Part shown: positions 1 through 26,759 of the stretch, piece by piece
Numbering within the stretch: the stretch's first letter is position 1
Layout of the letters: the number at the start of each line of letters is the position of its first letter
From: a virus
Lineage: Duplodnaviria; Heunggongvirae; Uroviricota; Caudoviricetes
DNA length: 26,759 bases
Reading direction: 5' to 3' (one strand)
Virus record (IMG/VR): IMGVR_UViG_3300029085_000054
Notes under the pieces: model-generated
Told to the model about the DNA's origin: nothing
The model's input: only the letters and a program-made list of their open reading frames with translations
Databases searched by the model: none
Program-made: the position numbers and the translations under genes

Positions 1-1803
1 CACGGCCACAACCGGCCAGCTAATCGCCCCGATGGCGGTCATAACAGCACTGCCAACCGTCGTGAAGATTGCCCCCATTGCGCCTGCTGCCGCGATGATG
101 GCATTGATGCCGGTGATAACCGGCCAGGCTACGAGGCCAATGGCACCGATGACACCAATCAGTGCCAGTGCACCACCGACAATGATGCCGATGGTTGACG
201 CCAGTGATTTGTTTTTCTGGATCCAGCCGTCGAGTTTTAACACATACTTTGTGGCCGTCTGCGTGAGATTACGCAGTGCGCCTTCCTGCTGGTCAAACAG
301 GTCAGTGCCAACAGCCTGATACGCTGACTGAAACGATTTAAAGTCGCCGCCGAGGTTATCCTGCATAACCTTAACCAGTTCTTCTGTTTTACCGTCAGAT
401 TCTTTAATCAACCTGGTCAGATTATCCAGCTTGCCGCTGGCTGCTGCTGTCATTAATACACTTGCTGATGAGCTGGCCTCTTCGCCGAATATTGTTTTCA
501 TGTATTCAGCGCGCTGCCCTGTTCCTAGTTTATTTTTTTCAAAACTCCGCTGAATTTCTTTCAGAATTGAAAAGACAGGTCGCGTATTACCTTTGCTGTC
601 AGTTGTCTTTACGCCAAGCTCTTTAATAGCGTCATATGCTTTCCCGGTTGGTGCCTGCAAACGACTCAGTACTGCTCGACTTCCTGTGCCAGCCATAGAC
701 CCACTGATATTTGCATCATGTAATGCACCTAACATTGCTGCTGTTTCTTCCAGGCTGACACCTGCATCTTTTGCCACTGGCCCGACATAGGTAAGTGAAT
801 CACTTAGTCCCTCGAATGTGGCTTGCGATTTATTCATCGTCATTGAAATAACATCAGCAATATGGGAAGCCTTATCATCAGCAAGCCCGAATGCCGATTT
901 TGTCCCAATAAGTAAAGTGGCGTTTTCCTCCATCGTTTTCTTGTTTGCCAGTGACATATTCAAAATGGCCGGTGTTTGTGCCAAGATGCCATTTTTATCC
1001 GCTCCTGATTTAGCCACGATGATTTGAGCTGCTGCTGCATCATCCGCCGAGGCGGCTGTGTTGTCGCCGAGCTGGCGCGCCTGTTTGCGTAGCGCGGCCA
1101 TTTCGGCGGAATCTTTTGCCACTCCGAGCACAGCCTGTAATTCTGAGTTTTTCTGCGCAAACTCATAACCGGGCATCAGCAACTTAACTCCGGCCATCGT
1201 TCCCGCCGCCGCAATCCCCACACCGGCAGCGCCCACTGAGGCCATATTTCCGGCCAGTTCCTTTCCGGCCTGATAACGCTGTTTTACTGCGTTAAGTTTT
1301 GCCTGTTGTGCACTGACACGCGCCAGCGCATCACGCTGCCGGTTAAGCTGTGCGGTGGTTTCACTGATACGGTTTTTCAGCCCCTGCTCATCATGTGCAA
1401 GATTGCGGGTATTAATTCCCACAGAGGCCAGTTCCCGCTGCTGGCGTTTAACGGAATCCGTCAGGCGGTTATATTTCGCCTGTAAGTCCTCCGCCGCACG
1501 CTTTGCGGATTCCAGCACTTTCGCCTGAGCACGGGTCGGACGTTCGGTGTTTTTAAACTGTGTGGCAAGGGCTTCGGCTTCCTGCCGTGCCTTTTCAAGT
1601 GCATGACCAGTCACGGCAAGCTGTGCACTGGTCTTGCGGAATCCCTCAATACGGGATGCGTGACCGTTCAGCTCGCGCAGTGATTTTTGTGTTTCCCGGA
1701 TATCCCCCGACAGCGACTTACTCGCTGTACGGATGGATTTAAACGGGCGGGATGCCTGGTCAACAGCCCTGAGCAATACCTGTAATTTTACATTGTTACT
1801 CAT
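1..1803 (-). CDS. T: Tail tape measure protein gpT, partial (C-terminal part lies beyond the window start)
   Basis: ATG at 1803..1801; translation begins MSNNVKLQVLLRAVDQASRPF. No complete minus-strand ORF is listed across 1..1800 and all plus-strand ORFs there are short, consistent with one long minus-strand frame running off the edge. Position after E/E' matches P2. Confidence 0.85.
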   Translation of the reverse strand, partial: MSNNVKLQVLLRAVDQASRPFKSIRTASKSLSGDIRETQKSLRELNGHASRIEGFRKTSAQLAVTGHALEKARQEAEALATQFKNTERPTRAQAKVLESAKRAAEDLQAKYNRLTDSVKRQQRELASVGINTRNLAHDEQGLKNRISETTAQLNRQRDALARVSAQQAKLNAVKQRYQAGKELAGNMASVGAAGVGIAAAGTMAGVKLLMPGYEFAQKNSELQAVLGVAKDSAEMAALRKQARQLGDNTAASADDAAAAQIIVAKSGADKNGILAQTPAILNMSLANKKTMEENATLLIGTKSAFGLADDKASHIADVISMTMNKSQATFEGLSDSLTYVGPVAKDAGVSLEETAAMLGALHDANISGSMAGTGSRAVLSRLQAPTGKAYDAIKELGVKTTDSKGNTRPVFSILKEIQRSFEKNKLGTGQRAEYMKTIFGEEASSSASVLMTAAASGKLDNLTRLIKESDGKTEELVKVMQDNLGGDFKSFQSAYQAVGTDLFDQQEGALRNLTQTATKYVLKLDGWIQKNKSLASTIGIIVGGALALIGVIGAIGLVAWPVITGINAIIAAAGAMGAIFTTVGSAVMTAIGAISWPVVAV

Positions 1804-2223
1804 TCGTGTTTCCGCTTCGCCGGAGCGCCTTTTCGCGCCATGTGATGAGTTCGGTCAGGCTCATGGGATACAGTTCTGATGGCGGCCAGTGAAATATCAC
1901 TGCCACATCCGCCATCAGGTCATCGACCGACAGACTTTTCGGGAACGTCACTGCACCGAGTTCGGCGACAAAAAACCGACCACCTTACCGGCCAGCGCCA
2001 CAAGGTCAGGCAGTTCCAGCGCGGCGACCTCCTGCTCGGTCAGCATCGGTGCCGTCATGCGCGGCAGCACCTTAATCAGTGCATCGACTTCGGAGTTCGC
2101 GACCGCAGCCAGACTGACACCGCGCAGCGTCCCGGCATTGGGTTTCATCAGCGTGACCTGTTCGATGACCTGCTCACCACGTTTGACCGGATTGTCCAGG
2201 GTAATCACATTTTCTTTGTTCAT
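1796..2223 (-). CDS. E': gpE+E' frameshift fusion product (142 aa by manual translation; -1 shift at T6G)
   Basis: Manual translation: 0-frame codons GGT TTT TTG at 1977..1969; after a -1 slip the frame reads VAELGAVTFPKSLSVDDLMADVAVIFHWPPSELYPMSLTELITWREKALRRSGNTNE and stops at TAA 1798..1796. Total 85+57 = 142 aa, the length I recall for P2 E+E'. The 3' end overlaps the T start. Confidence 0.8.
1948..2223 (-). CDS. E: Tail assembly chaperone gpE (91 aa)
   Basis: ORF track 91 aa; length and position between FII and T match P2 E; ends GFLSPNSVQ with the slippery T6G near its 3' end. Confidence 0.9.
   Translation of the reverse strand: MNKENVITLDNPVKRGEQVIEQVTLMKPNAGTLRGVSLAAVANSEVDALIKVLPRMTAPMLTEQEVAALELPDLVALAGKVVGFLSPNSVQ
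1969..1975 (-). other. Programmed -1 ribosomal frameshift slippery heptamer TTTTTTG (E to E')
   Basis: Minus-strand T6 run 1975..1970 followed by G at 1969, in X_XXY_YYZ register relative to the E frame. Confidence 0.8.
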
Positions 2224-2264
2224 GGTTTTCTCACTTCTGAATCAGGGTTAACCGGTCAGCCAGG

Positions 2265-2305
2265 NNNNNNNNNNNNNNNNNNNNNNNNNNNNNNNNNNNN
2301 NNNNN
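2265..2305. other. Assembly gap (41 N)
   Basis: Run of n characters in the sequence. Confidence 1.
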
Positions 2306-2306
2306 C

Positions 2307-2795
2307 CAGCCGGTCGACGCCGTTCACCTTCTCAATCATGTTGATGGTGTCGATTTCGACCAGCTCCTTACCGTCCATCGTCAGCCGGAAATAAGTGCAG
2401 ACCACGGAGATTTTCGACTCGGTGTCTTCTCCCTGTTTACCCTCGCCGGTGTCGATTTCTTTCTGACGGCCACGCATGACCACTTCGACGGCCACCGTTT
2501 CGCCGGTATCGTCGCGCTGGTAAGAGCCAGCAAAACGAATCGGTACGGCATCCACACCGGTTGCGGCGTAAAGCTCCCAGATAACCGAATCCGGGAAGCC
2601 CCCGAGCGACCACTCCATTGACAGCGCATCGTCATCAAGGCCGAGGTCTACCGGTGCGCTGCCGTTCATCCCCGCACCGCGATAGTTTTCGAGCTTACGG
2701 GTCAGTTTTGGCAGCGTGACGGACTTTGCAACGCCCTGATAGCTGTAGCCGTTCAGAAAGACGTTCATTAACTTGAGTTTGCGCGGCATTGCCAT
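2307..2795 (-). CDS. FII: Tail tube protein gpFII; 3' end unresolved (last ~9 codons and stop fall inside the N gap)
   Basis: 163 resolved codons from ATG at 2795 (MAMPRKLKLMNVFLNGYSYQG ... KVNGVDRL) and then Ns. P2 FII is 172 aa as I recall, so the true stop should lie in the gap; the stop at 2256 in the ORF track is an artefact of reading through N. Confidence 0.85.
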
Positions 2796-2807
2796 CGGTC
2801 AGGCTCC

Positions 2808-3998
2808 TTAATTGCTGTTAACCGAGGTAACCAGACTTGCCAGGTATCTGGAAGTAATACGCTGGCGCAGGGTCAGGTTTTCGAGAGGAGGCACCGGGGT
2901 ATAGTCGTAGTCGATATACAGTTTTCCGGCCTTGAGGGTTTCCGCATCATTGGCTTCTTCACTGAACCAGCATGTGCCATCCACGATATAACCGTTGTTT
3001 TTCAGTTCGCGGAATTTGGCATTAATGCCATCAATGATGTCACGAATCAGCGTTGCGGTAATTGGCTTATCAATAGCCCACATGTGCGCCTCGGCCATCG
3101 TGTCGGCCAGTACCTGCGCGGTGCGGGTGTAGCTTTCAAAGAGGAACAGCGGGTCATCAGAGCAGGTACGGTTACCCCAGAAGCGGAAGCCGTCGCGGCG
3201 AATCAGCGTAGTGATGCCTGACTCGTTAAGCAGGTCAGCATCAGTGCCGGGCTTCTGCAAATCCCAGAATACAGAGGCGCTGATGCCGGTAACACCATTT
3301 ACCCCGACATTGGACAGCGTTTTATGCCAGCCCTGCTCCTGGTCGATTTTGGCACGCAGCCCCAGCGCACGGGCGGTGGCATACGCGGTGGCGGTGGTAC
3401 TGGTGACCGTATCCCATGCGAGGAAATCCGGCCAGATGACCATCAGCTCACGCTGGCTGAAATTCTGACGGTAGGCTTTTGCCTCGGAAATGGTTTTACA
3501 GCCCCATGCGCTAATATACCCGAATGCATTCAGTTCCTGGCATACCGATGCCAGTGCGACGGCAACCTCTTTGGTGTCCAGTCCCGGTACGCCGAGAATG
3601 CGTGGTTTAACGCCGGTAACCGACTCAGCCCCCATCAGGGCTTTCAGTCCGGTGTACTGACCGTTTTCGTCGGTGGTGCCGATGATATTGGAAACGGTCT
3701 GCGCGAGTTTCGTTTCTTCGTCTTCGCCGGTGCCGTCTTCCACGCGCACGACAACGGTGACCGGTTTTGACTGGTCAGCGATGGCCTGCAACGATGCCGC
3801 CAGCGTGCCTTTTTTACCGGCCTTTGCAATTGCACTCTGCACATTGGTAATCAGTACAGGTTTATTGAGGGGAAAGGTTTCCGCATCCGCATCGCTGGCC
3901 GTGCAGACCATGCCGACAATGGCAGTGGATACGGTGGAAATGACGCGGGTGCCGTCGTTAATCTCCAGCACCTGCACGCCGTGATGATAGTCACTCAT
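2808..3998 (-). CDS. FI: Contractile tail sheath protein gpFI (396 aa)
   Basis: ORF track 396 aa; sheath-like sequence; position upstream of FII; same length as P2 FI as I recall. Confidence 0.92.
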   Translation of the reverse strand: MSDYHHGVQVLEINDGTRVISTVSTAIVGMVCTASDADAETFPLNKPVLITNVQSAIAKAGKKGTLAASLQAIADQSKPVTVVVRVEDGTGEDEETKLAQTVSNIIGTTDENGQYTGLKALMGAESVTGVKPRILGVPGLDTKEVAVALASVCQELNAFGYISAWGCKTISEAKAYRQNFSQRELMVIWPDFLAWDTVTSTTATAYATARALGLRAKIDQEQGWHKTLSNVGVNGVTGISASVFWDLQKPGTDADLLNESGITTLIRRDGFRFWGNRTCSDDPLFLFESYTRTAQVLADTMAEAHMWAIDKPITATLIRDIIDGINAKFRELKNNGYIVDGTCWFSEEANDAETLKAGKLYIDYDYTPVPPLENLTLRQRITSRYLASLVTSVNSN

Positions 3999-4091
3999 CC
4001 GTTTAACTCCGTGGTTAATGGGTGCAACTATTTTCTGTTGTGCAGAGCATGAGGCGCTATTTGACCTAGCTGGTCAGTGGATGAAACAACA

Positions 4092-4121
4092 GATAAAGAA
4101 AAGACGGGCAATCAGCCCGCC
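4092..4121 (-). terminator. Rho-independent terminator after G (end of the V-to-G operon)
   Basis: Minus strand reads GGCGGGC-TGATT-GCCCGTC followed by TTTTCTTTAT, a few nt after the G stop codon. Confidence 0.6.
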
Positions 4122-4126
4122 TGTGT

Positions 4127-4654
4127 TTATTGCGGTATTTCCGGCCATTCGGGATTTGCAGGATCCACACGACTGACCAGAACGCTGTAGCGTTCCCATG
4201 CTTCCAGTCGACTGCGCTCCTCATCTGTTGCCATATTCAGCCTGACAGCGCGCTCCAGTGGCTGAATAACGCTTTCCGCTTCGGAAAGTAACGCGGCCTT
4301 TTGTGATTCTGCCTGTTGTTGCTGTTCGTCTGCCGTATAAATCCGCTTAATCACGGCACCATCCTTAAACATCCATTTACCTGAGTCATCAGCACGTCGG
4401 TTGGCGGTAATATCAGGAACCTCGACAACGCTAAAACCTTCAGGGTTGAGCGTTGAAGCATCTCTGGTGATGCCGACAATTATATTATTCTCGTCGTAAA
4501 CAATCTTTATCGTGTCTTCCTGAAAATTACTTACTTCCTCATACCAGTTTTTTCCCTCTTCGGACCATAACCAGATAACATCAAAATTTTTTGTCAGTTG
4601 ATATTGGGCAACAGTTTTTGGATTACCCGCAGTAATATTTTTTAAATGCTGCAT
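4127..4654 (-). CDS. G: Tail fibre assembly protein gpG (175 aa)
   Basis: ORF track 175 aa directly downstream of the tail fibre gene; same length as P2 G as I recall. Confidence 0.85.
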
Positions 4655-4657
4655 AAA

Positions 4658-7393
4658 TTACACCTGTGCGACGTTATACCATGTGCCATTGATGTATTTT
4701 TGTATTGGTCTGAATACTGCGGGGTCATCACCATCGACTTCACCGACAATACCAAGCCCGGTAATTACGTGCCCTGCTTTCTCATACATCACCCCTTTCT
4801 GCATGGTCTGGACAACACGTGTGCCAAGTCTGACATCTCTCACATAGCGGGAATCAAAGTTACCGTAATCCGAGGGATTAACACGCCCCGTAATATTTAT
4901 GGTTTTATTACTTTGAACGCTTCCGGAGACAAAGCGCATAACATGGACGCTATTAGCATAAACATCCAGATTACCATCACCATTTTGTTTAAAGCCCGTG
5001 TCATTATCACCCAAAACAATCGAATTACCGCCAAGAGCACTGGATGTTCCTATACCCAGAGCACCATTCAATTGACCACCAGATAACGGCAGTGCACCGA
5101 CATCTCCCGCTGTAGGTTTTCGCGTTGTGGTATAAAACTCAGACCAGTCAGCCTCGAATCCGTAACCGTCACGAGCAGAACGATAAAAAATACCACCGTT
5201 CTTATAATTAACGCGAAACTGGGCGGCGGGACAACTTCCTTCACCGATATTAAAATGAAGAATTAACGTTGATGCCCCACCAATAGTTGCGTTATAGGCT
5301 CCGCTACTCCAGTTCCATCCAACGGCTTTATCATTCGCAACAGTGTCTCCTGTTTTTCCTGAAGCAAATGCACCAATATTTTTCGGCGTCAGGTTAATAT
5401 CTGATGTTCCATCAAACGAAACGTTATTAATTTTACGGGCTGTTTTCAGCTTTGTTGCTGTCGCCGCATTGCCGGACAGTTCACCAGAAAGGCCAGCACT
5501 GAATGTCTGTTTCGCGCCCCATGTCTGGGCTTCGTCAATGATTGGTACTCGTCTTGTTGTGATCGTGCGGCTTCCCGGATTTCCTGAAATGCGCACCATA
5601 AAAAAGCGGTAGTTGGCTTTACTTACAGTGCTGCGCCATACATGCATTGAGCGCCCCGTACCGGAATCATCACTCGGACCAACTGCGATGTTTATCAGGT
5701 TGCCATCAATGACGCCCCAGTCCATACCGTCGGGAATATTGGTCATATTATCCAGCCGAACGGTTATCAGACTGCCCGGCACAAAATCGTAGGTCTGCCA
5801 GTCCAGACTGGATAGTTTTGCCACTGCGCCACCGATGCCCAGATTCAGGGGAAGTGAATAAGATGTGTAAACTTCCCGCCATTCGCTCCATGAACTGCCG
5901 GTAAAAACGCGCTCAAACGTGCGACCTTTAAGGGTTGTACCTGTTCCGGCAGTTGTATAACGCTGCCATACGTTAACACCATCAAAGCGCCTCAACACTT
6001 CCAGAATACCGAGGACTGTCACGCCGTTTCCATCCAGTATTGGACCGTTGCTCGCTTTACCTGTAACGCTGTAAATACCTGGTGAAGTCACATCATTCAA
6101 ATCCCCGTCGTAATAACGACTCTCTGACTGATGACCGACTCTTAACCACGGTTCCCACTGCGGATTTGATGCATCCCAGCTTGCCGCAAGGCAGCGGACG
6201 TACATATTTCCACGGCGAGTGGTATAACGTTGCGTTCTTCCATAATTCCCGCCTTCGAGGATCTCAAGCGTCCCCTGAGCAAAGCCGCCTTCCTCTGGAT
6301 AATTGCGTTCATATGAAGCTATAGCCGAGCTACTGTTACGCCATAAACCAAGATGCTCAGCGGCTCCAAGCGTATTCAGGTCTATAGTCGTACTCAAAGG
6401 GCGGGTAGCTGATTGAGTGTGACGCCATACGCCCCACGGACCATCAGTGCCATTCCACTTATTGGCGAGTTTACGCATGTATACATTGCCGTCTCTCGTG
6501 ATAAAACGTTGCGTGCCTGCAAAATTGCCAGCTGCAAAAACCTCAAGCACACCGACAGCATTATCTTCCGGGAAATTTTTCTCCAGTGTTGCGTTGGTGG
6601 ATGTTGCTTTAGACCAGATGCCAAGATAAGCCTTCACGGGACCAAATGTATTCAGGTCGGCATCAAGCGGCATTTCGCCATTGTTTTTCATAAACGTCAG
6701 GCTGGTAACGCCAACATTGTCCAGAAAAGCGCCCTTATCTGGAATATCGCCACCGTTCTGGTCTTTCTGCAGACGTTTCTCAGCATTGTCATAGGCTGCT
6801 TTTACTGCCTTTGGCGTTGCCGCCAGCTTTTCACTGGTGCTGTTTGTTGCACTGCTTAACTGGGTAAAACCTTTTTCTGTCAGCGTGGCGTCAGGATGGC
6901 GGCGGGACTGCTCATGCTCTGCGATTTTGTCATCGACGTAATCCTGCGTCGCCATCACTGTGCTGGCATCAATACTCAGCTCAACGGACGCCACGTTGCT
7001 GACAATAATAACCATGCGGCAGGTCTGCGCGCGCCCGGAGCCTTCAGCCAGTTCTGGCTTATAGCTTTCTGCCATGTTAGCGACCGCAATCAGTGTTCCG
7101 GCATCGTCATACAGACCAAGTTCACGCATCCAGAAGCCGCCCACTTCTGGCGGTACAACCAGTTCAGCCACGATATAGTTTTTATTCTTATTATCCACGC
7201 TGACTTTATTCAGAGCGTGACGCCAGACCTCATGCACCAGTTTCGTCTGACCGGCATCCGGCACCGGCAATTTGCCATTACCGTCACCCACGGCCATTGC
7301 AGACAGGTTTACTTTTTTCCCGCCGGGGACAGTGGCGGCTGCCAGCTTTGCGGCTCCGGCAGTAGTGATAACGGTTTTAAATTTCGTGCTCAT
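4658..7393 (-). CDS. H: Tail fibre protein gpH (911 aa): P2-like N-terminus, three tandem ~55-aa repeats, divergent C-terminal part
   Basis: N-terminus MSTKFKTVITTAGAAKLAAATVPGG is P2 H-like. Internal repeats at roughly aa 273-330, 363-417 and 455-510 share G.LE.L..GN....TQR..TR.GN.Y.R.....W..W. Considerably longer than P2 H (669 aa as I recall). Confidence 0.88.
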   Translation of the reverse strand: MSTKFKTVITTAGAAKLAAATVPGGKKVNLSAMAVGDGNGKLPVPDAGQTKLVHEVWRHALNKVSVDNKNKNYIVAELVVPPEVGGFWMRELGLYDDAGTLIAVANMAESYKPELAEGSGRAQTCRMVIIVSNVASVELSIDASTVMATQDYVDDKIAEHEQSRRHPDATLTEKGFTQLSSATNSTSEKLAATPKAVKAAYDNAEKRLQKDQNGGDIPDKGAFLDNVGVTSLTFMKNNGEMPLDADLNTFGPVKAYLGIWSKATSTNATLEKNFPEDNAVGVLEVFAAGNFAGTQRFITRDGNVYMRKLANKWNGTDGPWGVWRHTQSATRPLSTTIDLNTLGAAEHLGLWRNSSSAIASYERNYPEEGGFAQGTLEILEGGNYGRTQRYTTRRGNMYVRCLAASWDASNPQWEPWLRVGHQSESRYYDGDLNDVTSPGIYSVTGKASNGPILDGNGVTVLGILEVLRRFDGVNVWQRYTTAGTGTTLKGRTFERVFTGSSWSEWREVYTSYSLPLNLGIGGAVAKLSSLDWQTYDFVPGSLITVRLDNMTNIPDGMDWGVIDGNLINIAVGPSDDSGTGRSMHVWRSTVSKANYRFFMVRISGNPGSRTITTRRVPIIDEAQTWGAKQTFSAGLSGELSGNAATATKLKTARKINNVSFDGTSDINLTPKNIGAFASGKTGDTVANDKAVGWNWSSGAYNATIGGASTLILHFNIGEGSCPAAQFRVNYKNGGIFYRSARDGYGFEADWSEFYTTTRKPTAGDVGALPLSGGQLNGALGIGTSSALGGNSIVLGDNDTGFKQNGDGNLDVYANSVHVMRFVSGSVQSNKTINITGRVNPSDYGNFDSRYVRDVRLGTRVVQTMQKGVMYEKAGHVITGLGIVGEVDGDDPAVFRPIQKYINGTWYNVAQV

Positions 7394-7403
7394 TGTTTCT
7401 CAC

Positions 7404-7934
7404 TTATCCGGGATAAACAGTAATAACATCACCATCACAGACCACACCGCCTGTATACAGATAGCCGGGAATGTCCTGGATAATGTTCAGGCCGATAAGG
7501 TGTCGACTTGCGGGTTTGGCATCGGCAATCAGCCGTTCCATTTCCAGATACATCTCTTCCGTGATACCGCTTTCCAGTACGCCGATATCAAGGCGAAAGG
7601 TTCCGGCCGGGTCGTTTGTCTCCCACCATTCCTTTACGTTAATGAGATAGCCGAGCGGCTCCACCACACGCCGGATTGCACCGATAGTGCCTTTATGGCA
7701 GTGAATGAAATACGCATCGCGGATAACGGCGCGTTTTGTTGCTTCCGGCCACTTTTCATCCCAGCGGTCAACCGAAAACGCCCACGCCAGCCACGGCAGC
7801 AGATTTGCCGGGCAGGTGTCCGGGTTCCACAGCTCACGAATACTGACCGGCGTTTTTTCAATTTCCGCACAGGCTTTTGCGGCGGCAACTTCAAGCGGTG
7901 ATGAGCCGGTCGGCAGCAGTCGCGAATCACTCAT
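7404..7934 (-). CDS. I: Baseplate assembly protein gpI (176 aa)
   Basis: ORF track 176 aa; position between J and H; length matches P2 I. Confidence 0.88.
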   Translation of the reverse strand: MSDSRLLPTGSSPLEVAAAKACAEIEKTPVSIRELWNPDTCPANLLPWLAWAFSVDRWDEKWPEATKRAVIRDAYFIHCHKGTIGAIRRVVEPLGYLINVKEWWETNDPAGTFRLDIGVLESGITEEMYLEMERLIADAKPASRHLIGLNIIQDIPGYLYTGGVVCDGDVITVYPG

Positions 7935-8835
7935 CCGAGCCTCCGGTCACGACGCGGTATTCGGTACAGAAAGACGCCTGCGTACTGTTGAGCACGATGT
8001 CGGCCAGTGGTGCAGCCAGTTCGACACGCTGCACGCCTTCCACATGCAAAGCGGCATAAATGGCAGACAGACGGATGTCGCGCCCCAGCCGGTGCTGTGC
8101 CGTGATGTATGCTTCCAGTTTTTTCACGGCGGCGGCGCGGATGGGTTCGCTTTCGGGACCAGGGTAAAGGTACAGCGTGGCGTTTATCTGGTATTCAACA
8201 ATGGCGGCAGACTGCACGGTCACTCGGTCGGCCACCGGCCTGACGTCCTCGCCATTAAGGGCGTTACGCACCACTGCCAGCAGGTCTTCGGATGCGACAC
8301 CGTTATTTTCACGTGACAGCACAGAGATGGTGACGCAGGCCGGTGACGGACTGGTGACAGAGATATCCGCGACACGCCCGTCGGCACTGCGACCATGATA
8401 CTGATAGGCACCCACCGACCCGGCGACGCTTAAACCTTCAAACGCCTGCTGAATACGCAGACGATAATCAGTGTCAGATTCCATCACTGCCGGTGTCGGC
8501 GGGATGGTCGAATCATCTGCCGGGGTGATAATCAGGCGTGTGGTGTTGTAATTGGCACCAATCACATCAAGGTCATTACCGGCTGCACAGGCCAGCATCA
8601 CCGCCCGTGCAGCCTCATTCACACGCTGACGCCAGATAAGCTCACGATAAGCATTTTCCTCCAGCAGTTTGACGAGAGGCTCAGATTCCAGCGTCAGGGT
8701 ACGGGCGACCGCCTCCTGCTGGTCTTCCGGATAAAGGGAAATCAGTGTCGCCTTGCGTTCGGTGAGAATGGTTTCAAAGTCCAGCTCCTCGACCACATCC
8801 GGTGCGGGTAGCTGGTTCAGGTCGATAATCGGCAT
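7927..8835 (-). CDS. J: Baseplate assembly protein gpJ (302 aa)
   Basis: ORF track 302 aa; position between W and I; length matches P2 J. Confidence 0.9.
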   Translation of the reverse strand: MPIIDLNQLPAPDVVEELDFETILTERKATLISLYPEDQQEAVARTLTLESEPLVKLLEENAYRELIWRQRVNEAARAVMLACAAGNDLDVIGANYNTTRLIITPADDSTIPPTPAVMESDTDYRLRIQQAFEGLSVAGSVGAYQYHGRSADGRVADISVTSPSPACVTISVLSRENNGVASEDLLAVVRNALNGEDVRPVADRVTVQSAAIVEYQINATLYLYPGPESEPIRAAAVKKLEAYITAQHRLGRDIRLSAIYAALHVEGVQRVELAAPLADIVLNSTQASFCTEYRVVTGGSDE

Positions 8836-8839
8836 GGTT

Positions 8840-9187
8840 TCAACTCACAGGGATGGTTAACGAAAGTGGCTGGCCGGTGTCGTTGTGCTGGCCGGTTAAC
8901 GTAACTGTCATTCGCCCGTCAAAACTGCGCGCCGTGGTGACGGATGACAGGGTGACGCGGGGTTCCCATTTCAGCACCGCCATGTAACAGGCGACCTTAA
9001 TCTGCAACTCAAGCGCCGGGGTCTGCGGCTGGTCAATCATTGACGCCAGCAACGAGCCGTAATCACGACGCATCACCCGCGAGCCGACCGGTGTGCGCAG
9101 GATATCGCCGATACTCTGGCTGATATGCTCAAGGTCAGTGACAGTCAGGCCATCACTGCGATTCATTCCGAGATAACGCGCTGTCAT
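8840..9187 (-). CDS. W: Baseplate protein gpW (115 aa, gp25-like)
   Basis: ORF track 115 aa; start overlaps the V stop; length matches P2 W. Confidence 0.9.
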   Translation of the reverse strand: MTARYLGMNRSDGLTVTDLEHISQSIGDILRTPVGSRVMRRDYGSLLASMIDQPQTPALELQIKVACYMAVLKWEPRVTLSSVTTARSFDGRMTVTLTGQHNDTGQPLSLTIPVS

Positions 9188-9819
9188 AGAGGACTCCCGG
9201 TTGTGCCGCCGCTGTCGCCGGGGTGTTTATGGGTATGCAGTACCTTACCGTTTGATGAGAGTTCACCGCCGGTGTGTTCAATGTTGCCGCGCATCGTCCC
9301 GCCCTTCTGCACTTCCAGCGTGCCGGTAATCAGCCTGTTGGTGCAGACCACCTCCGGTGTGTCCAGGGTGATGCGGGTTGACGCTTTCACCATGACCACC
9401 GGCACCGTGGCAGTAACAGAATCAGAAGCCGTCACGCTGGCCGTTTTAATTCCGCTTACCGTGAGCGCACTGGTTTCGGGTTCATACTCAATCACCGCCC
9501 CGTCAGGGAAACGGATATGCAGGGCATCCGCCGACGCAGACGGCGCGGGATTATCGCCGGAATAAATCCCCGGCAGAACAAACGCCGTGTCGAGTTCACC
9601 GCCCACGGACAGAATCAGCACCTGTTCCCCCACGGAAGGCGCCCACCATGTGCGCGAACGTCCGGCGCGATGGGTCAGCCACTGAAGCCAGTCGGTGCAC
9701 ATGCCGCCGGTCTGCACACGGCAGCGACCGGCGTTAAGGTCGGTTTCGACGACAAGGCCGGTGCGGATCATGTTGCGCAGTGCGCGCGCGAGTTCCTGAA
9801 TATTTGCGAGAGTGTTCAT
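9184..9819 (-). CDS. V: Baseplate spike/hub protein gpV (211 aa)
   Basis: ORF track 211 aa; first gene of the V-W-J-I-H-G block; length matches P2 V. Confidence 0.9.
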   Translation of the reverse strand: MNTLANIQELARALRNMIRTGLVVETDLNAGRCRVQTGGMCTDWLQWLTHRAGRSRTWWAPSVGEQVLILSVGGELDTAFVLPGIYSGDNPAPSASADALHIRFPDGAVIEYEPETSALTVSGIKTASVTASDSVTATVPVVMVKASTRITLDTPEVVCTNRLITGTLEVQKGGTMRGNIEHTGGELSSNGKVLHTHKHPGDSGGTTGSPL

Positions 9820-9885
9820 AACGGGAAGGATGCCGCCGGGTCATACCGGCGGCAATGTGACGATGAGGTGTCGGGAATGGCACAA

Positions 9886-10338
9886 CTAACGCTCAAGGTG
9901 AGCCAGGATAATCTCTTCAATCATCTGAACATCCTCACCGGTAAAACCGAGCAGAGGACGCGCCGGATAATCAATTTTCTTACCGTCTTTCCGGGTTTCT
10001 TCCGACAGACCAAACTGATGCACACTGGCAATTTTCGGTGACTTCCCGCCGTAAAACTCCATTGATGCCTGTTCAGGGCTGGCGCGGATATGCAAAAAAC
10101 GACTGGTGATAAGTTTCGCAAACATTTTTCGCTTAACACGACCGGTCTTTTTTCTGGCGCTCTGCTGCTGGCGTGGCGCATAGGGTGTGCCATCCGGGGC
10201 TTTCTGTGCCATCACCCGACGCTGCTGACTCTGCCGCAGACGTTTCGCCAGTTCGGCGCTCAGTCGCCGACGCCCTGACGGTGACAGCGACTCAATCAGT
10301 CCGGTCAGCCGGTCTTCAAAACGCTTAAACTCATTCAT
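9886..10338 (-). CDS. S: Tail completion protein gpS (150 aa)
   Basis: ORF track 150 aa; follows R with overlapping stop/start; length matches P2 S. Confidence 0.88.
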   Translation of the reverse strand: MNEFKRFEDRLTGLIESLSPSGRRRLSAELAKRLRQSQQRRVMAQKAPDGTPYAPRQQQSARKKTGRVKRKMFAKLITSRFLHIRASPEQASMEFYGGKSPKIASVHQFGLSEETRKDGKKIDYPARPLLGFTGEDVQMIEEIILAHLER

Positions 10339-10798
10339 CCCACTTGCTCACCAGTTCGCCATTGATATACAGCTCCATCGGGCGGGTGACCGGCTCCGGC
10401 GGCGGGGGTTCCGGGATATTCTTCACATGCAGCGCGCCGTCCACCTCACTGACCAGCGTGCGCTCGGTCAGCATCAGGCTGATGCTGATATCAAAGCTGC
10501 TGTCATTGTTGATGTCTGCATAAAACGTGAAGCCCTTTTTCTGGCCTGCGTCGGTGGTCATGATGTCGGGCTGATTTTCCCGCAGCCACGCCAGCACCGG
10601 CACAATGAGCAGGTCAAAATCACCGGTAAAGTCGGTCACAATGACATTGAGCGTGTAACGCTTTTCGAATGACAACGACGCCGCCAGCGTGGAGGCAATA
10701 CTCCCGTTATCCACGAATATCCGCAGCATATCGGGGTTAGTTTTCAGCACCGTGACGGCATCAGTCAGCGCCCTGCGCAGGCTGTCGGGTTTGAGCAT
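10331..10798 (-). CDS. R: Tail completion protein gpR (155 aa)
   Basis: ORF track 155 aa; downstream of the lysis genes; length matches P2 R. Confidence 0.88.
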   Translation of the reverse strand: MLKPDSLRRALTDAVTVLKTNPDMLRIFVDNGSIASTLAASLSFEKRYTLNVIVTDFTGDFDLLIVPVLAWLRENQPDIMTTDAGQKKGFTFYADINNDSSFDISISLMLTERTLVSEVDGALHVKNIPEPPPPEPVTRPMELYINGELVSKWDE

Positions 10799-11051
10799 CG
10801 TTTTCGTCCTGACAGTGTTTAATCATTTTTACCTGGCTGGCACAGCGTGCCAGCGCGTTCTCAAGCTGCCGGATATCGGCACTTAAATCGCCGTTCGTCT
10901 GCGGGTCACTGCCCGGCATCGGGCAAAGGCTCACTTTCGGGCAGGCGTTGTGGACAATCACTGGCGTCGGTGCAGGCCGGGCGCTGGTGCAACCGGCGCA
11001 CAGCATCAGGCAGGTCAGCACCGTACCAGCGGCGAAAATCTTCGTTTTCAT
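10761..11051 (-). CDS. lysC: LysC, Rz1-like outer-membrane lipoprotein (o-spanin), 96 aa, starting inside lysB in another frame
   Basis: Internal ATG at 11051..11049 of the 135-aa track ORF, preceded by GAGG; product MKTKIFAAGTVLTCLMLCAGC has a signal peptide plus lipobox-like LCAGC. Starts within lysB, runs past its stop and overlaps the R start. Confidence 0.75.
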   Translation of the reverse strand: MKTKIFAAGTVLTCLMLCAGCTSARPAPTPVIVHNACPKVSLCPMPGSDPQTNGDLSADIRQLENALARCASQVKMIKHCQDENDAQTRQPAQGAD

Positions 11052-11331
11052 TAAGTAACCTCGTGATGGTTTTCTCGCGCTGTGCTTCACGTTTCGCGGC
11101 GTTCTCCAGTTCCTGACGCAGTGCCACCTGCGCCAGCTCGTTTTTGTCTGCCCTGGTGAGCGCAACATGAAGCTGATTTTTCAGCATGGTGATGGTCGTC
11201 TGCTGACCGCTGGCGACGTTGTTCGCCCTGTCCAGCGAGGCGCGCAGGCTGGCGTTTTCATGCTTCGCCAGAAACAGACCGGCCACCGCCAGCGATAACA
11301 ACACGACCAGCACAATCATCAGCTTTGACAT
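10906..11331 (-). CDS. lysB: LysB, Rz-like inner-membrane spanin (141 aa)
   Basis: ORF track 141 aa; N-terminal hydrophobic anchor MSKLMIVLVVLLSLAVAGLFLA followed by a charged helical region; position after lysA. Confidence 0.85.
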   Translation of the reverse strand: MSKLMIVLVVLLSLAVAGLFLAKHENASLRASLDRANNVASGQQTTITMLKNQLHVALTRADKNELAQVALRQELENAAKREAQREKTITRLLNENEDFRRWYGADLPDAVRRLHQRPACTDASDCPQRLPESEPLPDAGQ

Positions 11332-11744
11332 GGTTCCCGCCCCTCAAGATGCTGACGACAGGCTTTACGTATCAGCCGGAAGAACACCGACGCCACGAGA
11401 TAAACCAGCGCGGTAAAAATCCACCCGGCAGCGACCAGCGAGATAAACGTCGCCACCATCACCACCAGAGCCGCCGCCCGTCTGCGCCACGGCACCGGCT
11501 GCAAAAACAGCGACGTGACAATCTTCACGGCCAGCGATTCCGGCGGCAACTCCCGCCCGTAGCGTTCCAGCACATACTCCGTGGCATACACGCCGACACC
11601 ACCGGCAACCACACAGATAACCGTCGCCAGAATCGCCCAGGCGGCGACAAAACTGACGGCCACGCTCTGCGGGTAAATCAGGGACAGTGCCAGCATCAGC
11701 GCCAGCGACACGTTCAGCATCAGTGAAATTGATAATTTCTTCAT
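11319..11744 (-). CDS. lysA: LysA, polytopic membrane lysis-timing protein (141 aa)
   Basis: ORF track 141 aa with several hydrophobic segments; position between K and lysB as in P2. Confidence 0.8.
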   Translation of the reverse strand: MKKLSISLMLNVSLALMLALSLIYPQSVAVSFVAAWAILATVICVVAGGVGVYATEYVLERYGRELPPESLAVKIVTSLFLQPVPWRRRAAALVVMVATFISLVAAGWIFTALVYLVASVFFRLIRKACRQHLEGREPCQS

Positions 11745-11758
11745 GGTGCTTACTCCGT

Positions 11759-12256
11759 TTAAGCCGGTACGCCGCCGGCGGTACGCCAGACGGTGACCAG
11801 TTTTTCCAGTGAATGCTCACGCTGACCGTAACCGGCACCCGGCAGGGACGCCCAGATATTGCGACAGCGTGAAATGGCGCGTTCAATGCGTCCCGCCCGG
11901 ATGTCATCCAGCGCACCGCGTTCGCGGATCAACTGAATGGCGAGTCTGTCCTGTGACAACGGACTGAAATCCGGCAGGGCAAGCTGTTTGCGGTAATGCG
12001 GCCAGAACAGGTAAAGCTGCTGATAGCGACCGGAGGCCGTGGATTTTTCACCGCGACGGTTAAACACCTTCGCCGGTCGGCCATGCGCGAACGGGTGGTC
12101 ACTGTAGTCGGTGAAGATTTCCGGCTTTCCGTCCAGTCCGGTGACTATCACGTCATAGCCACGGTTTTTCGTCAGCGGATGATTCGCCGTCCCTTCGGAC
12201 ACGGCCAGCATGTCGAGAAAGGCAGCGATATTCTGATGCGTGTTAATTACCGGCAT
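11759..12256 (-). CDS. K: Endolysin gpK (165 aa)
   Basis: ORF track 165 aa; start overlaps the holin stop; length and position match P2 K. Confidence 0.88.
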   Translation of the reverse strand: MPVINTHQNIAAFLDMLAVSEGTANHPLTKNRGYDVIVTGLDGKPEIFTDYSDHPFAHGRPAKVFNRRGEKSTASGRYQQLYLFWPHYRKQLALPDFSPLSQDRLAIQLIRERGALDDIRAGRIERAISRCRNIWASLPGAGYGQREHSLEKLVTVWRTAGGVPA

Positions 12257-12537
12257 TACGGTTTCCCCCTGCCCTTAAAGCGGCGCTGAATGGCAATCTC
12301 AATCACCTGATAACCGGCGATACCCAGCATGGAGCCGATGCCGCACACCGCAGGCAGTGACAGGTCAGGAAACTGCACCAGAACAACACCGGCAACCATC
12401 GAGACAAAACCACCGAGCAACATGCGCCCGATAAACAGACGCGGGGTGATGGGTTCACCACCGGCAAGCACCTTGCCGACAACAATCAGCACCCCAATCA
12501 TGAAAAGCGACAGGACGCTTTTTTCTTCTGCTGTCAT
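12256..12537 (-). CDS. Y: Holin gpY (93 aa)
   Basis: ORF track 93 aa; small membrane protein with hydrophobic segments and a charged C-terminus (RRFKGRGKP); directly upstream of the endolysin. Confidence 0.88.
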   Translation of the reverse strand: MTAEEKSVLSLFMIGVLIVVGKVLAGGEPITPRLFIGRMLLGGFVSMVAGVVLVQFPDLSLPAVCGIGSMLGIAGYQVIEIAIQRRFKGRGKP

Positions 12538-12540
12538 GCG

Positions 12541-12744
12541 TTACTCCCACAGATTGACAGTTTCAGCCACGGGCGCGGTCTGAACGTCGGGCAGTTCGAC
12601 GGCGGTGCCGTGCGGCAGCACCGCGCCCAGTTCAGCCAGTCCCGGATTTGCGGCGAGCACGGTCTCAACCACGCCCTCAGTGCGCCCGTAATACCGGACA
12701 CAGATGGCATCGAGCGTGTCGCCCTGTAGCGCAAAGGTCTTCAT
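12541..12744 (-). CDS. X: Tail protein gpX (67 aa)
   Basis: Internal ATG at 12744..12742 of the 90-aa track ORF gives 67 aa (MKTFALQGDTLDAICVRYYG...), the P2 X length as I recall; its start overlaps the L stop (TGATG). Confidence 0.8.
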   Translation of the reverse strand: MKTFALQGDTLDAICVRYYGRTEGVVETVLAANPGLAELGAVLPHGTAVELPDVQTAPVAETVNLWE

Positions 12745-13253
12745 CAGATTTGACTCACGATGCAGCGCGGCTTGTCCTGGATACGCGCCACCGCCCAGCG
12801 CATATCCCGCCACAGCTCATCAATGGTGCTGTCAATGCTGTCGGCCTTCTTGTCGCCTTTCGCACTGGCATCCACACCGCGATAACGTTCATAAAGCGAC
12901 GCGGTCGCCATCGCACACACGGCGCGCTCGTAGTAAAAAAGTTTGATGCTTTCACCGTCGATGTCGTCCGCCGGGACGTCCGCCAGACGCGTAAAACCGG
13001 CGGCAATTTTCTGTTCGCGGTACTCGTACAGCTCCGCATTCGTCTCCGCCATGCCTGACTTGATGGCCTCACGCAGACGGGCGGGGGCGACGGTCTGCTC
13101 AAGGCGCATACGTTCCCGGACGCGCTTCGGGTCGATATCGGGAAAAAAGAACGTGTTTTTAATCACCGGCTCGTCGCCTGCCGGTTGCGGGATGACCACC
13201 GTACCCTCACCGGACACGGGAGCCTCCTTTCGCGGAATAATCAGCGTCATCAT
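12744..13253 (-). CDS. L: Capsid completion protein gpL (169 aa)
   Basis: Internal start MMTLIIPRKEAPVSGEG within the 189-aa track ORF gives 169 aa, the P2 L length as I recall. Confidence 0.85.
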   Translation of the reverse strand: MMTLIIPRKEAPVSGEGTVVIPQPAGDEPVIKNTFFFPDIDPKRVRERMRLEQTVAPARLREAIKSGMAETNAELYEYREQKIAAGFTRLADVPADDIDGESIKLFYYERAVCAMATASLYERYRGVDASAKGDKKADSIDSTIDELWRDMRWAVARIQDKPRCIVSQI

Positions 13254-13352
13254 GACTACCTCTGAAAAGTCGGGCGGTGGACGCCGGTGCAGTGTCAGGT
13301 GATTCACCCTCACTGACCGGCGTGCCGCCCTGGCGCGGGGCGCATTCGGTTG

Positions 13353-14096
13353 TTAACTGGCTTTCTCTTTCGGGCGTCCACGTTTTGCCGGTGTCACGCT
13401 CCGGGTCTTACGCGGGGTACGGGTGGCCGCTTTGGGCTGCGGCTCCGGCTTCGGTTTCAGCTCCCGCTCCAGTCGTTCAATCTCTTTTTTGACGCCTGCC
13501 TGACAGTCGAGCTGTGTCGCACGTTGCAGGTGCGCCAGCGCACCGGCGGCATCACCAGCGTCACGCAGAAACAGACCGGTGATTTTGTGCAGCTTTGCGC
13601 GCACTTCATCAGGCATGTCAGCAGCGGCAGTCAGTTCAAGGGTCTCCGTCAGCAGGCGGGTATCCACAGACTCACCGGCCGCGTGGGCGCGCATGGCCGC
13701 AAGCGCCACCTCCTCGGTGAACATGTACGGCGGGGTGCGGCGGTGTTTACCCGGCATGGTCAGACCGTACTTCAGGGCATAACGGGCAATCTCCAGCGCA
13801 CCGGCAATATCGCCGGTATCCAGACGCCACAGCATGACCGTCATCAGAATGTCATCCTGTGCGCCTTTGCCCTGCTCCAGCACGCCGTTCACCCACGGCA
13901 ACCAGAACGGCAGCAGTTCGCGCTTTTTCGCTGCCTTCAGCTCTTTTGAATAAATCGCTTTCAGTGTGCGCTGGTCTGCGGCCAGCTTGACCAGCATCTG
14001 CTCATAGACAGTTGCATGTCGCAGCGGGGCGGCTTCCCGCTGCGCGGTCATCGCTGCCGAGACCCGCATCATGTGGCGCTGTGCGGGACTCGTCAT
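13353..14096 (-). CDS. M: Terminase small (endonuclease) subunit gpM (247 aa)
   Basis: ORF track 247 aa beginning MTSPAQRHMMRVSAAMTAQREAAPL; length and position between N and L match P2 M. Confidence 0.9.
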   Translation of the reverse strand: MTSPAQRHMMRVSAAMTAQREAAPLRHATVYEQMLVKLAADQRTLKAIYSKELKAAKKRELLPFWLPWVNGVLEQGKGAQDDILMTVMLWRLDTGDIAGALEIARYALKYGLTMPGKHRRTPPYMFTEEVALAAMRAHAAGESVDTRLLTETLELTAAADMPDEVRAKLHKITGLFLRDAGDAAGALAHLQRATQLDCQAGVKKEIERLERELKPKPEPQPKAATRTPRKTRSVTPAKRGRPKEKAS

Positions 14097-14099
14097 CGG

Positions 14100-15164
14100 T
14101 TACGCTCCCGGCTCTGCGGTCGCTTTAGCCGGTGTGGAGAAATCACCGACCTTAATTTTTTCCACCAGACAACCGGCGGCATAGTCTTCCACCACGTAAT
14201 CAATGTTCATTGACTCGTAGTTCTCCACGCGGTCGAGTTTCGGGTTTTCCACAATCACGCGGCGATGGCTGTCATCCATGTAGTAGATGGACAGGTTTTC
14301 CAGCTTCGTGATGAGCATCGCATCCGCCGGGAAGTACGGGACGCGTACCGCCGGCAGGTTACCGATGCGTTTCTGGCTGATGATGACGTCAGCGGCCAGC
14401 ATTTCGCTGTTGTCCTGCTCCTTGTTGACGATGGGGAAATACTTGTCCGCCAGTAGCTGACGCCCCACAATCACCACAAGGTCAGGGTCTTCCTGATACC
14501 ACGGCTCAATCAGGTTGTTGGTCGCATCCATCACCAGTGCATCAAGGCTGGCATAATCACCGCCCTTACCCACGCGGATGACCTCAGAGGTCGTGTGACC
14601 TTCCTCGTCAGTAACCTTGCTCATCACACGCGCCGGGGCTTCATTGCGGTATTTCTGCAGCCAGCCGACCGCCACATCCTGCAGCATCGGATTACTGCTG
14701 CGGTCAGAGGTTTCGGCACGCTTCACGCCGTTAAAACCGGCCATGATTAAATCAAGGGACTGGCGTTTGATAATGGCGTTACGGACACGGAGCTGGAAAT
14801 CCTGATAACGCGCCCACAGGTCCAGCGTTTTGTAGCGGATATAAAAATCGAAGTTAATCTGGTCGCATTCGTACTTGTTTGACGCCAGCTTCGAGAAGTC
14901 CTTCGGCTGACGCTCGGTGCCACCGGCGGTGCTGGCGATGGAGCCGGTGACACCGATACCAATTTTTTCCCCTTTCATTTCGCTGACCGGCACAATGTTG
15001 ATGCGGGTCAGAAAATCAGAGGACTCCTGCATGGTGTTCATCAGGGTCTGGGTGACCGACGGTTCAACGGTGAATTTTTTCGACACATCACCGGCGTCGA
15101 TGCCGTTCAGCTCGGCAACACGGGACAGGTAGGCATTAAATTTAAAGCGGGTTTCCTGGCGCAT
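14100..15164 (-). CDS. N: Major capsid protein gpN (354 aa)
   Basis: ORF track 354 aa; position between O and M; P2 N is of similar length. Confidence 0.9.
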   Translation of the reverse strand: MRQETRFKFNAYLSRVAELNGIDAGDVSKKFTVEPSVTQTLMNTMQESSDFLTRINIVPVSEMKGEKIGIGVTGSIASTAGGTERQPKDFSKLASNKYECDQINFDFYIRYKTLDLWARYQDFQLRVRNAIIKRQSLDLIMAGFNGVKRAETSDRSSNPMLQDVAVGWLQKYRNEAPARVMSKVTDEEGHTTSEVIRVGKGGDYASLDALVMDATNNLIEPWYQEDPDLVVIVGRQLLADKYFPIVNKEQDNSEMLAADVIISQKRIGNLPAVRVPYFPADAMLITKLENLSIYYMDDSHRRVIVENPKLDRVENYESMNIDYVVEDYAAGCLVEKIKVGDFSTPAKATAEPGA

Positions 15165-15222
15165 AGTTTTTCCTGAAATTAAGGGTTAATCGTGAAGGTT
15201 TTCCCGGACTGACTGACGCCGG

Positions 15223-16077
15223 TCAGCAGTTCGTCATCAGGGCGTCACCGCCACCACCGGTGGCCTTGCTGCGGCGCTGCTGGGTCAGACTTTCGGTGTT
15301 GTCGAGACTGTTTTTCAGGCGGGTGAATGCCTGGCTGGTTTCATCCGCCCTGTCAGTCACCTCCTGCTTAAGTGCGGAAAAGGCGGTTTCCATCTCAGCG
15401 AGGCGCTGCTCAGTGGCGCTCAGTTTTTCCTGCACATGTTCAGCAACAGCGGTCACCGCTTCATGCACGTCATTCAGACGGGCGTCATCGCTGGCCTGTT
15501 TGCGGCCAAAAATGGATTTCACCTTTTCGGTCAGGGCGGTGAACACGGTTTCAGGCAGGTCTTCAAATTCCAGCTCAACGGGCGTTGCCACTGAAATCAG
15601 GTTTTCAGGGCTTAATTTGAAGCGGTTCAGGGGGTTGTGTTTTGCCGTGCGGCAGAATTCCAGATATTCCGTGCCGAGGCTTGCCGGGTCATCGGTGACG
15701 GCCAGACCCACCAGATAACATTTGCCGGTGTTGGCAAAGTTCGGCTGAATTTCCATTGAGGTGTAGACCTTCTGCGCGGCCTTGTTCATCGCAATAAGGT
15801 CATCGGTCGGGGTGATTTTCGCAAACAGCGCCCATTTGCCTTTCAGCGCCGAATCATCGTCAATCTTTTCGGCCTTCAGTTCGGCCACATCGCCATAACG
15901 CTTAAAAATACCGTCAGGCAGGATGCCGCGCAGATGTTCCAGGTTAATGCGGCAACCATAGACTCGCGGGTCAAAGGTTTCGGCCATTTCCTGAATATCC
16001 TGCGCACTGATGACACGCCCGTCACAGGTGTCACCCTCAACGCCGATACGAAAGAATTTTGAGACTTTTTTTGCCAT
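15223..16077 (-). CDS. O: Capsid scaffolding protein gpO (284 aa)
   Basis: ATG at 16077..16075 (MAKKVSKFFRIGVEGD...) within the 306-aa track ORF gives 284 aa, the P2 O length as I recall; divergent from P. Confidence 0.88.
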   Translation of the reverse strand: MAKKVSKFFRIGVEGDTCDGRVISAQDIQEMAETFDPRVYGCRINLEHLRGILPDGIFKRYGDVAELKAEKIDDDSALKGKWALFAKITPTDDLIAMNKAAQKVYTSMEIQPNFANTGKCYLVGLAVTDDPASLGTEYLEFCRTAKHNPLNRFKLSPENLISVATPVELEFEDLPETVFTALTEKVKSIFGRKQASDDARLNDVHEAVTAVAEHVQEKLSATEQRLAEMETAFSALKQEVTDRADETSQAFTRLKNSLDNTESLTQQRRSKATGGGGDALMTNC

Positions 16078-16250
16078 TGTCAGGAGTCCTGAATAGTGAT
16101 TAGAGGAGTCACATGTCGGCATCAGTTTCCCGACGATACGCATCCTCCGCCATCAGTCCCGGATGGCTTATCACTGACACAACAGCACCTTAGCGAATCG
16201 CGGGTCGCGACTCAGTAGCCTTGCCGTGTATTCATCACGGCGAGGTATTT

Positions 16251-18023
16251 ATGACCATCACCACAGACACCACTCTTTTACACGACCCGCGTCGTCAGGC
16301 GGCGCTGCTGTACTGGCAGGGGTTTTCCGTGCCGCAGATTGCCGCCATGTTGCAGATGAAACGCCCGACGGTGCAGAGCTGGAAACAGCGCGACGGCTGG
16401 GACAGTGTTGCCCCCATCAGCCGTGTCGAAATGAGTCTGGAAGCGCGGCTGACCCAGCTCATCATCAAACCGCAGAAAACCGGCAGTGACTTCAAGGAAA
16501 TTGACCTGCTGGGACGCCAGATTGAACGACTGGCACGGGTCAACCGCTACAGCCAGACCGGCAACGAGGCAGACCTTAATCCGAACGTCGCTAACCGCAA
16601 CAAAGGCGGGCGTCGCAAACCGAAAAAGAATTTTTTCAGTGACGAGGCCATCGAAAAGCTGGAGCAGATTTTCTTTGAGCAGTCTTTCGACTATCAGTTG
16701 CACTGGTATCGCGCCGGGCTTGAGCACCGCATCCGCGATATCCTGAAATCCCGCCAGATTGGCGCGACGTTTTATTTTTCCCGCGAGGCGCTGCTGCGCG
16801 CCCTGAAAACCGGCCATAACCAGATTTTTCTGTCGGCCAGTAAAACGCAGGCGTATGTGTTCCGTGAATACATCATCGCCTTTGCCCGTCTGGTTGACGT
16901 TGACCTTACCGGTGACCCGATTGTCCTGGGCAATAACGGCGCAAAACTGATTTTTCTCGGCACCAACTCCAACACCGCACAAAGCCATAACGGCGACCTG
17001 TACGTCGATGAGATTTTCTGGATCCCGAATTTTCAGGTACTGCGTAAGGTGGCATCAGGTATGGCCTCACAGAGTCACCTGCGCTCGACCTATTTCTCCA
17101 CCCCGTCCACGCTGGCGCACGACGCCTACCCGTTCTGGTCGGGTGAACTGTTCAACCGGGGACGCGCCAGCGCCGCCGAACGCGTGGAAATCGACGTCAG
17201 TCATAACGCCCTTGCCGGAGGTCTTCTCTGTGCGGACGGCCAGTGGCGGCAGATTGTCACCATTGAGGATGCCCTGAAAGGTGGCTGCACGCTGTTCGAC
17301 ATTGAGCAGCTTAAACGCGAAAACAGCGCCGACGATTTTAAAAACCTGTTCATGTGTGAATTTGTTGACGACAAGGCGTCGGTGTTCCCGTTCGAGGAGC
17401 TGCAACGCTGCATGGTCGACACGCTGGAAGAATGGGAAGACTATGCGCCGTTTGCCGCCAATCCGTTCGGCTCACGTCCGGTATGGATTGGTTACGACCC
17501 GTCACACCGTGGCGACAGCGCCGGATGCGTGGTACTGGCACCGCCGGTGGTGGCCGGAGGCAAATTCAGAATACTTGAGCGTCACCAGTGGAAAGGCATG
17601 GACTTTGCCACCCAGGCTGAATCAATCCGAAAACTCACCGAAAAATATAACGTCGAATACATCGGTATTGATGCCACCGGCCTCGGTGTCGGCGTGTTCC
17701 AGCTCGTGCGCTCGTTCTATCCCGCCGCGCGCGATATCCGCTACACACCGGAAATGAAAACCGCAATGGTGCTCAAGGCAAAAGACGTTATTCGCCGTGG
17801 CTGTCTGGAATATGACGTCAGCGCCACCGACATCACCAGCTCGTTTATGGCTATCCGCAAGACCATGACCAGCAGCGGACGCAGCGCCACCTATGAGGCC
17901 AGCCGCAGCGAGGAAGCCAGCCATGCCGACCTCGCCTGGGCGACCATGCACGCCCTGTTAAATGAGCCACTCACCGCCGGTATCAGCACCCCGCTGACAT
18001 CCACCATTCTGGAGTTTTACTGA
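16251..18023 (+). CDS. P: Terminase large (ATPase) subunit gpP (590 aa)
   Basis: ATG at 16251 preceded by GAGG; product begins MTITTDTTLLHDPRRQAALLYWQGF; 590 aa as in P2; stop overlaps the Q start (TGATG). Confidence 0.92.
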   Translation: MTITTDTTLLHDPRRQAALLYWQGFSVPQIAAMLQMKRPTVQSWKQRDGWDSVAPISRVEMSLEARLTQLIIKPQKTGSDFKEIDLLGRQIERLARVNRYSQTGNEADLNPNVANRNKGGRRKPKKNFFSDEAIEKLEQIFFEQSFDYQLHWYRAGLEHRIRDILKSRQIGATFYFSREALLRALKTGHNQIFLSASKTQAYVFREYIIAFARLVDVDLTGDPIVLGNNGAKLIFLGTNSNTAQSHNGDLYVDEIFWIPNFQVLRKVASGMASQSHLRSTYFSTPSTLAHDAYPFWSGELFNRGRASAAERVEIDVSHNALAGGLLCADGQWRQIVTIEDALKGGCTLFDIEQLKRENSADDFKNLFMCEFVDDKASVFPFEELQRCMVDTLEEWEDYAPFAANPFGSRPVWIGYDPSHRGDSAGCVVLAPPVVAGGKFRILERHQWKGMDFATQAESIRKLTEKYNVEYIGIDATGLGVGVFQLVRSFYPAARDIRYTPEMKTAMVLKAKDVIRRGCLEYDVSATDITSSFMAIRKTMTSSGRSATYEASRSEEASHADLAWATMHALLNEPLTAGISTPLTSTILEFY

Positions 18024-19057
18024 TGAGCAAGAAAAAAGGGAAAACACCGCGACCTGCGGCAAAGACAATCACCGCCAGCGCCCCGAAAATGGAAGCATTC
18101 ACCTTTGGTGAGCCGGTGCCGGTACTCGACCGCCGTGACATTCTGGATTACGTCGAGTGCATCAGTAACGGCAGATGGTATGAGCCACCGGTCAGCTTTA
18201 CCGGTCTGGCAAAAAGCCTGCGTGCTGCCGTGCATCACAGCTCACCGATTTACGTTAAACGCAATATTCTGGCCTCGACATTTATCCCGCATCCGTGGCT
18301 TTCCCAGCAGGATTTCAGCCGCTTTGTGCTGGATTTTCTGGTGTTCGGTAATGCATTTCTGGAAAAGCGTTACAGCACCACCGGTAAGGTCATCAGACTG
18401 GAAACCTCACCGGCAAAATATACCCGCCGTGGTGTGGAAGAGGATGTTTACTGGTGGGTGCCGTCCTTCAACGAGCCGACAGCCTTCGCACCCGGCTCCG
18501 TGTTTCACCTGCTGGAGCCGGATATTAATCAGGAGCTGTACGGCCTGCCGGAATATCTCAGCGCCCTTAACTCTGCCTGGCTGAATGAGTCGGCCACGCT
18601 GTTCCGCCGCAAGTATTACGAAAACGGCGCTCATGCCGGATACATCATGTACGTCACTGATGCCGTGCAGGATCGCAACGATATCGAAATGCTTCGCGAA
18701 AACATGGTGAAGTCGAAAGGCCGCAATAACTTTAAAAATCTGTTTCTCTATGCCCCGCAGGGGAAAGCTGACGGCATTAAAATTATCCCGCTCAGTGAAG
18801 TGGCGACGAAGGACGATTTTTTTAATATCAAAAAAGCCAGCGCCGCTGACCTGCTGGACGCACACCGCATCCCCTTTCAGTTGATGGGCGGCAAGCCGGA
18901 GAACGTCGGGTCACTGGGTGATATTGAGAAAGTGGCAAAGGTCTTTGTCCGCAATGAGCTTATCCCGTTACAGGACAGGATTCGGGAAATAAACGGCTGG
19001 CTCGGTCAGGAGGTTATCCGCTTTAAAAACTACTCACTGGACACTGACAACGGCTGA
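18023..19057 (+). CDS. Q: Portal protein gpQ (344 aa)
   Basis: ORF track 344 aa; translationally coupled to P; lies about 170 nt from cos as in P2. Confidence 0.92.
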   Translation: MSKKKGKTPRPAAKTITASAPKMEAFTFGEPVPVLDRRDILDYVECISNGRWYEPPVSFTGLAKSLRAAVHHSSPIYVKRNILASTFIPHPWLSQQDFSRFVLDFLVFGNAFLEKRYSTTGKVIRLETSPAKYTRRGVEEDVYWWVPSFNEPTAFAPGSVFHLLEPDINQELYGLPEYLSALNSAWLNESATLFRRKYYENGAHAGYIMYVTDAVQDRNDIEMLRENMVKSKGRNNFKNLFLYAPQGKADGIKIIPLSEVATKDDFFNIKKASAADLLDAHRIPFQLMGGKPENVGSLGDIEKVAKVFVRNELIPLQDRIREINGWLGQEVIRFKNYSLDTDNG

Positions 19058-19061
19058 ACAT

Positions 19062-19084
19062 CGCCGCCTGCGGGCGGCTTTTTC
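19062..19084 (+). terminator. Rho-independent terminator after Q
   Basis: GCCGCC-TGCG-GGCGGC followed by TTTTT immediately after the Q stop codon. Confidence 0.7.
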
Positions 19085-19226
19085 ACACCCCGCCATCACG
19101 CCCTCACACGCTCATCACCGCACAAAAAATCCCGCAGACACACCAACGCCCTAGCAGGCCAAATAAACGCCTTCACGACGCGCTCAGACGCTGAAAAAAT
19201 AAAATCAGCACCACCGTCAGCGCGCA

Positions 19227-19245
19227 GTGCTTTCCCCGCCTCGCC
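19227..19245. other. cos: cos cohesive-end site (19 nt), matching the P2 cohesive end as recalled
   Basis: Plus strand GTGCTTTCCCCGCCTCGCC is the reverse complement of GGCGAGGCGGGGAAAGCAC, which I recall as the P2 5' cohesive end; the flanking sequence also matches my recollection of the P2 left end. Confidence 0.8.
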
Positions 19246-19404
19246 CGCCCGCTTCGTGGTGCTGTTTTAATGCAGTTGCATGAACACTCCAAGAGCGCGC
19301 CAGCACTGGCGGCGCTCACACGTAACGGGGAAGGAAAACGCATGCGATTCGATGCAGTAATGCATGCGGAGCTGAAAAATGGCAGAAAATACTGAAAAAA
19401 CGCA

Positions 19405-19433
19405 TAAAAAAACCGGCATTCAGGTTGCCGGTT
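19405..19433 (-). terminator. Rho-independent terminator acting on minus-strand transcripts entering from the hotspot
   Basis: Stem ACCGGCA / TGCCGGT with a 7-nt loop; on the minus strand it is followed by a 7-nt T run (plus-strand A run 19405..19411). Confidence 0.6.
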
Positions 19434-19570
19434 TGAGTCAGCTTCATTGTGGTTACTTGTCGCGCAATGCGCCAATAATACTGGTCAGGCAACAAGTGGC
19501 AACAATCAGCAAAAAAACCGTCGTCCACGGATTTTCATAAACGAGAGATAACATATTGATAAAGTTCCTT

Positions 19571-19702
19571 TTATTTGTTCATTCTGATGTGGTTTAAAAG
19601 GTGTTTGATAACGACCGTAAGCTCATCTTTACTGGCTTGCTCGACCATTTTTTCGGTGTAGCTTTCCACTTCGCGGGAACTCAGGTCGTTATTTGAGGCC
19701 AT
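19571..19702 (-). CDS. Hypothetical small protein (43 aa from ATG 19702; an alternative ATG at 19765 gives 64 aa); uncertain
   Basis: Minus-strand frame MASNNDLSSREVESYTEKMVEQASKDELTVVIKHLLNHIRMNK has protein-like composition; weak RBS-like AAGAGA upstream; diverges from the 143-aa gene. Confidence 0.25.
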   Translation of the reverse strand: MASNNDLSSREVESYTEKMVEQASKDELTVVIKHLLNHIRMNK

Positions 19703-19763
19703 TACAGTGAGTCTCTTTGCCCAGTCGGCATAAGGGTCTTTAATTGATGAAAGGGAATTATGC

Positions 19764-20195
19764 ATGTCCAAAAACCTCGAATTATTTAACCAGCAGACGG
19801 CTGAAATCTTTGCGGTGCTATGGGATAACTTTCCTGTACCACAAGTCATCACCTACAAAAAATTTAACGCCGCGTTACCTGATGATTACTTTGACCAACT
19901 TAACTCACCAGAAATGAAAGCACTGAATCAGTTGCGTAGTGTGGTTGATGGCACATTCACTTTCCTAAGCGAAAACGGCTATATTCTGTACGGAACAGAC
20001 CATCAGACCGGTTTTCATGATGTGCGCCTGACCGAGAAAGCACTCGCAGTGCTCAACAAAAAACCCGAAGCACTCGGTGGTAATGAAACAATGGGAGATA
20101 AGATTATCAGCGCGGTGAAGGACGGGACGCCTGGTGTTATTGCCGGTGCAGTAACAAACCTGCTTACCCTCGGAGTCAATCTAATGACCAGCTAA
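19764..20195 (+). CDS. Hypothetical hotspot cargo protein (143 aa) with a Gly-rich hydrophobic C-terminal segment; no family recognised
   Basis: Only long ORF in the AT-rich hotspot; ATG at 19764 preceded by AAGGGA at 19751..19756; C-terminus GTPGVIAGAVTNLLTLGVNLM is hydrophobic and contains a GxxxG motif. Confidence 0.6.
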   Translation: MSKNLELFNQQTAEIFAVLWDNFPVPQVITYKKFNAALPDDYFDQLNSPEMKALNQLRSVVDGTFTFLSENGYILYGTDHQTGFHDVRLTEKALAVLNKKPEALGGNETMGDKIISAVKDGTPGVIAGAVTNLLTLGVNLMTS

Positions 20196-20220
20196 CGCCT
20201 CGCTGCGCTCGTTGTTCAAC

Positions 20221-20259
20221 CCCGCCAGCCCTGAAAACAAGTTTCACGACTGGCGGCGT
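20221..20259. terminator. Imperfect long hairpin between the convergent 143-aa gene and the small minus-strand ORFs; possible bidirectional terminator
   Basis: CCGCCAG ... CTGGCGG inverted repeat with partial internal pairing (CTGAAAAC / GTTTCACG); no strong T run on either side. Confidence 0.35.
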
Positions 20260-20262
20260 TCT

Positions 20263-20469
20263 CTATCGTCTGCGTGGTGGTGGCATAACTCTGGATTGAC
20301 CGATATGGTTAAACCGCCCGTAATTATCCCGGACTATTTCGGCACACCCGACCAGCTCATCGGGCGTCAGATTTTCGTTGACCATAATCTGCTGCAAACG
20401 CTGAACAATAGCCATCAGCTTGATATTTTTAGTTTTATGGTGCGGTATCTCACCTGGTATTCTGTGCAT
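20263..20469 (-). CDS. Hypothetical small protein (68 aa); uncertain
   Basis: Manual translation from ATG 20469..20467: MHRIPGEIPHHKTKNIKLMAIVQRLQQIMVNENLTPDELVGCAEIVRDNYGRFNHIGQSRVMPPPRRR. Its start overlaps the stop of the upstream 45-aa ORF (TAATG). The opposite strand carries a competing TTG-start ORF. Confidence 0.35.
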   Translation of the reverse strand: MHRIPGEIPHHKTKNIKLMAIVQRLQQIMVNENLTPDELVGCAEIVRDNYGRFNHIGQSRVMPPPRRR

Positions 20470-20606
20470 TATCCAAGCCACCCGTTTTGCTGTGCACGCT
20501 CCATCTGTTCATCTGAATAATTCCATGCTCCATCCGTGGCAACCATTGCCCCGCCAGACATCCCCGTCTCTGGTTCATACATAACAGCAAGGCCGAGCTG
20601 ATGCAT
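20469..20606 (-). CDS. Hypothetical small protein (45 aa); uncertain
   Basis: Manual translation from ATG 20606..20604: MHQLGLAVMYEPETGMSGGAMVATDGAWNYSDEQMERAQQNGWLG, stop TAA 20471..20469. No clear Shine-Dalgarno; below the ORF-track length cutoff. Confidence 0.28.
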   Translation of the reverse strand: MHQLGLAVMYEPETGMSGGAMVATDGAWNYSDEQMERAQQNGWLG

Positions 20607-20654
20607 AATTTCATGATTAATTCTGAATACCAGGCCACGCTCACTAAGTTCTTT

Positions 20655-20921
20655 TCAGTTCACAATCTTATATGCTCCCGTATTAAGCAGCTCAATACTT
20701 AGCAAGACATAATCTTCCAGCCAGTCTGACAGGTCAGTAACATCTGTTATCCGGGCTTCAACCTTTCGCCCCGTAAACACACCCTGCACCCATTCATGCA
20801 AAATCAGTGTGTCCCCGCGCTCATAATTACGGTCATTTTTCCGAAACTCTGCACGTTTATGTCCTTCCAGCACAAGGTCGAAATATTTTGCGTGCAGCTT
20901 TACCTCGTGAATTTTTGCCAT
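20655..20921 (-). CDS. orf91-like small protein downstream of A (88 aa); possibly ASCH/PUA-like fold
   Basis: ATG 20921..20919 overlaps the A stop (TAATG) and is preceded by GGAG; product MAKIHEVKLHAKYFDLVLEGHKRAEFRKNDRNYERGDTLILHEW; occupies the P2 orf91 position. Confidence 0.75.
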   Translation of the reverse strand: MAKIHEVKLHAKYFDLVLEGHKRAEFRKNDRNYERGDTLILHEWVQGVFTGRKVEARITDVTDLSDWLEDYVLLSIELLNTGAYKIVN

Positions 20922-23206
20922 TATGTCCACTCCATTACTGTTGAGAATCCCGGCCACTCATCAGCGACCGGATACGTGAATTTTTTCCCGTCGTAATTTA
21001 CGGTTGCCCCACGCGCCAGCGCCTCAATCTCCCATCGCTGAGGCCTGATACCGTTCTGAGCAAGGTCAACGCGGATACGGGTGATTTGCATTCGCTCCGA
21101 CCGGGTCAGTCTGGCCGACGGTGCAATTTCATGCGGTTTTAACGGGCTTCCGTTTCTTTGCTGACGATTAGGTGTTCTCAGGCCGTGTTTTAATGCGCCC
21201 CTGAGCGCCCTCACAACCTCCGGGTCGTTCCATTCGATAACACCACCATCAACCAGATTAAGCACTGCTGCGGCGTGCTCAGAAGGTGTGGGAGCCGGTA
21301 ACGCAGTATCACCGCCGGTGAGCTTTCCACAGTTATTGACAGGACTCCGAGGCGCGGCGATGCCGCTTTTTAAAGTCAAAGGCTCAACGACCGGAACTTT
21401 CGGCACAATGCGCCAGTCCGTCGTTCTGGTGATATGAATATGACGCGCGCCGAGATGCGGCGCGTAAATGCCGACCACTCTCTCGACTTCTTCCTCGTAC
21501 TCGTTAACTTCATCCGACGGACTACGGGCAACCCTGACAGTCTGACAATCGCGCGGAACATTTGCCCCACCCTGCGCGCTGATATACAACGCAAAATCAC
21601 CACTGTCTGCGGCAGCGCGTGCAGCCTCGACGCGTTCGTCAAACTCATCAGCAATGCTGACGCCGCGAGGCAATTTGCGTAGTTCACGGTAAGCCCCCAT
21701 TGTCGGCAGACCAACCGTTTTAAATTGCGGGATGCGCCACGTTGACGCCCATGCGGTAACAGCCGCCGCAGTGTCTTTCAGCGGCCTGCCGGTATCGTTA
21801 TCGAGCTGACCATCCAGTGCATAGCCGTCGATGTTTTTTGAGATGTATTTCGCGATATATCCCGCAGCACCGCCCCGGTTAAGGTGTTTCGCCTGAAAAC
21901 GGTTTCGCGCGGCTCCTCTTTCGTCGCCATCTTCTTTGAGCGCATAGCGACGCATGGTTTCGATAATCTGGTTACGCTGACGTGGATTACAAAAAAGCAT
22001 CATATGCCAGTGCGGCGTTCCGTCGTGGTGTGGCTCGACGACACGCAAACCGTAGACCTGTAAATCATTATCCTTGAATGCCGTGCGCATCAGGCTCCAG
22101 ATACGGCAGAGATAACGCTGCGCATCCTTTGGATTAAATGCCTCATCGTTCCAGCCGTGATTTAGCTGGACGGTTTTACTTTCGCCTTTTCCGACCTGAC
22201 GTGTCGGGTGATACTTTGACGGCGCGGTCAGCGTGATAAACATCCCCACATCACCCTCTGCGGCGGCGTAACGCTCAATACCGGCAATGGTGTTCATCAG
22301 CTCCATCCGGCGAATTTCAGGATTAGAAATACTGCCCATCACCTTACTGATAAGGTCGATGCGCTCGCCGGTTTCCCTGTTTTCAAGGTCACACGATTTA
22401 AGAAATTCCAGATTTGCCTGGCGGCGTGCACGCACATCACGAATGGCATGTTTACTGGCATAAGGAGAACGGTCTTTATTCACCTCCCCGACAGCAATCA
22501 GTAACGCCTCATGCCAGCGCATACGCTGACCTTTAAGCTGATGAGTCCACCACTCATCGTTAAACAGACGGGCAATGGCAGAATATGCCTGCCTCGTGGT
22601 CATCTGTCCTTTACGGTATTTTTTCCAGTAGAGAGGGGAAATATTGAAAGCTCGTGCAGCGCCAGCAATATGACCATACAGATGCGCCTGAGCCTCATCC
22701 GTAAACAGCGATTCTTTCTCGCCATGTGCATCAACCCATGCATCGCAGAGTTCCTCATACATCATGAAAAGCTGCGATGAGATACGGGCGGCAAACTTTT
22801 TCAGTTCCTTGTCATTCATCCCCGGCAGACGCGCATAATGGTCACGCTCTGCCAGAAACAGCAACGACGCGTCGGTGTTCATTTCATGGCGCTGATTCAC
22901 GCGCTCAATGCGCGGCCATAAACGACGCTGAAAAGTGGATGTGAGGAAATAAAACCCGTGCACCGGGCTTTTATTGCGCCGGATGTAGTCATAGCGTGAG
23001 GTAAACAGCGAGCGCAAAAAGTAAGGCAGGCGGTTAATCGTGGATAAAACACCTTGCACCTGACGCATCTCGTCACGTGTAAGGGGTCTTTCGCGCCCGA
23101 CGGCCTCGCGTGGCGCGTTCCATGCATAAGCACCGGTAAACGCCTTACCGGTGCCTGCGGCAAATGCTGACGGAGGGACAAAACGCCCGGAGGCTTTAAC
23201 GGCCAT
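20921..23206 (-). CDS. A: Replication initiation (rolling-circle nicking) protein gpA (761 aa)
   Basis: From ATG 23206..23204 the product MAVKASGRFVPPSAFAAGTGK... is 761 aa and matches P2 gpA as I recall it along its length; the ORF-track start at 23248 is an upstream extension. Confidence 0.93.
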   Translation of the reverse strand: MAVKASGRFVPPSAFAAGTGKAFTGAYAWNAPREAVGRERPLTRDEMRQVQGVLSTINRLPYFLRSLFTSRYDYIRRNKSPVHGFYFLTSTFQRRLWPRIERVNQRHEMNTDASLLFLAERDHYARLPGMNDKELKKFAARISSQLFMMYEELCDAWVDAHGEKESLFTDEAQAHLYGHIAGAARAFNISPLYWKKYRKGQMTTRQAYSAIARLFNDEWWTHQLKGQRMRWHEALLIAVGEVNKDRSPYASKHAIRDVRARRQANLEFLKSCDLENRETGERIDLISKVMGSISNPEIRRMELMNTIAGIERYAAAEGDVGMFITLTAPSKYHPTRQVGKGESKTVQLNHGWNDEAFNPKDAQRYLCRIWSLMRTAFKDNDLQVYGLRVVEPHHDGTPHWHMMLFCNPRQRNQIIETMRRYALKEDGDERGAARNRFQAKHLNRGGAAGYIAKYISKNIDGYALDGQLDNDTGRPLKDTAAAVTAWASTWRIPQFKTVGLPTMGAYRELRKLPRGVSIADEFDERVEAARAAADSGDFALYISAQGGANVPRDCQTVRVARSPSDEVNEYEEEVERVVGIYAPHLGARHIHITRTTDWRIVPKVPVVEPLTLKSGIAAPRSPVNNCGKLTGGDTALPAPTPSEHAAAVLNLVDGGVIEWNDPEVVRALRGALKHGLRTPNRQQRNGSPLKPHEIAPSARLTRSERMQITRIRVDLAQNGIRPQRWEIEALARGATVNYDGKKFTYPVADEWPGFSTVMEWT

Positions 23207-23471
23207 ATGAGCCAAAAGCCTCTGAACAACACCTGCTGAGTTGCTCAACCTGCGCGTTTAAATCAGCAAAAGACTTTGCGCTTCCGGTCAGAATATCGTG
23301 ATGCATCAGGCCGGAAACGAGCTGGCTTAATTTCGGGTAATAACCAACCACCGACAGCCATTCCTGACCGGCGTTTTTACCGCTTTCCGCTCTCTTTTTC
23401 TCGTGGAGAATAAACTGAAAGCTGTCACTGGTAACGACATAACGTTCGCCAATTTCAATACGAATGCTCAT
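23196..23471 (-). CDS. orf83-like hypothetical protein (91 aa)
   Basis: ATG at 23471 overlaps the stop of the upstream gene (ATGA); 3' end overlaps the A start. Confidence 0.7.
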   Translation of the reverse strand: MSIRIEIGERYVVTSDSFQFILHEKKRAESGKNAGQEWLSVVGYYPKLSQLVSGLMHHDILTGSAKSFADLNAQVEQLSRCCSEAFGSYGR

Positions 23472-23692
23472 GCCATTCTCCGGTAATGTTTGTTTTTTGC
23501 TTCAAAGACTGACTGACAGGAAACACAACGCGTGGCTGATGGATAAGCCGCACGACGGGCAGCAGGTATTGGCGCGTCACACTCTTCGCAAACCAGCGCA
23601 GAAACACCGCAATGTTTTACCCTTGCCGCGTTAATCTGGCGCTCCAGTAATTCAGCCTGTTGTTCCTGAATAAAATCTACGTTGTCCGGCAT
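23468..23692 (-). CDS. orf82-like C4 zinc-finger protein, DksA/TraR-like (74 aa)
   Basis: Two Cys pairs CEEC ... CVSC about 20 residues apart, typical spacing of a DksA/TraR-type zinc finger; start overlaps the upstream stop (TAATG). Confidence 0.75.
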   Translation of the reverse strand: MPDNVDFIQEQQAELLERQINAARVKHCGVSALVCEECDAPIPAARRAAYPSATRCVSCQSVFEAKNKHYRRMA

Positions 23693-23994
23693 TACCAGTT
23701 CCTTTTGTCGTTCAGCTTCTTAAATTTATCAGCGCAATAGCTGGCGATTTCTGTCGTTAATTTCGTCAGTTCATCCACGGAGGAAATTTGCTTGTGGAAT
23801 ACAGCGCGTTTAACAAGTAAATTGACCACATCAGACAGGAGGTTTAATTCATTCTGATAAATCGCGATAACATATTCAGTTATTTCGCGTTTTTCTTTAT
23901 CAAGACCAAGTTGAATAAGAGACAAATCGCCATTTTTCATAACGGCGATTTTTAAGGCGTTATTCAGTAATACAACTGAATGAGAACAGGACAT
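23692..23994 (-). CDS. orf81-like hypothetical protein (100 aa from ATG 23994; the track start at 23997 is TTG)
   Basis: ATG 23994..23992 overlaps the upstream stop (TGATG); start uncertain, an internal Met would give about 82 aa. Confidence 0.65.
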   Translation of the reverse strand: MSCSHSVVLLNNALKIAVMKNGDLSLIQLGLDKEKREITEYVIAIYQNELNLLSDVVNLLVKRAVFHKQISSVDELTKLTTEIASYCADKFKKLNDKRNW

Positions 23995-24218
23995 CAAAGC
24001 ACCTCCCCGCGAGATAATCCGATATTGTGAAATTTTTCCGACTCCTGACTGAGCAGCTCGACTATCTCCACGCGGGATAACTCCGCCTTTGTGATGTGGC
24101 GAATCATGGCGTCAAGATGAGAAGAGAAGCGCGTCGCTGCGTCGGCCTGTGCTTCGGTTCTGGCCTGTTGCAGCAGTAATGCGTATTTACCGCACTGATT
24201 TTCAGAAACTGTATGCAT
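23994..24218 (-). CDS. orf80-like hypothetical protein (74 aa from ATG 24218; the track start at 24251 is TTG)
   Basis: ATG 24218..24216 preceded by GGAGAAA at about 5 nt; the 85-aa track form begins at a TTG. Confidence 0.65.
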
Positions 24219-24281
24219 GACTTTCTCCAGACAAAAAGAAGCCCCGCACAATTAAGCGCGTTAAAAACTCTGGTTAATTAT

Positions 24282-24788
24282 TTAATGCAGATATTGCTCT
24301 GGTTTTACCGACGTCAGAATTGTCGGTGCATACTCAAACAGACTGAATAATTCACGTAATGCACGGAACAAAGCATCACGCCAGTAACATGATTCTTCAT
24401 TAATTCGCCAGTATGGCTGGTTAAATTCTTTTTCTGTCAGTCGTGCGTGCATAAATAAAGTGCGACGCTGACTTACTGTTAAAAAACTAATATATGCATA
24501 CTCACTTGCGCCAACCTGACGGCGTTTTGAGAATGCCCCACGCAATTCATCAATTGCACATACCAGCCGTTCACGTTCGACGTCGTTCATTTCTTCAAAA
24601 CGCATCGTTGCGTGACGCTGTTTTAACTGCGCATGAAAGCAAACCGTTAACCGTTCGCGCTCCATCATCTGATTATAATAATCACATGTATCCTGCCAGC
24701 GAGGGACGGCAAGATGCTTACCAATTATCCGGCGCATAGTTGCTGGCTGTTTTTCAACGAGATTGAGCGTCATCACTGTCATTTCCAT
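24282..24788 (-). CDS. B: Replication protein gpB (168 aa)
   Basis: ORF track 168 aa; position between cox/orf78 and the orf80-83 cluster; P2 B is 166 aa as I recall. Confidence 0.85.
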   Translation of the reverse strand: MEMTVMTLNLVEKQPATMRRIIGKHLAVPRWQDTCDYYNQMMERERLTVCFHAQLKQRHATMRFEEMNDVERERLVCAIDELRGAFSKRRQVGASEYAYISFLTVSQRRTLFMHARLTEKEFNQPYWRINEESCYWRDALFRALRELFSLFEYAPTILTSVKPEQYLH

Positions 24789-24976
24789 ACCCTCCGGCTT
24801 TTCAGAAAGGTCAGAGCCTTTTTTAACGGACTCTGTTTTTTGGTGCGGATAATGATTCCCTTGCGTCCCTTCCCGTGGGTGATGGTGAAGTCAATCGCCC
24901 TGGGGCTTTCGTTACGCAGTAACTGAGCAATACAACGCGGCTCATTCATAATCACAACCCCATCCACAAAAGCCAT
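24779..24976 (-). CDS. orf78-like small protein (65 aa)
   Basis: ATG at 24976; overlaps the cox stop and the B start; occupies the P2 orf78 position. Confidence 0.6.
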   Translation of the reverse strand: MAFVDGVVIMNEPRCIAQLLRNESPRAIDFTITHGKGRKGIIIRTKKQSPLKKALTFLKSRRVWK

Positions 24977-25224
24977 GCATCACGCTGTTCAACCGGTCGG
25001 TTATAAAACGCCTCATGCACACCGCGATTGAACTCAGGAATGAAAACCAGCTTGTCGCCTGCGCGAGCATTTGGTTTGTTTGGATCACGAAACTCAACAA
25101 CCGGCAGCTTATTAGCTTTAATCATTTCAACAACCGCAGTACGCGGTTTTCCGAGCAATTCTGCGAACTTATCAGGGTGTACCGCGTCAATCGGATACTG
25201 AATTACATAGTTGTTTGCGTCCAT
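24952..25224 (-). CDS. cox: Cox-like excisionase / early repressor (90 aa)
   Basis: From ATG 25224..25222: MDANNYVIQYPIDAVHPDKFAELLGKPRTAVVEMIKANKLPVV ... AWLLWMGL; the helix-turn-helix region and the C-terminal WLxWxGL resemble P2 Cox as I recall it; divergent from C. Confidence 0.8.
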   Translation of the reverse strand: MDANNYVIQYPIDAVHPDKFAELLGKPRTAVVEMIKANKLPVVEFRDPNKPNARAGDKLVFIPEFNRGVHEAFYNRPVEQRDAWLLWMGL

Positions 25225-25372
25225 AAAACACACCTGTCGTGCTAATCTTATTTGTTCCAGCCCTTTCAAAACCGCTCAGGAACGCTCCTGACTGGCTGGA
25301 CTCACGCCCCAAAAGGTTTCCAAACAAGTACCTTTTGAGGGGAATATAGTCTCCATAAGGGAACCATGTCAA
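25225..25372. promoter_or_regulatory. Divergent cox/C switch region (expected early and repressor promoters and operators); contains an 11-13 bp imperfect inverted repeat at 25307..25342
   Basis: Intergenic region between divergent cox and C; CCCCAAAAGGT (25307..25317) and ACCTTTTGAGGGG (25330..25342) form an inverted repeat with a 12-nt spacer; TATAGT at 25345..25350 is a possible -10 element. Confidence 0.5.
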
Positions 25373-25666
25373 ATGAAAATATCGGAGAAACTTCGCGCAA
25401 TCCGCAAAGCTGAGGGATTAACGCAAAAAAAATTTTGCGAACTTAGCGGATTAGCACTTAGCTCATTGAAAAATTACGAAGGGGGACATAAAGAGCCTGG
25501 ACTACAAATCGTAAAGCAAGTGGTAAACACGCCTCTGTTTAAAAAATATACACTGTGGATTATGACAGATGAGGTTGCGCCAGAAGCCGGGCAGATTTCC
25601 CCGGTCGTCGCACACTCTGGGCAAGAAGAAACAACCTCGTCACACTCAGACCGCAAAACTGGCTAA
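25373..25666 (+). CDS. C: Immunity repressor C (97 aa), P2 C-type
   Basis: Product MKISEKLRAIRKAEGLTQKKFCELSGL ... KYTLWIMTDEVAPEAGQISP ... has the same layout as P2 C as I recall it (helix-turn-helix, then KYTLW.MT...AP..GQI.P) but is clearly divergent. Confidence 0.85.
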   Translation: MKISEKLRAIRKAEGLTQKKFCELSGLALSSLKNYEGGHKEPGLQIVKQVVNTPLFKKYTLWIMTDEVAPEAGQISPVVAHSGQEETTSSHSDRKTG

Positions 25667-25778
25667 CTATTTACCGAAATTACATGCACATAAAATGCAT
25701 GTTACTGGTAAAAAAATATTCACCACACAACCATAAAGGGTCAAACAACAAGAAAACACGTGCTCATCGGAGGGCTTT

Positions 25779-26759
25779 ATGAGTATCAGAAAGCTCGATG
25801 ATGGACGTTATGAAGTGGATATTAGGCCTCGCGGTCGCGATGGAAAGCGCATCCGCAGGAAATTTGAAAGAAAAGCTGAAGCACTAGCATTTGAGCGATA
25901 CACAATCGCCAATGCCAGTCAGAAAGAATGGGGAGGCCAGCGAGCAGACCGCCGAACTTTGACAGAATTGCTCGACATCTGGTGGAAATACCACGGGCAA
26001 AACCACGAGCATGGGACAAAAGAGTTTAATCATCTGCTCAAAACCATCAGAGGCATAGGTGATATACCAGTGAGTCGGATGAACAAAAGGGCGTTGATGG
26101 ATTATCGCTCCATGCGACTACGTGATGGCATCAGTGCTGCAACGATAAACCGCGACATGTACCGATTATCCGGCATGTTCACAAAATTAATTCAATTAGA
26201 TGAATTTTCCGGGCAACACCCAATTCACGGACTGCCGCCACTGACGGAGGCTAACCCTGAAATGACGTTCCTGGAAAAAGCAGAAATCGAAAAACTGCTA
26301 AATGTTTTGACTGGTGATGACTTACTTGTCGCGCTTTTATGTCTGAGCACTGGAGGAAGATGGACGGAAGTTGCCACGCTAAAACCAGCACAGATTACAA
26401 GTTGCAGGGTTACCTTCCTGAAAACCAAAAACGGTAAAAAGCGAACAGTGCCGATATCTGAGGAACTGGAGAAAAAAGTTAAAGAGGAGGCCAGCGCCAA
26501 ATTGTTCAAGGTCGATTATGAGAAGTTTTGCGGGATTTTACGCAGAGTAAAACCTGACATACCTCCCAATCAGGCAACCCACATTCTGCGGCATACATTC
26601 GCAAGCCATTTCATGATGAATGGGGGCAACATAATTGCACTGCAACAGATTCTGGGGCATGCGAGCATTCAGCAGACAATGACCTATGCGCACCTTGCGC
26701 CTGACTACCTGCAGAACGCCGTCGCTCTGAATCCACTAAAAGGCGGAGTGACGTTATAA
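25779..26759 (+). CDS. int: Tyrosine integrase (326 aa); stop codon is the last 3 nt of the window
   Basis: C-terminal catalytic signature HILRHTFASHFMMNGGNIIALQQILGHASIQQTMTYAHL (R..H...H..Y type); lies downstream of C as in P2. Confidence 0.9.
   Translation: MSIRKLDDGRYEVDIRPRGRDGKRIRRKFERKAEALAFERYTIANASQKEWGGQRADRRTLTELLDIWWKYHGQNHEHGTKEFNHLLKTIRGIGDIPVSRMNKRALMDYRSMRLRDGISAATINRDMYRLSGMFTKLIQLDEFSGQHPIHGLPPLTEANPEMTFLEKAEIEKLLNVLTGDDLLVALLCLSTGGRWTEVATLKPAQITSCRVTFLKTKNGKKRTVPISEELEKKVKEEASAKLFKVDYEKFCGILRRVKPDIPPNQATHILRHTFASHFMMNGGNIIALQQILGHASIQQTMTYAHLAPDYLQNAVALNPLKGGVTL

What the first reader, a model, noticed from the sequence alone, without database searches (positions are those of the whole stretch)
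4127..7393. Tail fibre module is mosaic: P2-like N-terminus, triplicated internal repeat, foreign distal part and chaperone
H is 911 aa versus 669 aa recalled for P2. After a P2-like N-terminus it carries three tandem ~55-aa repeats (about aa 273-330, 363-417, 455-510; nt roughly 5864..6577) sharing G.LE.L..GN....TQR..TR.GN.Y.R.....W..W. The distal H region and G appear more AT-rich by eye than the baseplate genes. This suggests a horizontally exchanged receptor-binding module, and therefore a different host range from P2.
Basis: partly seen in the sequence, partly recalled or inferred. Interest (0 to 1): 0.5.

Follow-up and report, generated by a model that had tools for sequence, protein, structure and literature searches.

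The report
L-413C-type P2 tail fibre with knobs
This is an intact tail-fibre gene and chaperone of a P2-like E. coli prophage, of the long, already described L-413C type: the middle of the fibre (three bead-like "knob" domains shared with T-even phages), not its tip or chaperone, differs from phage P2. It is an ordinary, common variant.

Summary
The sequence facts mostly hold. H (4658-7393, minus strand) is 911 aa against 669 aa in P2. Its first 204 aa are 86% identical to P2 H. It carries three tandem repeats, and distal H plus G are AT-rich.

Three points need correction.
- The repeat unit is about 92 aa, a knob domain, not 55 aa. Copies 1 and 2 are 43% identical. Copy 3 is recognisable only by profile and predicted structure.
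- The triplication is old. The same three knobs plus a fourth domain occur at 55-60% identity in T6/T2-type gp37.
- The tip and chaperone are not foreign. G is 92% identical to P2 G, the last 72 aa of H are 82% identical to P2 H, and P2 shows the same GC drop. What differs from P2 is the central cassette, about aa 205-785.

H is collinear with gpH of Yersinia phage L-413C (80%) and of vB_YpM_22 (96%). The hybrid nature of L-413C gpH was published in 2008. The knob module is present in 334 of 5426 complete E. coli genomes.

A host range different from P2 is plausible but not shown, because L-413C and P2 vir1 need the same LPS-core residue on Y. pestis. This is already known and of low interest.

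The parts
4658..7393 (-). Gene H, tail fibre protein, 911 aa, intact ORF.
   Evidence: ORF list and translation. Pfam Phage_tail_fib E 5e-58 and Phage_fiber_2 E 8e-21. 96% identical to gpH of the plaque-forming Yersinia phage vB_YpM_22 and 80% to L-413C gpH.
6782..7393 (-). H aa 1-204: P2-like N-terminal baseplate-attachment (tail-collar) part.
   Evidence: 86% aa identity to P2 H 1-204. 83% nt identity, continuous with gene I. 98-100% conserved among nine Peduovirus H proteins.
6677..6781 (-). H aa 205-239: linker after the P2 homology ends. Similar to the constant part of Mu S.
   Evidence: H aa 167-233 align to Mu S 110-176 (5yvq, 8ju3). There is no P2 match beyond aa 204.
6404..6676 (-). 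Knob domain 1 (aa 240-330).
   Evidence: 43% identical to knob 2, E 2e-23. 66% identical to the first knob of a T-even gp37. AF2 model with pLDDT about 85 and a five-strand unit.
6128..6403 (-). Knob domain 2 (aa 331-422).
   Evidence: 71% identical to the second knob of a T-even gp37. AF2 five-strand unit.
5846..6127 (-). Knob domain 3 (aa 423-516), a diverged copy.
   Evidence: hhalign against knobs 1 and 2: probability 90-92%, E about 1e-6. Same five-strand pattern in the AF2 model. Most variable block between the window and vB_YpM_22, 74% aa against 95-100% in the other modules.
5507..5845 (-). Domain D4 (aa 517-629). Fold unassigned. Travels with the knobs in T-even gp37.
   Evidence: 55% identical to a T-even gp37 (P0049) over aa 399-512 of that protein, and inside the T6 gp37 alignment. 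Unrelated to the knobs. No solved relative found by profile search.
5375..5506 (-). Linker motif (aa 630-673), SGNAATATKLKTARKINNVSFDGTSDINLTP.
   Evidence: 66% identical to T6 gp37 aa 63-106, where it lies before the knobs instead of after D4. Identical (100%) in the eight L-413C-type relatives, 73% in P24A7b.
5087..5374 (-). Mu S'-like domain (aa 674-769). Weak Pfam gp37_C match.
   Evidence: 79 of 98 residues (81%) identical to Mu S' 320-417, PDB 8ju3. Pfam PF12604 E 8e-5.
4661..5086 (-). Distal tip (aa 770-911), P2 H / Mu S-like. Presumed chaperone-dependent receptor-binding end.
   Evidence: Aligns to P2 H 472-669 with a 56-aa gap. First 55 aa are 69% identical and last 72 aa 82% identical. 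Aa 835-910 align to Mu S 425-503 (5yvq), and aa 785-857 to the chain named 'Long tail fiber distal subunit' in 6f45.
4127..4654 (-). Gene G, tail fibre assembly chaperone, 175 aa.
   Evidence: 92% identical to P2 G. Pfam Caudo_TAP E 3e-36. Co-varies with H aa 835-911 among relatives.
4102..4122 (-). Terminator-like hairpin followed by a T run, immediately after G. Probable end of the V-W-J-I-H-G operon.
   Evidence: Consensus scan and sequence. P2 annotates a terminator for the V operon after G.

Best explanation
The region encodes the tail fibre (H) and its assembly chaperone (G) of a P2-like (Peduovirus) prophage of E. coli. H is of the long L-413C type.

H is a chain of modules:
- aa 1-204: a P2-type N-terminal part that attaches the fibre to the baseplate.
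- aa 205-239: a short Mu S-like linker.
- aa 240-516: three tandem knob domains of about 92 aa each.
- aa 517-629: a fourth domain (D4) of unknown fold.
- aa 630-673: a conserved GNAATATKL...FDG linker.
- aa 674-769: a Mu S'-like domain.
- aa 770-911: a P2 H / Mu S-type tip.

Relative to P2, only the central cassette (about aa 205-785) is different. It is 242 aa longer than the P2 equivalent. The tip and G are ordinary P2-family sequence.

Inferred mechanism, by homology and not shown here: three H chains form a fibre. G helps the C-terminal tip to fold. The tip binds the LPS core. The knobs form the beaded shaft and may add side-on contacts with surface sugars that tune which strains are infected.

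Among close relatives, two cassettes are exchanged by recombination independently of each other. One is the knobs, down to single knobs. The other is the last roughly 75 aa of H together with G.
For: **Gene order and intact ORFs.** The order is I, H, G, terminator, FI.

**Module boundaries against P2.**

**Close relatives.**
- H is collinear with L-413C gpH, 913 aa, 80% identity. Identity is about 99% outside aa 205-640.
- H is 96% identical to vB_YpM_22 gpH.
- L-413C gpH was already described as a four-part hybrid. The N-terminal 207 aa and the C-terminal 137 aa are P2-like, and the middle is itself a mosaic (Garcia et al. 2008, as summarised in PMC7460101).

**Origin of the middle.** The block around H aa 235-635 matches T-even gp37: 58-61% identity by tblastn with aa 235-634, and 55% over the BLASTP alignment of H 226-688 with T6 gp37 105-562.

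**Knob identity.**
- A profile of the repeat units hits the R1 and R2 pyocin fibres on Knob2, and Pa193 gp47, with E 5e-5 to 4e-3.
- NCBI names close homologues 'pyocin knob domain-containing protein'.
- The AF2 model of aa 235-520 has pLDDT 81 and three equivalent five-strand units.
- Foldseek's top hit is the R1 pyocin fibre 6cl5, E 6e-7.

**Independent cassettes.** The module identity table and the 90-nt sliding identity show them.

**Receptor inference.** L-413C gpH binds Y. pestis cells (PMC7460101). L-413C and P2 vir1 both need the LPS outer-core GlcNAc (PMC3182234).
Against: - No experiment has been done on this particular protein.
- The trimeric state, the role of G and LPS binding are inferred from homologues.
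- The structure model is a monomer of one segment only.
- The D4 fold is unassigned.
- Whether the knobs bind anything is unknown. PMC6116203 only argues it for R-type pyocins from sequence diversity and bound ethylene glycol.
- The direction of exchange cannot be decided: either the P2 type or the L-413C type could be ancestral. Both middle types are about equally common in E. coli, 356 and 334 of 5426 genomes.
Confidence: 0.85

Rival explanations
1. The distal receptor-binding part of H and the chaperone G were imported together from an unrelated phage. This prophage therefore has a host range different from P2.
For: - Distal H and G are AT-rich.
- The tip and chaperone do move as a unit in some relatives. 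In phages 10W, P22H1 and NC_070906, aa 835-911 are 56% and G about 75% identical to the window.
- P24A7b has a completely different distal end with a 192-aa TfaP/TfaQ-type chaperone.
Against: - In this window G is 92% identical to P2 G.
- H aa 844-911 plus G are one continuous 86% nt match to P2. That is the same divergence as gene I and the H N-terminus, 83%.
- P2 has the same GC drop.
- L-413C, which has this tip, and P2 vir1 need the same LPS residue.
Confidence: 0.07
2. The three repeats are a recent internal repeat expansion (triplication) in this prophage lineage, which lengthened a P2-type fibre.
For: - H is 242 aa longer than P2 H.
- Repeats 1 and 2 are clearly paralogous.
Against: - There is no DNA-level repeat.
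- Paralogous copies are only 24-43% identical.
- T-even gp37 carries the same three knobs in the same order. Counterpart identities are 66%, 71% and 47%, higher than between copies within H.
- P2 H has no knob at all, so nothing in it could have been expanded.
Confidence: 0.02
3. The knob domains, rather than the tip, are the main determinant of strain specificity in this fibre type. They would bind surface polysaccharide side-on, and swapping single knobs would retarget the phage.
For: - Among H proteins whose other modules are 95-100% identical to the window, differences are concentrated in single knobs. vB_YpM_22 differs mainly in knob 3 (74%). Phage 569R9 differs in knobs 1 and 2 (77-82%) while knob 3 is 99%.
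- In R-type pyocins, Knob2 is the most diverse region and is argued to weigh more than the C-terminal lectin domain in setting the killing spectrum (PMC6116203).
- A knob-like prism in the K1F endosialidase binds sialic acid (same paper).
Against: - No binding data exist for these knobs.
- Block-wise variation could be neutral recombination among shaft modules.
- In another P2-like phage, P88, host range was changed by residues 716-746 near the distal end of its fibre (PMC5285337).
- L-413C and P2 share a receptor although only L-413C has knobs.
Confidence: 0.25
4. The module is a decaying remnant in a defective prophage and no longer makes a working fibre.
For: None specific. Prophage tail-fibre genes are often degraded. 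Many database homologues are partial, but they are labelled as contig-end fragments.
Against: - H and G are full-length and uninterrupted.
- H is the same length as gpH of the isolated phage vB_YpM_22, is 96% identical to it, and aligns without gaps.
- The neighbouring genes I and FI are intact.
Confidence: 0.04

Closest known systems
gpH / gpG of Yersinia phage L-413C (NC_004745) and of Peduoviruses vB_YpM_22, vB_YpM_50, P24C9, P24B2 and 569R9
   Same: - Same length class, 909-919 aa.
- Same module order, with full-length collinear alignment (80% to L-413C, 96% to vB_YpM_22).
- Same 175-aa G chaperone (96-98% identical).
- Same position between I and FI.
   Different: - The knob and D4 blocks differ. 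Against L-413C the identities are 44%, 71%, 44% and 73%. Against vB_YpM_22 mainly knob 3 differs (74%).
- The window has no cargo gene between G and FI, whereas these phages carry one or two.
Phage P2 gpH (669 aa) and gpG
   Same: - N-terminal 204 aa are 86% identical.
- The last 72 aa are 82% identical.
- G is 92% identical.
- Same operon position and the same GC drop over distal H and G.
   Different: - P2 H aa 205-471 are replaced by an unrelated cassette of about 565 aa (three knobs, D4, linker, Mu S'-like domain).
- P2 has an extra 56 aa inside the tip region.
Distal long-tail-fibre subunit gp37 of T6/T2-type T-even phages
   Same: The block of three knobs plus D4 matches T-even gp37 at 58-61% by tblastn. 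The T6 gp37 BLASTP alignment (H 226-688, T6 105-562) is 55% identical. The GNAATATKL...FDG linker motif is also shared.
   Different: - The N-terminus (gp36 joint) and C-terminus (gp38 adhesin end) differ.
- The linker motif lies before the knobs in gp37 and after D4 in H.
- H is a baseplate-attached single-piece fibre.
Knob domains of the R1 and R2 pyocin fibres (PDB 6CL5, 6CL6, 6CU2; Buth et al. 2018, PMC6116203)
   Same: - Tandem units of about 85-90 aa, each a five- or six-stranded antiparallel sheet.
- Profile hits on Knob2 with E 6e-4 to 4e-3.
- The knob is the most variable part of the fibre in both.
   Different: - Three knobs rather than two.
- Only about 21% sequence identity.
- Followed by D4 and a Mu/P2-type tip instead of the iron-binding shaft and lectin-like C-terminal domain of the pyocin fibre.
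Phage Mu tail fibres S (G+; PDB 5YVQ) and S' (G-; PDB 8JU3)
   Same: - H aa 167-233 resemble the constant part of S.
- H aa 671-768 are 81% identical to S' 320-417.
- H aa 835-910 align to the S tip, 425-503.
   Different: - There is no invertible segment.
- There is no second fibre and chaperone pair. A terminator and then FI follow G directly.
- In H the S'-type and S-type pieces sit in one polypeptide.

Membership tests
P2-family (Peduovirus) tail fibre gpH | N-terminal tail-collar fibre domain (Pfam PF12571) followed by the Phage_fiber_2 repeat. | tested here: met
   PF12571 E 5.4e-58 over aa 1-151. PF03406 E 7.6e-21 over aa 170-210. 86% identity to P2 H 1-204.
P2-family (Peduovirus) tail fibre gpH | Position in the V-W-J-I-H-G operon, followed by a Caudo_TAP-family chaperone. 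| tested here: met
   Tail_P2_I gene lies upstream at 7404-7934. Caudo_TAP gene G lies downstream at 4127-4654. The sheath gene FI lies beyond. The order is the same as in NC_001895.
P2-family (Peduovirus) tail fibre gpH | Full-length collinearity with P2 gpH itself. | tested here: not met
   Only aa 1-204 and 770-911 align. About 565 aa in between have no P2 counterpart. It is therefore a P2-family fibre but not the P2 type.
L-413C-type gpH | Four-part hybrid of about 910 aa: P2-like N-terminus of about 207 aa, P2-like C-terminus of about 137 aa, and a non-P2 mosaic middle. | tested here: met
   A single gapless-in-effect alignment over 911 of 913 aa, 80% identity. The published description is quoted in PMC7460101.
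Knob domain (pyocin knob, cd19958-type; Buth et al. 2018) | Sequence-profile similarity to the knobs of the R1 and R2 pyocin fibres. | tested here: met
   The unit profile A1 gives 6ct8/6cu2 E 6e-4, 6cl6 E 9e-4, 6cl5 E 4e-3 and 9b45 gp47 E 5e-5. These are the top four hits and cover positions 7-88 of 93. The scores are modest. NCBI naming of close homologues agrees. No Pfam model matched.
Knob domain (pyocin knob, cd19958-type; Buth et al. 2018) | Fold: an antiparallel sheet of five or six strands in a unit of about 85-90 aa, in tandem. | tested here: met
Knob domain (pyocin knob, cd19958-type; Buth et al. 2018) | Trimeric assembly with the sheets buried at the three-fold axis. | not testable with these tools
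   Only a monomer could be predicted.
T-even gp37 distal half-fibre | gp36-joining N-terminus and a gp38- or gp57-dependent C-terminal end. | tested here: not met
   Only the internal block (T6 gp37 aa 63-562) is shared. Both ends differ. It shares a module but is not a member.
Mu/P1-type invertible tail-fibre system | Two alternative fibre C-termini and chaperones on an invertible segment with a Gin/Cin recombinase. | tested here: not met
   G is followed at once by a terminator-like hairpin (4102-4122) and 128 nt later by FI. The antisense ORFs inside H have no family match.

The most novel reading that the evidence does not exclude
Single knob domains in L-413C-type fibres may be independently exchangeable specificity cassettes. 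They would make side-on contacts with LPS or O-antigen sugars. E. coli and Yersinia P2-like phages would then retarget by swapping one knob while keeping a constant tip and chaperone. The block-wise variation seen here (knob 3 alone in vB_YpM_22; knobs 1 and 2 alone in 569R9) fits this reading but equally fits neutral shaft recombination.
Probability: 0.2. Interest if true: 0.4.

Novelty: already known. Interest (0 to 1): 0.12.

Why it matters
It matters little as a discovery.
- The hybrid nature of this fibre type was published for L-413C in 2008.
- The knob domain was defined structurally in 2018.
- The module is present in about 6% of complete E. coli genomes.

The practical value is a corrected map of this fibre. 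The tip and chaperone are P2-equivalent. The central shaft is a T-even-like module of three knobs. Among relatives, two cassettes recombine independently: the knobs, and the tip end together with G. That map is useful to anyone engineering P2 or R-pyocin fibre chimeras, or predicting host range from prophage sequence. In particular, it warns against inferring a host-range change from the AT-rich distal region, which P2 shares.

Tried and rejected
- **DNA-level repeat searches** (TRF, and seed-and-extend direct repeats) found nothing corresponding to the protein repeats.
- **A first AlphaFold run** on aa 235-634 without an alignment failed, pLDDT 32, and was discarded. The run with a 26-sequence alignment on aa 235-520 succeeded.
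- **Pfam** has no model that matches the knob units. **NCBIfam** has none for H.
- **Domain D4:** a profile search against solved structures gave only chance-level hits, best E 0.07 to an RNA-binding protein. Its fold stays unassigned.
- **Antisense ORFs inside H** (4646-5086, 5343-5612, 6413-6859, 6896-7423, plus strand) have no family match and are taken as chance ORFs.
- **Papers not held.** Garcia et al. 2008 (PubMed 18045639), Haggard-Ljungquist et al. 1992 (PMC206541) and Christie and Calendar 2016 (PMC4836473) were not available. They are cited only through papers that quote them.
- **Considered and rejected:** recent repeat expansion, an invertible Mu-like fibre system, and a decayed pseudogene (see rivals and membership tests).
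Full report
**1. What is at the coordinates**

The finding covers two adjacent minus-strand ORFs: 4658-7393 (911 aa) and 4127-4654 (175 aa).
- The first carries Phage_tail_fib (aa 1-151, E 5e-58) and Phage_fiber_2 (aa 170-210, E 8e-21), plus weak gp37_C and gp37_trimer matches in its distal third.
- The second is a Caudo_TAP tail-fibre assembly protein (E 3e-36).
- Upstream lies a Tail_P2_I gene and downstream the sheath gene FI.

This is the I-H-G ... FI arrangement of phage P2. The window is 100% identical to a stretch of the chromosome of E. coli NZ_OZ038535.1, so it is a P2-like prophage.

**2. Check of the observation**

*Length.* P2 H is 669 aa (NC_001895, 12734-14743), so the size difference is real.

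*N-terminus.* BLASTP of H against P2 H gives 86% identity over aa 1-204.

*Repeats.*
The units are aa 240-330, 331-422 and 423-516.
- Units 1 and 2 are 43% identical over 80 aa (E 2e-23).
- Unit 3 is only marginal by BLAST (24%, E 0.06).
- I built small families for each unit from database homologues and compared them profile against profile. Unit 3 joins units 1 and 2 with 90-92% probability (E 6e-7 to 2e-6). The neighbouring domain D4, used as a control, scores 0.1%.
- Nothing is repeated at DNA level.

*Composition.*
- GC falls to 0.40-0.46 over 4350-5400, against 0.55-0.60 in the baseplate genes.
- Third-position GC drops from 0.56-0.64 (I, J, FI, H N-terminus) to 0.33-0.42 (linker 2, the Mu S'-like domain, the tip and G).

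**3.

- G is 92% identical to P2 G.
- The C-terminal part of H realigns with P2 H: aa 770-911 against P2 472-669, with a 56-aa gap. The last 72 aa are 82% identical.
- At DNA level, window 4127-4864 (H aa 844 to the end, plus all of G) is one continuous 86% match to P2. That is no more diverged than gene I plus the H N-terminus, at 83%.
- P2 shows the same GC drop over its own distal H and G, 0.37-0.46.

The AT-rich tip and chaperone are therefore a shared P2-family feature. [quoted passage not shown] They are not something that sets this prophage apart from P2. What differs from P2 is the central cassette, about aa 205-785 (window about 5040-6787).

**4. What the central cassette is**

*T-even block.*
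- A tblastn search with aa 235-634 finds this block at 58-61% identity over its full length in the distal long-tail-fibre subunit gp37 of many T-even phages, including T6, RB32, RB3 and PST.
- The BLASTP alignment of H 226-688 with T6 gp37 105-562 is 55% identical. It covers all three repeat units and D4, in the same order.
- Each unit is closer to its counterpart in a gp37 (66%, 71% and 47% for units 1, 2 and 3) than to its neighbours within H (43%, 24%). The triplication therefore predates the split between these fibre families and is not an expansion in this lineage.

*Linker motif.* The motif GNAATATKLKTARKIN..FDG..DI.LTP lies before the knobs in T6 gp37 (aa 63-106) and after D4 in H (aa 630-673).

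*Mu-like pieces.*
- H aa 671-768 are 81% identical to residues 320-417 of the Mu G(-) fibre S' (PDB 8ju3).
- The tip, aa 835-910, aligns to the Mu G(+) fibre S (5yvq).

**5. The repeats are knob domains**

- A profile of 22 repeat units searched against PDB sequences gives four top hits, all tail fibres. They are Pa193 gp47 (E 5e-5) and the R2 and R1 pyocin fibres (E 6e-4 to 4e-3), aligned on pyocin Knob2 over almost the whole unit.
- NCBI names proteins whose matching region is 84-99% identical to this block 'pyocin knob domain-containing protein'.
- An AlphaFold model of aa 235-520 with a 26-sequence alignment has mean pLDDT 81. It shows five strands at equivalent positions in each of three units.
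- Foldseek's best PDB hit is the R1 pyocin fibre 6cl5 (E 6e-7). It is followed by the receptor-binding proteins of phi812, NF5, Phi11, 80alpha and Pa193.
- This is largely the set that Buth et al. (PMC6116203) list as knob-like. They define the knob as a five- or six-stranded antiparallel sheet occurring in tandem. They note that Knob2 is the most diverse part of the pyocin fibre and probably weighs heavily in killing spectrum.
- D4 (aa 517-629) could not be assigned to any solved structure by sequence profile.

**6. It is a known fibre type**

- H aligns end to end with gpH of the plague-diagnostic phage L-413C (913 aa, 80%). By module, identity to L-413C is 97-100% outside aa 205-629 and 44-74% inside it.
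- H also aligns end to end with gpH of vB_YpM_22 (911 aa, 96%).
- According to PMC7460101, Garcia et al. (2008) described L-413C gpH as a hybrid of four regions. The N-terminal 207 aa and the C-terminal 137 aa resemble P2 H. [quoted passage not shown] That is the architecture found here.
- In the phage collection, 28 records hold at least 80% of the region.
- In complete E. coli genomes, the knob plus D4 block is present at 80% coverage or more in 334 of 5426. The P2-type middle is present in 356 of 5426. Both types are common.

**7. Variation among relatives**

I extracted H and G from nine Peduoviruses and scored identity to the window module by module and in 90-nt steps.
- The N-terminus is 98-100% identical everywhere.
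- Aa 631-840 are close to 100% identical in all L-413C-type fibres.
- Two cassettes vary in sharp blocks.
  - The knob and D4 region varies down to single knobs. vB_YpM_22 differs mainly in knob 3 (74%). Phage 569R9 differs in knobs 1 and 2 (77-82%) with knob 3 at 99%. L-413C and P24A7b share a divergent set (44%, 71%, 44%, 72-73%).
  - The last roughly 75 aa of H vary together with G. In 10W, P22H1 and NC_070906 the tip is 56% and G about 75% identical.
- P24A7b combines L-413C-like knobs with a wholly different distal end and a 192-aa TfaP/TfaQ-type chaperone.

In this window, however, that pair is the P2 version.

**8. How it most likely works**

*Shown here:* the gene order, the intact ORFs, the module map, the predicted knob fold and the recombination blocks.

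*Inferred from homologues:*
- H forms a homotrimer anchored to the baseplate by its N-terminal part.
- G assists folding of the C-terminal tip. By my own recollection of the Mu S-U work, it may stay bound there.
- The tip recognises the LPS core.

*Published data that support the receptor inference:*
- Fluorescent L-413C gpH binds Y. pestis cells (PMC7460101).
- L-413C and P2 vir1 both lose plating on waaL, waaF and hldE mutants, with the terminal outer-core GlcNAc as the critical residue (PMC3182234).

A shared receptor fits the shared tip. The two phages still differ in plating behaviour on Y. pestis (titres of 5e11 and 2e7 PFU/ml; stocks grown at 28 C and 37 C). The longer knob-bearing shaft may therefore modulate host range, as proposed for pyocin Knob2. 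This is not demonstrated.

**9. Verdict**

The interpretation needs to be turned around: the middle, not the distal end and chaperone, is what differs from P2. The repeats are an old three-knob module shared with T-even gp37. The whole architecture is that of the published L-413C-type gpH. It is a valid feature, but ordinary and already known.

Noticed in passing
window 3999-4126 (between G and FI): The gap between G and FI is only 128 nt, a terminator-like hairpin plus the FI upstream region, with no gene. Relatives carry variable cargo at this spot: fun(Z) in P2, a Shedu nuclease in several E. coli prophages, a phosphatase annotated beside a hypothetical protein or a NUDIX hydrolase (10W, P24C9), and other hypothetical proteins. 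This variable cargo locus is empty here.
   Followed up: partly
L006 (phage 10W), L008 (P22H1), L009 (NC_070906): H aa 835-919 and G: In these relatives the last roughly 75 aa of H (56% identical to the window) and G (about 75%) have been replaced together, while the rest of H is 97-100% identical. This is a tip-plus-chaperone cassette.
   Followed up: partly
L011 (Peduovirus P24A7b) 1799-5001: This 874-aa H has the P2-type N-terminus and L-413C-like knobs. Its distal half is unrelated, and it is followed by a 192-aa TfaP/TfaQ-type chaperone. It shows that the knob module combines with different tips.
   Followed up: partly
window 5375-5506 (H aa 630-673) and L004 (T6 gp37 aa 63-106): The conserved motif GNAATATKLKTARKIN..FDG..DI.LTP flanks the knob block on opposite sides in H (after D4) and in T6 gp37 (before knob 1). 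It is a candidate recombination joint between fibre modules.
   Followed up: no
window 5507-5845 (H aa 517-629, domain D4): This domain of about 113 aa always accompanies the three knobs, in Peduovirus H and in T-even gp37. It has no Pfam match and no solved relative by sequence profile, so its fold and role are unknown.
   Followed up: partly
L009 (NC_070906.1) and OU784746.1: Records labelled 'Peduovirus P2' carry a 919-aa L-413C-type H rather than the 669-aa H of the P2 reference. The species label does not indicate the fibre type.
   Followed up: no
E. coli NZ_OZ038535.1, outside the window: The source genome holds a second place matching the knob plus D4 block and three places matching the 4000-7500 query. 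At least one other prophage in the same cell probably carries related fibre modules that could act as recombination partners.
   Followed up: no

What the first reader, a model, noticed from the sequence alone, without database searches (positions are those of the whole stretch)
19246..20654. Cargo at the P2 old/tin hotspot is short, AT-rich and unlike old or tin: candidate uncharacterised accessory or defence locus
In P2 the interval between cos and orf91/A carries old and tin, and it is the main variable hotspot reported for antiviral systems in P2-like phages. Here it is only about 1.4 kb and visibly more AT-rich than the flanking backbone (one 60-nt stretch at 19741..19800 counted by hand is about 37% GC). 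It contains a 143-aa ORF, a possible coupled pair of small ORFs on the other strand, a possible small divergent ORF and two hairpins. I recognise no family for any of the encoded products, so this is the part of the window most likely to encode something undescribed.
Basis: partly seen in the sequence, partly recalled or inferred. Interest (0 to 1): 0.8.

Follow-up and report, generated by a model that had tools for sequence, protein, structure and literature searches.

The report
Small accessory gene cassette beside P2 cos
The short stretch next to the packaging site of this P2-like prophage holds an uncharacterised, mobile mini-cassette (an acidic winged-helix protein and a small partner gene whose start codons overlap head-to-head) plus a broken backbone gene; it is not an old/tin-type defence system and its function is untested.

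Summary
The interval exists as described: it runs from cos (19228-19246) to orf91, is AT-rich on the left, contains a 143-aa ORF and two hairpins, and has no similarity to old or tin. It is a mosaic, not one cargo.

- **Right side (20196-20654): backbone.** It holds the 3' half of a 150-aa orf91-family gene (DUF3850+DUF7415) cut by a TGG->TGA nonsense mutation. A translationally coupled 68-aa gene and a junction hairpin found in 58 P2/186-like phages follow it.
- **Left side (19403-20195): a recurrent cassette.** It has a 143-aa acidic winged-helix protein (phrog_2266; no Pfam, NCBIfam or PADLOC hit). A 64-aa helical protein is divergent from it, with start codons overlapping in CATG. A 33-aa single-pass membrane peptide and a terminator come next.

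The 143-aa family has about 700 clusters at 50% identity. It sits at many positions in P2-, lambda- and Mu-like prophages, with GC below its flanks in 28 of 29 loci. About half of those loci have a divergent CATG-overlapping partner, drawn from at least two families with no detectable similarity.

The best reading is a mobile moron-type cassette whose two genes cannot be expressed together. Its function is unknown and untested. Interest is moderate.

The parts
19228..19246 (.). cos cohesive-end 19-mer (gtgctttccccgcctcgcc, reverse complement of the P2 cohesive end). It is bracketed by the inverted repeat 19199-19214 / 19256-19271.
   Evidence: Sequence read. Aligned to the annotated cosR end of P2. 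Inverted repeat found.
19247..19402 (.). cos-proximal TGCAT/GCATGC repeat region, a backbone packaging signal and not cargo.
   Evidence: Conserved in all P2/186-like loci aligned (A3, A11). The same motifs appear in the P4 cos-proximal sequences printed in Rousset Table S2.
19403..19434 (-). Intrinsic terminator (stem CCGGCA...TGCCGG plus a run of 7 T) ending the minus-strand 64-aa/33-aa transcription unit just before the cos repeats.
   Evidence: Stem and T-run are invariant in 6 phages. blastn matches in L001, L005-L008.
19453..19554 (-). 33-aa ORF encoding a predicted single-pass membrane peptide (MLSLVYENPWTTVFLLIVATCCLTSIIGALRDK). Its SD (AAAGGA) overlaps the stop codon of the 64-aa gene.
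   Evidence: Open, with the same start and stop, in Escherichia, Salmonella, Klebsiella and Yersinia loci; it carries a nonsense codon in Serratia. Kyte-Doolittle 19-residue maximum is 2.38. Annotated as gp06 in Klebsiella phage ST147-VIM1phi7.1. The opposite-strand ORF that PGAP calls here has stop codons in SW9 and the Klebsiella phage.
19571..19765 (-). 64-aa gene (phrog_2454) encoding a predicted three-helix protein with invariant NNDLSSRE and LLNHIR motifs.
   Evidence: Third-position substitution bias. AF2 pLDDT 74 with three helices. No informative fold or sequence match.
19763..19766 (.). CATG in which the ATG of the 143-aa gene (+) and the ATG of the 64-aa gene (-) overlap. Each gene's Shine-Dalgarno sequence lies in codons 2-5 of the other.
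   Evidence: Sequence. The geometry is conserved in 13 of 13 enterobacterial loci and in 11 of 22 distant loci, against at most 19 of 289 control ORFs.
19764..20195 (+). 143-aa gene (phrog_2266) encoding an acidic winged-helix protein with a C-terminal helical hairpin. It has the same orientation as old/tin in P2.
20203..20268 (.). Conserved ~60-nt junction element (GCTCGTTGTTCAACCCCGCCAGC...CTGGCGGCG) with hairpin arms 20218-20236 / 20242-20260. It lies between the convergent 143-aa and 68-aa genes and has no T-run.
   Evidence: The element recurs in 58 P2/186-like phage records, with two copies in SW9, PSP3 and SEN1 (alignment A7).
20263..20469 (-). 68-aa backbone gene (phrog_11386). Its start is coupled to the stop of the orf91-family gene (TAATG).
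   Evidence: Homologues occur in Wphi-type and 186-type prophages.
20469..20921 (-). orf91-family gene (DUF3850/ASCH + DUF7415, phrog_1812, 150 codons) inactivated by TGG->TGA at 20655-20657.
   Evidence: Pfam and PHROG hits split across the stop. PGAP annotates 'internal stop'. Three intact relatives have TGG at that codon.

Best explanation
The interval has three components.

1. **Backbone tail of the early operon (shown).** The A-orf91 operon ends with an orf91-family gene killed by a nonsense mutation, a coupled 68-aa gene, and a junction hairpin shared by many P2/186-like phages.

2. **A small mobile 'moron'-type accessory cassette (shown as anatomy).** It holds a 143-aa acidic winged-helix protein on the old/tin strand. 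On the early-operon strand it holds a 64-aa helical protein, then a 33-aa membrane peptide, then a terminator.

3. **cos repeats (shown).**

How it most likely works is inferred, not shown:
- The two start codons overlap in CATG, and each ribosome-binding site is the reverse complement of the other gene's first codons. The two messages must therefore be antisense to each other across both translation-initiation regions, and each promoter must lie inside or beyond the partner gene. This should make expression of the two sides mutually exclusive.
- Rightward lytic or early transcription (A, orf91, 68-aa gene) that passes the hairpin would run antisense through the 143-aa gene. It would then express the 64-aa and 33-aa products and stop at the terminator before cos.
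- When that operon is repressed in the lysogen, the 143-aa gene could be expressed, as old and tin are.
- The 143-aa protein has no enzymatic domain. It is uniformly acidic and lacks conserved basic residues in its recognition helix and wing. It therefore probably acts by binding a protein (host or phage) and not as a sequence-specific DNA binder.
- The partner may be a lytic-phase antagonist or a co-factor.
- The phenotype (exclusion, host modulation or counter-defence) is unknown.
For: **Mosaic structure**
- 19220-20260 matches Midge, FSLSP004 and Klebsiella phages. 20192-20654 matches Wphi-type phages at 95-97%.
- The nonsense mutation and the coupling are shown.

**Real genes**
- Substitutions are biased to third codon positions. 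The 143-aa product is 92-93% identical in protein at 79-86% DNA identity.
- The 64-aa family keeps its length across Enterobacterales.

**Moron-like behaviour of the 143-aa family**
- 694 representatives at 50% identity, all about 125-170 aa.
- The gene sits between T/U/X/D tail genes, antisense between tube and E, antisense between the lambda-type terminase and gpW/portal, and in Mu-like and Vibrio prophages.
- Its GC is below the flanks in 28 of 29 loci, by 6.8 points on average.
- It is present in only 94 of 5426 complete E. coli genomes. It lies beside varied other cargo, and SW9-type phages show deletion remnants.

**Overlapping-start architecture**
- It is found in 13 of 13 enterobacterial loci and 11 of 22 distant loci, against at most 6.6% of control ORFs.
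- The partners include at least two families with no detectable similarity: A2 (phrog_2454) and A10 (phrog_25421), with hhalign probability about 1%.

**Orientation and read-through**
- The 143-aa gene is oriented like old/tin.
- In phage 186 the annotated p95 transcript terminator t95b lies downstream of the same junction element, so that transcript passes through the element.

**Protein properties**
- AF2 predicts a winged helix with pLDDT 91.
- All 37 diverse members are acidic and none has a TM segment.
Against: - No convincing sigma-70 promoter was predicted for either gene of the pair in the window, the Klebsiella phage or two Pseudomonas loci. Independent expression of the 143-aa gene in lysogens is therefore unproven.
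- In six loci the family gene is co-oriented with, and tightly packed between, late tail genes. That implies late expression there and does not fit a purely lysogeny-expressed role.
- Whether the junction hairpin lets early transcription through in this phage is unknown.
- The 33-aa ORF shows no clear third-position bias and is interrupted in Serratia.
- There is no experimental datum on any of these proteins.
Confidence: 0.5

Rival explanations
1. This is a genuine new anti-phage defence or superinfection-exclusion system. The winged-helix protein would sense or block an incoming phage component. The 64-aa protein and the 33-aa membrane peptide would act as effector or modulator.
For: - The location is the validated gpA-gpQ defence hotspot (PMC9122126).
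- 19% of P2-like elements carry only unknown genes there, and most unknown loci tested in P4 were defensive (PMC13586616).
- The orientation matches old/tin.
- The cassette is AT-rich and patchily distributed.
- A predicted single-pass membrane peptide is present.
Against: - No PADLOC hit for any component, nor for 37 and 11 diverse family members.
- No enzymatic or effector domain is present.
- The 143-aa family is often a lone gene inside late operons.
- The cassette usually accompanies other defence cargo and does not replace it.
- It is not among the systems cloned by Rousset et al..
Confidence: 0.22
2. This is a counter-defence or host-takeover protein. The acidic winged-helix protein would bind and neutralise a host protein during lytic growth, for example an SMC/ABC-type ATPase defence, a nucleoid protein, or a sensor of structural proteins.
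For: - Every family member examined is acidic, and the DNA-reading elements carry no conserved basic residues.
- Several family members are translationally packed into late tail operons, or lie next to terminase/portal genes.
- The annotators of phage Midge reported an HHpred hint to T7 gp5.5/5.7.
Against: - In the window and in about half of the loci the gene is antisense to the surrounding lytic operon.
- No anti-defence library was available to test.
Confidence: 0.15
3. The 143-aa product is a DNA-binding transcription factor of MarR-like type that regulates the divergent 64/33-aa unit or neighbouring hotspot cargo.
For: - Winged-helix fold.
- Weak profile similarity to MarR, FabT, YjcQ and AspA.
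- Divergent gene arrangement.
- In Yersinia ruckeri and ETEC6 a larger gene (an AAA_13/SMC_N ATPase, a ComEC/MBL protein) follows it in the same direction.
Against: - Net charge is about -5 in all members, with no conserved basic residue in the recognition helix or wing.
- There is no intergenic operator region at all, because the start codons overlap.
- No Pfam HTH or MarR model reaches significance in 37 members.
- The neighbouring genes differ from locus to locus.
Confidence: 0.08
4. This is a type I toxin-antitoxin-like module. The 33-aa hydrophobic peptide would be a membrane toxin, with expression held down by antisense RNA from the opposite strand.
For: - A predicted single-pass hydrophobic peptide with its own SD.
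- Obligatory antisense overlap at the upstream translation-initiation region.
- A promoter-like site (10 of 12 matches) and a terminator close by.
Against: - No Rfam family matches.
- The peptide is absent from the non-enterobacterial modules and is interrupted in Serratia.
- Its substitutions show no coding bias.
- The antisense overlap concerns the 64-aa gene, not the peptide.
Confidence: 0.05

Closest known systems
P2 old/tin lysogenic-conversion cassette at the cos-proximal hotspot
   Same: - Same junction, between gpA/orf91 and cos/gpQ.
- The 143-aa gene is transcribed in the same direction as old and tin, convergent with the early operon.
- It is variable between related phages and AT-rich.
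   Different: - No sequence similarity.
- No ATPase/Toprim nuclease domain as in Old, and no counterpart of the 254-aa Tin protein.
- The products are 143, 64 and 33 aa with no enzymatic domain.
- It carries a divergent overlapping partner, which old/tin lack.
Phage morons in late operons (concept of Juhala/Hendrix; e.g. HK97 gp15, lambda lom/bor - from my own knowledge)
   Same: - A small accessory gene found at many different positions in otherwise conserved head and tail operons.
- Lower GC than the flanks in 28 of 29 loci.
- Present or absent among close relatives.
   Different: - A defining promoter/terminator pair could not be shown.
- The product is a soluble acidic winged-helix protein, not a membrane or outer-membrane protein.
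- About half of the copies carry a start-overlapping divergent partner.
MarR/PadR-type winged-helix regulators and protein-binding winged helices (kleisin Scc1-C/ScpA-C, kite ScpB/JetB)
   Different: - No significant sequence-family membership.
- Acidic, without basic DNA-reading residues.
- A conserved N-terminal NIxxFNxxTxxIFAxLYxxFPxP helix and a C-terminal GDxLxxAxKxG helical hairpin are specific to this family.
Type I toxin-antitoxin loci and other cis-antisense switches (hok/sok, tisB/istR - from my own knowledge)
   Same: - Obligatory antisense pairing across a translation-initiation region.
- A small hydrophobic peptide is present in the enterobacterial version.
   Different: - Both antisense partners are protein-coding mRNAs whose start codons share the palindrome CATG.
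- No Rfam match.
- The peptide is not part of the conserved core of the module.
T7 gp5.5 (H-NS binder), suggested for the Midge homologue by its annotators
   Same: A small acidic phage protein. The Midge record notes an HHpred probability of 91%.

Membership tests
OLD-family nuclease (P2 Old) | An ABC-type ATPase domain plus a Toprim nuclease domain in a protein of about 590 aa. | tested here: not met
   The largest ORF is 143 aa. tblastn of P2 Old against 19000-21000 gives E >= 0.03. No Pfam or PADLOC hit.
P2 Tin | Sequence similarity to the 254-aa Tin protein. | tested here: not met
   tblastn gives E >= 0.4.
Known or candidate anti-phage defence systems (PADLOC-DB v2) | A significant match of at least one component to a defence-system HMM. 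| tested here: not met
   No hits for the window ORFs, for 37 diverse members of the 143-aa family, or for 11 members of the second partner family. The only matches had E >= 0.015.
Phage moron | Base composition differs from the surrounding phage genes. | tested here: met
   The gene's GC is below its flanks in 28 of 29 loci, by 6.8 points on average. In the window it is 44% against 53-56%.
Phage moron | Present or absent between otherwise syntenic relatives, and inserted at different sites. | tested here: met
   At least six different insertion contexts. Present in 94 of 5426 E. coli genomes. Deletion remnant in SW9.
Phage moron | Its own promoter and terminator, and expression from the repressed prophage. 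| tested here: inconclusive
   No convincing sigma-70 promoter was predicted. The hairpin downstream of the 143-aa gene has no T-run. Expression cannot be tested with these tools.
MarR-type winged-helix transcription factor | Winged helix-turn-helix fold. | tested here: met
MarR-type winged-helix transcription factor | Significant match to the family HMM, and basic DNA-contacting residues in the recognition helix and wing. | tested here: not met
   No Pfam MarR or HTH hit in 37 members. The best PDB profile E-value is 0.044. All members are acidic, and only K92, K119 and position 127 are conserved as basic.
Type I toxin-antitoxin | A small hydrophobic toxin peptide. | tested here: met
   The 33-aa ORF has a Kyte-Doolittle 19-residue maximum of 2.38.
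Type I toxin-antitoxin | A dedicated antisense sRNA or known RNA family, and toxicity of the peptide. | tested here: inconclusive
   No Rfam match at E <= 1. A promoter-like site exists at 19502-19475. Toxicity cannot be tested here.
orf91 family (DUF3850/ASCH + DUF7415, phrog_1812) | Both domains in one reading frame of about 150 aa. | tested here: not met
   Both halves are present and 97% identical to intact relatives, but they are separated by TGA at 20655-20657. The gene is a pseudogene, or at best depends on read-through.
T7 gp5.5-like H-NS inhibitor | Detectable sequence or fold similarity to gp5.5. | tested here: not met

The most novel reading that the evidence does not exclude
The winged-helix gene and its start-overlapping divergent partner form a previously undescribed two-gene prophage switch. 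The acidic winged-helix protein, made in the lysogen, would bind and block a protein needed by incoming phages or sensed by host immunity. The partner would be made only when lytic transcription runs antisense through the winged-helix gene. It would then shut the first protein off at the RNA level and perhaps the protein level, so that the prophage's own lytic cycle is spared. Recruitment of at least two partner families with no detectable similarity into the same CATG geometry would make the architecture itself the selected feature.
Probability: 0.15. Interest if true: 0.75.

Novelty: new member of a known kind. Interest (0 to 1): 0.45.

Why it matters
The P2 cos-proximal hotspot is a proven source of new anti-phage systems. 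About a fifth of P2-like elements carry only unknown genes there (PMC13586616).

This work separates backbone from cargo in one such 'unknown-only' locus. The real cargo belongs to a large family with no Pfam model (about 700 clusters at 50% identity, phrog_2266) that moves between P2-, lambda- and Mu-like prophages across Proteobacteria.

The recurrent start-codon-overlapping divergent partner is a concrete, testable regulatory architecture. If it controls a lysogeny/lysis-specific activity, it would add a compact new type of prophage accessory module. It would also give a sequence signature (winged-helix gene plus CATG-overlapped small ORF) for finding more.

If nothing comes of it, the practical lessons still stand:
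- orf91 boundaries should be checked for nonsense mutations before hotspot content is called cargo.
- The junction hairpin and cos repeats should not be counted as cargo.

Tried and rejected
**Family and fold searches**
- Pfam, NCBIfam and PADLOC scans of all ORFs gave nothing significant for the 143-, 64-, 33- and 68-aa products. PHROGs gave only 'unknown function' families.
- PDB sequence-profile searches with A1, A2 and A4 gave only marginal MarR, YjcQ and AspA hits.

**RNA and specific comparisons**
- Rfam and tRNA scans were empty.
- Homology of the interval to Old, Tin, Tum and Orf97 was rejected.
- The T7 gp5.5 hint from the Midge annotation was not reproduced.
- Homology between the 64-aa family and the second partner family is not supported, with hhalign probability about 1%.
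- A transmembrane reading of the 143-aa C-terminal helix was rejected: the Kyte-Doolittle maximum is 1.45, and none of 37 relatives reaches 1.6.

**ORF calls and promoters**
- The PGAP-called + strand ORF at 19379-19540 and the ORFs at 19173-19475, 20212-20520 and 20450-20644 are judged spurious or out of frame.
- No Ogr-type TGT-N12-ACA site was found anywhere in the window.
- The P2 old promoter region is not conserved here.

**Searches that failed or found nothing**
- The search for related loci with the broad alignment failed for lack of a conserved stretch. A sub-alignment worked.
- Literature searches found no paper on these proteins. They are not among the sequences cloned by Rousset et al..
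Full report
**Where the window comes from and how it is laid out**

The interval and its flanks are 100% identical to a P2-like prophage in E. coli isolate 30602_1#109 (NZ_OZ038535.1). In window orientation the order is:
- terminase P (16221-18023, +) and portal Q (18023-19057, +);
- a strong terminator after Q (19063-19078);
- the cos 19-mer at 19228-19246;
- the interval under study;
- an orf91-family gene and the replication gene A on the minus strand.

In canonical P2 the same junction carries tin and old. They are transcribed from the cos side towards orf91.

**Checking the observation**

- GC is 42% over 19405-19763 and 46% over the 143-aa ORF. P/Q and the cos region are 55-56% and A is 54%. 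The hand-counted stretch 19741-19800 is 36.7%.
- The 143-aa ORF, a divergent 64-aa ORF and two hairpins (19410-19434 and 20218-20260) are present.
- Nothing in the interval resembles Old, Tin, 186 Tum or 186 Orf97.

The right-hand boundary is wrong.
- The frame downstream of the 'orf91 stop' continues as DUF7415 (E 6e-12). orf91 and that continuation match positions 1-89 and 91-150 of one 150-residue PHROG, phrog_1812.
- Three related phages have TGG where the window has TGA, at 20655-20657. PGAP flags the gene as a pseudogene with an internal stop.
- The next gene (68 aa, 20263-20469, phrog_11386) starts in the TAATG that ends the orf91-family frame, so the two are translationally coupled.
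- This whole segment (20192-20654) is 95-97% identical to Wphi-type phages and is about 50% GC. It is backbone, not cargo.
- The 64-aa ORF at 20450-20644 that the ORF list offers is out of frame. It corresponds to the 'gp92' annotated in the old Wphi sequence, which differs from three other phages by scattered single-base insertions.

**The real cassette (about 19403-20262)**

This segment recurs at the same junction in several phages and prophages:
- Escherichia phage Midge, Salmonella FSLSP004 and Klebsiella ST147-VIM1phi7.1;
- O157:H7 prophages and other E. coli prophages;
- more distantly, Serratia and Yersinia ruckeri P2-like prophages.

It has three coding parts.
- **143-aa gene (19764-20195, +; phrog_2266).** Substitutions against relatives fall overwhelmingly at third codon positions. 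The protein stays 92-93% identical at 79-86% DNA identity.
- **64-aa gene (19571-19765, -; phrog_2454).** It keeps its length across Enterobacterales and has invariant NNDLSSRE and LLNHIR motifs.
- **33-aa ORF (19453-19554, -).** It has its own Shine-Dalgarno sequence. It is open with the same start and stop in Escherichia, Salmonella, Klebsiella and Yersinia. It is interrupted in Serratia and shows no clear codon-position bias. It is predicted to be one membrane helix.

An invariant hairpin plus T7 terminator (19403-19434, -) follows, just before the TGCAT/GCATGC repeats of the cos region. The plus-strand ORF that PGAP calls across this spot has stop codons in SW9 and the Klebsiella phage and is probably not a gene.

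**What the 143-aa protein is**

- Close relatives are all enterobacterial. A profile search of 1.84 billion representatives found 694 clusters at E <= 0.001, nearly all 125-170 residues and aligned end to end.
- No Pfam, NCBIfam or PADLOC model matches the window protein or 37 diverse relatives. All relatives tested fall in phrog_2266, 'unknown function'.
- AlphaFold2 gives a confident model (pLDDT 91, pTM 0.87): a winged helix followed by a C-terminal helical hairpin.
- The T7 gp5.5 resemblance noted by the Midge annotators was not reproduced.
- All 37 diverse members are acidic (median pI 5.0, net charge about -5). Only three positions are conserved as basic, none in the recognition helix. 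No member has a hydrophobic stretch long enough for a membrane span.
- I therefore read it as a soluble, probably protein-binding, winged-helix protein. That is an inference.

**Where the family lives**

Genomic contexts of distant members are strikingly varied.
- Co-oriented and tightly packed between the tape-measure, gpU, gpX and gpD genes of P2-like tails, at three different junctions.
- Convergent with gpD.
- Antisense between the tail tube and the chaperone genes in Pseudomonas.
- Antisense between a lambda-type large terminase and gpW/portal in nine Pseudomonas prophages.
- In Mu-like prophages.
- Next to an antirepressor gene in Vibrio.

The gene's GC is lower than its flanks in 28 of 29 loci. 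In E. coli the cassette is present in 94 of 5426 complete genomes. It sits beside different larger cargo:
- an RT plus HTH locus in O157:H7 and Klebsiella;
- AAA ATPases, a GNAT and a ComEC-like protein in other E. coli;
- HicAB in Serratia, and an SMC_N/AAA_13 ATPase in Yersinia.

SW9-type phages keep the 64/33-aa unit and only a remnant of the 143-aa gene. This is the behaviour of a mobile accessory ('moron') gene, not of a fixed component of one defence system.

**The unusual feature**

In the window the ATG of the 143-aa gene and the ATG of the 64-aa gene overlap in the palindrome CATG (19763-19766). Each gene's Shine-Dalgarno sequence lies inside codons 2-5 of the other.

- The geometry is kept in all 13 enterobacterial loci examined, down to about 55% protein identity.
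- It also appears in 11 of 22 distant loci. A deliberately generous control on neighbouring ORFs gives at most 19 of 289.
- In Pseudomonas, Pectobacterium and one metagenomic P2-like prophage the partner belongs to a different family (72-83 aa, phrog_25421). It shows no detectable relationship to the 64-aa family, with hhalign probability about 1%. A Bilophila locus has yet another partner.
- Because there is no intergenic space, each promoter must lie within or beyond the other gene. The two mRNAs must be complementary across both translation-initiation regions.

**How it most likely works (inferred)**

- The minus-strand unit has the orientation of the early A-orf91 operon and ends at a terminator just before cos.
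- In phage 186 the same ~60-nt junction element lies upstream of the annotated p95 terminator t95b. Rightward transcripts there evidently pass through it.
- I therefore propose that lytic transcription reads through the hairpin and runs antisense across the 143-aa gene. It would then express the 64-aa and 33-aa products.
- With the early operon repressed in the lysogen, the 143-aa gene (oriented like old/tin) could be expressed. The overlap would make the two states mutually exclusive.
- What the proteins then do is unknown. The winged-helix protein probably binds a protein target. The partner could be a lytic-phase antagonist or co-factor.

Weak points of this model:
- No convincing sigma-70 promoter was predicted for either gene in four loci.
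- Six family members are plainly part of late tail operons.
- There are no experimental data.

**Comparison with what is known**

- The hotspot itself is well described (PMC9122126; PMC13586616).
- The O157-type versions of these very proteins are listed as 'hypothetical' next to RVT_1 in Table S5 of Rousset et al.. They were not among the cloned systems, and no paper mentions their accessions.
- The locus fails the membership tests for Old, Tin, any PADLOC system, MarR-family regulators (by sequence and charge) and T7 gp5.5.
- It meets two of three moron criteria.
- It resembles cis-antisense switches only in logic.

**Verdict**

The finding is real but smaller and more ordinary than proposed. 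It consists of a pseudogenised backbone gene, a coupled backbone ORF, a shared junction hairpin, and one small uncharacterised mobile cassette. The cassette's family is large and unannotated. Its start-overlapping divergent architecture is a genuine curiosity worth an experiment. Nothing here shows defence activity. I score interest at 0.45 and class it as a new member of a known kind: hotspot/moron accessory cargo of unknown function.

Noticed in passing
window 20655-20657 (gene 20469-20921, minus strand): The orf91-family gene (DUF3850/ASCH + DUF7415) carries a single TGG->TGA change where three related phages have Trp. Near-cognate read-through of UGA by tRNA-Trp would restore the wild-type protein at a low level.
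   Followed up: partly
window 20203-20268; also L007 807-843 and 1212-1248, L010 3845-3895, L003 3456-3514: A conserved ~60-nt element (GCTCGTTGTTCAACCCCGCCAGC...CTGGCGGCG, hairpin without a T-run) recurs at gene-cassette junctions in 58 P2/186-like phage records. SW9, PSP3 and SEN1 have two copies. It may be a shared recombination joint for cassette exchange, or an RNA element. It is usually unannotated.
   Followed up: partly
window 19247-19402: TGCAT/GCATGC repeats between cos and the terminator are conserved across P2/186-like phages. They also appear in the P4 cos-proximal sequences printed in Rousset Table S2. They are presumably the shared packaging signal.
   Followed up: partly
window 19199-19214 and 19256-19271: A 16-nt inverted repeat (88% complementary) brackets the cos 19-mer.
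   Followed up: no
window 19502-19475 (minus strand); L008 3782-3755: The best promoter-like site in the region (TTGCCA-16-TATTAT, 10 of 12 matches) lies inside the 33-aa ORF and points at the terminator about 40 nt downstream. A similar site exists in the Klebsiella phage. It could produce an RNA of about 65 nt, or it may only reflect coding constraint.
   Followed up: no
L003 (Wphi NC_005056) 3662-3907 versus window 20440-20700: Wphi's separate 'orf91' and 'gp92' annotations seem to result from several single-base insertions, relative to three other phages that have one 150-codon frame. These are probably errors in the old sequence.
   Followed up: partly
whole window: The pattern TGT-N12-ACA, which I recall as the Ogr-dependent late-promoter dyad of P2, has 0 exact matches on either strand against 6.6 expected by chance. 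This is unexplained.
   Followed up: no
L024 5752-6347; L025 2289-4511; L020 5616-6707: There are further insertion points and neighbours of the cassette. HicAB lies between cos and the portal gene in Serratia. An SMC_N/AAA_13 ATPase lies 53 nt downstream of, and co-oriented with, the winged-helix gene in Yersinia ruckeri. A ComEC/MBL-like gene lies downstream in E. coli ETEC6.
   Followed up: no
L002 (NC_070904.1, labelled Peduovirus P2): At this locus the record carries the Wphi-type cargo (a cytosine methylase and two further genes) and not old/tin. Its 'P2' label does not mean canonical P2 content at the hotspot.
   Followed up: no

What the first reader, a model, noticed from the sequence alone, without database searches (positions are those of the whole stretch)
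20196..20606. Ambiguous coding strand: coupled 45-aa and 68-aa minus-strand ORFs versus a TTG-start 102-aa plus-strand ORF
On the minus strand, ATG-initiated ORFs of 45 aa (20469..20606) and 68 aa (20263..20469) are joined by a TAATG stop/start overlap, a layout typical of two-gene operons such as toxin-antitoxin pairs, and lie downstream of orf91 in the A orientation. The plus-strand ORF in the track (20212..20520) starts at TTG and has an odd Trp/Cys-rich composition. A long imperfect hairpin (20221..20259) sits between these ORFs and the convergent 143-aa gene. The minus-strand ORFs could equally be fragments of a decayed larger gene.
Basis: seen in the sequence. Interest (0 to 1): 0.55.

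Follow-up and report, generated by a model that had tools for sequence, protein, structure and literature searches.

The report
Broken phage gene plus small conserved gene
The coding strand is the minus strand: the 45-aa ORF is the tail of a 150-codon P2-type phage gene cut by a single stop mutation, the 68-aa ORF is a real conserved small phage gene of unknown function, and the plus-strand ORF is not a gene, so the locus is ordinary and RefSeq already annotates it this way.

Summary
The window is a P2-like prophage, 100% identical to E. coli NZ_OZ038535.1.

- **45-aa ORF.** It lies in the same frame as orf91 and is separated from it by one in-frame TGA (20655-20657). All 58 colinear relatives have TGG (Trp89) there and encode an intact 150-aa DUF3850/ASCH + DUF7415 protein (phrog_1812). 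Among 5,426 complete E. coli genomes, a 51-mer centred on this codon matches 1 genome as TGA and 339 as TGG. RefSeq flags the gene as a pseudogene with an internal stop.
- **68-aa ORF.** It is a real gene (phrog_11386, WP_053263922.1). It is open in 55 of 55 unique relatives, with pN/pS 0.18. It sits after gene A behind several different upstream genes. AlphaFold predicts a helical hairpin.
- **Plus-strand 102-aa ORF.** It is open in only 12 of 55 relatives, with pN/pS 0.89, so it is not coding.
- **Toxin-antitoxin reading.** There is no support for it.
- **Hairpin.** It is a covariation-supported stem-loop inside a 69-nt element that ends the conserved early operon.
- **Lead.** Distant homologues of the 68-aa protein, in the same genomic slot, carry a ClpX-type zinc finger.

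The parts
20469..20921 (-). 150-codon DUF3850(ASCH)+DUF7415 gene (the long form of P2 orf91, phrog_1812). Here it is a pseudogene with one internal stop.
   Evidence: A continuous frame reads MAKIHEV...AYKIVN*KELSERG...QNGWLG. Relatives give an intact 150-aa ORF. Read through, it matches PF12961 at 9e-18, PF24187 at 1.7e-14 and phrog_1812 over 1-150/150 at 2e-81. RefSeq annotates it as a pseudogene with 'internal stop'.
20658..20921 (-). They contain the complete DUF3850/ASCH domain.
   Evidence: PF12961 covers 1-77/77 on residues 4-76, E = 4.8e-18.
20655..20657 (-). In-frame TGA at codon 89. The ancestral codon is TGG (Trp).
   Evidence: Codon 89 is TGG in 58 loci and TGA in the window only. 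A 51-mer with TGA matches 1 of 5,426 E. coli genomes; with TGG it matches 339.
20472..20654 (-). 61 codons encoding the DUF7415 part, now downstream of the stop. They are otherwise undamaged.
   Evidence: PF24187 E = 6.4e-12. The amino-acid sequence is identical to intact relatives such as L002. Codon-usage score is +0.27 bits per codon.
20469..20606 (-). The '45-aa ORF'. This is the stretch of the DUF7415 segment from its first in-frame ATG to the stop, not an independent gene.
   Evidence: It matches only positions 30-52 of the 53-position DUF7415 model. There is no Shine-Dalgarno-like motif in the 20 nt upstream (sequence). It is never a separate ORF in the 58 colinear relatives.
20263..20469 (-). 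68-aa gene (phrog_11386; WP_053263922.1). It is the last gene of the conserved early operon. Its ATG overlaps the upstream TAA (TAATG).
   Evidence: The frame is open in 55/55 unique relatives, with pN/pS 0.18. phrog_11386 E = 4.8e-39. There are 189 clusters at 90% identity, all named hypothetical protein apart from a spurious 'meiotically up-regulated 80' label on two truncated clusters. AlphaFold gives a helical hairpin, H10-31 and H36-60, with block-mean pLDDT 91-97 over residues 21-50.
20192..20260 (-). Conserved 69-nt non-coding element that closes the conserved block. It holds a 15-pair stem-loop (about 20220-20258). It ends in GTTAG, whose complement supplies the TAA stop of the convergent 143-aa gene.
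   Evidence: It was found in 81 of the 90 sequences searched and in 518 E. coli genomes, at 1-2 places each. RNAalifold shows 7 of 21 predicted pairs with compensatory changes, all in the main 15-pair stem. Homology with other P2-like phages stops at about 20192. There is no Rfam match.
20212..20520 (+). 102-aa TTG ORF. It is a non-coding antisense shadow of the 68-aa gene and the DUF7415 segment.
   Evidence: Its frame is open in only 12/55 unique relatives, with pN/pS 0.89. Its length in relatives ranges from 0 to 117 aa. RefSeq does not annotate it.
19764..20195 (+). Convergent 143-aa cargo gene (phrog_2266) of the P2 A-Q hotspot. This is context, not part of the operon.
   Evidence: phrog_2266 E = 1.9e-61. 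It recurs as cargo in L044, L057, L066, L085 and L087.

Best explanation
Window 20192-20921, read on the minus strand, is the 3' end of the early (replication) operon of a P2-like prophage.

1. After gene A comes a 150-codon gene for a two-domain protein: DUF3850/ASCH (a putative RNA-binding fold) plus DUF7415.
2. In this prophage a single G>A change turned Trp89 (TGG) into TGA. Translation therefore stops after an 88-aa product that still holds the whole ASCH domain. The DUF7415 coding segment is left untranslated. The '45-aa ORF' is simply the piece of that segment lying after its first ATG.
3. The next gene, 68 aa, is intact. It encodes a small helical-hairpin protein that P2-like phages keep as the last early gene. 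Its start overlaps the upstream stop, so it is normally translated by ribosomes finishing the upstream gene.
4. A conserved stem-loop follows and marks the border with the variable defence/cargo hotspot.
5. The plus-strand 102-aa ORF is an accidental open frame.

Shown here: the gene structure, the mutation and its rarity, purifying selection on the 68-aa frame, synteny, and covariation in the stem.

Inferred, not shown:
- Transcription from the P2 early promoter (established P2 biology, from my own knowledge).
- Translational coupling, and its loss here through polarity.
- Low-level UGA read-through by tRNA-Trp, which would restore the wild-type protein.
- The stem-loop acting as a transcript-end or insulating hairpin.
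- Any molecular function of the two proteins.
For: - **Same frame.** One TGA separates orf91 from the 45-aa ORF.
- **Intact relatives.** 150-aa ORFs occur in relatives. Codon 89 is TGG in 58 of 59 sequences.
- **Rarity of the TGA allele.** It is found in 1 of 5,426 genomes, against 339 for TGG.
- **Annotation.** RefSeq marks a pseudogene with 'internal stop' and a 68-aa hypothetical protein, and no plus-strand gene.
- **Family matches.** Pfam and PHROG matches are full length.
- **68-aa frame.** It is open in 55/55 unique relatives with pN/pS 0.18. The plus-strand frame is open in 12/55 with pN/pS 0.89.
- **Independent module.** The 68-aa gene lies behind different upstream genes, always with a tight or overlapping junction.
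- **Synteny.** Distant homologues sit in the same slot: after gene A in Logan contig L095, and after gene A and before the portal gene in L093, L094 and phage P88.
- **Stem-loop.** It folds stably and shows compensatory changes.
- **Block boundary.** Homology to other P2-like phages ends at about 20192.
Against: - No expression data exist for this locus.
- Codon-usage scoring within the window does not separate the 68-aa ORF (-0.05 bits per codon) from the plus-strand ORF (-0.02).
- Divergence in the DUF7415 segment is low (pS 0.06). Its pN/pS of 0.39 is therefore only weakly discriminating, and the +1 frame is also open in 40/44 sequences.
- The stem-loop lacks a U-tract on the minus strand and was not called as a terminator.
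- The G>A change could be an assembly error.
Confidence: 0.88

Rival explanations
1. The 45-aa and 68-aa ORFs form a two-gene toxin-antitoxin (or similar addiction or defence) module.
For: They share a TAATG stop/start overlap, are small, and lie next to a known defence hotspot.
Against: - The 45-aa ORF is part of a 150-aa gene in all 58 colinear relatives.
- Pfam, PADLOC and NCBIfam give no toxin, antitoxin or defence family match.
- The 68-aa gene occurs without DUF7415, behind unrelated genes.
- Phage P2 lacks the DUF7415 part and all but about the first 10 codons of the 68-aa gene.
- Tight stop/start junctions occur with every type of upstream gene, so they reflect phage operon packing.
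Confidence: 0.02
2. The plus-strand 102-aa TTG ORF is the real gene and the minus-strand ORFs are shadows.
For: It is the longest ORF in the interval. It matches phrog_33524, meaning some phage annotations have called it.
Against: - The frame is open in only 12/55 unique relatives, with pN/pS 0.89.
- Its length is erratic across loci.
- It starts at TTG.
- RefSeq does not call it.
- PHROG membership reflects annotation only.
Confidence: 0.02
3. The TGA is functional. It could be a programmed read-through or a deliberate split giving an ASCH-only protein plus a minor full-length form.
For: - UGA is the leakiest stop codon in E. coli, and tRNA-Trp mis-reading would restore the ancestral residue (general knowledge, not tested).
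- The downstream 61 codons are undamaged.
- ASCH-only versions exist in other P2-like phages, for example the P2 orf91 chimera and the 86-aa DUF3850 gene in L093.
Against: - The stop is private to one genome out of roughly 340 carrying the gene.
- No recoding signal is conserved.
- Undamaged downstream codons fit a recent mutation equally well.
Confidence: 0.05
4. The TGA is a sequencing or assembly error, and the 150-aa gene is intact in the living strain.
For: It is a single-base difference seen in one assembly only.
Against: It is a substitution rather than a homopolymer indel, which is not the usual long-read error type. Nothing else in the 765-nt block looks abnormal. This cannot be tested here.
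Confidence: 0.08

Closest known systems
P2 orf91 / DUF3850 (ASCH-like) domain protein; long form phrog_1812 with DUF7415
   Same: It holds the same position directly after replication gene A. The shared DNA is 97% identical to P2 over the first 300 nt. Read through, it is fully colinear with phrog_1812.
   Different: Here the gene is cut by an internal TGA at codon 89. The P2 reference orf91 is itself a different derivative. A 232-bp deletion joins codon ~76 to codon 2 of the 68-aa gene, and the tin/old cassette follows. No function is known for either form.
phrog_11386 / WP_053263922.1 family of 67-81-aa hypothetical proteins of enterobacterial P2-like prophages
   Same: It matches the family model along its whole length (4.8e-39). 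The RefSeq protein is identical. Synteny and the conserved core KLMAIVxRLQxIMVNENLTPxELVGCAEIVRDNY are the same.
   Different: Nothing differs materially; it is a typical member. The family has no Pfam model and no experimental data.
Small phage proteins with a C-terminal ClpX-type C4 zinc finger (PF06689), e.g. phage P88 AIZ95127 and D6 orf93
   Same: The N-terminal helical domain is homologous to the 68-aa protein. Profile E-values are 4.3e-10, 8.0e-10 and 2.4e-11 for P0150, P0151 and P0147. They sit in the same slot after gene A and before the portal in P2-like prophages.
   Different: The window protein has no zinc finger. It ends in a Pro/Arg-rich tail (PPPRRR). No functional link to ClpX is shown for any member.
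Type II toxin-antitoxin operons
   Same: They also have two small overlapping ORFs and a mobile-element context.
   Different: The upstream 'gene' here is a gene fragment. There are no TA domains and no obligate pairing.
Intrinsic (Rho-independent) terminators and 3' stabilising stem-loops
   Same: It is a GC-rich stem-loop a few bases after the last stop codon of an operon. The structure is conserved, with compensatory changes.
   Different: There is no U-tract on the operon strand, and the terminator scan did not call it. The stem-loop is embedded in a longer conserved 69-nt element. A second direct copy of that element lies elsewhere in the hotspot in 8 loci.

Membership tests
Type II toxin-antitoxin pair | Two independent adjacent genes | tested here: not met
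   The 45-aa ORF is the tail of a 150-aa gene in 58 of 58 colinear relatives.
Type II toxin-antitoxin pair | Recognisable toxin or antitoxin domain | tested here: not met
   Pfam, PADLOC and NCBIfam give no such match.
Type II toxin-antitoxin pair | Obligate co-occurrence of the two partners | tested here: not met
   The 68-aa gene follows unrelated genes in L044, L066 and L086. A 232-bp deletion in P2 removes the DUF7415 part and leaves about the first 10 codons of the 68-aa gene.
Type II toxin-antitoxin pair | Toxicity of one product, neutralised by the other | not testable with these tools
   This needs expression experiments.
DUF3850/ASCH + DUF7415 protein (phrog_1812) | Both Pfam domains score above their gathering thresholds, with full-length colinearity | tested here: met
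   On the intact 150-aa orthologue from L002, PF12961 scores 64.7 bits (cut-off 22.9) and PF24187 54.2 bits (cut-off 27). On the window's own two pieces they score 65.6 and 45.9 bits. phrog_1812 is matched over 1-150/150.
DUF3850/ASCH + DUF7415 protein (phrog_1812) | Uninterrupted reading frame | tested here: not met
   There is a TGA at codon 89. RefSeq marks it a pseudogene.
phrog_11386 (68-aa early protein of P2-like phages) | Full-length match to the family model | tested here: met
   E = 4.8e-39, model positions 1-68 of 69.
phrog_11386 (68-aa early protein of P2-like phages) | Protein-coding constraint on this frame | tested here: met
   pN/pS is 0.18 and the frame is open in 55/55 sequences. 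Indels in relatives keep the reading frame open.
phrog_11386 (68-aa early protein of P2-like phages) | Position downstream of replication gene A, before the hotspot and portal | tested here: met
ClpX-type zinc-finger (PF06689) fusion relatives | C4 zinc-finger domain | tested here: not met
   The window protein has no CxxC pairs and no PF06689 hit.
ClpX-type zinc-finger (PF06689) fusion relatives | Homologous N-terminal helical domain | tested here: met
   The profile of the 68-aa family hits P0147 to P0155 at E-values of 2.4e-11 to 2.8e-5 over the N-domain.
Intrinsic terminator | GC-rich stem-loop directly after the operon | tested here: met
Intrinsic terminator | U-tract immediately 3' of the stem | tested here: not met
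   The minus-strand tail is GGGGUUGAACAACG, and the scan did not list it.
Programmed stop-codon read-through | The stop codon is conserved among relatives | tested here: not met
   Codon 89 is TGG in 58 of 58 relatives. The TGA allele occurs in 1 genome against 339.

The most novel reading that the evidence does not exclude
The 68-aa protein may be the minimal form of an early protein found in several lineages of P2-like phages (Peduoviridae). In this reading its helical-hairpin domain works with or on the host ClpX unfoldase. In distant members the same domain is fused to a ClpX-type zinc-binding domain. In the enterobacterial short forms a Pro/Arg-rich C-terminal tail replaces the zinc finger. 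The protein would then be a phage modulator of ClpXP-dependent proteolysis, encoded as the fixed last gene before the defence hotspot.
Probability: 0.12. Interest if true: 0.55.

Novelty: already known. Interest (0 to 1): 0.18.

Why it matters
For annotation, the result removes a false ambiguity. There is no toxin-antitoxin pair and no plus-strand gene, only a pseudogenised accessory gene and a conserved small gene. RefSeq already shows the locus this way.

Two by-products may interest people working on the P2 defence hotspot.

- The true left border of the variable region is a conserved 68-aa gene plus a 69-nt structured element. A second direct copy of that element lies elsewhere in the hotspot in some prophages.
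- The 68-aa family has relatives fused to a ClpX-type zinc finger. This gives a first testable idea about its function.

Neither by-product is established here.

Tried and rejected
- **AlphaFold of the intact 151-aa protein** failed, with mean pLDDT 35 from a shallow alignment.
- **A profile search against PDB sequences** matched only through the zinc finger of the long relatives.
- **Rfam** gave no match in 19000-21000.
- **PADLOC and NCBIfam** gave nothing relevant.
- **Literature.** No paper mentions DUF7415. Orf91 is listed as 'unknown', and one preprint calls it essential in passing. The two hotspot papers were searched by keyword only and one or two sections of one were read. Neither mentioned orf91, DUF3850 or the 69-nt element in what was seen.
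- **The word-indexed protein search** with the 61-aa DUF7415 segment returned only 12 clusters and missed the 150-aa forms.
- **An integron attC-like reading of the 69-nt element** was considered and dropped. The inverse core site is absent, and no integron integrase is expected in P2-like phages (background knowledge, not checked here).

Full report
**Context.** The window is a P2-like prophage in reverse orientation. On the plus strand lie the terminase and portal genes, with portal Q at 18023-19057. Next come the cos-proximal variable region and then, on the minus strand, the end of the early operon with replication gene A at 20921-23248. Bases 20196-20960 are 100% identical to E. coli NZ_OZ038535.1 and 96-97% identical to many P2-like phages and prophages. 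The interval between A and Q is the known P2 defence/cargo hotspot (PMC9122126).

**Observation.** The 45-aa and 68-aa minus-strand ORFs share one base in TAATG. The plus-strand ORF is 102 aa, starts at TTG, and has 5 Trp and 3 Cys. There is a stable stem-loop at about 20218-20260, with a centroid energy of -28.8 kcal/mol; the 91-nt stretch containing it has z = -3.3 against shuffles.

**The 45-aa ORF.** Translating the minus strand from the orf91 ATG gives one continuous frame...AYKIVN*KELSERGLVFRINHEIMHQLG...QNGWLG*. The 45-aa ORF is therefore in frame with orf91, behind a single TGA at 20655-20657.

- In relatives this is one 150-aa ORF. On the intact orthologue from L002 it matches DUF3850/ASCH (PF12961, 9e-18) and DUF7415 (PF24187, 1.7e-14), and phrog_1812 along its full length (2e-81).
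- On its own, the 45-aa peptide matches only model positions 30-52 of DUF7415.
- Among 59 colinear sequences, codon 89 is TGG in 58 and TGA only in the window.
- A 51-mer centred on the codon finds 1 of 5,426 complete E. coli genomes as TGA and 339 as TGG. Every megablast seed must span the variable base, so this comparison is a fair allele count.
- RefSeq annotates exactly this: a 453-nt 'DUF3850 domain-containing protein', pseudogene, 'internal stop'.
- The 61 codons after the stop are undamaged, so the mutation is recent. Alternatively, it is an assembly error, which I cannot exclude.
- The remaining 88-aa product holds the entire DUF3850 model.
- No Shine-Dalgarno-like motif precedes ATG 20606 (sequence). 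Independent translation of a 45-aa peptide is therefore unlikely (inference).
- Occasional decay of this gene is also seen elsewhere. Wphi has frameshifts, and its 'gp92' is an artefact of them. L004 has a late stop, and L024 has a frameshift.

**The 68-aa ORF.**

- It is identical to RefSeq WP_053263922.1 and matches phrog_11386 from its ATG (4.8e-39).
- In 89 related loci the frame is almost always open, and length changes in relatives leave the frame open.
- Over a 46-codon core, 55 of 55 unique sequences are open, with pN/pS 0.18. The frame of the plus-strand ORF is open in 12 of 55, with pN/pS 0.89.
- The plus-strand ORF varies from 0 to 117 aa across loci. Its PHROG hit (phrog_33524) only shows that some annotators have called it.
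- Codon usage within the window does not decide between the strands. The comparative evidence does.

**Not a pair.**

- The 68-aa gene follows unrelated genes in other prophages: a 71-aa acidic protein in L066, a 101-aa protein in L086, and another in L044. In each case the junction is overlapping or nearly abutting. The TAATG therefore reflects ordinary operon packing.
- DNA homology with several loci begins exactly at its ATG, which marks it as an independent module.
- The P2 reference lacks most of this region. A 232-bp deletion joins orf91 codon ~76 to codon 2 of the 68-aa gene. Only about 27 nt of the 68-aa gene remain before the tin/old cassette. P2 is a viable phage (general knowledge), so the DUF7415 part and the 68-aa protein are presumably dispensable for growth.
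- Pfam, PADLOC and NCBIfam show no toxin, antitoxin or defence family.

**What the 68-aa protein might do.**

- The family is small: 189 clusters at 90% identity in the word-indexed search, and 31 representatives at 50% identity among 1.84 billion proteins. The members that carry an organism name are all Enterobacteriaceae.
- AlphaFold gives a two-helix hairpin with a confident core. Block-mean pLDDT is 91-97 over residues 21-50. It has no meaningful structural neighbours.
- The profile search found distant members of 101-122 aa. In these the same N-terminal domain is followed by a ClpX-type C4 zinc finger, PF06689, with E-values down to 6e-19.
- Two of them were located, and they sit in the same slot of P2-like prophages, after Phage_GPA and before the cargo or portal (L093, L094). 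Phage P88 (Peduoviridae) has one there too, and the P1-like phage D6 has one elsewhere.
- This suggests, but does not show, a link to ClpX. I rate that reading at about 0.12.

**The hairpin.**

- The stem-loop is part of a 69-nt element (20192-20260) found in 81 of the 90 sequences searched. It also occurs in 518 E. coli genomes at one or two places each, so it is specific to these prophages and is not a genome-wide repeat.
- RNAalifold predicts a 15-pair stem. Seven of the 21 predicted pairs keep pairing through changes on both sides, all of them in that stem. The fully compensated variants are L058, L054, L050 and L085.
- It lacks a U-tract on the operon strand and was not called as a terminator. 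There is no Rfam match.
- Conservation stops right after GTTAG, whose complement provides the TAA of the convergent 143-aa gene.
- Eight loci carry a second direct copy. It lies after a co-directional cargo gene in L006/L070, L010/L011 and L077/L078, and upstream of the 68-aa gene in L062/L064.
- The most economical reading is a transcript-end or insulating hairpin at the operon-cargo border that also serves as shared homology for cargo exchange. This is inference.

**Verdict.** The coding strand is not ambiguous. The locus comprises a pseudogenised DUF3850-DUF7415 gene, an intact conserved 68-aa gene and a conserved structured spacer. The public annotation already shows the first two. Interest in the finding as stated is low. 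The ClpX zinc-finger relatives and the repeated border element are modest leads.

Noticed in passing
window 19453-19554 (-) versus 19379-19540 (+): A 33-aa hydrophobic ORF (MLSLVYENPWTTVFLLIVATCCLTSIIGALRDK) keeps its exact length and stop in 9 loci, with pN/pS 0.35. A canonical intrinsic terminator follows it at 19434-19410 (-). RefSeq instead annotates a 53-aa ORF on the opposite strand (WP_276376614.1), whose frame is broken in relatives. The RefSeq call is probably on the wrong strand.
   Followed up: partly
L092 (P2 NC_001895) 1817-2146; window 20469-20700 equivalent: The reference P2 orf91 is a deletion chimera. 232 bp are missing, which fuses ASCH codon ~76 to codon 2 of the 68-aa gene (HRILGEILP...). 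An unrelated tail follows before tin/old.
   Followed up: yes
window 20192-20260; second copies in L006, L010, L011, L062, L064, L070, L077, L078: The 69-nt structured element occurs as a direct repeat in 8 of the 90 sequences searched. The second copy follows a co-directional cargo gene or lies upstream of the 68-aa gene. Conservation ends at GTTAG, which supplies the stop codon of convergent cargo genes. This could be the exchange point of the P2 hotspot.
   Followed up: partly
L093 6001-6369, L094 5001-5345, L097 3983-4315 (phage P88), L098 3022-3342 (phage D6): Distant homologues of the 68-aa protein carry a C-terminal ClpX-type zinc finger. In P2-like prophages they occupy the same slot after gene A. 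The P88 copy is mis-annotated as 'carboxylate-amine ligase'.
   Followed up: partly
L001 (phage Wphi) 2725-2919: Wphi 'gp92' is a frameshifted reading across the DUF7415 segment and the start of the 68-aa gene. It is not a separate gene.
   Followed up: yes
P0090, P0093 (50-51-aa N-truncated versions of the 68-aa protein): NCBI names these 'meiotically up-regulated 80 protein', which is a spurious transfer of a yeast name. They correspond to loci (L065, L071-L076) where cargo is inserted upstream and replaces the gene's 5' end.
   Followed up: no
window 19571-20195: The hotspot cargo here has three parts: a 143-aa gene (+, phrog_2266), a divergent 43-64-aa gene (-, phrog_2454) and the 33-aa peptide. 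The same set recurs in Escherichia and Scandinavium loci (L044, L057, L066, L085, L087). It has no defence-family match.
   Followed up: no
P0180, P0182 (129-151 aa): Some E. coli proteins join a Phage_Cox (PF10743) N-terminus to the DUF7415 tail at the motif ITDVTDLSDWLEDYVLL. These are probably deletion chimeras of the early operon in defective prophages.
   Followed up: no
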